From Ascidiella aspersa (lineage: Eukaryota): a DNA stretch of 64,000 bases. Position numbers and translations under genes: made by a program. The stretch covers positions 23,374,001-23,438,000 of the forward strand of contig OZ004609.1 of assembly GCA_963924565.1 (NCBI GenBank), written 5' to 3'. Shown here in pieces: positions 1 through 64,000 of this stretch. Numbering within the stretch: position 1 is the stretch's first letter; every line of letters starts with the position of its first letter. A model generated the notes under the pieces. The model saw nothing but the letters and a program-made list of their open reading frames with translations, was not told where the DNA came from and searched no databases.

Positions 1-430
1 TTAAGAGAGTTAGTCACCTTAACTTACTCGTAGCAAACCCCAACACTAAAGTTTTGAAGGATGGTTTATAATAAAATACTATTGATTGGAGAGCAGTTGT
101 ACCAATTGGGTGTCTGCCATGCAAGCTAATGATAATCTTTGAATTTTTTAAGTTTGTTCTACATGGCTCCTACAGCCAGCAATTTTCTTCCCACTTGAGT
201 TAAAGCACGCTTTTCATTTTTATTCAAATAGTTTTAGCCTATGAGCGGTGTAACCACAGCCCCCTCTGGAAAGTATAACAAATCTGGCGAAAAATGTGGT
301 GTGACAGAGCTAGGTTGGAAACAAAAATCCTATACACACTTGCACCCTCAGTCTCAGTCATAATGCATTTCATGAAAAATCATGGTAAAATGCATTCATC
401 AGCAAAATTTCGTTGAACTTATGGTTTTCA

Positions 431-693
431 GTATAGTACCAGGTTGGAAAGTAAGGCCTCTTTTATCCCCAGCGCAATTTATGTAAAATCAACGTAAAAT
501 GCGGCCAGCCTTGAAAAATCGCTCAAATGCGCAAAACTTACGTCGCGCTAACGGTTTTTAGTTGTGCAAAATTTCACAAATACCGTTATCACAGCCGCGC
601 AAATTTCGGCGGAAATGTCATTACAGCCGTGCCATTTTAACCTGCAAAATCGTCTACCCCGAGCAAAATCCAAAGTTTCCAATCTGGGTATAG
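431..693. mobile_element. MITE-like repeat (TIR core CCAGGTTGGAAA / TTTCCAATCTGG)
   Basis: Similar copy at ~1903-2190 and a partial copy from ~309; inverted termini visible. Confidence 0.7.
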
Positions 694-947
694 TATGCTT
701 CATAATTATATAATTATTCCAGCAACTTTTGGAACAGCCATTATTATAGCAGGGCAATTTCAGGCTACACAAAAACAACTTGCAGTGAACTTGCCATAGT
801 TTTCAGTGAATCACAGCCAATATGGTTTAAAAGGCAAGGTAAACCTTAGAATTTTTCCAAATTGTTTAATTATTTTTTTTTGGGGGGGGGGGATTTGTCA
901 CATAAATAGTTTTGCTAGAATAAAGGATCAAAGCTAAGAGAGTTTCC

Positions 948-1149
948 GGCGCTGGTCTAGAATCCTACCACATTATTAAAACAACACGCAATATTTGAGT
1001 TAGGGTGTCGGTTAGTGTTTGGGAAAGGGTGGGTCAAGTATTAATATATTCATTATTTAATATTAATACTTTACCCACCCTAACCCAAACGCTAACCCCG
1101 CACCCTAACCCAAATAATTTGCATTGTGGTAGGATTCTAGACCAGCGCC
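948..1149. mobile_element. MITE, ~25-bp TIR GGCGCTGGTCTAGAATCCTACCACA, 8-bp TSD GAGTTTCC
   Basis: Perfect TIRs with TSD at 940-947 and 1150-1157. Related degenerate pieces near 15040-15195 and 16497-16620. Confidence 0.85.
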
Positions 1150-1902
1150 GAGTTTCCAAACTTACCTGTCAATTCCTTTCAGCATGGCATTCACAGATTT
1201 AGGATTCAAAGGTTCCATGGTTTATTTCACTAATAAAAAATGTAATGTGTTGTCAAAAAAAGGATATAGACTTTGCTGGTCGTGGAACAGCATTAGAGGG
1301 ATAGTACGCGACAAAAACACATCGATATCAAATCGCTATTATAATGTTTTTTAATGTGATAAATTACATATTGAAATAAAATTAATTTATTAAATTATTT
1401 AAACTGTTTTAGGAAAAATTTCACCAGATTCTTATACTTTAATTATAAAATTTTACATAAAGATATCAAAAATCTAGACGTAGTTGTCGTATCAACAATA
1501 AACTGCTCAACCATGAATAAACGCAACACATGCCAAATTCCAATCTACTATTTAACTTTAACAAAGATATTTAACATATAAAAATTTGGTTGACTTAGGA
1601 CATTATCTGACAATAATCCAAATTTAACTATAATTATTTTCACTACCAGCAATATTATGGCCAATAACACTAAAAGAGAAACATTTTTGTGACAATTTAT
1701 CTGGGGAACCACCTTGTGTGCAACAACGTTGATCAGCCCTGTGTTCACACGGCACTAATTTAGCATAGGTGTGTTTTTTAGTATTAACTACATGCAAGTA
1801 TACAAATAAAACTAGAAAAAAAACTTGTTATCAATTTCACTTACAGTAACCATTTCTTTTCATGGAACTTTACGACGAGATCTCGGCGCGAGGGCGACCA
1901 TG

Positions 1903-2190
1903 TATAGTATACCAGGTTTAAAAGTAAGGCTCGGCCGCGGTCATAGTCGCGCATTTTATGTAAAACCAACGTAAAATGCGGTCAGCGGCGAAAAATTTAA
2001 ACGGACAAAACTTACGGCACGCTAACAGTTTTTAGTATAAGTAGGCTACTCCATTTTTAGCCGTGCAAGTTTTACAAATAATTTTATTACAGCCTCGCAA
2101 ATTTGGGCGGAAATGTTATTACAGCCGCGCAATTTTAAGCTGAAAAATCGTCTCCCCACGCAAAATCCAAAGTTTCCAATCTGGACTATG
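1903..2190. mobile_element. Second copy of the 431-693 MITE family
   Basis: Shared internal sequence (aacgtaaaatgcgg...gcggaaatgt...caaaatccaaagtttccaatctgg). Confidence 0.7.
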
Positions 2191-2210
2191 TAGCCACCAT
2201 GTAGTGACAG

Positions 2211-2690
2211 CCAGGGCTTTGGAGCCGGAGCACCGGAGTCGTGCATTTTAAACGGAGCAGGAGCTCTACGTAAAATTCAAATGGAGCTGAAGCAGGAGCT
2301 GGAGCCAGTTGTTTAAGAAATAGCTCCGGCTCAATGTATTTCATAAGATGCTATGCTATTACTAATGGCTGAAGTTGCATAGTTTAACAGCAAACCTTCA
2401 CAAAATTAAGAATTGTTGCCTCTTTTTGGCGCCACCTTTTCTAACTAACCATTGTGGTGTTTTATTTATTGTGTTATTTTGTTTGTGATTATTTTGAAAC
2501 GCTAGATATTGCAAATTAAGCGTTCATCCTCAAACTACATTTTTGACGTAATGGAGCCGGAGCAGTGGTATTAATAAACTCCGGAGCTGAGCTGGAGCTA
2601 ACCTATGATAAAAGAGAGCTCCGGAGCTTGAGACAGACTACGAGCTGGAGCTAACCTATAATAAAAGAGAGCTCCGGAGCTTGAGCACAA
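2211..2690. mobile_element. Degenerate copy of GGAGCC/GGAGCT-repeat hAT-type MITE
   Basis: Starts CCAGGGCT...GGAGCC and carries clustered ggagct/ggagcc units like the 12399-12875 element. Confidence 0.6.
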
Positions 2691-2828
2691 CTAAACTTAC
2701 TGATTAAGGTGCGCACACAGAATGCAGATTAGACTTGTCACGGTGCTAATTTTCTTTAAATTTATTTAAAATCCTTTGATTTTTTTTAATATTAATATTC
2801 CTTCCAAAATAGTGTAAAACCTTTAATT

Positions 2829-5800
2829 ATGGGAAAATTTAATAAAAACAAGCCTCCTGGGTTAAATTCAGAGCAAATCAATAAAATCTTAAACAATGTC
2901 TTGCCAAATGAAGAAAAACTTTCATCTCCAGTGATAAATAAAAATGACCACTTGCAACCAATAGGCAGAAAACAGAGAAGAAGAAATATTAAAACTGAAA
3001 AAAAGATGAAACGTTTGCTTTATAGCCATTCAAATGCAATAAGTACAACAATTGACACAACAGTTCAAAAAAACAAGAAAGTACGAAAACAACGTGAAAT
3101 GAAAAGGGCCAGTGGAGCCACAAAAAGAAAAAGAAAAAAAGAAAAACAACAGAAAGAGCAGCAAGAAAACATGGTGAAGGAAAATCGCGTTGAAGTCAAA
3201 CAAATCAGTGACCTGGAAAAACTTATGCATATGAACAAAAAGAAAAAGAAAATGGACAAACTTCCAACTGCATTTGTGAATGATGGTTTGGATTATATTC
3301 TGAATGTGATAGACGGCAAAGAAGAAGACCTTGATCTTAGTGAGGAAGATAAATCTTCCTCTGACATAGAAAGTGACGTTAATGAAGGTATGGAATAAAA
3401 ATTATTTTAGTGCGTTCTGTTTTGAAGTCTCAAAGAAATAAGTTATTTTTATATAAAGGCAAAAATATTTTTTATATAAAGGCAAAAAATGTTTAAATTT
3501 TGATCCTAATAATATGCTGTGAAATTTGTATGTGATTAAAATTAATATTGTGAGAAATAAATTTTAAATTTATTAAGGTGGTAGGTAAACTTCCGAAATA
3601 AGCCTAAACATAGCTTTATTAGGCTAAAGTAATAAAGCACCAAACTAACAAGTAGCACCAACTATGTGACTCATTTTAATGTTTTTGTATTACCACAGAT
3701 TATTGTGATGAAAACATGGACACGGAGACTGTGCCAGATAATGTGCACATACAAAGTGAGCAGTCGGATGCCGATGATTTGCATGACCAGTTGTTATCAA
3801 TGGGTGACTCCACCAGTGATATAGTGCATTCATCCGATGAGGATGTAAATTGTGACATAACTGAGTCAACTTTAGATGTTGTTGTTCAGCCTAGTCAGGA
3901 ACTTGGTGACTTAACTCATAAATATGTGCCACCAGCTCAACGCACAGCATTTTTGGCTGCGGAAAAAGATAAACAGCTAAAAATCAAGAGACAGCTTAAA
4001 GGCTCATTAAACAGATTGAGTGAAGCGAATCTTCACAGCATCTGCCAAGACATTGAAAACATATTTCAGTCAAACAGCCGAGCCCATGTGGTGGAATGCC
4101 TGACAGAACTGATGTTGGAGCAGTTTCACACTGCTGATCCCATTCCAGAGAGGTTAATAACAGAATCTGCCATGTTAATGGCAGTTCTGTGTTGCAATAT
4201 TGGCACATCTGTAATAGCTCACTTTATCGAGATTACTGCTATTAAACTGAACGCTTTGTTTGAAAAGGAAAACTATGGCTCAGGAAAAGAATTTAACAAT
4301 CTTTTGCAGCTGCTCTGTAGCCTGTTTCAACTGAAAGCCATACAACCAAAAATACTGTTAGATTTGGTTGAAATCTTGTGTCAAAAGTTTAGTGAAAAAG
4401 ACATGGAACTCCTTGTGCTGACATTAACTGCAATCGGATTTAAATTGAGAAAGGAAAATCCAACAGAGTTAAAACAAGTTGTTGATAATATAACAAAAGC
4501 TGCCCAGAAAACTGTGGTTGATGGGCCCCTATCGAGAACGAACTACCTGCTGGAAGTACTTAATGCAATAAAAAACAACAATGCTAGAAAACTACATGGT
4601 ATGTTAGTGTTACATATTTTATATGCAATATGCCATAGTTTGTGTCAAGTATATACATACACAAGTACCCACATTCTTATATATATAATATGTAAGGTCA
4701 TATATACTCTTTTTATCTCTAATATGTGTCCAATAACAAATGCAACCCATTTTTACCAATTTTTTAGGATATGATGCAGAGACCTGGACAATCAGAAATA
4801 AGAAAATAAAGGCAATGTCAAAAGTGGATTCTGAAGAATTCCCTAACGTTTCTTATCAGGTTAAAATAACCTCAATTTAACTAAAAAAATATATAAAACT
4901 GGTGTAAATTAAATGGCACATATATGTCGCATTTTAGGATTTGCTTTTTGGGGAAAGCAAGGGGAGATGGTGGATTATAGGAAGTGCATGGACGGGCACT
5001 CCAATGTTGCACAGTAGGACAGAAAACAATCCTAAAGGTATATATGTCATATTGATGAAGCAATAAATAAAGAAATACAACACGTGAAAACTTTTAAACA
5101 CTTCTAGATGAGACATTTTCATCTGCTAGTACACAACTGGTTGATATGGCAAGGAAACTAAGGATGAACACAGATGTTAGAAAAAGGATATTTTATGCTG
5201 CCTTGTCATCTGAGGACTATGTTGATGCATTTGGAAACATTTTGAAGCTAAAGTTAAAAGTATCCATTTTTGTGAACTTTTAATTAATTATATTAACTGA
5301 TAAAAACATGTTTTTATTTGTTGAAAACAAAAATATAAACAAAATAATTACATGAGATACTTTCAGGATCCTAAAACAATTTGATATTAACTACAAATTG
5401 TTTATTTTTAGGGCAAGCAACTGCGGGAAGTGAGCTTTGTGTTAGTTGAATGTTGTCAGCAGCAGAAAAAGTTTAACCTTTTTTATTTTCATTTGTTGAA
5501 AAAGCTTTGCCAGCATGACAGGTGAACAGATATTAATATTTTTTTTTAATTTGAAATCAGAAGAAAAGTTGATATGTCACTAATTCACTATTAAGGAAGA
5601 AATAAAGAATGTTACTATGTACCTTTTTTTTGAAAAGAAATGCTGTTGTGAGGATTTCACTAAATATAGGGTTGATATTGAGTTAAAATTTGCACTTGCC
5701 GTTCAGGCGAGTGTCTACCAATCAACACTCGTCTGAAAGAAATACACTCAAAATATTGTCATGCCATCTTAAAATTTTTTGTACTACCTTAATTGTTTTT

Positions 5801-7105
5801 TCCAATGATTTAACCTCCTTTTTTAGTGGGTTTACATAGTTATCGCATAGCATGCCTCTTACAGTTTACTATTAAATAATTCAGACTTTTACCATGTGCA
5901 ATGCACTTGTGGTACTCTGCACTCGCAAGGAGCAAATTGCACTAAACAATTTTTTAATCTCAGCATCTACTTTGTTTACAGCCTAACCTGGGGATTTGCA
6001 GAATTTCTTTAAATTAAAATGTGCATTTAATTAACATAAAGCATGCACAATTGTGCCACACCACTCCCTGTACTTCTTTACAATTTCAGTTTTACAAGGA
6101 CTAATCTTAGGAAAACTAATGACAAGATAGTTTTCTTTTCTTGTAAAGGTAGATCTTGGGGAGTCTCCTAACGAAAAGATATAATAATTCCAAAATTAAT
6201 TCATTCAATGTGATGAGTTCGACATTTAAGCTATTTATGATGCATGTATGTTGTCTTGATACTGCTTTCTACATAGCATTATGTACATTATATCTTGTCA
6301 TTTTGGGTTGCTTTTAAAAAAGTAAAGTTAGCCATTACAATTTTTAACAGGAAGAATTTGGAGCTTTTAAACACTAAACAGTTGTGTGCAATTGTGTGCC
6401 CTTAGTTTATCTGTTGTATTACAGCAGTTTGCAGAGTTGTAAAAAAGGGTGTTACTTTAGCTGATTGAATATGGTAATTTTGTCATTTTTAATGACCTAT
6501 TCCACTGATGCTTACCTGTATGTTATTTATGCAAGCTCAAAAAATATATGCAAACATAAGCCTTATGATTGACTATTGTATTGATATAAGTTGTAATTTT
6601 TTTTTCTAAGATAACATAATACAACAGTTTCTTATAGACAGTTTGTGATGTCTTTGCAATGCTGTTTCTGGGATAGATTTAAACTGTTATCCAGTATGTC
6701 GACTCAACAAACTAATAACGTCACCCAACTTCTTGCTCATCTGGTAGTTTCTGAAGAAGTGCCTTTGTCATGTTTAAAGGTATAGTGCTGTGTATTTTAA
6801 TCTGGTATTATGGCATTTCTTTAAAACTGTTTAAAATTTATCTTTAGGCAATTGAATTTGCAAAAATTGACCCTACCATGGTGACCTTCTTGCGCAATCT
6901 TATCAAAGCAGTGATCGCTGTTTCAACTGATGAACTTGCAACACCTTTCGTAAAACTTGTTTCTAAAAAGAAGGATCTGGTTAACCAAGGACTTCAATTG
7001 TTTATACAACACTTCATGCTTAAAGATACACCATTTATGGAGAACAATCAACATATTAAAGATAGTTTACACATGATAAATGATTGTCTTTCCAAAAGTC
7101 GCTAA
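2829..7105 (+). CDS. NOM1: Nucleolar MIF4G-domain protein 1 (MIF4G + MA3 domains), 8 coding exons: 2829-3387, 3699-4598, 4768-4859, 4938-5037, 5108-5259, 5412-5521, 6638-6779, 6848-7105
   Basis: Lys-rich N-terminus with 'LPTAFVNDGLDYIL' and 'KYVPPAQR...LKGSLNRLSEANL' (MIF4G start). Also 'GRWWIIGSAW', 'ARKLRMNTDVRKRIF...SSEDYVDAF' and 'ECCQQQKKFNLFY', matching the NOM1/Sgd1 family. All GT-AG junctions keep frame. Confidence 0.93.
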
Positions 7106-7194
7106 CCTAAAAACATTGTTCTCTTCTTTTAAGTAACGCTAAAAGATTACTGCCCAAATAATTTTGTCATTAATTTTTTTTAATAGGTTTAATA

Positions 7195-8163
7195 ATGAGT
7201 TTTAGGTTTGATTTTACCCTGGATAAGGAAGATATAAACGAAGATAAAAATGTAACAAAAAAATGTGTTCAGTTGAAAAAAAAGTCTTCGGAAGTTGAAT
7301 TTAAAGTACACACTGTTGAAAAAGCAAAATTATCATGGCAATCAAGCAAACAAGAATTTGTATACACAATAGAAAAAGTTGATTTGGAAAACATAACAGA
7401 AATTTACTATGTGCAACCGCATGGTATCAAACCATCTGAAAAAAAATTGCAATTAAGTTCTGCAAGTCCTCCACCTAAAAAGCAACTTCTTCATATGGAA
7501 ACTGACCTAATACCTACTATATATGAAGGGGGACTAAAAGTCTGGGAATGTGCTGTTGATTTATCAAACTATTTATTCACCATCAAGGAGGCAGTTGTCA
7601 AGGAAAAAAGGGTCCTGGAGCTAGGCTGTGGGATTGGTTTACCTGGAATTTCTGCGCTAAGGAATGGGGCTCTGCATGTTTCATTCCAGGATTTTAACAG
7701 TTTTGTCATCACTAATGCAACAATTCCATCCGTTCTGCTAAATGTATGCTTGAAACAGTGGCCGAATGAATTTACGACTGAAAGTCTGGATGACCCTAAA
7801 ATCATAGAAAAACTATTTGACAAATCTATTTCTGGTGTAGAAAACAGAATTAGCTTTTTAAGTGGTGACTGGCGAGATTTTCCAAACATGGTTAACACAA
7901 AGTTTGATGTCGTTATCTCTGCAGAAACAATATACTGTCTTGAATATTACGAAAGGCTGCATAAAACTTTGGAACATGTTTTACATGAAGACGGTGCTGC
8001 ATATATTGCCAGTAAGGCCTTTTACTTTGGTGTTGGTGGAGGAGTACATCTTTGGGAAGAGTTTGTCAAGAAACAACAAGTCTTTACCGTGGAATATGTT
8101 AAAACTATTGAGGCACCATTGAAAAGGGAAATCTTAAAAATGACGTTCAAATCTTCAATATAG
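7195..8163 (+). CDS. METTL18: Histidine protein methyltransferase 1 homolog (RPL3 His methyltransferase, Hpm1-like), intronless, 322 aa
   Basis: N-terminal MSFRFDF, 'DLIPTIYEGGLKVWECAVDL', SAM motif I 'VLELGCGIGLPG', 'FQDFN', 'SGDW', 'FDVVISAETIY' and 'ASKAFYFGVGGG' are diagnostic of METTL18. Confidence 0.93.
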   Translation: MSFRFDFTLDKEDINEDKNVTKKCVQLKKKSSEVEFKVHTVEKAKLSWQSSKQEFVYTIEKVDLENITEIYYVQPHGIKPSEKKLQLSSASPPPKKQLLHMETDLIPTIYEGGLKVWECAVDLSNYLFTIKEAVVKEKRVLELGCGIGLPGISALRNGALHVSFQDFNSFVITNATIPSVLLNVCLKQWPNEFTTESLDDPKIIEKLFDKSISGVENRISFLSGDWRDFPNMVNTKFDVVISAETIYCLEYYERLHKTLEHVLHEDGAAYIASKAFYFGVGGGVHLWEEFVKKQQVFTVEYVKTIEAPLKREILKMTFKSSI

Positions 8164-11124
8164 TGAAATCTAAGCCCTAATGAATGAGTGGCCAACAAGA
8201 AATCAATGGCCAACATTTCTTATTCAAACTTATTGTGTTAACCGCAAGGAGCCACAACAAAAAAATTGACAGAAGTGCCAACTCATTTCTTACTTACTTA
8301 GGGTACTTTGCCCAAGCCAATTAGGACGACGCTACTCCAACCTAAAACTTGGACAAATTAAACGCTGTGTGATGTTCGTAAGGTTACAAACGCGATTTTT
8401 TTATAGAAATTAAAACATACGTTTTTTATAGTTTATTTTTTTCATTTGTCTGTGGGCTCATGTTAACGCAGCGGCCGTAGTCAAGAGTTTTACCATAGAA
8501 AAAGACTTGACGCACTGAGCACAAACATTAGTGCTTTTCGCCCCATAGCTGATTGGCTTCACTAAAACCACGTGAAACATTTGAACGCGCCCTAAAAAAT
8601 CATGCATTGCGTTCATCTAGTTTAGACGTTTGGGCAGGAAAAGTTTGGGTATTTTAAATAGCCTACTGTCTTGAATGGGTGGTTTTGCTGCTTTAACAAT
8701 ATTCACTTTTTTTTAAGCAACAATATCTTAAAGTTATTTGGCGCCGGCGGCGCAAATTAAAGTCGTTTTATTTATAACGTTTTCTTAAATCGTGTCTTTT
8801 TTATGTCACTCTACCATAGTAAAGATGCAATAAATATAATTGATTACAAAACAGCTTTTGTTTTTCATTCATTTGTTGCCCCCCTACGTAGTCATATATC
8901 ATGAGCCCTCAATAAACCTCCAGTTTGACACTTCTGTCCGGAGGCCACATAGCGCGGTGACAATATTACACGTCGCTGAAAAATTACCGTACCTTAAAAT
9001 GGACAAAGCAAACGGACATTTGAAGAATGTTCACTCGAGGGCGCGAAATATTTTTGCAAATATGAAGATAAAGTTGGCAAAAAATATAGTTTGTGGGGTC
9101 ATAGCCTCGTATCACTTTGTAAATTGGTCAAAAATTTATTACCACGAAGTGAATGAAGGCTTAGTTTTATTTGGTAGTTTTTTCAAATGGAAACAATGGT
9201 CCGCTATCTGTTTTGAAACAAGTCCTTGCTGATGTTTTACTAAGTTATAAATTATAACCTACGACCGAGTTATGCCAGCCCATATGATTCTAAGTATAAT
9301 TCTACTGCCTTTGGAAAACGGCAGCCCGTATGATTCTAAGTATAATTCTACTACCTTTTGAAAACTTAAGCAAACAAAGACTTTTACGGTTATAGCCTAC
9401 TCCCTACTGTACTATATGGACTCCGTAAATTGCTTTCAGAGGTTTTTTGAATTTTTGACAAATTGATAATAACACTTTTTTGGAAATTTGACGTACAGCA
9501 GAGTAAATTACAATTCGCTATATTTTAAATAACCTTTTAGAAAATGTTGCTATGGTAGTTTCTCATGCCTGATCCTGCTTAATCTTTCGGCACGCTATTG
9601 GTATGTCCGCTGTCGAAAGTTTAAACTTTGGCGCAGGCTGATTTCTAGCTCTAGGTTTGGCTACTGCGTGCGTGTTCCGCTAAGGACGACTTTTGATGGG
9701 TCAAACTTTATACAATGCTTGTTCACATCTGTCATTAATATTTCGAAGACACATGGGATTATATTTTCTTTATTTGAATACGATAAATAGTGAATTAGGG
9801 ATATCGTGATTTTGAATTTCGTCGCTAGTTAGAACATTCTTGACTGCACTTTCTGGTAGGAAAATATTTTGGTTGATCTCCGTTACGTGCTTAATTAGCA
9901 ACCAGTGATAATTTTGTAGTTCTAATTAAGCACGTAACAATCTCCGAAGATAACTTTTAAACAAGGGTTTCTCAAACTTAGGTACGCCTACCCGCTTCCA
10001 CCAGGAGAACGCGAGAGAAGTTTCGGGGCTAATTAGGCTACTTCGAGGGATAATAATGTTATTAAATTTGTAGATAAATAAACAATTTTGGTAAAACATT
10101 CAAGGAAATTCTTCCGGTTGAAAAACTCTAGGCCATTGGTTGCCAACATTTTGGTACTCGCTATAGGCCTACCCATGTTTTTGGAAAACGTAGTTCCCTA
10201 ATTTTTCTTTGTTTGAAGTAAACTAATTAGATTCACTTAGAATTGTATTTCAGTTGACAAAAAAGTTCACATTTCGCGGCGGATTGTTTCAAAATTAGGC
10301 AGCGATGTCCGGATTTACAGATAAAAAATGTTGCTAAACTAAATTTAAGCTTTCATTATAATGCCATTTGTTCCTATTAAAGCAATTATGGTGCTCTAAG
10401 ATGAGCAATAAAACGAGAGTATCCTACACGTCGTTAAACTTATATCCAAGTCTAAAACTAAACTGATCTAAATATAGACCAATTATATCTTTTAAACCAG
10501 TAAGCCTAATTTTGTTGTTTTCTCGTAATTGTGTAAGAACGGAATTCATCGTTACAGAGAATTCTTTGTATTAAAAAATGTTATTGATTGTTACAAAAAG
10601 GGACTGCGAGAGGATCGTAAAATGGCTGTCGTTTTATTTCTATCAAAATGACTATTAAACTAAAGCTGAGCTTCAGCTATTTGTTGAAAACAAAAACAAT
10701 GCTTCTGTTTGTGTTTTCTGTTCTCAATCGCATAAGCAAAAGTTTATCAAAAGCTTTATTCTTGTATTATAGGGTAAAATGTCAATCTATAAAGACGCGA
10801 CGATCTTCATAGTAGTGTCCACATAAAGGACATGCTATAATTCACGAAATAGTTTTTCTAAAATGTCTGATTTTCATATTAATAATATCCGAAAAGTACT
10901 TTTCATATTAATAATATATAAAGTACCTTTCTGAATTCCCTAGCAATCCTGGTATACAGGCTACTAATTTAACCATAGAGCTCTACGATATAACCACGAA
11001 CGATGCAGTAAATGTTTTGTTTCATGCTCTTATTCTATAATTTGGCATTGCAACTTGGAATACAGGACTAGTTTTGTTAGTTAACAGGCAGGCGTGGATA
11101 CAGCTATAGGTTATTCATTTAGGG

Positions 11125-11583
11125 CAGTGCTCGGAAAACTGTGGGCCGCGGCCCAGTGAGCCGCAGAGCCATTTTTAGTGGGCAGCGAGTTACTTTCAAA
11201 TAGTTTAGGTTTATCATGTAGTTGTGGGCCGCGTGATAGCCGTACGTTCATTGAACTTTATTTTAAAAGTTCGTGTGGCATAGAATTTTTAAATTGGCTC
11301 TGCATAGAAAGGCCCAGTGCCAAATGTGGTCCTGAGAGCCTGTCGAACTATATTTTTTCTCTATGTAAACGAAAATTTTTTCGTGCATTGCGCGTATATT
11401 TTTTTCGTTTTATAGATATGTTTTACATTATGGCATGGCAGTGTTTTGGGCATAAAGGCGCCGTGTAATATTTCACTTAAAAATCAAATATCCTGAATCC
11501 GCCACTGTTTCGTAGTGGGCCTTCAATAGCTCTGAAAAGAGTAGATACATTGGGCCGCGACGAAAAAAGTTTGCCGACCACTG
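11125..11583. mobile_element. hAT-type MITE, termini CAGTG...CACTG, 8-bp TSD ATTTAGGG
   Basis: TSD at 11117-11124 and 11584-11591; subterminal gggccgcg motifs. Confidence 0.8.
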
Positions 11584-12398
11584 ATTTAGGGGAAGAAGAG
11601 AAATTTTTTTACAATTATTTAATATTGAAATGAGCTATTAACGCTAACCTAGGGCCTATAGACACTGGTGTCTCGTTCAACAAGTTGTCGAAGTTCAATT
11701 ACAATATGCAGAAGGCAGCGACGACATGGGCACGGTTGTTTATTGGCTTGCTCCGGATGGAGTCTTTACGTTCGACAGACTGTCGGCAAACTTTCCAAAA
11801 ATTCTTGACGGAACGTAACAAATTTCCACTTACGGTTTAATTGTATTAAATGTGTTGCTTTTAAGTATTTTAACGTAATGACTTTTCAGGCTTCCATGCA
11901 TTTACAAATTTGTCTGGTTTATCTTAACAAGGCATCGCGGGAAGCGCAAAACAAATTGGGTTTTGGTTTAAATTGGCAAAACTTTTTGATACAAGGCACA
12001 CTGGGCAACAAAATGATGCACATATTGGTTACACTTTTGTGTTTATGTTTATCATAAAATATGGAATGCATCCGCGGAACATTCATATAGATAAGTTGTC
12101 GAAATTTTCATTTTAAATAATTCCATATGAAGCCTAAGAGGCAAGAAATTCACAAGGAGGTTGCGAGCTGTAATTTAAAGTAACCTTTTCTAAACTCATT
12201 TTAATGGTCCATGCAACGCATGGCGTTAAATCTGCGTTTATGCTGTCGCGTGGTTTTCTTATAACCACCTTATGTGTAAGCAATTAATTGCAAAATAGTG
12301 GTGGCCGCTTTTATTTCTACTTTTTTTAAGACCGATTTGGACTGTGTTTATTTTGAATAATGTAGAGCTTATTGAGATCTAGGTTTACAGGTTGAAAC

Positions 12399-12875
12399 CA
12401 GGGCTGGGGAGCCACCGTAAAATAGCATTAGCTCCGGCTCCAGCTCCGGAGCCATCAGGCAATTATTAAATGGCTCCGGCTCCAGCTCCGGAGTCGTAAA
12501 ACTCATATCCTTTGGCTCCGGCTCCAGCTCCGGAGCCATCAAACACACACCCAATGACTCCGGCTCCAGCTCCGGTGCCACCAGTCACTTATTCAATGGC
12601 AAGTTTTAAAAATTGCTTTTAGCTAACTAACGTTGGAGATGGAACAAAATATAATTTCTTAGCTTTAGCACCACAAATTGAAAAATGGCTCCAGCTCCAA
12701 AAAAATAATAAAAAGGGCTCCGGCTCCAGCTCCACAAAAATAATAAAAATGGCTCCGGCTCCGGCTCCAGCTCCACAAAAATAATAATAATGGCTCCGGC
12801 TCCGGCTCTGGCTCCAGAGAAAATGCTTAGCTCCGGGCTCCGGGCTCCAGCTCCGGCTCCGGCTCCCCAGCCCTG
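12399..12875. mobile_element. hAT-type MITE with internal GGCTCC/AGCTCC tandem units, TIR CAGGGCTGGGGAGCC, 8-bp TSD GTTGAAAC
   Basis: Perfect 15-bp TIR and perfect TSD at 12391-12398 and 12876-12883. Confidence 0.9.
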
Positions 12876-12951
12876 GTTGAAACTAAACTCACCTTAACAA
12901 AACAACACAGACTGTTCATTCTAGGATTTATTTCCTGGTTGTAATTTGGTT

Positions 12952-13815
12952 CTATGACAGCAGTTGAATTAGCTCTTTGCAACGCCCTAACTTTATAGTT
13001 TGATGGTGGGAAAGGTCACTATTAGTTTCACAAGACACAAAAAAATTTTCTGCATCAGACACAGTTTTCGTTCTTGCAGTGCCCTTTAAATTTTGTAAAT
13101 AATATAACAGAGTTTTGAATGTATCATCAGGAACCAAGTTTTCATCAAACATATTCTGCAGCAGCCAAACCTGTCGAACCTTTTTAAAGGCCCAGTTTTC
13201 GCGATTCGTTTGCCATTTCGTCAAATATTGAATGGCAAGTTCTTGTGCTGATGTTTTATCTTCAGAAGTAACAACTCCTTCAACTGATTTAGAATTTTTG
13301 TCCTTTTTATTTTCGACTATATCTTCTATAGCAACAGGTTTAACTCTTTTCATCTTCTTTGCCTTCTTTTTATCTTTATTTGTTACCTCCTGTTGGATTT
13401 CTGTAGAATCAGCATTGGTAGAAAGCGGCATGTCATGCTTTAATTGCACTGCTTCCTTTAATAGCATTGATTCAAAAGCACCAGGATCAGGTGCTGGAAG
13501 TGGAGGAAGCTTCTTCTTACGCTTTTTCTTTCTTTTCACAGGAACTTCCGGAGTTTCTTCCTGTGCATTTTCTTTTTGTGACACATTATCCTTATTATCC
13601 TCTGCAAGGTTGTCACAACCTTTGTCGGTAAATAGTTTTTTAACTTTATTTGGTGATGCTTCAGCGACTGTGACATTTTTTCGCTTCTTCTTTAAAACAG
13701 TTTTTTCTTCTTTTTTTAGTTTTTTGGTTTTACTAGATTTATTGTTTTCCACAGACTCTAAAAGTTCATCATCCACCGAAAGCTTCTTTTTATTCTTTTT
13801 AACTTCAATAGCCAT
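12952..13815 (-). CDS. C7orf50: C7orf50-like WKF-domain protein (yeast Rbp95/Ycr016w family), intronless; likely start MAIEVKK at 13815
   Basis: Lys-rich basic N-terminus. The C-terminal 'QYLTKW...NWAFKKVRQVWLLQNMFD...VPDDTFKTLLYYLQNLKGTAR' matches the WKF domain. The ORF-track start at 13854 lies in a polypyrimidine tract upstream of an AG at 13833-13832. Confidence 0.85.
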   Translation of the reverse strand: MAIEVKKNKKKLSVDDELLESVENNKSSKTKKLKKEEKTVLKKKRKNVTVAEASPNKVKKLFTDKGCDNLAEDNKDNVSQKENAQEETPEVPVKRKKKRKKKLPPLPAPDPGAFESMLLKEAVQLKHDMPLSTNADSTEIQQEVTNKDKKKAKKMKRVKPVAIEDIVENKKDKNSKSVEGVVTSEDKTSAQELAIQYLTKWQTNRENWAFKKVRQVWLLQNMFDENLVPDDTFKTLLYYLQNLKGTARTKTVSDAENFFVSCETNSDLSHHQTIKLGRCKELIQLLS

Positions 13816-13959
13816 TGTTAAGCTTTTTATGCTAGTATTAAAAAGGAAAAACAATTTAGATAAACATCAAATAGGATCATAAAAAAATGGAATTTAGTTA
13901 AACATAAGTTACAGAAATAAGTTCTTACATGCAAACCAATCATGCATTAAGTTAAAAAA

Positions 13960-14796
13960 TTATAAAGTGGACCACTTTGTGTGTATATCACTTTCAGGTT
14001 TAAGAACTGTTTTGTCCGCTAGATTTACTATCCATCCAGGGGAAAGTCCATAAAAAATTTGCCTGGGGTCTTTTCTGTGATTAGGCCACAACTTTTCGGG
14101 GTTCAAATCAGGTAGGGTGTATCCATATTTGGAGGCTAGTTTTGCACGTTCACTTACTACCTCTTCTGGGTTGGCTAAATAGCCTCTGACTTTTGGATCT
14201 GTATAGTAGGTGACAAGTTCTGTTGGTGGCAGTTGTCTTTTGTGAATTGGATTACCCTTCAAAAAGTACTTCACTGGGTTACAAAGAGCAGAAAAGCTTA
14301 AGCGATCATAAAATGATGTGGTCACAACCCCCCCGTGTTTCTCTACACTGGCAATTGCCAATTCACTTGCAATCTGAACCTCAATGTTGATTTTTTCTTG
14401 AAAAATGTTTGATCCCTGATCAACCAGAAAAATTCCATAATAATTATCATCTCTAAATTTTACAGCTCTGCAGTTCATGAGTGTTGTTAGATCAATTGAT
14501 TGTGAAGGGTCAATCCTTCCAAGATCAATTAGGTGTTGTATGCTCCACAAACTAACTGGGAGATATTGGCGTTTCAAGTCTTCATCTCGATTAAATCCAT
14601 ATTTGGGGATCCGGTTTTGAAATTTGTTAAGAAGATTTTTGCCCAAGGGGTGCTTTGTCCCTTTAGCTTTTGTATGTTTACCATGCTGTCCTCTGCGGTT
14701 TGCTTTCTTTCTGTAAGCACCAGGATTTGCCTTAATATTGAAAACAGAAACCCTTGGCAGTTTTCTTAGCAACTCAAAATATTTACTTTCAGACAT
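13960..14796 (-). CDS. MRPL15: Mitochondrial ribosomal protein L15 (uL15m), intronless, 278 aa
   Basis: 'LLRKLPRVS', 'RIPKYGFN', 'LIDLGRIDPSQSIDLT', 'INIEVQIASELAIASVEKHGGVVTT', 'YYTDPKVRGYLA' and 'RKDPRQIFYGLSPGWIVNLADK' match MRPL15. Confidence 0.95.
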   Translation of the reverse strand: MSESKYFELLRKLPRVSVFNIKANPGAYRKKANRRGQHGKHTKAKGTKHPLGKNLLNKFQNRIPKYGFNRDEDLKRQYLPVSLWSIQHLIDLGRIDPSQSIDLTTLMNCRAVKFRDDNYYGIFLVDQGSNIFQEKINIEVQIASELAIASVEKHGGVVTTSFYDRLSFSALCNPVKYFLKGNPIHKRQLPPTELVTYYTDPKVRGYLANPEEVVSERAKLASKYGYTLPDLNPEKLWPNHRKDPRQIFYGLSPGWIVNLADKTVLKPESDIHTKWSTL

Positions 14797-16812
14797 TTTA
14801 GTTGCCGCAAGATGCTACGAAAATAGTTTAGTAAGCAATAGAATGTCAAATATAAAACTTTTGTAAAAAAGTTTCAAAGAAAATAATATAATAACTCCAA
14901 ATAATGTAAAATTATAAACTGACCCCTAGACCAGTAATGCGCTGAATTTAACATTATTAAAACAATAGCAGTAATTTGGAGCTAGTTTAGAATCCGGCAC
15001 TCCATTGATTTGGTACATAAAAAGTAACGCAAAAAAAAACGGTCTACCAATACCGCATAGTGCAACGTAGATTATTGGGGTTAGGGTGCTGAAACAATTA
15101 TTAAAGCAGTGCACAATATTTATGGTAAGGGTGGGTCGAATATTATAATTTAATAATATTGCTTGACCAACCCATGTTGGGGTGGGATTCTAGAATAGTA
15201 CCATTATTTGAAATATATATATTGTATATGGTGCTAATGTTACAGTGTTTCATTCAATGCAAATTCAGTAATGCAGCACTTAAATGTTGCAAATGTTTTT
15301 CCATAACAATTACAAATAAAAAAAAAATAGTCAGCAGTTGGAAAACATCAACGTCTTTGGTTTGGTATAGATCCAGTCTGCATTTTTTGTGGGTGCACGC
15401 TTGTTTTTTTTATAGCAATTTATGTACACATCCTAATTAGTAGTTTGCATAAACTACAATACAGAAATTAAACTATGGAAACAGTAAGTTGTGGTAACTT
15501 TTCAAGCCTCGGGTATAAATAAAACCTGGTAGAACATCTGCACATGGTTGACAGATTAAAATTTTAAATAAACCCAAACCGTACAAGACAAATAGCAAAA
15601 AAACAATTAGTTGAATTTTTTCACATAAAATGTATTTTAAATATACTCCACAGTTGATTGTTTAGTAATAAATCACGATATTGAAAGCACTTCACAATAT
15701 TAAAACAAACTGGTATGGTCGGTGTGGCCACGAGCTGCATTTCAATCGCATTCCAATGCATTTCCGTCATTTCGCCTAAGTATTGCCTTGTTAAAATAAA
15801 AACCAGCATTTCTGGCACCTGTACTCTGCACACTAGGCATATTATTTTACAAGCCGACGCACATTTTCTTTTAACTGAACCCAGTAAGCCTGATTTTTTC
15901 GTCGTGCGCCTCAAGATCTCACCAAAGATAAGCCATACATTACATTTGGGGTTGGACCGTGGCACTGGTAGGCAAAAGTCTTCTTTAGTGATCGTAGAAG
16001 GTATTTATTTATAAAATAAAAAGTTTTGTGCTCTGGCACCTTAACCCGATGTTCGCAAAATGTCATACCACTTGCGCCACAGAAAATACCTATTTAAAGC
16101 TTTGTTGATTCAAATCTTTACAGGTTTACCTTTATTTATTGAAAAATAGTGTCTATAGGTAATTGTATGTTATTTATATTGTCAAATTGAAACACATTAA
16201 TAGTACACGTGTTTGCTGTTGGAAGTTTAGTCATAGAATGCTAAATTTTTAAAGCTATTGTTTTTCGCATTCTATGACTCAACATTAGATAATCCTGCTT
16301 TACCCAAGCCTGATTTGAGTCTACTGTCACGTGATGTTTTCGGAGCCTTGCTGAAAATGAAGATGGAAGATTGTGCTTGAGTCAATTAGTTTTGTTTTAA
16401 AATGAAAAATATTTATCTTGAAGTTCCGAAGAACATTGATGAACCCAACTAACAACAATTGTAGTAGGTTTGTAATAGTATATAAAAACATTATTTCGCT
16501 CTGGTCTAGAATCCTCTTATATTTTGTCTGAGGGTTTATATTGCTAACATTATTTGGTTTCGGGTGGGCCAAGTGTTATTATTATATTTATTCTCTCATA
16601 TTTATTTCTTGCATTTTTAATTTTGACAACTCGTTTCGATACTGGGAAAAAAGTGAATTCTATAGAACAGCGCCCATTATTTTTGTGATGTTTAGGCTTC
16701 TGTTTTTTTTTTAGAAATTGAATGCTTTTCAATTTATTAGATTGTATAAACAAAAGTAAAGCTGATGTATGTTGACAATGTAAAATGTTATGTTTTTGCA
16801 GGTTAGAACCCC

Positions 16813-19800
16813 ATGTCTGTTGTCATGGAAGATGTCATTGATGAATACCGTTCTTCTCTGGAAGACTTAACTTTCAACTCGAAGCCACATATCAACAACC
16901 TCACCATTCTGGCAGACGAAAGCAAGCAGTATGCTCAGCAGATTGTCAAGCTTGTTGAAGAGAAGTTATCTAAGGTTTAAATTAGCAGTAATAAGTTTCT
17001 GAAATAAAATTTTAAGTCATTTTTATAATTTTTTCCTGTAAGTTCCAATATATCAAGGTTTTTTTATTGATGCCAGAATTATTACAGTTACTTTTATGTA
17101 CTCATTGTGGCGATAATTTTTTCAGCTGTACTTGCTTGTCTAGCAATGTGTATGCTATTTTAGTGTTCTGCAATATGCTAAATAAACAAACCTGACCAAC
17201 ATATCCCCCGCAAGAATCTTTGGTGGCCGTACATTATAAAATGCAGTCGGGTTGTACCTGACAGGCTGCGATAAGTGTTACCCTGTTATATTGCCATTTT
17301 CAAACTAGTTTTAAGTATGCAAATTATGATTTATCTTTTGTTTCACAAAAAATGTGTTACTGGTAATTCTGGCATCAATTGTGAGTTTAATTGAATAGTA
17401 TCTTGCCTCTTTCTGTGTTTTGTTTTGTTGCGAAAAGTACAAGCACTGTGTCGTACATGGTTTTGCTTCTTATTTTGTGAGTTGTAAAAAATATTACAAC
17501 ATGAAGGAGTTTCAGGCATGGCCTGTTTTTAAATATATAAAATTGAACATTTAGTTACTTGATGATACAACAAGAGACAGAAATTTTAGATTTAAATAAT
17601 CATTAACATATTGAGAAAGGCTCTTTAAACAAACTTCAACTTTGTTTTGCAAAGAACAAACAAAAATGCAAATGCTTGCACCAAAAAGTGCCTGAACTAG
17701 GTTTTCACTTAGGGAAAATGCAGCTACAAAGTTTCTGTAAAACATCAGTTGTTCTGGTCAACATTGGAAATCATTTTTTGTAAAAATAATATGTGTTTGA
17801 GTGTAATTTTATTCTGCCTCAATTGTGCTGTATTCGCATTTATCGTTATCATTTGGTATGATTTTGTGAATGCATTGTACAAACCTAAATGGACATTGGT
17901 CACTTACTTCCTGCAACTTTGAAACTGTTGTGGTGAGCTAAGTGTCATTGGTTACCTTCATCAAGCAGGCGTCAGCAAAACTGCCAATCATGTATCTACT
18001 GGATTCCATTGTAAAGAATGTGGGGGAAAACTACAAACCTCTCTTTGCAGAAAATATTGTCAACACATTCCAAACTGTTTTTGAGTCTGTAAGTTCACCG
18101 AAAAATTAAATAGGTTAAAGCCAATTTCACTGTTTTATGAGTTATCATTTGTTTCTCACAGAGCGATGAAAAAGGAAAAATGAGTTTGTACAAGTTACGT
18201 ACTACTTGGGACAGCCACTTTCCTTTGAAACGACTGTATCAGCTTGATCAGAATATTCAAACACTTGATCCAAATTGGCCAGTGAAGCCCCTGCCAGCAA
18301 GTTTGCAGGAAGCACATGCCCCAAACATACATGTAAATCCAAAGTTTTTGAAAAAGGTGATAATGTTATTTGCGGAACTATTTTTTAAATGACTGTAGGA
18401 CAGAGAATGAGATATCTGTAATCTTTCATGTTTCAGTTTCTATTTTTCATAATTTAAAGTCCTTTGAAATAATTTTTGCCTGGCCCTTGACTAGGAATGT
18501 TCAAACTAAAATATCAGATCGTTAGATTAGAATTCAAATTGGTTTGAAATCCTATTTTGCTTCCAAACTTTTTTCCAACAAGTTGATTTGCATAATAATT
18601 ATTTAGTATCCATAAAGTGCTATTTGGTAAGCATCTAATGTAAATTGCCAGGTGCAAAGTCTCAAATGCATCAAGTTGCAAAAGTAACATTCCACTGGTA
18701 GTGGCTGGCCTAGTACAAAGTGCTATGGGTTACTTAAGGTCAACTTCAAGCCACTACTCAGATAGGTTAGGCACAGCATAGGTATCAAGTATTGGTTACT
18801 AATTACTTGCAATCATAACCCAATTTTATTTGCGGCGCATAACACCGTCGTTGTTAACCTTTCAAGAGTGGTAGCCCCTTCCATGGTATCGAAAAACTCT
18901 GTGCCCCCCTTGCTCATATTTTGAAAAAAAATTGGCATTACATCATAATGAAGGCCTCCAAGTACCAATGAAAACCACAAGTTTGACTATAACTGGCTGA
19001 TAACAAACTTAATATTCTAAATCCCCTGGGATTCAACTTTGAACATCCCTACTAGGAACACACAAATAAGACCTAAAAAGCCATAATACCTAAAGCAAAA
19101 ATCTATAAAACCATAGTATAGACCAACGACATAATAGTTCCAAATACGCAGTAATATCCACGACAGAATAAGAACTTAATCATCTGAAAAAGACATAAAC
19201 CTATCAGATTAAGTCCTAAATTTATCAGAATGACGCCTAAGTACTGTTTAAAACTGTTGCGATAGGGTATGTGATGATTGGGGACCATATGTCGGGCATC
19301 GGCTGTTTAGTTGTCAACGTTTGGGTGCCCTAGTTTGAATGGCGCTATTAGAACACCGTTATTTTGACCCTGTTTGGGGTTGTGGGTGGGATTAAATAAT
19401 GGGCAGGGTTGAATTTTTTTAGATGAGTCAGTGATATAATTGGGGGTGGGATTTGAGTTTAGGTAAAGTGGCCTGATTCTGATTTCGGACTTATGGCTGG
19501 AGTCCTCCCTACCCTTTACTACATACTAATAATTTAAAATTTGTTTGGAAAAAGTGCTGTCATTTCTAGCAACTTCATGCATTGCCATCAATTAATTAGA
19601 CCATTCAAATATTTGTTTAACAATAAAAAATTTAGGTTGTTATATAATAATTGTGGGGAAATAAAGTTATAATGTTCGTGTAAAAAAGGCAACCTTAATG
19701 GTTTTTCACAAACTGTTATTGTGAAGCATACTTTTAAGTTCATAATAAATTTTTAGGCATCCTCTGATGCAGCAGTAAAGAAACCCAAAGTGATCCCAAA

Positions 19801-22800
19801 TAAATCTGCACAAAATACCCCTGTAACGGTATGTAGTCAACGTTTCACATTCAATTTCAAAGATTCAGTTTTTGATAAAGAGAAATAACTTTTAAAGGTG
19901 CCTGGTTCGGATGTTGACAAAATCAAACAACAACTTGTTCAACAGCAAAAGGAACTTTTGGAGCTTCAGCAGAAAAAGCTTATGTTAGAACTGGAACAAA
20001 CAAAGCAACAATTAGAGGCTAAGCAAAAAGAGTTAACCAAAAACGCTGTTAAAAAGGTAAATCAAAAAGTTTTTGCGGAGTATCAAATCTAAAAACAAAA
20101 AACTTAAATCTACCTAAAGAAAGTTAGGCAACCTTTTACAAGTTGTTTATACTGGATTTCTCTTGGACACTGTTTTCCATATACAGATTACAATTTTTTA
20201 ATAGTCCCCTTTTATTTATTGGTAAAATTAACTTGCATGGAAAGGAGTAGACCAGTATAACTGTTTACCAATATTATCGGCTATGTATCAGTATCAATAA
20301 TTTTTGAATGATCTATTTACCTATGTTTTAATAAAAATATTTAATAGATTTTGTTAAAAAAATACAGCAATTGTTTTTAAATTTGGTAATTGCTTCTGGT
20401 ATTCCTGATTGATCATAAAGCTTGATTTACTCTGTTTTGCATCATTCAAAATTAACATCTGATATAAGATTTGTATAATTAAAGTGATGAAACTATAGAA
20501 CTAAATGTTACTTGCATTTTATGTTTGAGATTTTGTAGAATAGTTAATGATATTTTGTATTACATTTATATAAAACCTTTTTTGGCATGTGGTGTAAGAA
20601 CACATGTTTATTTTCATTTTATTACGATTTCACATAAATACAATAGATGTTTTTTACTGTTGTAGGTGTTAAAAGTAATTTATTTGTTATTTTTAGGTTA
20701 TTAATGTTAAATTTATTTGTTTTAGGGTGATGCACCTGTGAAAGAGCAAAAAGCCAAGCAGATTTCAAAAGGTTGTAGTATTTAAAAAAACAATTACTGT
20801 TGCCTCGAAACTTTTAACTTATGTGTTTAACTTACTTTTAGGTTCATTTAAAGTTACAGTTCAAAACCAACCCATCTCAAATCCAGTAAGTTCTTTTTAA
20901 TGAAAAATTATTATTTAGTATTTTCAAGTAGATTAAATTATACAAGTTAACAATATTATGTACCAGCACAATTACAGTATGGTGTGCTTTAAAATATTAA
21001 TTGCACCTATATTTAAAACAGCCATCATCCAATAACTTAATCTAAGTAAATTGAATGCAATTATAATTAATATATACCACAAAAATTAGATCTTGTATAA
21101 CTCTTCTCAATGTTTATCAAAGGTTTTCACGATAATATTGTTTATCAAAATGTCTGTGATTACTGCCACCAGGGGTCAGCCAATAGTGGGTCCCTGGTTT
21201 AGTTAATGGCCCAAATTTGGTCGCAAAAATCTTAAAATTTATGAATAACAATATATTTTGCTAATACACAAATATAAATCTGCCTCCGCTTTTTTTACTT
21301 TCAGCACTACCATTGTCTTGCAATGTTTTTGTCAATGCTTATTCTAACATCTAATACTTGAGCTTAGTAAATGTTGCGCTGACTTTACACGGTCAAGGAA
21401 AGCTAAAAAACTAATTGTTGCCAATGTTAACTACTGAATTAAATTCTAAACTCTTTGCTTGGTGGTAAATCTATTTTGCTTCTTACTCCTAGTATGTTTT
21501 ATATTGCTCTTAAGGATTTTTTTAGTCCTTTCTTTGTAGGCAAACCGCCATAGGGACGTAGTATAGCGATAAATGCATCAATAAAAATGATAGCCATATG
21601 TTTTGAGAATAGTAGCTACAAACAAACAGTCTTAAGCAAAACGTTCAAATTAAAAACAACTCACAAAATATCTGGGTCACACAACTTTTGAAGTATTATT
21701 TTTGGGTCTGATTTTGTTTAATTTATTGCTTTTGGAGCAGTTGTAATTTTTTAAATTTTTTATTACCTCTCAGTTTTAATTATATGATGTACTCGCAACT
21801 TTTTCAGAATTTAAGCATTGTGCTTCATGAAATGCTATAAAATGTCAATAATTACAATGTTAGTAAATTTCTAACTTTTAGTATGTAGCAGAGGTGGGCA
21901 AATCCGTAAATGTATTCAATGGAAGAGCCATTTGCAGAAAATATAAGTAACAGAGAGTCTTTAAATTATTTCAATACAAAACAGGGAAATAAGTGCAAGT
22001 TCACCAATAATAACTTAATTGTAATATATGAAAACGGTAGTAATTAACCCAATAATAATAATGTTAATAACAAAATACCATGCACAATATTTATCAATAT
22101 CAGTCTTTAACTAACTCTAGTTAAAACTCTAATGCTTGCTGAAATACAGAAAAGAAAAAGAGAAAAACATTCATAAACTGTATCTTGGTGGCCTTGACTT
22201 TTTTTTGAAATTTTACGCTTTGACTCGAAGAGCCACAAAAACTATGCCGGAGAGCCACATGCGGCTCGCGAGCCACAATTTGCCCACCCCTGGTATATAG
22301 TATTAAGAAGTGCTAATTATTCTACAAACCAATTTGCCAAATATACGTTATGCACTTCACTTAAAGTGTTGCCCTTTTACAGTTATATAGACTAACTCTA
22401 CTAAACATATATTGTTTAAAGTCCAAAGATCAAACTGTAAAAAAGCCTTCCAGAGATCCACGAGTGAAAAAAACAATCCCAGTAAAGGTATGTAATGTAT
22501 TTTCATTGTATAGCAAATAGATAAAGTTTTAAGGTAGGAAGTTTTGAATCTGCAATTGTAAGTTTGTCAAAAAATTTATACTTGTTTTCAAGATATTTTG
22601 TTAGACAATTTTATTTAAAGTTTGAGGTTGAGAACCAGATATCCTGTACTGTGTCAAATGTTTGCAGAATTCGATTGCTACACCAAAGTTGACGGCACCG
22701 ACATTGAAGTCACAACAATCACAGAATGTACCCAGAATAACACCAAAATTAAAAAAGAACTTAAAAAGACCTACTACTACAACAGCTCTAAGTGTACCAA

Positions 22801-25800
22801 CTGATAAAAGTCCCGTCTCTCCAAAAAATAAAGTTGTGACTAAAGTCAAAGAACTTACAAATCTAAAACTCCACAAAAAGAAAAAGCAGGTAACTATCAA
22901 TACTATTCATTACAAATGGACTTGTATTTTTTTCCATTATTAAGAAAGTATTTGTTTTCTTCGTTTTCAAGAACACTGATATGTCTTTGAGTCCTTCCAG
23001 CGATGCAGATATACGGAAGAAACGAAACTACAGAAATAAACCTAGATCTCCAACTCCTCCACCATCAAAAATTCCTAAGAGAAGTGTTTCACCTTTGATG
23101 TAAGTGAAAAACCTAGCCTGAATTCTTACATTTTAACTAATTCCACTGTGTTCTTATAGCCACCCACCTCCCACAATTTCACCTGACAGTAATGTACGAA
23201 GGGATCCCAGGATCTTGCAACACAACCGCCATAAACAGCACATTCCTGAAAAGATTCACCAACACAGCGAAATATCACCGTAGGCTTGCAAAATTTTGTG
23301 GTTTAGTAAAAACTTTAGCCCATATTTATTTTTGTTACAATTATTAACAGGTCAAGTGATGGATCCTTATCTCCCTCTTTCTCACCAGAACCAGACACTG
23401 ATGACTCGCCAGCTGAAAGACCTGGATTTAAACATCGCAATAAACATGAGAAAAGTTTTGAAAGTAAGTTTTGTTACTATCCCAATACATTCACTTAGTT
23501 CAGCCTACCCACTTGTGTGTTTTAATTAAGGAATTCAACGACGTAAAAGCTTTGATCCAAGCATTGAAATTCCACAACAACTGACTTTAAGTCACCAGAA
23601 TGAAATTCTGCGACAGGTAATTTTGTATGTTTGACAAAAAATGATAAATAGTCTCATAAATATACTTTTGTAGGCTGATTCCCAATTGCAAAGTGGGCAA
23701 TTAACCCATGAGCAGCATCAGGAGTTGCTAAAAAAACTTCACCAACTCTTTGAATTGCAAAGAGTGCGAAAGATTGAAGGAGGAGGTAAACCTGTTAAAT
23801 AATAATCTCCATATTTCTTAACCAGTTATATATATGTTGTCAAGTAATATTGCCACTTGTTGACTTTACTGTGACATCACAATGATTTTTTAATACTAAT
23901 TTTGTAAAATAGAGCATTGTGATTTTAATTTTGTATAAATGAATACAAAAATTCAAATTAATTTAGTTGTATCACCAATGGCTGCAAGAAGATCATCCAA
24001 ATTGTTGAATCGGAGTCCGTCACCAACTGATCCTCGTGTCCATAGACAGATGTACCAGAATAATAATGAAAACAGCCAGAGGATGGTGGGTAAAAGAGGC
24101 AGACACCTTGGTTCCCCAAGGGCCATTCGTGGAAGAGGACATTTTGCAGGTATGTCTGGCAGACATCCAGAAACTTATTTGGCACCGCCAACAATGAAAA
24201 GAATTCCAAAACGACATATGGCAAGTCAAAACTTGCCACATCCACAAGATAGAAGATCATCTCCTCCTTTATTTGAACCACCTGCATATAGCGATCCTAA
24301 CCATGAAAAGTATGACGCGCCTCCCCTTCATATGCGGCCGTATCATGAAAATCGCCACATGAGAATGTCACCACCTCATGAAACTCATCGGTATCCTAAT
24401 GAACAACATGGTCGTCCAATGCGAAGACCAGAATTTCCTCCACAGCAAAGAACAGAACGTGATGCTCCAGGTAAGGATGTTCGCAGGCGTTCTCCTCCCA
24501 GTTTTCACCTTTCACCACCAAAGTTTATGAAAGGTGATCGTGGAAGGACAAGACCCAAACCACATGGCAACGACCATAAGAATTTAAGAATGTATGCCCA
24601 CTCAGAAGAAAGAAAGTCCACTAAAGACAACCAAAATCCTGATCCTAGAAATAGAAGAACTGAAACACAAATGAATATCAGTTCTGATTCATCCACTCTT
24701 GAAGACAATTCAAAACCAAAATTAGAAGAACCTGAAGATTATATAATTGCAAACATTCCGAAGTCTGACGATGAGAGAGGTTTAGAAGAGCCGGAAGACT
24801 ATATTATTGCTAATATTCCCAATAAAGAAGAAAAGACTACTTGTGAAGAACCCGAAGATTTTATAATTGCTAGTATGCCACCTGAAGCAAAAGTCTATCA
24901 CGAGCACTCCATAGGATTAAAGAAAAATACAGAGTCGGAAAAGGCGTACATGGACCATCTTAAAAAAATTAAGCAGTCAATGTATACCAAAGAATTAAGG
25001 GCAAAACAAGCTAGCAGCACTACAATTGAGGAAAGTGGCTCTGAACAAACTACTGATGCCAACAGTGAAAATGATCAACCAACAGCAAAACGAAATGATG
25101 ATCCATTAAAATCTCCACCCTTACCTTTAAAAAAGAGGCGCTATGTAAGCGCTGAGTCTGAAGTACAGGTTAAGAAAGAACAATTGGCTAGTGGTGATGC
25201 AAGTTCCAATGCCAACGACGTTTCTAAATCTGAAGAAATTGCAAATGACCCTGCAAAGCCAGCAGTTGATTTGGAAGACACTGCTGTGGAAAAGCAAACT
25301 AATGTTAATGATAAAATAAAGACAGAAGATACATCTGTTAATGTCAAACAAGAAAAAATTCAAGATACAGATATGCCAGAGAAAATGAGAACTGATGTGG
25401 TGTCACCTACCTTTGATGATTTTAAGGATAAACTTGATGACAATTCTTTGGTGTATGTTATTGATGACGAAGATGAACCGGAAAGCAGTCAGACAACCTC
25501 ACATACCACTCCGGCTTATAGAGGAAAATTTGATCATGGATTAAGGAGAGGAAGATTTCCACCCAGACCACCACTTCACCCTCGTCATCGGTAATGCTCT
25601 ATTTTCATGTTGTTTACTGCAAATCGCTCTTATGCTTAAGCATTTTAATATTTTTTAAGAATTGTAAAGCAAGTTTGGTTCCGACTAGAGTCCACTCTAA
25701 ACCTGTTTAGATCTTTAAACTATTAGGTAAAATTAATTAATGTGACCCTGATGCACTTAAGTTCACTTGGTAAATGTCAGTAAATTGAGTTTGACTTTTT

Positions 25801-28800
25801 AATGTTTCAGGGACTTTATTGACCAAGAAGAGGAGAGAATTCAATGGAGGCTTGCAGATGAAAAGAAAAAGATGGAGTGGGAAGACTCCCTCCGCCATCA
25901 ACTTGAAAGAGAAGAAAGATGGGGTCCAGAAAGAAGGTAAAATTGTTACTTTGTTTTTTTATAAGGTTGTTCAAATGTTTTACCCTAAATATGACATAAA
26001 GCTCGCTGGTGATTTTATATGCTAATTAAGATATATATTTTAAACTTTTAGTATTCACTACCTTAATTTCTCAGGACTTTGTTGCATTTTGGGAATGTCT
26101 CTTTATGGTTAATTGGTTTTGTTTTAACACATATAATGTTTTTTATGATATCACTCTGAACCAGGGTTCCTAAACGGTGTGGCCCTTGGCTTACTTTCCC
26201 CTGTGGGGCCACCCAGCAGTTTTCAGGGGCACCACAACCATATATTATTTTAATTATTATCTAGTTGATTTGCATTATGACTGTCAACACCTCCCTTGTG
26301 AGTTGTGACATTCTATGACGCATTTTTCAAAATTGTGATCAAGGGGCCACAAGCCAGCTTGAGAGTTCTTGAAAGGGGCACACCTTGCTCCAAAAGTTAA
26401 GCACTAAATTAGACAAAATGAAGTTGTAATAAAACATAGCATATAGGATCAGACCTACCATCCTTTTAATCATATTGTATAGTTTAGTTTGAGGCCTGAC
26501 GCGCTACAGGGCTACCTAAGGGCAACTTCAGACCGATATCCTGTGAAGTAGTATGGTTAGAATAGTTCAAACCAGTTTGAGCTAATCTATTTTATTGTTT
26601 TGTTTTTAGGCGAGGTGTACTGCCACCCAGGTTTGGCCGAGGTAGGGGCGGCCCCCGTCCAAGAATGGAGCGTTGGCACTCGCCTGAACATGAAATGGGT
26701 GATCCTCCGATTTATGATCTTGCCAGGGGGAGGCTCCCAGGAAGACCTTTGCCACGCCGACCTCCAGTTAGACTGCATCCAAGAAGGGTAAAAATTTAAC
26801 AATAAAAAAATTGTTTTTAAATAATACACACCGATCTGACCACAAACTCTGTGAAGAAAGATGTTTTGCTCATATAATATAATTAATATATTTTCAACAA
26901 CATACCTCATATTTAGGAACCTCCACCATTTTCTCGGGAAGGTGGTTTCCGCACTATTTCTCCTCCTCCACCACCACCTGATTTTGTGTTGGATCCTAGA
27001 AGACCACTGTCCCCACCCCCAAGGAGATTGCCACCCCCACTCCGTCACCCACACGGCCCTCCTGATAGAGGCCCTGGTTGGGATAGACCACATAGAGGTA
27101 TTTCAAATACCAGAAGTATTTACCCTTAATTTTATATTGTTTAACCTTTTTAAATCACATGTATTTTTAATTTGATTAATTATGATGTCAGACAGTGCTG
27201 GACGTTGTGGATAAAATCTCATAATTTCAAGTTAGTTCATGGGCAGTTGTACTTCGTTTTCTAATGTTTTTATAGTTATATTTATCATTTATGGCCCAGG
27301 GAGCAAAAAGCAGATTGCCAACCAGTGGCTTCAGATAACTAATTGTGACGCAACTGTAGTGCTGTCACAAAGTCTTTCCATCTATTGCATATAGAAAAGT
27401 TTTTAGTAACCCGCTTTTCCATAGGTCATTCTTTAAGAAACATTAGCATCATAAAAACACTTTGTATCACACAAAGACTTTCCGCTTTGTAAGCTGAAAT
27501 ATTGTGATATATATTGTCCTTTGGCTGATACTGTTTTCTCTAATCTACTAAATTTACAGAAGAAAGATTCCCACCTGGTCCACCACCACCAGATGACAGG
27601 CACTCACCAGTTGGTGTAAGTTTTTGCTTTAAAATTGATAACTGAATAAAAATTAAAAATAGCATATATCCCTGCTAATTAATTATCATGTTGAATTTCT
27701 AAAAAAGCTTTTAAAATGTATCCTCTCACTTCCCATAACAATATTTTTTGCTTTAACTATTGGAATTCTTTTGCATATATTCAGGACACATATCAGCACT
27801 TTCTATTGCGTTTGGCCTAGTAGGATGTCGTGTTGCCCGAGTTACCAAATCATAAATATTTTCAGCTCCAGATTGAACCTCCTCCTCCCCCGCCAGTAAT
27901 AAACCAGGTCAACGTCAATAAGCTGCTAAGTGATCTACTCACCATGGGAATCCTTCCCGGCGCCAAAAAGCCGGATAGCAAGCCATCCACTCCGACGCCA
28001 CCCGACAACAACTCACAGACGTCCATCAAATCGGAACCTTCGGTAAAAACTGAAGAGGTAATTTTTTATATACATAAAAAAAAAAACCCTTCTGGTAATT
28101 GTATTACTATGCCTGGTAGCAACTGTTTATATATGTAATTTTTATGTTGTGTAACTTAATTAGATTCAATAAAGAAGATAGGATCACATTTGAAAAGGCA
28201 GATAGGATCCGTGTTACTCTAATTCGGACCGTAGAATATGTATATGAGCATGTTTTTTAGACTGCTAAACATGAACCACCAAGATCTAGCGAGGCACCAT
28301 CTATGACGGACCCCATTCCGCCAGTGGAGGAAACACCAAGAAGGTCCTTATCACCTTTGGATGAAGATCTGTTGACGATAGACCCAGACGCGAACTTACC
28401 TGATATACCCCTTACCTCAGACCTTAAAGTGTAAGTGCAATTGATAAAAATCCTGGTTAGATACCCAACGTTTGGCATGAGTTAACAATAAATTAACAAC
28501 ATAGTTGTGTTTGTCCGGTTTCAGCAGAATTTAAATGTGAACACTTCCCTGTAATGTTAATTTGCAGTCGACATGACGAAATCATCAAGCGCCTTTACAC
28601 TGGCATCCAGTGTTCCGCGTGTGGTTTGCGGTTTACCACACGACAGACCGACATCTATGCAGAACATCTCGATTGGCACTACAGGTTGAATCGCAAGGAC
28701 AAAGAAGGTGGAGCCCAAGTCCACAGAGAGTTGTATCCATCTGCTGGGGTAAACACATCTTGATGTTCTGCTATATGCTGTGAAATCGCTTTCTAGTAAT

Positions 28801-31023
28801 TTATTTTTACCCATTTGTACATTAGGATTGGATTTGCAACGAGGAGATTGAGGACCCCCAGGATCGTGAAAGAAACGCGTTCTTTGATGGACCAGAAGAA
28901 GAAAACGAAAACGAAGACCTCACGGTTCCACTAACAGGGAAAAATGGGGAAGATGTACGAAAAATTGCATTTACCCCCTATATAACTGGAATTGAAGAAC
29001 TTGAAATTGAAAACTTCTGATTTAAAAACCGTATCTAGCCTACTTCAGGGTTGCTAAAAAATCTTTAAACTCTTTGTATAATTTGTGCAAGTCTTTAAAA
29101 ACCCTATGTTTTTCAGAAAATCTTAACTATATGTGAGTGTGTTCACTATGCCATTTATATATTTTATTTTAATTATATTCAAAATACGCTGAGTGATCCT
29201 ATTTTATGTCTTCGAAAAGAACTAATTTCACAAAAAATTGTGGCTCTTAATTTCACAAAAAATTGTGAACTCTGTGCTTGTCGTGCCATGTTGTAATAAC
29301 TGACATAGCCGGCATGTTGAACCGACATATCAGCAACCGCTTCATCCTTTTTATGTGTTGCTTCAGTTATGCAAAGTGTGCAAGGAAGCGTTTGAGACGG
29401 TTTACAACGAGGCGGAGGACGAGTGGCAGTTCACTAACTGCGTTAAAGTCGACGACGATAACTTCCACCCTAGTTGCTACGAAGACTATATGGATGCACC
29501 TCCAGTGCAGGTTAGCAGCCGTTTCAGTTGAAAGTTTTTCATGCTCGTAGGGCGTTGGAGCTGTAATTGCTTTGTCGGGACATAGATATTTTCATTCAAA
29601 AACATTACACCAAATGCAATGTTTTGCTCCGTTTCAATTGGACCAACTTTCTCTTTCTACACGATTTGGCACACCCTGTGTTTAATCCACAATGAAGTAG
29701 CACGCACTTTCCATGTTAGGGTTTGACCCTAATTAAATCCTTGGGTTAACAGCGTTTATACAAAATATATATCTTGACCTTTTAGACGCCGATCAAGACC
29801 TCGATTTCCCCTCTACCCTCTGACGATGCTACGGTACCCGACTCGGCGCCCACTATCCAAGACCCCTACTCCAGCTCGGACGATGAAGGCCCTAATGTTG
29901 TCGTCGACCAACCGCAAGGTAAAAGTGAAACAGTGTCGACCCCCGAAGTGGAGCCCGAAAGCCTCAAAGTTCCAGCCACTGTTCAATCTGACAAAAATTT
30001 GGAAACTACTCAAGGTGAAAACAACTAACTATGGCCCCTTTTGTTCGCCTTTGGTGAGGCGATTGCTTTTTAGGCGGCTGTGTAGGTTAAGAAAGGCACT
30101 TAACTTAACGAAGGCACGCATCTTTTAAATGAACACTCTTTTTTCCGCCACGTGGTCCACACATAACAATAGTGGGGGGCACAAAATAAAAAATGTTAAT
30201 ACTTTATTTCATTCAGCATTACAGCTATATTTGTTTTTGTTTTAGACTTCGATATGTCAAAAGACACCGTTTCAGAGGCAGGCGGCCCACTACAAAGCAC
30301 TCTTTCTGCAGGGGACGACAGCCAGGTTTTGCCCGACTTCGGTAAAGCGAATTTGAGCTTATTTAATTTCTTTGAAATCTGTTTTTTTTTTGTTAGTTTG
30401 TTTGTTGTCACTTTACACATAAATATTTAAATGTTTTCCATAATTGAAAATAGTTTATTGTCACCATATCTCTGGCACACTGTTTGAATAATATTTGGCC
30501 TGGCGAGCATATGTTAATTTTGGCGTACAGTGTTTTGGCCTACCTAGTTGAATTTTTTTATTTAGCCTTCACGGGTATAAAAAAGGTTTATTATAATTAT
30601 TATTAGCCACACACTTTTTGCCTTGTTTTGTAAATTTCTTGATCAGATTGTGATTTAAAACCACGCGTCTTTTTAGGATCAGAAGCTTCTAGTGCCGTAG
30701 ATTGTGCGAGCATGGAAGAGGAGACGACCCTTACCACAAGCGATGGCGCCGATACAGAAGTCTGTAAGACGCCAACAGAGAACAGAGAAGACAACACTGT
30801 CGAAAGCAGCGTTGAATCGATGGAAATGCAAACCAGCGTTGAAGAACCGGCATCCACAAACATCACTGCCAATGCTTGTGAAGAATCGGAAACCACGGCT
30901 TCCACGAACGTTGAAATTCGCTTAGAAGCGAATTCGGAAAATGTCGAATACTTGCAAAGTGAAAGCGACCCACCGCCGCCCGCTCAAACTTTAAATGTTG
31001 TAGACAATAGCAACGCAGAGTAA
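16813..31023 (+). CDS. PCF11: Pre-mRNA cleavage complex II protein Pcf11, ~27 exons (approx. 16813-16974, 17969-18088, 18162-18356, 19757-19828, 19898-20056, 20726-20771, 20842-20885, 22422-22487, 22668-22889, 22972-23099, 23160-23279, 23351-23463, 23531-23616, 23674-23785, 23967-25590, 25811-25936, 26610-26787, 26917-27097, 27560-27615, 27856-28057, 28261-28430, 28568-28748, 28825-28953, 29367-29510, 29786-30013, 30246-30341, 30677-31023)
   Basis: CID: 'YRSSLEDLTFNSKPHINNLTILA', 'KLPIMYLLDSIVKNVG', 'LYKLRTTW...DPNWP...IHVNPKFL'. Followed by a Q-rich coiled coil and RDPR motifs. Zinc fingers: 'LYTGIQCSACGLRF...HLDWHYR' and 'CKVCKEAF...EW...FHPSCYEDY'. Some middle and 3' exon boundaries are approximate. 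Confidence 0.92.
21889..22292. mobile_element. hAT-type MITE (TIR CAGRGGTGGGCAAA) in a PCF11 intron
   Basis: Flanks gtatgtag/gtatatag (7/8); inverted copy of the 48054-48474 element. Confidence 0.85.
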
Positions 31024-31191
31024 ACTGTTAAACCGCTTTTCGAAAGTTCAAGAAGCCGTTCTCTCGCGCTGCATAATTAGTACGATTTTTGATCGAAGTT
31101 TTTTGCGCCATCGCACGAAATAAGTGAATTGTCTGATGCGGAAACTGTGCAAGGGGCGGGATTTTTGCTCTGTATGTGGTTTCAGTTCTAA

Positions 31192-31201
31192 AATAAATAA
31201 A
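31192..31201 (+). terminator. Probable PCF11 poly(A) signal (overlapping AATAAA x2)
   Basis: AATAAATAAA ~170 nt after the stop codon, followed by a GT-rich tract (cttggttggattttgtcgccttgtt). Confidence 0.55.
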
Positions 31202-32954
31202 AACTTCGTTATATCTTGGTTGGATTTTGTCGCCTTGTTACTAAGGATCGCTGGATTATGGCAAAAATGATAAAAGAAAAAAAAAAAGATTAAAAAAATT
31301 AAAAAAGTGTTTTATTTATCTTCCCCAGAAAGAAACACGTAATATTATTTTGCCCATTTTGGAAATTAAAATAAAGGGAAAATGTCGTGCTGTATTGCCA
31401 TAATAAGGCGAGTTGTTTTTTTTAGAACATAGATTTTTGTTAATTTGGTAACACTACTTTTGTAAACAGAATATGTAAAATAAGAAGATATCTTCTTACG
31501 AAAATTTATATAAGAGAAATATATTGCGCCACAAAATAAGGCATCATCAGTATCTAGAAAAAAACAAACCCAGCCATTTTTATTTGGTCTAGACTAGAGA
31601 CTGATAATGTCTTATTGTGGGGCAAAATATATTTCTCTTATAAATGATTGACTTTTATTAAGACTGGCCGAAGAATATTTGCTATGCGTTTTAAAATGGC
31701 AATTTTACAGGACCGTTTCAAATTGAAATCATAATTTAATGAAACTGTTTTCATCAAATATGGATAACAAAAGGCGAATTAAAGAGTAATTTTTGTAGGG
31801 CAAACGCACTTTAATAGAAATATGCACAGCTCAACATCTTTATAGGCTTATAATACAAATGTGGCAAATATGTCGCTCTACAAATCTCTTCCATGCATTG
31901 CATAAAAACAATAGTACCAACGTAATACCTTTATTATTTAAAAAAACGCAGTATTTGGCAACCGATCCAAATTCAGCTAAAACTTGCACCTAACAAAGCT
32001 TAGAACACGCATAAAATGGAATTATAAATATTTCTTCGTTATTCTGACGTATTTACATCATCTTTGCTAATATGACTTTATCAAAGTTTGCTGTAATCGG
32101 TTCTTTATTGCCCAGGATCAGTAAGACACGATAACGTTTTAATTAAATGCGGTTGGTTATGAAAAAAATATCACAATAAATTTCCCAAACTGGTACCAGC
32201 ATGGAGTCAGAACAACATTTTATCTTGCATGACCAATCTAACTCTTATCTATAGGTATGAATAAAGGGAAAAAAGGAAAACTCTGAAGTAGCTGTCGCTT
32301 GTTTCTGTGTTTTTGTATATGTGTGTGCCTTTAATTATTCCGAACATTTGTGCAGATCGGCAATACAACTACAAGAAATCATTTGTTGTATTTGCTTGTT
32401 CGTTTGGTGCGTGTGTGTTTCCCTTAAACTTACAGCAATAAAATGCCACCAGGCCGTTTTTATTGGTTATGCTTATGATTAATTGTATACAATTCTGAAA
32501 TATTCCAGGGATATTTATTACAGAAAGATTTAAACAAGTTTAACTCACAGGTCGACTATTGTTTTGCAAACTTCATCAACATGTTTTATTTTAAAATTTT
32601 ACATCTACACAAATACAGTTTTGCATAGTTGCGTTTGTCAGATATTTGCAAACCATACCATGCAGGTGAAACATAAACCCTACATGTAACCGCTTTACGT
32701 TGTATAATTGTAAATTATATTGTTTTTCTAACTCTTTATTTTGGAATAAAATTTCATAAAAGTAAGCGTCAACAAAAAAAAAATAACCGCGAAATAAAAT
32801 TTAAACAGAAATTGGCAAACAACTAACTTTATATGAATGATTATTCACCTAAAATTTTGGAAAGACATAGTCAGTCAATAAATCAATGAGGTGTTAAGAT
32901 CTTTCCAATAAAAATATGATAATAACATGGAAAAAATATAACCCAATGAGAAAT

Positions 32955-35900
32955 TCAAACATATTTCCGGTGCACAATTGTAGCTCCATGCTCCTGAAAC
33001 TCTTCTCTGGTAATCCAGCGAAAACGTGACGTACTCAGTGACGTCATACGTCCAGCTCCTCTCCAAATTGCGTACTGACGTTTTGGAAAGACATTTATCG
33101 TGAGGTGCTTCTCTTTGTTAGGCATCAGTTTAACGAGCTCGCTCTAAATAAGGCCATGTATATTTTGAGGTATTAAGGTAACGTCTTTCGGGCGGAGTGC
33201 ATGGCTAAAGTCCACAAGTCAGAACACAAGCCCCGGTTCATTTAGTTACAGGCACACCTTAGGCGCTTTAATCCTATATTATTTTATTTGATCATGACTT
33301 TGTTTGCTTATTTTATTAGCTATTCTAACATTATGGTAAATCACGCAAAGCTTTTTGAAAGTTGTAAAATTTAAGACAAAATAAGGAGAAGGACGAGTAG
33401 GTATTTCAAAAATGTCAAAATTTTGCATTTTACATATGTTTTAAACCCCAAACTTAAGTAGTTTACCTTTAGTCTCTCGGGTAGACCTGGCAGTAGTGAT
33501 GCGCCACCGACAATGACAATGTTTTTGCATATCTCATCAATGACGGTATCATTGTTCTGTTCGTTTCGACATGCTCGAATGCTTTCGGCGCAGATGTGGT
33601 GTAGGCCCATGTCACTATCCGATTCCACTATAAAAAGCAAAACCTTTTATGTGTGACTACATCATAAGATAAAAAGCACCACTACGGTAATCTACATTCT
33701 ACAACGAGGTACAATAAACTAATAAAAAGTTATACTGTTTTGCTCCGAGCTTTTTATATAAATGGAGAAAATTTATAAGTCACCAAGTATTTTCAATTTG
33801 AAAATACAAATATGTACTGTAAGTTTGTCAGCGGATTAAAGCCGTGCTGTATTCTTCAACGAAGTTTATCAGCCATTGCTCAGTTAAGCTGAGTCGTAAA
33901 AAAGTTTTTTTAATGGAAAGTGTGCCCTAATAAAGTTACGATAACAAAAGATGCATAAAGCTTACTGTGAACACGCAAATGGCAAATCTGTTTCTGCTAA
34001 AAATCGTGCCTTTGCAATACAAATAAACCTGGGATTCAAACCGATCCCGAACCGGAGTTTTGTAGACCGGCATTGGCTTAGTTTTACCCGAACCATAGCC
34101 GAACCTGAAACGTCTTTTTTTTTTAAAAAGGGTGTCAAACCGAAACTGAACAGAATATATTGGGGTCATTCGAACCTTTACCGATCCCGAAACGGCGAAA
34201 ACAGCGGTTCACTTCAGCATGACGTCATGATACAATTGATATATGTATATAATTATGACGCATCTAAATATTTTGTCACCAGTCCATCAATGTATATTGC
34301 ATAGTATGGTGAAGTGTACTAAATCGCAACAAAATTCATAAATGATTGACTGATTCAGTTGGTCTGTTAAAGAATTACGGTCTACTGAATAACGTACAAT
34401 TGTTTAATTCATTTTTATCATGCTTTTAATTCTGGGGTATTATGAGATGATAAAGGTACAGGACGTAGAAAGATCATTCGCGGAAAGCGCGAAAAAGAGA
34501 CGGCGGGCCGGATTAATTACATTGGTGGGCCCAATCTGGCCCATGGGCCGTAGGTTTCCGACCCCTAGTATAAACCAATATTTTAATTAAAATGTCGTTC
34601 CTTAATTTCTTCAAAGGTTGAAAAAAATAGGGGGCCATTGATTTCTCAAAATTTTTGAAGGAGGGCACGGTGTAAAAAAGGTTGGGAACCCCTGATTTAA
34701 ATAAAACGGCGATTTTTTATGCTCTGAAGTAACCGCCCCTTTCAAATTTATATTAATTTGTCTCCTGATGGCGATATAATAATCGTACCTTAAGTAAAAC
34801 TTGTGTTTTGGTGAAGTACTAAGAGATTATTTTGCACAAAATACAAAAAATTACTGTAAAAACATATTTATTTCATTTCTACGAAATATTATATGGTCCT
34901 TACCACAAAGCGTCCCGCGTTGTAAGTATACACAGTGTGACGTCATTCAATACGCATGTCGCTGGCTGATGCGCAATCACAAAACAAGAAAAGTTTGTCT
35001 CCCGCGGTTACAATAGACGCCCAGTTTACCAAGAGCAAATGTTGCTCATTTGTTCTGGCGTCCTTTGCATCTCTGAACCGACAAACACCCGTGCCAATGT
35101 TGACCTAATATTGAAACTAATCTCGGTCGAAATCGCCCGTCACCAAAGTGTTCAAACAAATGGCTTCAAACGAGACGGAGGAGTTTAGACGCCTGGAAGT
35201 TATTCGTTTACTTCGATTGCGGAAAGTTCGACTGGTATTTTTAAAGTTGGCTTTAGCCAATATGTTAGTTTTGTTTGAAACTTACAATTGATATATATTC
35301 GCATAGGTTTTAGGCGAAACCTTAAGAATAACCTTCTAGTGTAATTTATTTCCTTTATATGTCAAATCGTTGCAGAGTGTTCATATTTAGAAAATTTGAC
35401 GCGGTAAAAAAACAACATACAAATTTTTGTTGTGTGACAATAGATATGCGGATGTTAAATGAAAATGGGTTGTGGTAATTTCATCCAGTAGTCTCTGATA
35501 AATTTATCCAGTAAATAAATTTAAATTTTGTAAATGACCCAAAATGACCTGTTTGTGGCAGTAGCCTACATGGACTCCTTTTACTTAAAGTTTACGGGAT
35601 TTGTTCAGAAAAGAACTCCATTGAAAAGTAAAACTTACCGCTTCCGGGATTAGGATGAAAGAGGATCTCAGGCGCTAGGAATCTCTCTTTGTCCACTCTC
35701 ACCGGAGTGCCGCTGGGAAGAGAGTAGGTGCGTTTCCGGTTCATTGCACCCATCATGTCGTCACTATCGCCCACCGTGACGTAACACAGCTTCTCCATCA
35801 TCGCTTTCGGAATATCAACTTCTGAAACGCCTTGAAATAAAGTAACACCATCAGCGAGATGTCGCAATTTACTAAAGCGATCATGACAAACTTTGAAATG

Positions 35901-38053
35901 CGGTATCCGCTCTTATACGTTTATCTATCTATAGTTTAATATTTTGACAAACTTATTTACTGATACTAAAATAAAATGTTTGGTTTTTGGTTGTAAACCA
36001 GCGAAGTAACGTCAACCACGGTTTCGTAAACCAAAAACGAACGAAAACTTCCACTTCAGAATTTCTAATTTTTATTTCTAGTGAAAAGTAAAATTGTGAG
36101 TCTAAAATCTTGCTCTTACCGTTATGGTGTTTTACTCCTCTGTTTTGGACTTTCCGAATAAGTGACTTTAATCTGGCGGTTATATCCGAGCCACCAACTG
36201 CCATTTGTCGTATTCCTTCGGCAACCACACTTCCTGCGGGAAAATCGAATAATAAAGTACACTACAGGGTTGTAATGACTCAATGACAATGTCTTGACTT
36301 GACTTGAAGTTATTCGGCCAAATTACTTGACTTAAGTATTTCGGGAAAATGGCGTGACTCGGACTTTTTCTTAATTTTTGGCGAAATTTGATTATTATAG
36401 CAAACTATCTGCTTGTAAATTAGATTGCTCGCTTTATATTACTTTTTGTTGTTTATCAATTTAGGTAATAGAACATTTTATTTTAATGTTAATAACTTAT
36501 TTTTATGTTAAAAAAAACTTGTGCTTGACCTGCTATGACAGTGCTTACTATTTTTGCAAATTACTTAAGTCGTTTTGAAACATATTATTTATACTTTACG
36601 ACACTGATACACTATGTCTCATTTGTTATCGTGTTGTGGTTATGAGCAATTCGTTTGGCAAATATTTAGTTTTACCGTAAACAATACAAATATTTCTAAA
36701 TGCTTTACTGAAGTTAACAAAACAACCTTTTAATTCAACCCACCTTGAACAACAGGAGAGCAACTCGTTATGTCGTGCCCGATGCTGATAACTAACCCGG
36801 TGGTGATACTGAAGCCGTGTAGTGCCATTGGAGCGCTGCTGCCCAAATACAACTGTTGAACGCCCAGTTTCTCAAACATCAGCTTATTACAGAACATAAC
36901 AAAGTTAAAAATAAATCCAAGCCGGAAAAAATCAAATAAAAAACAGCGCTTAAAACACGACTTCGGTATACTCAAAAAACAAAAACATATATTTGTTTAT
37001 GTATTCAAATTGCGCGGTAAAACAGTCTATAAAATGAAAAACATCTACCTTGACGACATTTTCCCGTGATTCCCGCGACGCTACGGGTGATATCGGCATC
37101 ACGACCTTGGCTTCCTCCGGTTCGACCTTGAGTTCCATGATGAGGATATGTTTGACGATGTGAAGCCAATCTTCCCAGTCCTGGACTTCCCCTTTCTGAA
37201 CTGGATGCTGAAAATATTAGTGTTGTAAACGCATTGACGTTACTTCAGGCAAAGGCTTGTGATGTCAGTCAGAACAAGTACCAGAGAATGTAATACACGT
37301 TTTGTTGATATAAATTTCGCTAAAAATATTGCTTTGCCACTTTTGAATTATTTTCACTCATGTAATGAAAATATTGTTTTCAAGTACACCATACGCACAG
37401 GCGTATTTTTTAGTCCCTGAAATAAATTGTTCATGACTTTCAACTTCCGGTAAAATGCGTTTTACTGATAGTTATTGTGTAACACGATGTAATTAATTAT
37501 GAGTTGAGACTCACCGAAAAGGAAAGGACATCACTTCGCAGCTTAGCATCGTGTCCCACAAAAACGGTATCCATGGAGACTCCGAGTAGGGCGTCCTCGC
37601 TTCGAGGCCGCCCGACTACAGTTGGCATGACAACAGAGGGAGTGTCCTCTTGCGGGAATCCCCCTTTGCACACCCCGCTTCCGATATTGATGACAACCGT
37701 GTTGCCATCGCTCATGGCGTCTAACATGGCAAGGTGGCTGCTGGTGCGAGACGAATTCAATTCGGTATCTAAAATTACAAAGTTGTGGTCAAAACACAAT
37801 AAACTAAGTTTCAGATTTATGGTTAGCCGAAAATGACCTAAATAAGTTGAAGTTAAAGTTGTTATAAAAAAACAACATTACCTACAGCGGTATGGACTGT
37901 GTACTATTTTATTTCCCTTAAGTTGAACTAAATTAGATATAAACCAGTGACTTGACTTGATATTAATTTATGTTGGGAATGTTTCGGAAAAAATCTTGAG
38001 TTTGGTAATTTATAAATAAGTTATGTTGAGAAAAATGGTTGATAAGTTGAATT

Positions 38054-38084
<31 letters not shown>

Positions 38085-39324
38085 ATGGCCCTGAACTGGG
38101 AGTTTACACGCTTTTCTCTATGCATTTTGGACACTTTACAATGCCACGTTTACATCACTGCCAGTCCAATTCAAGCAACACCTGCTGGGGTAGAGTCTTC
38201 AGGATCGACGTGGAAAATGTTGCCGTGACTCGCGCTAAGACTTCTGCTCAGTTCGCGAAGTGCATTGTTCAGCTTGGCCTGTGTATCGTCGGATGCCCTG
38301 TCGAAAATAAAGAACCGCAAAGATCGTTTATCAATAGAACAGAACAGTGTTATACTTTTTAAGTGCCATACAATTAAAAATACGTTTAGCCAAACATGCA
38401 ACACTAATAAGACAAAAAGGGAACATCATAAGAATGTTTAGTTTTCTAAAAATCAGAGCTCCAAAACTGGAGGACGCAACTCTGTTGTCGCGAGAAGTTT
38501 GAGGGTCGCATAGGCCTACATTTATTTTTATAAAAGGTGTCACATTTATATAAGTTGTGCTTTTTTACTTTTGTTTTAAAAAAAAAAAACGATTTAAAAC
38601 TCTGCAATTTGAAACAAATGAAACACTTATTTCAACTACAAAAAGTAGCATAAAAGACAACCCCAAAAGTTTAACGTTTTTTCAGCACATGCATGGAACA
38701 TAGCAAACAACTAAAAATATTTGCTTTCAAATGTTAGTAAATAAAAAGGGGTCACAAATTAGGAAGGTATAAGCTCTGCTATAAATAATATGTTTTGCTG
38801 TTATTTCTAGATAAACAGGACAATAAAGGAGTGATGGAGCTCAAAACTCGTAGCAATTAATTCACTTCAACCCACTTTCCCTCTCCTCTGATTCCGAGCG
38901 CCGACGACCTCCCGTCCAGCTCATCCTCCTGCTTCTGACGCCAGCGCATCATCAGCGGTGACGTAGGCACACTGAGTGATGTCAGACGGTGTGACGTTGC
39001 GGGCAGTCTCTTGGCGTGAGCCCGTCTCAACAAAGTCACTTCAGGGCTAACTTTAGCGTCGTCACTGCTGTTGTCGCTATTCTCAAGGATTGGAGTGCTG
39101 AAACCGCCAGCTTCGGGTAAGTTTCGCAGGATTTCCGGGGGCGACCCAACATCCGATAAGTTTTCCGCGTTATTTTCGAGTAACTTTCCGCTTTTGAGAG
39201 TCAGCAAACTCAGCTGGTCATTGCTCGCGTTGTTTGTCACCGCCGACTTGGGCTGGTTTGTCGAAGGGAAAAGACCCTGTTTTGACACCGGTTCCGCAAC
39301 TTCGACGCTGGCCGAACAACCCAT
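32955..39324 (-). CDS. Divergent actin-like protein with ~210-aa N-terminal extension beginning MGCSAS; 9 exons: 39324-38876, 38297-38182, 37768-37515, 37207-37049, 36882-36744, 36233-36120, 35830-35639, 33627-33467, 33143-32955 (~590 aa)
   Basis: Exons 3-9 align colinearly to actin: 'VVINIGSGVCKGGF...PSVVMPTVVGRPR', 'HPVQKGEVQDWED', 'LMFEKLGV', 'TTGLVISIGHDIT', 'EKLCYV', 'YSLPSG...ERFLAPEILFHP', 'NIVIVGGASLLPGLPERL', 'RQYAIWRG...SLST...WITREEFQEHGATIVHRKYV*'. Exons 1-2-3 join with compatible intron phases (2, then 1). The exon-2 donor (CAG|GTGTTG) is weak. Confidence 0.82.
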
Positions 39325-42300
39325 TTTTAGCCTTCTTAGGCTGGTCGTAACTTATTGAGCTATGTTCATATACGGTTGGTTACTTCTAAAGTTAAAATTA
39401 TTTTTTTTACCAAAGTCAGATATTGTGTTATATTTGATAAGCACACTTTCCTGAGCCATTTCTTAAGCAATAATCTTATTTTTTGGTGTAGGCTATTCCG
39501 AACTTATCTTGCTCTGTGTAAGCTTTATACCGACTATCGAAGGTAATGCCGACATATGCTACTATAATATTCAACAATATTATTCATTTAACTACACTTG
39601 AGTAAAATACAGGTATATAGGGAGTTCCTAAGTCTGTTTTTAAAATAATCTTTGTTGCATCGTCCAGTTGTTTAAGTGTGTTTTCGAAGCGTTTAACATT
39701 GTCAGCTGATTTTGCAGTGATAACATCGAACCATCGAAAGAAAATACGCATGTAAACATCTTTCGTCTAACATCAAAAGCCAGAGACGCGCCACCGAACT
39801 GGTGAGGCCAATATCTGCTTGCACATCGCTCGGTTGAGTATTGACCGGTCCTTATTCACTGTGTCGCCTGGTGATTCTTTTCGCTGACCAAACAAACCAC
39901 AACCATTGACCCTTTCACTAGCTTAAATCTGGCCCTGAGAGACCGAGTTGGCAAGTCGAAACGTGCAAGGCGCAGCCGACGCGAACAAAGTCGTTTACGA
40001 GCCGATTATTTGTTACCTGCTCCATTGAGCTCGCGTTCGCGGTCGGTCTCTAAAGTTCATCCAAGTATATAACATCGCACCGATAAAAGCTTTTCAATAT
40101 TTTACGGTTCTTTTGACTGGTTGCCGAGATTTGTTGCTCATGACAAAACTAGTGCAATCTTCGGATGGCGCACAGTTAAGTATTGTTTTTTTTAAATATT
40201 GCATTAGTTTGTTATATGGTATTTTTTTTAATATCGCGTTAGCTGTTTTCAGCAAATTCTTGCAATCTTGAGTCGTAAAGTAGAACATTTGCAATAAAGG
40301 TCTCACAGAAAATATAATAAATGGCCTGTTGCTTTCACCACTCTGAACTACTCTGAAAGAGTGTAATGTACGAGACGCTTGCAAATTTAAACTATTAACT
40401 GTTGCCAATTTGAAATCGTAGTAACTACTTTCAAAAACTAAAGGCCGAGTGCTTGCTTAAATAAATTAAATTATTGCCCTCCTAGTTGAACTGCTGCTTC
40501 CCTCACTTGAACTGTCGTCTTAAGGATCCACTCTGATCAACATACCTTGGCGTGTGCTCCTTATTTTCATCGGTTATTTGCTTTGGGGCGGTTTGGCTGT
40601 CGACGGTGCATATAATCGACATTATACAGTGAATTACGAGGCTTAATCATTGACCATACCGCTCTCTCTTACCTTTTCATTTCGCCGTCGGTGTCCGACG
40701 CGTTACCATGACACAACTTTACGACCCCCTTCTATAAATAGCCCGACCATATATTTTGAAATTGCTCCGCATGACAAACCGCCAGTATCGATGTGGAATG
40801 CTTTGTCCCATGCTATGACTAAGTTTATGCGAGTTGAATATTGGAAAATTAATTTCGCCTAAATTTATGACATAGTTTGTCAGTAAGTAAACATTCATTA
40901 ATATTGTTGTCATACCATAGCACAAGCAATAGTTTACAATAGTACATATGGAGGCCAGTTTGACGAACTTTCCCGTCAGTTGCGGGTTACAATAAATTAA
41001 AAAAAAAATAAGTTGCATTTAACTGAATCAGTATTTTTTCTGATAATGGGAGGGAAGGGGTCATGTACAAGACATTAAGCCGTGGCGACGATATTGCTAT
41101 TAAAACAAGAAATCGCCTTTCCATGAGCAAATGGGGTGATTTACAATTTACCTGACAAAAATGAGCAAATATTAAAGCGTTCGTTGAAGATCACACAAAA
41201 ACCATTTCTGTGATTTTTAGCTAGGCTGCTTGTTTAATGTTCATTTATTAAACTAACGTTTTCCATTTTTTCTATCGTTCGGGGCGTATTGTGAAGTTAC
41301 TGTATGGGTGCAACAGTGCAGTTTGAGAAACACTGTAGTATATAACGCTGGGAATTTGTTTAAATGATGTTGGTTTAATAATGTACATGACAAAAATAAG
41401 TTGAAATATCTACCACAGTCATCGACATTGGGGATTATTTATTTGGTTTGGGCTAACAAATATAGGAAAATTGACCTAATTTTATTTCACGAAAAATCGG
41501 CATTAAACACCTTTTTCACTCGAGTTATTTTGTAATATTGTGGTGTTTTGTTTAGATTTTTTGGCAAATATCGACAAAATAAATACTATATGACACCATG
41601 CGTGAATAGTCTTTTTCAGAACAATGGCTTCATATTTTGACAAAATATTTTTTTGTCTGGGTGTTAACAGCCCTGAACGAAAGTGTTACCTTAACAACAA
41701 GCTTTCAAAGATGTCTAACGTCTTCGATTTAAAGTTGTTTTCAGGTAAACAAATGCTACTTGCGTAAGATTGTCATATTCGCCAATTTGATGGACCAGGA
41801 GTCCTCAACCTTTTTTTCTTTCGTTGCACAACAATTCTGTGGGTCAATATTTTTTTATGAAAAAAAAAAACAGTAACATAGGTTAGAATAAAAAAAGAAA
41901 ACATATTTCAAAACAGGTATTTATTCAACCGTGCATTAATGAAAAACATGCTAATGAACAATAAAAAGCCGTTATTCCTGTAAAACTAAGTATAGTGACA
42001 CAAATGAAACTAAATTCGGTTTATCAGGCTTTACTAAATTGTTCTATGGCACACCTCAAAATGTTTCCATGGCCCACTGGGTGAGAACCGCTGGACCAGA
42101 CGATGTAAACTTTAAGTTGTTCAGCAGAACTGTGAATAATTAAAAAAAGGATAAACAATGTTTTCACCAAGTGTTTTACCTCACCGATATGTCTTCGTGA
42201 CAGCGACGAGCCAACCAGCAACTGATGCGCATCGCAAGGCAAAAGATTATTTCTGAACAGACGCGCGAAAGCCGACAAACCAGCAAACGTGCTACGACGA

Positions 42301-45013
42301 CTGTGGTATTCGAAAGGGCCACTTAGCTTGTACGTTGCGCCTCAACAAACGTCGCATCGTTCACCCTTTCACGTTTCTTTCTTTCTCCTTGCGCTTCCTC
42401 TTGGTTCGATTACGATACGCCGCTGGCCTGTTGGGAGAGAAATAATCTTGCGCCCACGCTGTGACAACGATTTACGTCAATCGTTGCTTACAGCTGGCTG
42501 TTCACTGCAGCTTACTGTACGCTACAGAGTAGCAGCATTGAGATTTTTGGTACTGCAACGTGCTAATGCTACAAAGGTAATCGAGTGCTTTTGAAGTAAT
42601 AGCAGATATGAGATTTGCAGTAAATACAGTGTTCTCTGTTTAAGAGTTGCACTTTCCCTTTGGCTTAAAGTAGGGCTTGTTTAAGTGAGGTATTACCTAA
42701 CTACTTACTTGAAAAGCATTACGAATTACTTATGTTTACTTTGCTTTAAAAGATAAATCTATTGGGGATATGTTGCTAAAATATGTTTGCTAGTAAAGGA
42801 AATATTACATAATACAAGCTTGGATTTTTGTATTGTTGTGCATGCCACGTGTAGTCATTGCTTATTGCTAATCAAACGCTACTTGCTATGTCACATTAGA
42901 TTTTTTATTCGTAAAAGCAGCCAAATCGCTAAAGTGTGTTCGGTACAGTTGGTCTTGCAGACTAATGATTTTGGACGTCCTACACTACAGCATAATCAAC
43001 AGTTGGGGAAAATGTTAACTCAATAGATCGGATGATGCCATTAATATTTTTAAATTACTATGACGTCATTACTATCGAATGACGTTGTTACTATGGATTA
43101 ATAGGAAAAAATTATAAAACAGAAAGCACAAAGGTTACGTTTTTTAGGTTAGGCATTTTAGCCACCTTTGATTGTTAATTCAATTGTTTGTAGGCTAACA
43201 ACCTTTCACTGTAGAAAACATTGGGTCGGCAAGCAAACCATTGCTGATGTAAGTTGATATCGGATTGTCAATAGGGATTTTCGATAATATCGGATCGAAG
43301 ACGATACCCGATGCCAAGTGATAGTATCGATACTCATCCGATACTGGTCCGATAACAAATTAACAAGGGAATTTCAGCCATGATTTATGATCGGATGCAA
43401 TGAGTTTCACAGTAAAAAGTAATCTTTAAAAAATAGTGGTTACCAACCGGAGGTAACTTAAATTTTCGTAACGCTAAAGCAAATTTTGGATAAATAACCT
43501 GAAAAAAATGACTTGAATTTTTTGAGCCACGGCCCACTGTTTGAGAACCGCTGGTGTAGAGTATCGGGTATGGGTGTTGATAGCGTGAGACACGCGGTGA
43601 TTTAAATGAAAGTAAGACTTGCTTTTAAATGAGATAAGTTAACGCATGTATGTTTGAGACTTGACCACAGACCTTTGAAGGTATCTAACACATTGTTTAG
43701 TATTTGTTTTTGAGAAACAACTAAAACACCTTTACACTTGTTTTGAATGCCCACTTTTAATCACCCAAATGTCCGTTTGGATTAGCTCAATTTGTATTAT
43801 ACAGTCAAAACTTTAGTTATGTTGCCATCTCGGATGTTTTTTGTCGTATTTCTTTTCTGTAAGATTATATTCTGTTAAGACAAACCGATTTAAATTTTTC
43901 TGAATCTCTCATTTTATTTAACGCTGTGCAGCACTTTTCACTAGCTTCTCGTAGGTTTAAAGTTAAAATCTTCCTTGTGTACACTATTGCGTAATTGTTA
44001 ACATGCTGTTCCTGAAGACCTGTGCTTAACTCGCTGTAAATGACGTCACAGTATCCGTCAGTCGCAAGGCTGTCACCTGATTGTCGCTAAACCAATATAA
44101 AAAACATTAGGCAGGCAATTTCAACCTTAAAATTAAAGTGGTTAATATAAAGACGCCATTTAACATTTAAAATACTGAAAACACTATTTTAAAAGTTATT
44201 TGTTTTGTGTATAAGTTGACAGGACTCTGTAAATTTGGTGCTTCAGTGCTTTAAAATTGTTGACATTATAAAGCCTATAAAGGACCCCATTTAGTGGTGA
44301 TAAATTAAACGTCGGTATTTTGTGTCGGAGGTATATTTAAGAAACGAATACATATTCGCCCAAAGCTTATAAATGTGTGCGTTTTAATATTTTTGGAGTT
44401 TTCAAGCCGGAATTATATTTAGTAGAGTTCTTTGAATTACTGGAATTATAGAGATAATTTGTTAGCGTGCAATGATCTCCTCTGTGTATTAACACTGCGT
44501 ACCACAATCATTGCTAACCGCGGTGGATTACTGATTAAAAATAAAATTCAGAAAAATTTGGTTTATATAAACACGAGTTTTGCCTTGCAAAAAAGCGTTG
44601 CCACTACTACGAGAGCGTTTTCATTTTCTTTTTCAAGTTTTCTTTTCTTTGTGGTGCGCTATCACGAAGTTACTCCTTCGTGACCTTTCGCTCGGTGTTC
44701 TTAAGGTTTTGCTAAAATGGACATGCACTTTTTGTGTTTGCATCGTATTACTTATTATTCTTATATTTAACGTAACAGTACGAGGCTGCTCACACTTTCG
44801 CCTTGATAGTTTTGTTGCCAAGACTCGGAAATATCTAGCAGGATGTTTCTTATAACTTTTGCGAAGCGTGTTGACAAACAACACCGAACTTGCAAAAACT
44901 CCCGAATGATAAAGCTTTGCGTATTAGTTACGATCTTTTCGGCACGAATTAGGAGAGTCGTCTTTTGACTTACGGATACGCCTATATGTAATTGATATAA
45001 TCTACGTAGACGA

Positions 45014-45383
45014 TAGTGTTGTAATGACTTTACTTAAGTCACTGTTTATAAATGACTTGAAATGACCTTAGTCATTTGGGCACTTAAGTCTTTCGGAGAA
45101 ATGACTTGACTTGACTTAAGTCTTTTGGGCAAATTACTTGGGTTGAAATGAAGTGTTTTCTGTAAGGCTTTTTTTATAAAATTGAACTTTTATCCAAATT
45201 TTTACACATAAAACAATTTGCTTGCTATATGTTGCGTTTTTCTTATTTTTTAGTTCAGTTATTACTCTTTATGGTTGGATTTTTAAATGACTTGACTTGT
45301 TATTTATTCAAAAAGGCTTGACTTTGACTCAAGTTATTTTACAAATGACTGGGACTTAAGTAAATTACTTGTTTACAATACTG
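45014..45383. mobile_element. MITE with TGACTTGACT internal repeats
   Basis: Termini TAGTGTTGTAA / TTACAATACTG, flanks gtagacga/gtcgacga (7/8). Related copy at ~36265-36605. Confidence 0.7.
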
Positions 45384-45599
45384 GTCGACGACACAAACTA
45401 CAGTAATTCCCATATTTAAAATCGACGGTCCTCCAAGACGAAGCGACCTTAATATTCCTGAACTTAAAAAAAGTTACAAATTAATTCGACCATTTGGCGC
45501 TATTTGCCACATTACCATAACTGTGAAAACAGTTTTACTTTTTTCTGCAGCTTATTTGGTTGCTTCGAAAGGTGACTTAGTGCGTAAGCTCTTGCTGCG

Positions 45600-48500
45600 A
45601 TGAACAACAATGCCGTATCGCCTCAGGATGCCACGGAAAACTCCTCATTGGCCTTTGACTCGACGACAAGCCATTCTGACAGGTGCTTCTGGTCGGACAA
45701 AGAAATTGCAGACATGTGGGCGATAGTTGAAAACATGGACCTTATTACTCTCTGCGACGAAAAGAAAACGCGATCCGAGGAGCTGTACAGAGAAGCAGAA
45801 AGGCGAATGAAACTACTGGGGCACAACAAAAAGTAAGCTGGAATAATTCGGCATTTGAGCTTACGTTTTAAAAATTGGTAGGGTGAAAAATAGCTCTATC
45901 GTTAAACATGCAGTTAAAAAATGCCCACAATTCTGGATCAGTATTTAACGATTTGTCGTTTTTTAAATGTTTGTCGGCCCAACAAGCTAGAGCTATAGAA
46001 TAATGGGTGACTGGGCGTAGCCTACAAATTGCTATGATTGTTTCATCTATATGTTCTTAAAATCTGTATTTTTGCAGATTTGGTCAAATCAGAAGCAAGG
46101 TAAAAACCACAAGGTCAATGTTCCTCAAAGGATTACGCGGCAATAGCAAAGGCAGCCGAAATCGATCAATTAACGTTCACTACGATACGCTGCAACGACT
46201 GTTTGCCAATCGACCGTCATCACAATTTGGTTTCGACTTTAACCTTAACGTTGGTGATGCATACAGTGAAGCCGGTAAGACTAACTGTTTAGTGACTGAT
46301 CGCCTTGCCAAGGTGCAAAGTTGTTCATGATACCGTTCGTATTTTTGCCCGCAAAAGTAGCTAATAATCTTCTATACACTTTGCTAACGTAAACCTTTGA
46401 ACACGTCTAAAGACTGTGCTAGAGTCAACTTGAGCTGCTGTTACATCGAAAGGCTTGTTTCTTTTTGGATGACCCAATCCTGATCAAATCAATATTTTGA
46501 AGTTGATATTTCCAAAATTTTTTTTTTACAAGGCAAGCTAAACAAATACAGAGTGTATTTTTTGTTCGATTCTGATTTAAATTGAGCAACCGAAAGCCGT
46601 TCAAAAATTGCCACTATCGGGAATGAATATTAGTTTCGGTTGTTGACGGCTTAAACAGTGTTTGCCAAACTGTGTGCCATGGCTGTGAGCATACAGGAGT
46701 CACAAATGTTGTTAAACTTTAACACAATGATTCTTTGATGATTTTCCAAATTATATCAAGGCAGAAAAATACTTTTTTTCTGCATTGAAAATTAATTTAA
46801 AAAATAATTTTGAAAAACTGTTGTTAATCAATGTACATTAGCCATCGCTAGAGGTGAAAAATGTCGAAAAACAAAACTACCAAAAATTTCTTTATAAAAT
46901 AGCGAATTTTGAGAAGAAATTCATTAAAAGCTTGATGGGACGGTTTGTAGTTTCCAGACTCAAGGTTGTGTTCGAAAATAAAGGTGAAGTGTAGACAAGC
47001 AATGTTCTATATAAATAATAATAGCCGGGATGATATATCTGATTTGGACGATGTGCTAAAGGCCATACAAAAAATGTTTCACGGCACACGGTGGGCCACG
47101 AACTGTTTTATAAAAAGTAATTAGGACGGAGAATAAAACAGTTTGGAAACGGAACCACTGGCTTAAACGCTCAGCCCCCTCACAACTTTCTATCACGTCT
47201 TTTGTTTTGTACACCCTTGGTTTAAACCAGGGGTTCCAAACTTTTTACACCGGATCTTAATTTTTTTGCTTAGCTTGGATCACGGCAAACAATTTACAGA
47301 GATGACGTCATAAATTGCCGTAATAACACAAATCGACTACAGAAATCTGCTGATTTTAGTCAAAAAATGTGAAAGTGCGATGGAGTCAACATTCAGTGCA
47401 AAATCGTTTTATTTTTAGTTAAACTCTTTTACAAAATTGATAACTTCTTAAATATACACTAATATTTCCTTTAGGCCTTTATAGACCCCCTAAAGCTAGT
47501 TCACGGACCCCAAAGGGTCCATGGACCCCAGTATAAGAACCCCTTGTTTAAACAATCCGAATAAATTTAGACACAAATTTAATAGCAGTTTTTGCGCACG
47601 CGACTTCCTCTGGTTGAAATATATGTGCCTGTTTTGATTCTTAACCGTTTAACAACCCATACTATGTTGGAGAAATCCTTTAAAATAAATTAAGATCAGG
47701 TATTTTTATTAGAATAATAAGTCTATGGTCAACACAGCATTTGTAAGTGTCTTATTATTTCAGTTTAGCTCTTGCTGTATTTTTGACAGTTTATATTTAT
47801 TACAGATTTGACTAATGATATGGACGATTTCAATGATTCTTACGCACCAGAAAATGATGTTTCGCAAATCGGGATTGCTGACCCGGTAACAATTGTACCT
47901 CGAGTGATAAAACAGCCAAAATCTGTAACTCAAGGCCCGTGTAACGGTAAGTTTCTCCAACTAGTCCTAAATAAGAAGCGCTATCCATTACCCAACGGTG
48001 TTACATGCTAAAAAGTTTTATTTTTTGCATATAAAGGTTTTAATATACTATACCAGGGGTGGGCAAACTGTGGCTCGCGAGCCGCATGCGGCTCTCCGGT
48101 AGGTTATTTGTGGCTCTTCTAGTTGAATAGTAAAATGATAAAATATTGTAAAGGTTACCAAGAGTACCGTTTATAAGAGTTTCTCTCTTTTTCTTTTCTT
48201 TATTAAGGCCAGCATTTCGTTATGACGTAACACCAGACATAAAAGTCTGAAGAGTTAGTTAACAAAAGACTGATATCAATAAATATTGTGCGTGAAATTT
48301 TGCTATTACCGTTATTATTATTGTGTTGATTATGACCATTTTGTTATATTACAATTCTGTCATTTTTGCGGCTGACCTTGCCTTACCGTTTTTGTATTGA
48401 AATAATTTTGAGGCTCTCTGGTACTTGTTTTTTCTGCAAATGGCTCTTCCATTCAATACATTTGCCCACCCCTGTACTATACAATGTACTTTAATATACC

Positions 48501-48782
48501 GTAAAACATTAGTTCTGCTTGTAGTAATCCCCGAAAAGTAAGCAAATTTTATTAGAAAAAATCCGAAACATTGCTACAAACGTTTTACGGTATATTAAAG
48601 TACATTGTTTTATTAAACCCAAAAACATTGCTACATGCAGAAATCTATATTCCTAATAAATGCAATAAACATACGTTAAGCCTGGATAGAATCGCCGACA
48701 ATGCTGCCGGATGTAGGACAAGAACAACATGAGCAGCCACGACAAAAAACGCAACATCATCAGCAGCAACAGCAACAACAGC

Positions 48783-48813
<31 letters not shown>

Positions 48814-49870
48814 GCAGCAACAACAGCAGAAACAACAGCATCCACAACAACAACAACTTCAACATTTAGAAAGCACATCTTCTTCAGACTCATGTCAGTC
48901 CACAATTTTTTACCTCGGATATTAATATATATGCAATAATGAACCTGTAAGCTATACCCACAGTGTAGACCAGGAGAAGTGCAGGGAGCTATCCAAAGAA
49001 TTCAAGGCTTTTTATATTAAAATCTTTTTACGACGCTTTCAAAGCTAATTTAATCAAGACTTTAATTCTTTTTTGGTTTTTAAATACATTTTGGTTGAAA
49101 CCTTTTAACTTAACTGTCCCCCAGTTCTGTATAAGTATGACTTACGCTTTTTCAGCTCTGCCAGCACAAGGACAATGTAGCAAAAAGAGAAAACACAACT
49201 ACAACGGATACGAACACTACAATGAAGGTATTACATCGTCTTCTAAAAATAAGACGAGGACAGCATTTAAGGTTGCCTTCTACCTCACAGGTTCTCAAAC
49301 TTTTTTTCTTGCGACGACTTTTGAAAAGTTTGTTGCGACGCGCAACCAGGGATACGAATTTATCGAATATTTATTGATTTTTGATTTGTTATAGTATTAA
49401 AAATTGATTGCAGCAGTTTCTTTGTAACAATAAGCTATAACGCCCATGCTAACAATCATTAATTACCGCACTGGAGTTTAGAATTAGATACAAAGCCCAA
49501 TTATTGTGCGACGCTTTAAAAAGTTCAACGACAAACCTGGGTATAAAAACCTCTGCCCTACTGAATAACAAAATTTCTTTTTCAGCTGTGTCGGCCCTAA
49601 AACGTAAGACTGCCAAGAGAAAACAAAACAATCGAAACGACGAAGGTGATTTATATTTGATTTTTGCTAGGTTTTGTAGTTAAACCCCTTCGCCGTTTTT
49701 CAGGCGAAATGACAATATCAGCGTCGTTAGAGGGCAGTTCAAACGACCCGATTATTCACTTCTTCATGAGTATGGCCGAAGAGGCAAGGAGGCTTCCGAC
49801 CGCGGCCAGACTCCAGCTGCAAATTGACATTTTAAAAGCGACTTTAAACGCTCAAAGCTCCCTCAAGTAG
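45600..49870 (+). CDS. Myb/SANT-like (trihelix/MADF-type) DNA-binding protein with polyQ and C-terminal BESS-like motif; exons ~45600-45832, 46078-46274, 47806-47946, 48690-48893, 49156-49227, 49586-49645, 49704-49870
   Basis: 'WSDKEI...RSEELY...MKLLGHNKKFGQIRSKVK...F...HYDTLQRLFANRP' fits the Myb/SANT-like pattern. C-terminal 'DPIIHFFMSMAEEARRLP...LQIDILKA' is BESS-like. Splice phases are consistent; the exon-4 acceptor is weak. Confidence 0.72.
46656..47160. mobile_element. hAT-type MITE (CAGTG...CACTG)
   Basis: gcttaaac repeated at both flanks (the left copy overlaps the terminal C); degenerate TIRs. Confidence 0.6.
47228..47545. mobile_element. hAT-type MITE (CAGGGGTT...AACCCCT), TSD GTTTAAAC
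   Basis: TSD at 47220-47227 and 47546-47553. Confidence 0.7.
48054..48474. mobile_element. hAT-type MITE (TIR CAGGGGTGGGCAAA), 8-bp TSD TACTATAC
   Basis: Perfect TSD at 48046-48053 and 48475-48482; same family as 21889-22292. Confidence 0.9.
48758..48860 (+). repeat. CAA/CAG trinucleotide tract encoding polyQ
   Basis: Directly visible; in frame in exon 4 of the Myb/SANT-BESS gene. Confidence 0.9.
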
Positions 49871-50669
49871 TCAAACGGGCTTATATGAAAGTATACAAGT
49901 GGACTGTCCGGAATGAAACCCACAAACAAATATTTTCCACCCCAAATGCACTCCCAAATGCATCAAAATGCATTTCAAATGCATTGAATGCATTTGCATT
50001 CAATTCCACTTCAAGTGTTTCAAACCCCGATTTTTGCGCGTTCGCCGTCAGCCGTCTACCAACTACCTTTTTGTTTGGTTTATTTTGATAAATAAAAAAT
50101 GCAACGCTTTTCAACCTTGCATTGTGCAAAGAAAACCATGTATCGCTAAACTGAAAACCGATATCTTGACATGCCGTTTAATTGAAATGATATTATTTTG
50201 TGACAAACACATCGACATACCAATTAAAAATTGACCAAAGAAGTTCTAAATACGAGCTGGAGAGTTAACAAACAACCTATTTGGGGGACTTTTTAGAGGG
50301 GATAACAAAAAATGTATATTAAAAAAAGTTTTGATCCTCAGTATAATAATACGTACTGCGTAACTATAGGGTAAGTTGTCAACGCACTGGTTTTATGCGT
50401 AGTTTAAAAAAACTATTAAAATGATTTTCAAAAGGTTTTGTTCCGATTTTGCTGAAATGCCTAACGTTCCTAGTATAGATTAACTTATTTGAGTTTTCTT
50501 TTATTCCAATTCCGTCATCGCTAGGTACAGTGCGGAGCCGTTACTGCATGGCGAAAACGCATTCACTCAACTGTAACATCACGGCTGCTGCGATGTAGGA
50601 ATCCATGTTGCCTTAAGCCCTAAAAAATTGCCTAGCTAGCGTAGAAATTAAAGAAAGGCTCATCCCACA

Positions 50670-50681
50670 AGTTTCGGTTTC
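50670..50681 (+). promoter_or_regulatory. ISRE consensus match upstream of the IRF gene
   Basis: AGTTTCGGTTTC is a full match to AGTTTCNNTTTC. Confidence 0.45.
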
Positions 50682-51959
50682 TAAAATAGTTCATCTGTGT
50701 GCTATTTTCACGGCAGAATTGAAATGATTTTTTTCCTATTAGGCTACATGTTTTTTCTCTGATGAAAATTTTTTAGATGTCTTCTGCGTTTGTCCCGTAA
50801 TTCAATTCCTATACCAGCCTACAAAGTAGCACCACTTGTGAAATGTCGCTCATCCGGATATAGAAACCAAACTAAGGTGAAGACAACATGCCGGTTTACG
50901 TAATGCAGACAATGGTAAGGTTTGGCTGTAGTTTGCAAAAGCTAGATGAAAGAACCACAATTCGAGGCAGCAAATATAAGAAGCTGCAGTTAACAAAACA
51001 TGTTATAATTTTCTAAATTAGCAATTAAGTCGATATATTAAGAACGAATAACATCTAAGAACAATTGCTCACGTAAGTTTTAGTTTAAAGGTGCCAAACA
51101 GTTGAAAAAGAGCAAAAATATCAATTTATTTAATTTTGAATGACTTATCACATCAAATCAGTGCAAGTTAAAAAGTCTATGTTATGGTAAAGTAATTCTT
51201 TAAAACGATTGTTGCATAACCTACAACAAAATCCATGCATGCTATATACAAAAGAAATAAAATTTATTTTGAATATAATAATAAAAAAAAAAAAAACATT
51301 GTTTTGGTGGGGCTGTGCACCAACAATTCATGAATTCGCTTTACTCAGGCTTGGATAATTTTTTAATTCCGAACTAGTAGTTCAATCTAAGCATGTTCTT
51401 ATGCAACCGATGTAGAAACGCTTTGTGTGCAGTTATACGCGAATGGTACATTAAGCCTAACTAATTATATTGAAAATATAAAAAAAGTTGAGAACCACTG
51501 ACTTCTTCATGTATGTTTGAAATTGCCGTAGATTCACCTGCCTTAAGTTACCCAGAAGACGTTTAAGCCTGCTGAAGTGCATTGTGTATTCAGCAAACAC
51601 GAAGCCCACCGGCCACCAACGGAATCGTGAGCCATACATATGCTAGCCTGATCCTATGGGTTACTCATGTGTAAACATCACGTGATATCGCAGACGGAGC
51701 CTTTTTAAAGGAGACAAACAAGTCAATATAAGCAGAACAGGCAGCTCGTCAAGGATAAAGCTAGGGAGTGGAAGCTAACAGGGCACCGAGTTATGTAGCT
51801 TTTAACTTTATGTTTAATACGACTTGGCAAAAAGACAAGGCCAATAACTGTTCTGGTGATATGTAACGAATTTGAGAATGAGATAAGTCACATTTAAAGG
51901 TATACAGTAGTGTGTTTAATTTACGCCAAGGCAAATAGACCGATCAGCAACTTACAATG

Positions 51960-51980
51960 AGTTTCACTTTGGGGTATAAA
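51960..51980 (+). promoter_or_regulatory. ISRE-like element followed by a TATA box (candidate IRF core promoter)
   Basis: AGTTTCACTTTG at 51960-51971 and TATAAA at 51975-51980. Possible donor at 52027 and acceptor at 52553 before the ATG at 52604. Confidence 0.4.
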
Positions 51981-52603
51981 GACAGTATTTTTTAAACTTG
52001 GCTTCTACAAATATAAATGTAGCCTGGTAATTAACGTTTCCAGTGGGTTGCTAAAACGGTATTGTTGACTTATTGAAAGTGATCATATAGTATTGCATAA
52101 CTTGCGACTACACATATTATGCTGCATTAACAACAATCAGCTACAAAAACCCCAATAGGACCCTATCAAAGTATTTTTAGCATAGCAGTCAGCCTAAATT
52201 TGGAAATATAGGTACCTAGTTTAACAGGCCATATAGGTTTAGAAACTTCTTAGCCAAGCAACTTTCTTGCACAAACATTAAGATTGGTGAGATGTTCATC
52301 TTTAATATTTTAACGCCCGTGTCAAATGTTTGCAAATAAGTTACATTCGCACCCTTAAAAAAGTTGGATGCATATTTTCACTATGCGAATAAAACGCCCA
52401 CGACTATGCACTGTTCATTTACATAGCTGCTGTCTTGACAGGCCCACAGACTTCCCGACAACAATGCTTGAGTGACGTCAAACTTTTGTCAAACGTGGGA
52501 TATGTGTTTCTTCCTGACTGGCCTGTTGTAACTGATATAGCTTTTTCGCGCAGTCGTGTAGCAAATTAGTGAGGCTTATTTACGTTTTAAAATAAGAACT
52601 GCT

Positions 52604-55600
52604 ATGGGTGAACCTGTAAAGCTTGCCGCTTTTCTGAGGGACAGATGCGATGCAGGTCATTATGGCTTGCAGTACATAAACGCTGACAAAAACCTGATTG
52701 CAATTCCCTGGCCGGTGGCGCCGCGGCCAAACGAAAGCCTGGCTCCAGCTTTCGAAATGTTCAGGGTGAGTTTTAAACAATGGTTTACACGTACTTTCTA
52801 TTGTTGTACATATTGCTTTGTCCTTGTTTACGAACTATGCAGAGCCGGATGAACCCTAGGCCTATTAGGTGCCCTAAGCACTTACAAGATTGTGGTACAA
52901 CCCATAAATATGTAATTCAAAAATATTAAATGAGTAAACACAAAATAAAAACTAAACTATATATATTACAGTTATAAATAATATTTAAAAAAAAAAGGTT
53001 GTATGTTATGAATTTGCGCTGATATATTTTTGCCCTAAAATGATTGGGATATAACAAATATAATGTAAAACTGAAAATATTTTGTGTTGCCCCGTTTCCC
53101 TTGATGCCCTATAAGCACGTGCTTATATTGCTTAATGGTTAATCCATCCCTGGAACAAACGATTTTAGTATAGTCGTGCACGGAACTTTAATTTCAAACT
53201 TATTCTACAGTCAATCAGTCATATATGCCTATAAGTGCATTAACATTCACAAAAAGGATACCATAACAAACTATGGCGAATGTTCTGTGCGCAATAGGAA
53301 ATCTAAGATATATAATAGAGTTACGACAAGCAAATACAATAATTCGACAAACAAATGCAAAAAAATAAAACTTTGTTTCCATGTCTATTTTAACTAGTTA
53401 AAAGAGAAAACTTACTTGTAGACACGTCACGAAACGTGCATTGCGACATCGGAAGTGCCTAGAGCCGCTTACTCTGCGTATTTGTACTAACGTGGTGGTC
53501 TGCGAAAGACTTCTACATTGTTAGATTTTTCGTTTATTGAGTCTTGTATTCAAAAGGCGTGTCTTTCTTAAAGCGGTACATATATGGTTTGCGAGTAACT
53601 TGTGACGCTTGGACATTAAAACATATTTTACTTAGCCGATTCGTTAATATTAAAACAAACAATTGTATATGTGCCTTAAAGGATTTTTAAATGTCATTCT
53701 ACCAAAGCAGTTGAATGTTGGTAAAACAATTTTTCCGGCCGTAACATCAATACAGTGCCCTTAAAAACCCATCTTCCGTGGCCATTGCGGAAGCTGTATC
53801 TCTTAATGTCGAGCGGAAAATCCCCGTGAAATTCGATCACGATCGCTTAAACTTTGAAGGGTTTGCACTGTCAAGTGGCAAGCTGGCTTCTGCAATAGTT
53901 GTACAATCGAAACCAAGTTCGATCAAAATTAATCTCGATATATTGTAATTTGTAATGCAATGGGGCTTGGATTTTAATTTGGGCGGGGGATCAATACTTT
54001 TTGAGGTATGACGTCACAATTCATATCAGAACGTGACGACATAGTAATCTTCGAAGCGTTTTCTTTTCGAACGACCTTGGATGCAATTATATAAGTGAAA
54101 GGTTTGTCGCGCAAAGCGATAAAATATTAAGTTAGAGGTTTGACCAAGACCATTCGTTTTCTATATGGATTAGCTTTTAACAAAAGTCAAGTGTGTATTT
54201 TGAAAAATTGAAATCATTTTTGAGCGTTTAACCATTAATCAGCATTTCCAATATTGTTTCCAAACCTTAGTTTCCATTGATCGAACCCTAGCTTACTGTT
54301 ATTTTATTTTTGTCAATCCACAAGCATGTCAACAACTGATTACTATTAAAATAATAGTCCAGGCAAGGGTGAATCACTTTTGCAGATGATACATTATTTT
54401 AACTTGGTGCGTCGCTATCCTGGAGTAAGGGGTACATGTGATGACCACGCAAACAATAGGCTGGCGTTTAAATCAAGAGGCTAAAATGTTCGTTTTACAT
54501 AGAGTTGCTATTTTCTCCCAGGAATGGGCCAGGCTGTCCTTCCAAAAGCGCAACAACGAGTTTTCCGAAAACGAACCGCCGACTACGCAAAAGCACAGGT
54601 TCCGCAATGCTTTGTCCCGAGCCGACGGTATTGTTCCAAGGAAAGACCTCGCTTCAAACAACAGAAGGGTTTACGAATTTGTTGGTAAGTTTGGTTTTAA
54701 ATTTGCCCTCACTGAAACTTGACGCGTTCTGGTCATTATCCCAAGGTCACATAATTTCACCCCCGACTGGCTAACCTACGATTTATCTACTAATTATATC
54801 AACAGCCAAGTATTAAAGATTTTTTTAATTTAAACCCATATAACAATGTGTTATAGGGTTATATTTGGCATTATTTGTGTAGAAAAATTATAAACTACTA
54901 TCCAAAAAGAGGTTACCAAGGCAAAAAGATATGAAATTCGAAAGGAGAGTATAAAACTAACCATATGCAACATACAGAATATGTAACAAAAAATAGGGAA
55001 AACATTGGCCACCCTGAGGTGTACGCATTTTGTGGCAAAGTCACTTTCACCGCGTGAATGCGTTGGTGTTCGTAAGTTGAATTTTACTGCGACACGAACT
55101 ACAAAACTGTTTCGGCGAAACTTGTTACGGGCCCCTAATATACCCCGACCAGTCGCGCCCGCGGGGCAAATACACTGTTATAAACTGTGCCGGGTTCTCG
55201 GCGCTATACCCAACCTCGGTTTCGCCGTCGCTCGTCGTTGTGTTTGCGCAACCATAGGGCAAGTTCTCCTTTGTGTAAGCTGTATGGCGAAACTGCTTGG
55301 GTTAAATGAGTGCGGGGAATTCCGGGCTCGCTTTACCTCCGATTCTATTCGACGACGCGATGTTTGCCCTTCGGCTCGTCGCGCTCTGTTTGCCAACACT
55401 CCGAGGCCTTTGTCCGCCGGTGTTTAAAGCGTGTTGTCAGCGAGGGATTTTCCCCGCATAGGCGGTGATTCTAAAAGGACTAAGGCGATTCGCGAACACC
55501 ACCGTTCCCGGGTGTGCCTAATGTTTTGTGTTTGTTACTTGCGATGATTCTAGGGTTCGATTTTTACAGAAAATCGGCCAAGGTTGGGTGACTGCGAAAG

Positions 55601-58600
55601 GTATATACTTAATTAGTGGAACTATGCAGGTAATCGTACGTTATTGGCCAAACTACCAAATCTCTGTATTTAGACTAAATCAAATATGTGTCCTTTCAAC
55701 GTACGTTGTAAAGCAAAACTAAACGAAAAATACATGGACTGCTTCGATTATCCTCGGGAATTTACTCTTTCTTTAACTGCCCAGTGCCCATGTAGATAAA
55801 TTTGATAATGGGCCATTAAACTAAACAAAAAAAAGGTCGCTGACACGTTATGCAAATAAGAACCGCTAAACAACGTAACGACTGGGTCGATCGTTTATTG
55901 ATTTTATACGATAATTTTAATGTGTCATACATTCTGGCATAAATTTAGTCGAAATTTTTCGTTATGATGCTGGTTTAATTGTAATATTTACTTTTCTTTT
56001 TAGAGTCAAAGAAAAAAGTCCCACAATCACAATCGAGTCCTCTGCAACCAGGTATTCGATTTGATTGTTCGTATATAAGTTCCACATAAAGCGCTCAGTT
56101 TTGAAGCACAAAACGTCCTTCGGTTGCATTAGTGGACGTTAAATTCAGCACTGTGCCTATTAGAAATTCATTTGGCTGCAAAAAAAATGGAATCCACTCT
56201 TTTACGCATTTTGTGACTTCAGATTTTCTCACAATTCTTGCGAAATATTAAAACGGCGAAAATTCAGGAAAACATTTTACAGCAACGTCGACCCTTATTT
56301 GGAACCCTAAGCATGATAAAAACCTAAGTCCGGCTCATCATGCGAATTGTGTATTTGCTTGCAGTTCCATCGGTCATCGCACATTCGCAAAACATCGGCT
56401 ACACTGGTGAGTTTAACGTGGTGCAAGGTTCGCCACCGGGCGGCGCCTACCCAGACGTGTACCCCACTACAGATAACTTTATGGACACCGGCAATATTTT
56501 GGAGCCCGCCATGGCCAGACAAGAATGGCCCGCCCCTTCCGAATACTCTCCCAATGGGAACAACTGGCCGGGATCTCCAGATTCGGTGAGTTAAAGTGGC
56601 TGCCTATAACATTGTTTCTTGACCTTTTTTTCGCAGCGACCCAACTAGCAAGTATAACTGCGATCCTGGCGACCAATTAATATTCCCTGTAGTTTTATAG
56701 ATCAACAAAACATAAGACAAACAGCACAAATCAATTCATACATATCAATATTATGAGACGTCTTCATAGAAACTGCATTCTCAAACTTTATACTAATCTT
56801 GCTCTGAACCAATCTTAACAAATTATCCCATGTGAACTAGGGCAGTAGGCTGTTAAAAAGCAGTAGGCTATTAAAGGATGATTCTTGGGGTGAAATTAGC
56901 CTCATTTTTCCTGCCACTCAAAAGCAAGATTAGGTCTCATTGAACGCTTCCCCCCAAAAAAAGTTAAACGGGCAAATTGAACACAAGACATGGAAAGTAA
57001 GTTTTATTTATGGCATCATAATGCGCAAAAATGCAAATTCGGTAACTTTAAATTGGCAGCAAAATAAAAACAAACAAGGACTTCAGCCATAAGACCGAAA
57101 CAATAAAAACATCAACGTCGGAATAAAACACAGTTCGGAATAAGTCCAAAATAGGACTTATACCTAAAAAATACCGCATTTGCAAGATTAAACAGCATAT
57201 CGTAACAGAAACTCAGCCGAGAGATTTGTCTTTGTACAGAACCAGCAGAACGTGGACGAGGTCCTGGACCTGATCCGGCCCGGGGACAACACCAACTTCT
57301 TCGATCAGATCGAGGTCGACGACTTCCCGGCGCAGCCCGAGATCCTGCCGCCCCCGCAACAACCCCAGCAGCCCCAGCGAGTACCCTTGGGTGCGCCTAT
57401 CCCGCGTGCCAAGGACAATTCGACCCTCGCCATCAGCCTGTCGTTTCGCGACGAAGAAGCGATGCGCCATTTCGTGGCCAACAACGAGGGTTGCCGGGTT
57501 TACTACGGCCCCAATATTCCCGACATCTCGCAGCTTGTTGAGCCCGAACACCTGGACATCATCACCCGCTCGCTGCGCCACGATCCCGGCGTGTTGTTTG
57601 GACCCGGGCGCTGGGAGCAAGTCAAGGTATGAGTCAGTCTTATTTTTCATTCTCGCGTTTGACCGACTCCGTTGCGTACTTTTTTGCTTTAAGAAAGGGC
57701 CTTTGTATGTTAACGGCTCGTTGCAAAGCTTCCACCAAACGGTATGGCAAAATTGATCATTTTTGACCAACAATCCTTTTTAAAACGTTAACTGCTGGAA
57801 ATCTTTATTGGCGCACTGGTCAGTTAGACGCGTAATATGAATCAGTGGCTAAATTGTTTTAACGAAGGATATTTCAACAATCAAAATGTTTAAATACGTC
57901 AAACGCTCTTTGATTGCTCTTCTACGCGCCCTGATCATCTCATATTTGTAGAACTAGGTGATTTTTGATTGTTTTTAAAATGATTTGTAACGTTTTCTTA
58001 TCAAAAAACGTAGACATTGGTCCAACCATGGCCCAAGGGAGCATACCCTGGCTATAGACAAAAAGCGATTAAAACACACTTACAGTATGGTTTTGGCGTT
58101 ATACCTCGGCAGCGCCCACGTATTAAATTCACTTGGTTAGACTGCCACTTGATCAGGGGTTCTTAACCTTTTTATGGTCGTGTTTTGAAATATTCCGTGG
58201 CTCACTTCTCAAGTTCTGCTTTAATTGGTCATAACCAGATAAGAACCCATGTACTACAACTAGATAGTGTCTTTCTGTGAGACGAATTTAGGCTTTTTTT
58301 GGTATTCACTGCTTGCCCGTTGGTCAGTTGCCTGCAGCGGACAACTTCATGAGATCGCCAAAGCAGCTGGAGAAAACCAGGTCGATCTTGCAGAACATGG
58401 AACGCGGCCTTCTGCTCTACCTGGACTCCAGTCAAGCTCAATACAGCAACGATGTGCCGGATGTGTATGCGGTTCGCCTTTGTCAAACCAGGGTAAGCGA
58501 CTAAGCGTGACTTTAAATCGGATGCAAACTATAGGTGGAATGCTTATGGATTTTTAAGGCCATTTTTATGCACATATTGTAATTTATGAGAATCAAAAAC

Positions 58601-61600
58601 AATCGGTCCGCTGTTCGATAGAAATATTTTTTGTCAATCGCGTTAGAATTGGGCTTTTATGCCAAGCGTGAACAGTCTCGGTATTAGTTGGAAAAGGTTG
58701 TCTCTGGGATAACTTAGGTCAGGTTTGGAATAGATTAACTACGTTTTAACCTATTAAACCCTACAAGATCATATCCGGCTTTTTGTTTTTATTAAAATAA
58801 ATTTGCATCGTTCGCATATGACGTATTTGGTCCGCTGATCCTTAATGAAAACTATAAGAAGCAATCATATAGCAACTTACTTTTTGCAATTGGGATTTAT
58901 TTACTTTAAGCCTAAGGTATAGATTTACTATGGAACAAATGACCAATATAGATGCCTAAATTTAGAGTTGAACAATAAAGCAATGTGATGTACTCATCCG
59001 GTCACAGGCTGATAATTTTATCACATGTTACTAAATTTGTAGTATTGTATCTAAGTAAATAACTTATTAAAGGGTAAAGCATTCCTGTCCTATATTACTA
59101 ACATTTACTTTATAAAACGTATGAAATTTACTAGCTTTTTTTATAAAATGCACCTTGTACAGTTTTATCCATGCCGATAAATATTCTGGATGTGCACTTG
59201 ATTATTGTTTTAAAATCGTCCCGAAACGTTTGACCATTGTGATCAAAATATAAAAACAGGGTGTCAAATCGTTATAACTAGAAAATCGCCCAAATATTTA
59301 AAGTTCGTAGGCCTACTCGAAAACAAAAACCTTGTAACAATACCGATCCTAGTAAAAGCAATAATTTAGATGTAAGCGCACATAGAAATATAACAATTGG
59401 TAATGTGACTTTTCTATTTTAGCGCTAACCGCCAGGCGTTGTCAGTAGTTTCCCAAAGTTGGTGTCCAGTTTTATTTAGTTAAATTGCATTGTAGTTGGT
59501 TATAGTTATTCTTGTACGATATAATTAATTGTCCTGCCCGGGGCAAACCATTCACCGAAGCGAAATAACAAACCGGCGTAGAATGCCGATTGAAGAGCAC
59601 ACAATGAATGTGGCCGGCCAGGGGTAAACTACTTAGCGCAAGATTTCCGTCGGGGGAGTTTCGCGCCATTATGACTGAGCACAGAAAAGCGTTCATTAAA
59701 CGCGTTTCAAAATCCCCGGGACAGTTTATAACTGCTTGGAGGGCCAATCCCGCGGACCTTTAACCCTTTTGCAGTGTTGGGCAACAAGCGGCGCCATTGT
59801 TAAGTCACATTTTTGTCGCTCGCAGATATTCCCCTGTGGCCAGCAGCAGCAACAGTCACAGGCGGCTAACGTGCAGCAAACCGGTCAGTGGTTGCCCAGA
59901 GCTCCTGATGCCAGAAGCCTGCGTAGATTGGAGGTAAATTATAGTGTTGTTCGCTTTAGCTTACCGCTCACCGTTTTTATGCATTTTCCTACTGTGTTGG
60001 CGGATGACGGCATTTTGAATTTTGATTAAACATACATGACAAGCCGTATCGCGTTACTCGATATAGGGCCGGAGCGTCGTGTTTCTGTCCAACGCTTTTC
60101 ACACAGCGCAGTGGCAAACGCTCAACACTTAATAAGTAAAACGACCGGTCATACGTATCAAAGGGTATATATCACAAAAGAAAGGTTTCAATAAGAGGTA
60201 TACTCGATCGCACTCAAAGCAAGACACGCGTCTGATAGCAACATGACTAGACTGCCATGTAAACAGCATTTGCGAAATCCACTGCATGTAAGTTTTGTCA
60301 AACTATTTTTAACTGTCTATCGATGTTCGCCTCAAAAACTAATTGGAGGAGACTGATCAATAACGTCAAATTGATTTTTAGGATCTATTAATAAAAAACG
60401 TAATCATTATCATTTTTTTTTTAACAAAAATTAATCAGGATCTAAACAAACAATACGTTTAGCATTTTTAGTAATTGTTAGACGACCTCATAATCGTTAG
60501 TGGGAAGTATCGATGTTATTTTAAAGCAATCGCGGGCTGAACTATAAAGCTCTAGCAAGTTTCTGATAGTGTCGGGAATATTGGTTAGAATACATACATA
60601 GATTATCACGCAAAAGTCTAATTTTAATTGGTTTATATTAGCATATTAGGAATAGGATCTTGATTTTGGTTAAATAAAAATATGTACCAGTTTTGATTAT
60701 GTACAATGCTTATTTTTGTTATAAAGGCATCATTAGAAGATTGTTTGGGCAAGTCCGTACATATTCACGTGTCTTACATATATCAATTCCAAGATCACTT
60801 CCTAACATCGTAAAAAAATCTCAGTTTTGCTGACGTATTAACGTTTAAAGTGTATAACGATGAAATAATTTCAAGATCGATCGACAAAAAGTTTAGCATG
60901 TAAATATCGCTTTTTACGTCTTGTCATGTGAGGCGTTCACTTTTAAAAAATAAAAATCTATTTTTAATTGCCACACTAATTTAAAACCGCCGATAAGTTT
61001 AACATGCTAAAATGTACGTCATTTTTCTGTAGTGTTATAGCGCACGTAGTACACGAAACAATACTTGTGAAAGCGGAAGAGATGGCTGACACGATCTGAA
61101 ACTGAAGCAGTCATAGTTTTTCGTCTGGGTTATTTTTAAAAGACAGCTTTTGTTAGACGAAACAAACACCAGGCTATTTTTACTACGCAAAGCAGCGATC
61201 TTGAATTTTCTATTCATAATACGTCACACCGTTTGCACCGCAATAACCCTACGTATTTTAAAAATTGACCCGGAATAATGCGTACGTGGACTTTGAACTG
61301 CCCTTACTTAACATACAAAGGCCCTGGCAAGTCAACCATGTGCAAGGGGGCCTTTCCATATTCAACAATAGAGTTTTCCAAAAACAGATTAAACAAAATC
61401 GCGTAACTGCGTATCGGAATTCACCCTAACGCACGAACCACTATGGCGAACAAACAAATCAGCGGATGCACTCACTTGACTCAGCACGTCTTCAAAAAGC
61501 GAGAAATTACAAATAAAATGTAAAACCGAACGCGCATCGCGTTTTTTAAACCATTTTCCGAGCTTTACCACTAATACCTTTTACCCGAGGTACCAGCTTC

Positions 61601-61966
61601 TAGCCTAAACTTTCTGACCTTTATCATTTGCAGTGCACCAAGGTGTTTGACGGGCAGCTCTTCAGTCAGGAGTTCAACGCCGCCGCCTCCCGCGGCCAGA
61701 AGAGCCCGTCGGCCAGCTTCGTTCTTTCGCTGGGGCAGCGCACCACGGACGAGACCCTACTGGTGTCGCTTACCGTCACCGTGCAGCGCGCCTACCAGAT
61801 GATACAGAATCGCGCGGACGAGAATCAAGAGGTCTTCATCTCGGGCGCTACATCGATGGACGACGAGGCCCACAAGCTCGCAGACAAGCTCAAGAGCTCG
61901 TGCACTCTCAGCGCGTCCGACTCCGATTATTCCCAGCCTCCGCCGCGCGTTTTTCTACAATCCTAG
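52604..61966 (+). CDS. Divergent interferon regulatory factor (IRF DNA-binding domain + IAD/SMAD-FHA-like domain); exons 52604-52765, 54522-54684, 56004-56051, 56365-56585, 57240-57626, 58328-58492, 59826-59933, 61634-61966 (~528 aa)
   Basis: DBD-like 'L..FL....DAGHYGLQYINADKNLIAIPW', 'FREWA', 'KHRFRNAL', 'RVYEF'. IAD-like 'GCRVYYG', 'ILQNMERGLLL', 'DVYAVRLCQTRIF', 'TKVFD', 'FVLSLGQ', 'LLVSLTV'. All junctions are GT-AG and in frame. Confidence 0.85.
52840..53152. mobile_element. Degenerate MITE in IRF intron 1
   Basis: Termini CAGAGCCGGAT...ATCCATCCCTG and duplicated gccct(a)taagcac motif; TSD degenerate. Confidence 0.45.
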
Positions 61967-63024
61967 ATCTGCCTTACTCTGTGTTGATTGCGATGACTTC
62001 TTTGAAAAGTTGGTCGCTACTTGCTGGTTGAACTTTTAACTCTGTTTGATTTTGCAGCGCCGCTGTGCATTTATTCACAACCGTTTAAGCATAATTGCCC
62101 TGCTAGGGGGCAAATTGTAACGCATCACCTTAGCTTATTCCCTTCCTATCCAGCTGTGTGACCTACAAAGGCTCTCGCATTGTCCCCAAAGCCACAAAAT
62201 AGAACAATTTCTGTTGGCTTCCAACACAAAGAGATATTCATCGAGCTTGTGCCTTTATGCGTGCAAACGTCAAATTGTATTTCTGGCTCTCCAATCGAAC
62301 TTTTATTACATAAATAGCAGTAGTCAGCTAGGCAACAAGCGACCCACCATTTTTTGTTTATATTTCAAAAATTATGTTTGCCATGCAAGTGACATAAAAT
62401 ATGTTGCAAAAGCGTTTATCATTGTAAATTGAATTTCGGCCGCAGATCAATTATCACCTACCATAATCAATGGTTTAGTTTTTTAGTGGGTGACTAAATA
62501 AATCCCACCGAAAATAACAATTATATTTAAATGCTTTCTAGGACTGTTGTTTTCCGCAAACTGCTGTAAAAATCGTGTCGCCTATGCTTTCCTTTAGTTG
62601 CATTTTTTGTTTCTTTGTCGTACCGGAATTAATAGTAAAGCCGTTCCGATTTTAGGAAGTTTTGAGTTTCTTCAGTAGACTTACATTTTTATAGGTTTGT
62701 TAAACACCATTGCATTCTATATTATTTTAATACGTTCACCGTTTATAAAACAAACATTCCAACACACCTTATCGTTTTACATAATTACATTTGATATGCA
62801 TTCCGCTGTACAAACTCTTCTATGTGCTGTTTTCAAATACGTTGTAATTGATTACAAAACGCGCTCGTTATAAATATACATCGAAAAAATGTATATTTGC
62901 TTATAATTAATGGTCCTGCGATAAAGTTCTGTGAAATTTTTGTTCTGTACAGCATGCAACCGCCTTGTTTTGAAAATAAAAACTTAGTTGCAAACTGTTG
63001 TGTTTCAGTAGTGGTATTTGTGTA

Positions 63025-63031
<7 letters not shown>

Positions 63032-63073
<42 letters not shown>
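63032..63073. repeat. (AT)n microsatellite
   Basis: About 20 AT units; a shorter (AT)n lies at ~38054-38074. Confidence 0.95.
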
Positions 63074-63075
<2 letters not shown>

Positions 63076-64000
63076 AGGGGTGTATAAATGATTTCTGCTA
63101 TGATCCACCACAGCCAAACCGGACAACATGATGATCCACTAAATAAACATAGTAAATATGTAAACCAGTATTTAGATGGGTAAAACAGTCAACAAGAAAA
63201 GCCAAGTTACATAGATTGATACCGTGAAAATACTGTAAAAAGTTTTCTTTTAAGACTACAGGAACCGGATCGAGAACCGCTATTTGAACACCACCGATAT
63301 ATATTATTAAAAACATAACAATATATACTGTTATAAATTTAACATGATTTTAAAGACAAATTTATAAACTATTTTTAACTACCTTTATTTTAATAATGTG
63401 GTATATTTTAAAGGTCAAAGCAACTAAGACAACTTTAATCAAGACGAAAACTACGAAGTAACTTGTTTTGAGATTTTCTATTTTTGTCAAAAAATAAAAT
63501 ATAATTTTGTAACGATTTAGAAGATTATAAAATATATGCATCTTTTTAATCTCATTTCGGTGTTAATTTCTGCAGCATGTCTGTTAAGGGTCACATTTTA
63601 AATTAATTTTTGAAAATCAAACGTTAAACAAACAAAAAACAGATTATTGCTGTAGCGCATGGCTACTCAATTGGCGGACTGCGGTCCGAATGCGGACCTT
63701 TTCAGTGTTGTATCCGGACCTTATCTGTCTCAGTATTTACTAAGCAATGCGATTTGATGAGTTTTTTCTTGGCAAACAATTGCTGCTGTTCATTAAAAAA
63801 AAAACTTTCTAGTCACGTAGCCTACATTACAGAATTATCAGTGAGAGTTATAACGGACCTAAGCAAATTTTAAACTTTTGTAACTGGACCTTTGCTAAAA
63901 ATGGTTGAGTAGCCCGAGTAGCGAGTATGGCATAGATAGATGAACATCACAAATTGCCAATTAAACTAGATAGAGAAAATGGTGTTTTTGAAAACCATGA

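Follow-up and report, generated by a model that had tools for sequence, protein, structure and literature searches.

A divergent actin-like gene of the ascidian Ascidiella aspersa that probably encodes a long N-terminal extension with a candidate acylation motif

Non-canonical Arps with a localising N-terminal extension are already known. The extension of Arp53D directs its localisation (PMC8291977), and the N-terminal domain of Arp7A (ACTL7A) binds LIM2-3 of its partner Tes (PMC3064208). Actin folds that do not form filaments have also been described: the ALPs of the single-headed inner dynein arms of trypanosomatid flagella (PDB 9e5c_6j and 9y6s_6u) are monomeric, non-filamentous subunits (PMC12637542). 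The locus described here lies in a window of 64,000 nucleotides, the whole stretch of A. aspersa DNA analysed (contig OZ004609.1), and the presence of an intact, divergent actin-like gene is supported by its sequence. Our reading, which we hold at about even confidence, is a single nine-exon gene for a protein of ~590 residues, in which a diverged actin fold follows an extension of ~206 residues with an acylated N-terminus, the whole serving as a non-ATPase, membrane-tethered adaptor. An earlier note had called the locus the best candidate for an undescribed system; in view of Arp53D and Arp7A, that was overstated, and it is the lipid anchor that would be new.

The gene model runs on the minus strand from 39324 to 32955 in nine exons totalling 1773 nt, read as 590 amino acids and a stop; GT-AG is found at each of the eight junctions, and phase is kept through to that length. 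Exon 1 (38876..39324) starts at ATG 39324 with MGCSAS, comprises 149 whole codons plus 2 nt (translation MGCSASVEVAEP...), is mostly disordered and ends at the donor AAA/GTGGGT. Exon 2 (38182..38297) lies between the acceptor ...TTTTCGACAG/G and the weak donor CAG/GTGTTG, and its translation (ASDDTQAKLNNAL...) extends from ASDDTQAKLNN to PEDSTPA; its length of 116 nt is required to reach the actin frame, and according to sequence and phases its omission would lose the frame. Exon 3 (37515..37768) opens with 13 tether-like codons, passes Met 37728 and Met 37716, and then provides the actin N-terminus, the phosphate-1 loop (INIGSGVCK) and a full-length D-loop. The actin part continues through exon 4 (37049..37207; subdomains 2/1, aligned to actin 71-125), exon 5 (36744..36882; Q137 region and phosphate-2 loop, both altered) and exon 6 (36120..36233), a very divergent counterpart of subdomain 4 whose place was set by collinearity and phase. 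In exon 7 (35639..35830), a second in-frame acceptor 9 nt downstream makes an alternative start at 35821 possible. Exon 8 (33467..33627) carries the GG(A)S adenine-pocket loop and a 5-residue insertion relative to actin, and exon 9 (32955..33143) ends with the actin C-terminus (...IVHRKYV) and a TGA at 32957-32955. We infer the splice junctions and the start codon of this model; on those terms the sequence agrees with the earlier proposal that exons 1 and 2 splice in frame onto a complete actin fold to give ~590 residues, since junctions 38876>38297 and 38182>37768 are both GT-AG and keep the frame.

Exons 1 and 2 are coding by composition and codon usage. The codon-usage score of exon 1 was 0.47 bits/codon in the model frame, compared with 0.08 and 0.22 in the other two frames, and that of exon 2 was 0.49 bits/codon; composition-matched shuffles reached these scores in 2 of 2000 and 28 of 2000 cases, respectively. 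With 75.9 bits, exon 1 was the top coding stretch on the minus strand between 32 and 47 kb in a coding-score scan whose training set did not contain it. Read in the model frame, both exons show the same codon preferences as exons 3-9. Their GC content is 0.54-0.55, compared with about 0.3 in introns; exon 2 itself has 0.54 and the introns on either side of it 0.22-0.33. In addition, the only open frame of exon 2 is the one that the phase of exon 1 dictates, the other two having 2 stops each.

The extension comprises ~206 residues ahead of the point that matches the Met of actin, with 15% S, 13% L, 7% N and 6% P and only 4 aromatics in 203 residues, so that the description of a Ser/Pro/Asn-rich N-terminal sequence of ~210 residues holds. 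In a single-sequence AF2 model of exon 1, the mean pLDDT was 54.5, and a confident helix was found only at residues 123-143. The RxxS and SP motifs claimed for the tether are present as RLTS, RELS, RSLS and RTSS together with five S/T-P sites. The phospho-regulation drawn from them is weakened, because these short motifs are its sole basis and should turn up in any stretch rich in Ser. An MGC start followed by a small residue 6 marks the classical membrane anchor made of a myristoyl and a palmitoyl group. The predicted N-terminus, MGCSASV, fits the PROSITE-type myristoylation pattern G-{EDRKHPFYW}-x(2)-[STAGCN]-{P} and has Cys at position 3, which bears out the MGCxxS consensus with a neighbouring Cys noted earlier; an MGC start occurs in 1 of the 66 ATG-started ORFs of the window. 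As had also been stated, such a start is absent from canonical actins, and likewise from the solved Arps that match the exons. A literature search returned no paper combining an actin-like protein with myristoylation and an N-terminal extension, or with N-myristoylation and flagella, and we know of no actin or Arp with a lipid anchor of this kind.

The six exons 3, 4, 5, 7, 8 and 9 each match PF00022 (Actin), in order, over profile positions 5-408 and at 26-37 bits each: exon 3 at 2.9e-08 (positions 5-52), exon 4 at 4e-06 (63-114), exon 5 at 2.4e-06 (which also has PDB matches), exon 7 at 4.9e-07 (231-287), exon 8 at 1.4e-06 (302-346) and exon 9 at 1.6e-09 (348-408). Exon 6 had no Pfam match, and only 5 of 19 of its residues are identical to actin 177-195. 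The seven pieces from exons 3-9 are collinear with residues 6-375 of an actin from the same genome, with 118 of 339 residues identical (35%); exon 3 aligns gap-free to residues 6-68 (24/63 identical) and exon 9 to residues 318-375 (24/58). Relative to this actin, the replacements include D11N, N12I, Q137S, D154S, D157H, G158D, H161S and K336Q, and the phosphate-2 loop in exon 5 has changed from DSGDGVTH to SIGHDITS, while G301/G302 are retained. At 35% identity and with D11, Q137, D154, D157, G158 and H161 replaced, the protein falls outside the conventional actins. The same six replacements, together with the barely recognisable counterpart of subdomain 4, make the proposed seeding, capping or anchoring of filaments less likely; from sequence, a non-polymerising, monomeric actin-fold adaptor fits better.

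In the exon-by-exon comparison with the PDB, the best 60 matches of exons 3 and 9 were all actins, and Arp1 appeared only for exon 7, at ranks 11-13 below actins. By this comparison, which was made exon by exon only, actins are closer to the locus than any one class among Arp1-Arp11. L003, an actin-family locus that lies on the same contig at a distance of 240 kb, was considered as a relative of the divergent gene and rejected, as it is an ordinary intron-containing actin; it and the reference actin from this genome are 70-95% identical. No close paralogue of the actin part, which is single copy, and no paralogue of exon 1 were found in the 308.6 Mb genome. A phmmer search with exon 1 against 1.84 billion representative proteins gave no true homologue; its single match, a 2108-aa bacterial repeat protein aligned in 17 short stretches, was spurious. 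Searches of PDB, Pfam and the ESM Atlas with the tether gave nothing above noise. The homologous-protein search with exon 3 returned no candidate under a length window that admitted only fragment-sized relatives and excluded full-length ones.

Instead of a single gene, the locus might hold two genes, an orphan MGC protein of ~192 residues ending at the TGA at 38173-38171, where the exon 2 frame ends if read past its donor, and an actin-like protein of ~384-388 residues from Met 37728 or 37716, either expressed under a promoter of its own or placed downstream in a spliced-leader operon, with 37769 as its acceptor; we regard this as unlikely. In its favour, no donor in the gene is weaker than that of exon 2, GTGTTG, and the TGA follows 11 nt further on; Met 37728 and Met 37716 stand exactly at the normal actin start position and would give a canonical N-terminal length. 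GC of about 0.44 also persists for roughly 80 nt past the donor, one AATAAA lies in the gap at 37913-37908, and the genome has operon-like same-strand junctions in a group with SL trans-splicing (PMC1488885). However, were there two genes, it would be a coincidence that exon 2 runs on into exon 3 in frame and without a stop, with a probability of roughly 1/3 (phase) times about 0.5 (13 open codons). The 40 nt of exon 3 ahead of Met 37728 read as GC-rich (54%), Ser/Thr-rich and tether-like, and this segment looks coding rather than like a leader; the leaders before the ATGs at the two operon-type junctions of the window read as A/T-rich. In Ciona operons, the trans-splice acceptor follows directly on the upstream poly(A) site (PMC1488885). 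Here, the distance from stop to Met is 442 nt, compared with 89 and 144 nt at those two operon-type junctions, and the stretch 10-35 nt ahead of the acceptor AG 37770/37769 contains no AATAAA-type hexamer; by sequence, the gap does not have the form of an SL-operon junction. The one AATAAA is 140 nt from the acceptor, and about one is expected by chance per 400 AT-rich bases; in AT-rich introns, neither a poly(A) hexamer nor donor strength is decisive. Ascidian genomes have far more introns than operon junctions, and the gap of 413 nt is within the range of the other introns of the gene (166-2011 nt). The two-gene arrangement is thus disfavoured by frame, spacing and the missing poly(A) signal, and exons 1-2 are probably joined to the actin part as one protein.

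Even in one gene, MGC need not be the mature N-terminus. The frame of ATG 39324 is closed by a TAA 30 nt further upstream, and two AG dinucleotides, at 39336/39335 and 39333/39332, lie between this TAA and the ATG; these permit an upstream coding exon, in which case the Gly would be buried. Joining of such an exon to either AG, or a start elsewhere, would leave the protein with no lipid anchor, and we consider this very unlikely. A possible donor (ATGGAGCAG/GTAACA) is contained in a unique, CpG- and GC-rich island (39650..40110, assigned to neither strand; GC 0.46-0.53) located 330-790 nt upstream of the ATG. This island is single copy in the genome, holds no ORF longer than 40 aa, matched no Rfam family and is possibly a promoter or a non-coding leader exon. 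Against an upstream coding exon, no coding-like stretch was found within 7.5 kb upstream of exon 1 (best score 12.7 bits, compared with 75.9 for exon 1), and a small MEQ frame would, as read from the sequence, join exon 1 out of frame. Furthermore, ATG 39324 has the strong context AAAATGG and is the first ATG of its open frame, and the AG ~10 nt before it resembles both operon-type acceptors in the window, a geometry by which MGC would be the first ATG of a trans-spliced mRNA.

As for expression, one RNA run from an unspecified tissue (X4, of which ~6% was read) was mapped to 33460-39459 together with three DNA-type runs; none of the X4 reads fell on an exon, and those that matched lay only on a repeat within intron 7. 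Run X3, with 0.24 of the words, was considered as a transcriptome and rejected as low-depth DNA, because its contigs cover introns. Listed SNP density was 3.8 per kb over all exons and 7.7 per kb in introns, about half; exon 1 taken separately, with 3 of the listed SNPs in its 449 nt, comes close to the introns, a point against the single-gene reading, and an indel in exon 1 is in frame. Least probable of all is a silent or decaying locus, that is, an unexpressed, recently dead actin duplicate with coincidental open frames as its 5' exons: it would account for the RNA null, the lack of homologues and paralogues and the lost catalytic residues, but the null covers only ~6% of one run, the seven actin exons are open, collinear, correctly phased and GT-AG at only 35% identity, a strong divergence without any stop or frameshift that argues for selection, and the halved exon SNP density, the frame-keeping indel and the codon bias of exons 1-2 point the same way.

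Under the single-gene reading, splicing of exons 1-2 to exon 3 would produce an actin fold with a mostly disordered extension of ~206 residues containing one or two short helices. Gly2 would be myristoylated during translation and Cys3 then palmitoylated, holding the N-terminus on a membrane. The fold would most likely be non-polymerising as an ATPase, because the residues for holding and hydrolysing ATP-Mg are replaced. The product would then work as a monomer shaped like actin and tethered to a membrane, an adaptor that either brings in actin-binding partners or is part of a complex, and would resemble other lineage-specific non-canonical Arps in that its N-terminal extension sets its location. 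Because two Mets stand exactly where an actin normally starts, the 5' exons may be a later addition to a gene of ordinary actin type. A fuller version of this account, which we advance tentatively and with distinctly more doubt, is an actin-family member that is co-translationally myristoylated as well as palmitoylated and whose actin-shaped, non-ATPase module hangs from a membrane on a flexible, possibly phosphorylated tether of ~200 residues; it would have originated in a single tunicate lineage through capture of 5' exons by a duplicated actin gene. If joined and acylated, this protein would be the first of the actin family known to be anchored directly in a membrane through lipids, and would illustrate cleanly, in a natural case, how exon gain adds a new targeting module to an old fold; it could be tested whether an actin-shaped surface without ATPase activity organises actin-binding proteins at a membrane. 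If there are two genes, the locus would merely add one more lineage-specific divergent actin beside an orphan small protein.

The locus is divergent, single copy and closest to actins (35% identity), as in orphan Arps, and we take it for a non-canonical Arp, confined to one lineage, whose N-terminal extension would serve in targeting. Like the testis-enriched Arp53D of Drosophila, it has a divergent, actin-derived fold and, on our reading, is lineage-restricted. The extension of Arp53D has 40 residues and no reported lipid signal, whereas here ~206 residues are encoded by separate exons and begin with MGCxxS; orthology is not expected. The mammalian orphan Arps (ACTL7A/Arp7A, ACTL7B and ACTRT1-3) are likewise actin-derived and divergent, and are mostly testis-specific; to our knowledge, their genes are intronless and their extensions have ~65 residues or less and no acylation motif. 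The two top-scoring PDB entries for exon 5 are the trypanosomatid ALPs 9e5c_6j and 9y6s_6u, which have the same changes as this exon at Q137 and in the phosphate-2 loop (YLG(S/T)S and G-x-D-x-T), and in one ALP, of 678 aa, the actin fold begins ~200 residues in. They outscore ordinary actins for exon 5 only, by ~3 bits, whereas exons 3, 7 and 9 match ordinary actins best, and these exon-level PDB matches do not support common descent beyond the actin family. The ALPs also differ in being described as ATP-bound (PMC12637542). With the SH4-type dually acylated proteins, such as Src-family kinases, G-alpha-i and the flagellar calflagins, the predicted protein shares the MGC start and the small residue 6; here, the cargo would be an actin fold.

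Nine exons with GT-AG borders throughout were placed on the minus strand at 39324-32955: exon 1 (39324-38876), exon 2 (38297-38182), exon 3 (37768-37515), exon 4 (37207-37049), exon 5 (36882-36744), exon 6 (36233-36120), exon 7 (35830-35639), exon 8 (33627-33467) and exon 9 (33143-32955). Together they comprise 1773 nt, that is, 590 codons and a TGA. The actin-like gene and the 5' exons described in the earlier note are real at the sequence level, and the nine exons make a plausible, still unproven gene model. At 35821-35830, two acceptors separated by 9 nt are both in frame for exon 7 (TTTCAAG/GC and GTTTCAG/AA); use of one or the other would yield isoforms that differ by three residues within an actin-fold loop. 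Within intron 7, a high-copy repeat occupies 34460-34860, where the summed contig depth in two DNA runs was 1600-3900 compared with ca. 46-116 elsewhere. Near this repeat, at ca. 34040-34180, are tRNA T-arm-like sequences (one beginning GGTTCGAATG, and GGTTTGAATCC), for which ARAGORN and Rfam returned nothing.

When translated singly, exons 3, 4, 5, 7, 8, and 9 each matched Pfam Actin, with the order kept over profile positions 5-408. In addition, the seven pieces encoded by exons 3-9 aligned collinearly with residues 6-375 of a conventional cytoplasmic-type actin encoded elsewhere in this genome (L002:283-1413), and the two agree at 118 of 339 positions. These results bear out the earlier claim of a complete actin fold. 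The D-loop is gap-free relative to this actin, and 5 residues are inserted ahead of the GG(A)S loop. The equivalent of subdomain 4, encoded by exon 6, is hardly recognizable as actin. The substitutions relative to actin include D11N, N12I, Q137S, D154S, D157H, G158D, H161S, and K336Q. In exon-by-exon comparisons with the PDB, exons 3, 7, and 9 matched ordinary actins best, not Arps. The gene is present in a single copy in the 308.6-Mb genome, and its closest relatives there are ordinary actins, 34-43% identical to the two exon pieces used as queries. Another contig carries a cluster of at least eight full-length actin ORFs (382-410 aa) without introns, L002 among them, within ca. 100 kb (G000:C7:22148952-22244515).

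Exon 1 starts with MGCSASVEVAEP; its ATG lies in the context AAAATGG, and an in-frame TAA is located 30 nt upstream. The GC contents of exons 1 and 2 (0.54-0.55) are exon-like, those of the introns being ca. 0.3. With codon preferences trained on exons 3-9 only, both exons outscored their other frames, and composition-matched shuffles equaled the scores of exons 1 and 2 in 2 and 28 of 2000 cases, respectively. Exon 1 was the top coding stretch of this strand over 15 kb. The predicted extension of ca. 206 residues is Ser-rich and aromatic-poor, and contains the RxxS and S/T-P motifs previously listed. A single-sequence AlphaFold model of the exon 1 product was a low-confidence coil except for a helix at 123-143. 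The N-terminus conforms to the myristoylation consensus and has Cys as its third residue; an MGC start occurs in only one of the 66 ATG-started ORFs of the window. Exon 1 had no true homologue among 1.84 billion representative proteins and no paralogue in the genome. For the actin part, a homologue search with exon 3 gave no candidate, but an exon-sized query leaves full-length relatives out of reach. Listed SNPs, from an incomplete list, amounted to 3.8 per kb in exons and 7.7 per kb in non-exon sequence, and the density of exon 1 on its own was close to the intron level. Its changes were N82S, S76T, and an in-frame 3-nt deletion within an acidic run; intron 1 also has 3-nt indels. This pattern is consistent with a disordered tail under weak constraint, attached to a fold that is constrained.

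The unique CpG- and GC-rich island at 39650-40110, 330-790 nt upstream of the ATG, contains a donor-like ATGGAGCAG/GTAACA; none of its ORFs exceeds 40 aa, and it matched no RNA family. The island could represent the gene's promoter or a leader exon that is non-coding.

The tether and the actin fold probably belong to one gene, judging from the genomic sequence. X4, the sole RNA run of the species (the others are DNA), gave zero reads on any exon in the ca. 6% of the run read; its reads landed only on the intron 7 repeat and all continued into unlike sequence, and therefore stem from other repeat copies. The alternative is that exons 1-2 encode an MGC protein and that a separate actin-like protein follows. 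The weak exon 2 donor (GTGTTG), the TGA 11 nt further, and Met 37728 and Met 37716, which lie exactly at the normal actin start position, are in its favor. On the other hand, the frame is continuous from exons 1-2 into the actin part, the sole open frame of exon 2 is the one passed on by exon 1, and its 116 nt are needed for reaching the actin frame. The 413-nt gap between exons 2 and 3 is intron-sized, and the 40 nt ahead of Met 37728 are GC- and Ser-rich, resembling the tether. Furthermore, the window has two junctions of same-strand genes, at 7103-7197 (plus) and 13813-13962 (minus), with 89 and 144 nt from the stop to the next ATG, a pyrimidine-rich AG acceptor 9-17 nt ahead of each ATG, and A/T-rich leaders after the acceptors. 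Their sequence matches ascidian SL-resolved operons, unlike the gap between exons 2 and 3, where the stop-to-ATG distance is 442 nt. In Ciona operons the poly(A) site directly adjoins the trans-splice acceptor (PMC1488885), and the interval 10-35 nt ahead of the 37770/37769 AG has no suitable poly(A) hexamer. These features argue for one gene.

For an SH4-type MGCxxS anchor, N-myristoylation plus palmitoylation is the standard expectation, and a joined protein starting at Met 39324 would be N-myristoylated at Gly2 and palmitoylated at Cys3. The altered nucleotide site speaks against a self-polymerizing ATPase; the protein is more likely to be a monomeric, tethered adaptor with the shape of actin than the filament seed proposed earlier. 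A literature search found no description of an actin or Arp with a lipid anchor; monomeric subunits with an actin fold, and N-terminal extensions that serve in targeting, do have precedents (PMC12637542, PMC8291977, and PMC3064208). The gene is best filed as a putative lineage-restricted non-canonical Arp, whose extension is possibly novel and lipid-anchored.

The two best PDB matches of exon 5 were actin-like light chains from the inner dynein arms of trypanosomatids (9e5c_6j and 9y6s_6u). Since their lead is ca. 3 bits on a 46-residue piece, this likeness is taken as a resemblance, not kinship. These flagellar proteins and the present gene (at 36745-36882) both have Ser in place of Q137 and Asp in place of G158 in the phosphate-2 loop, a combination that may be a recurrent solution among non-polymerizing actin folds.
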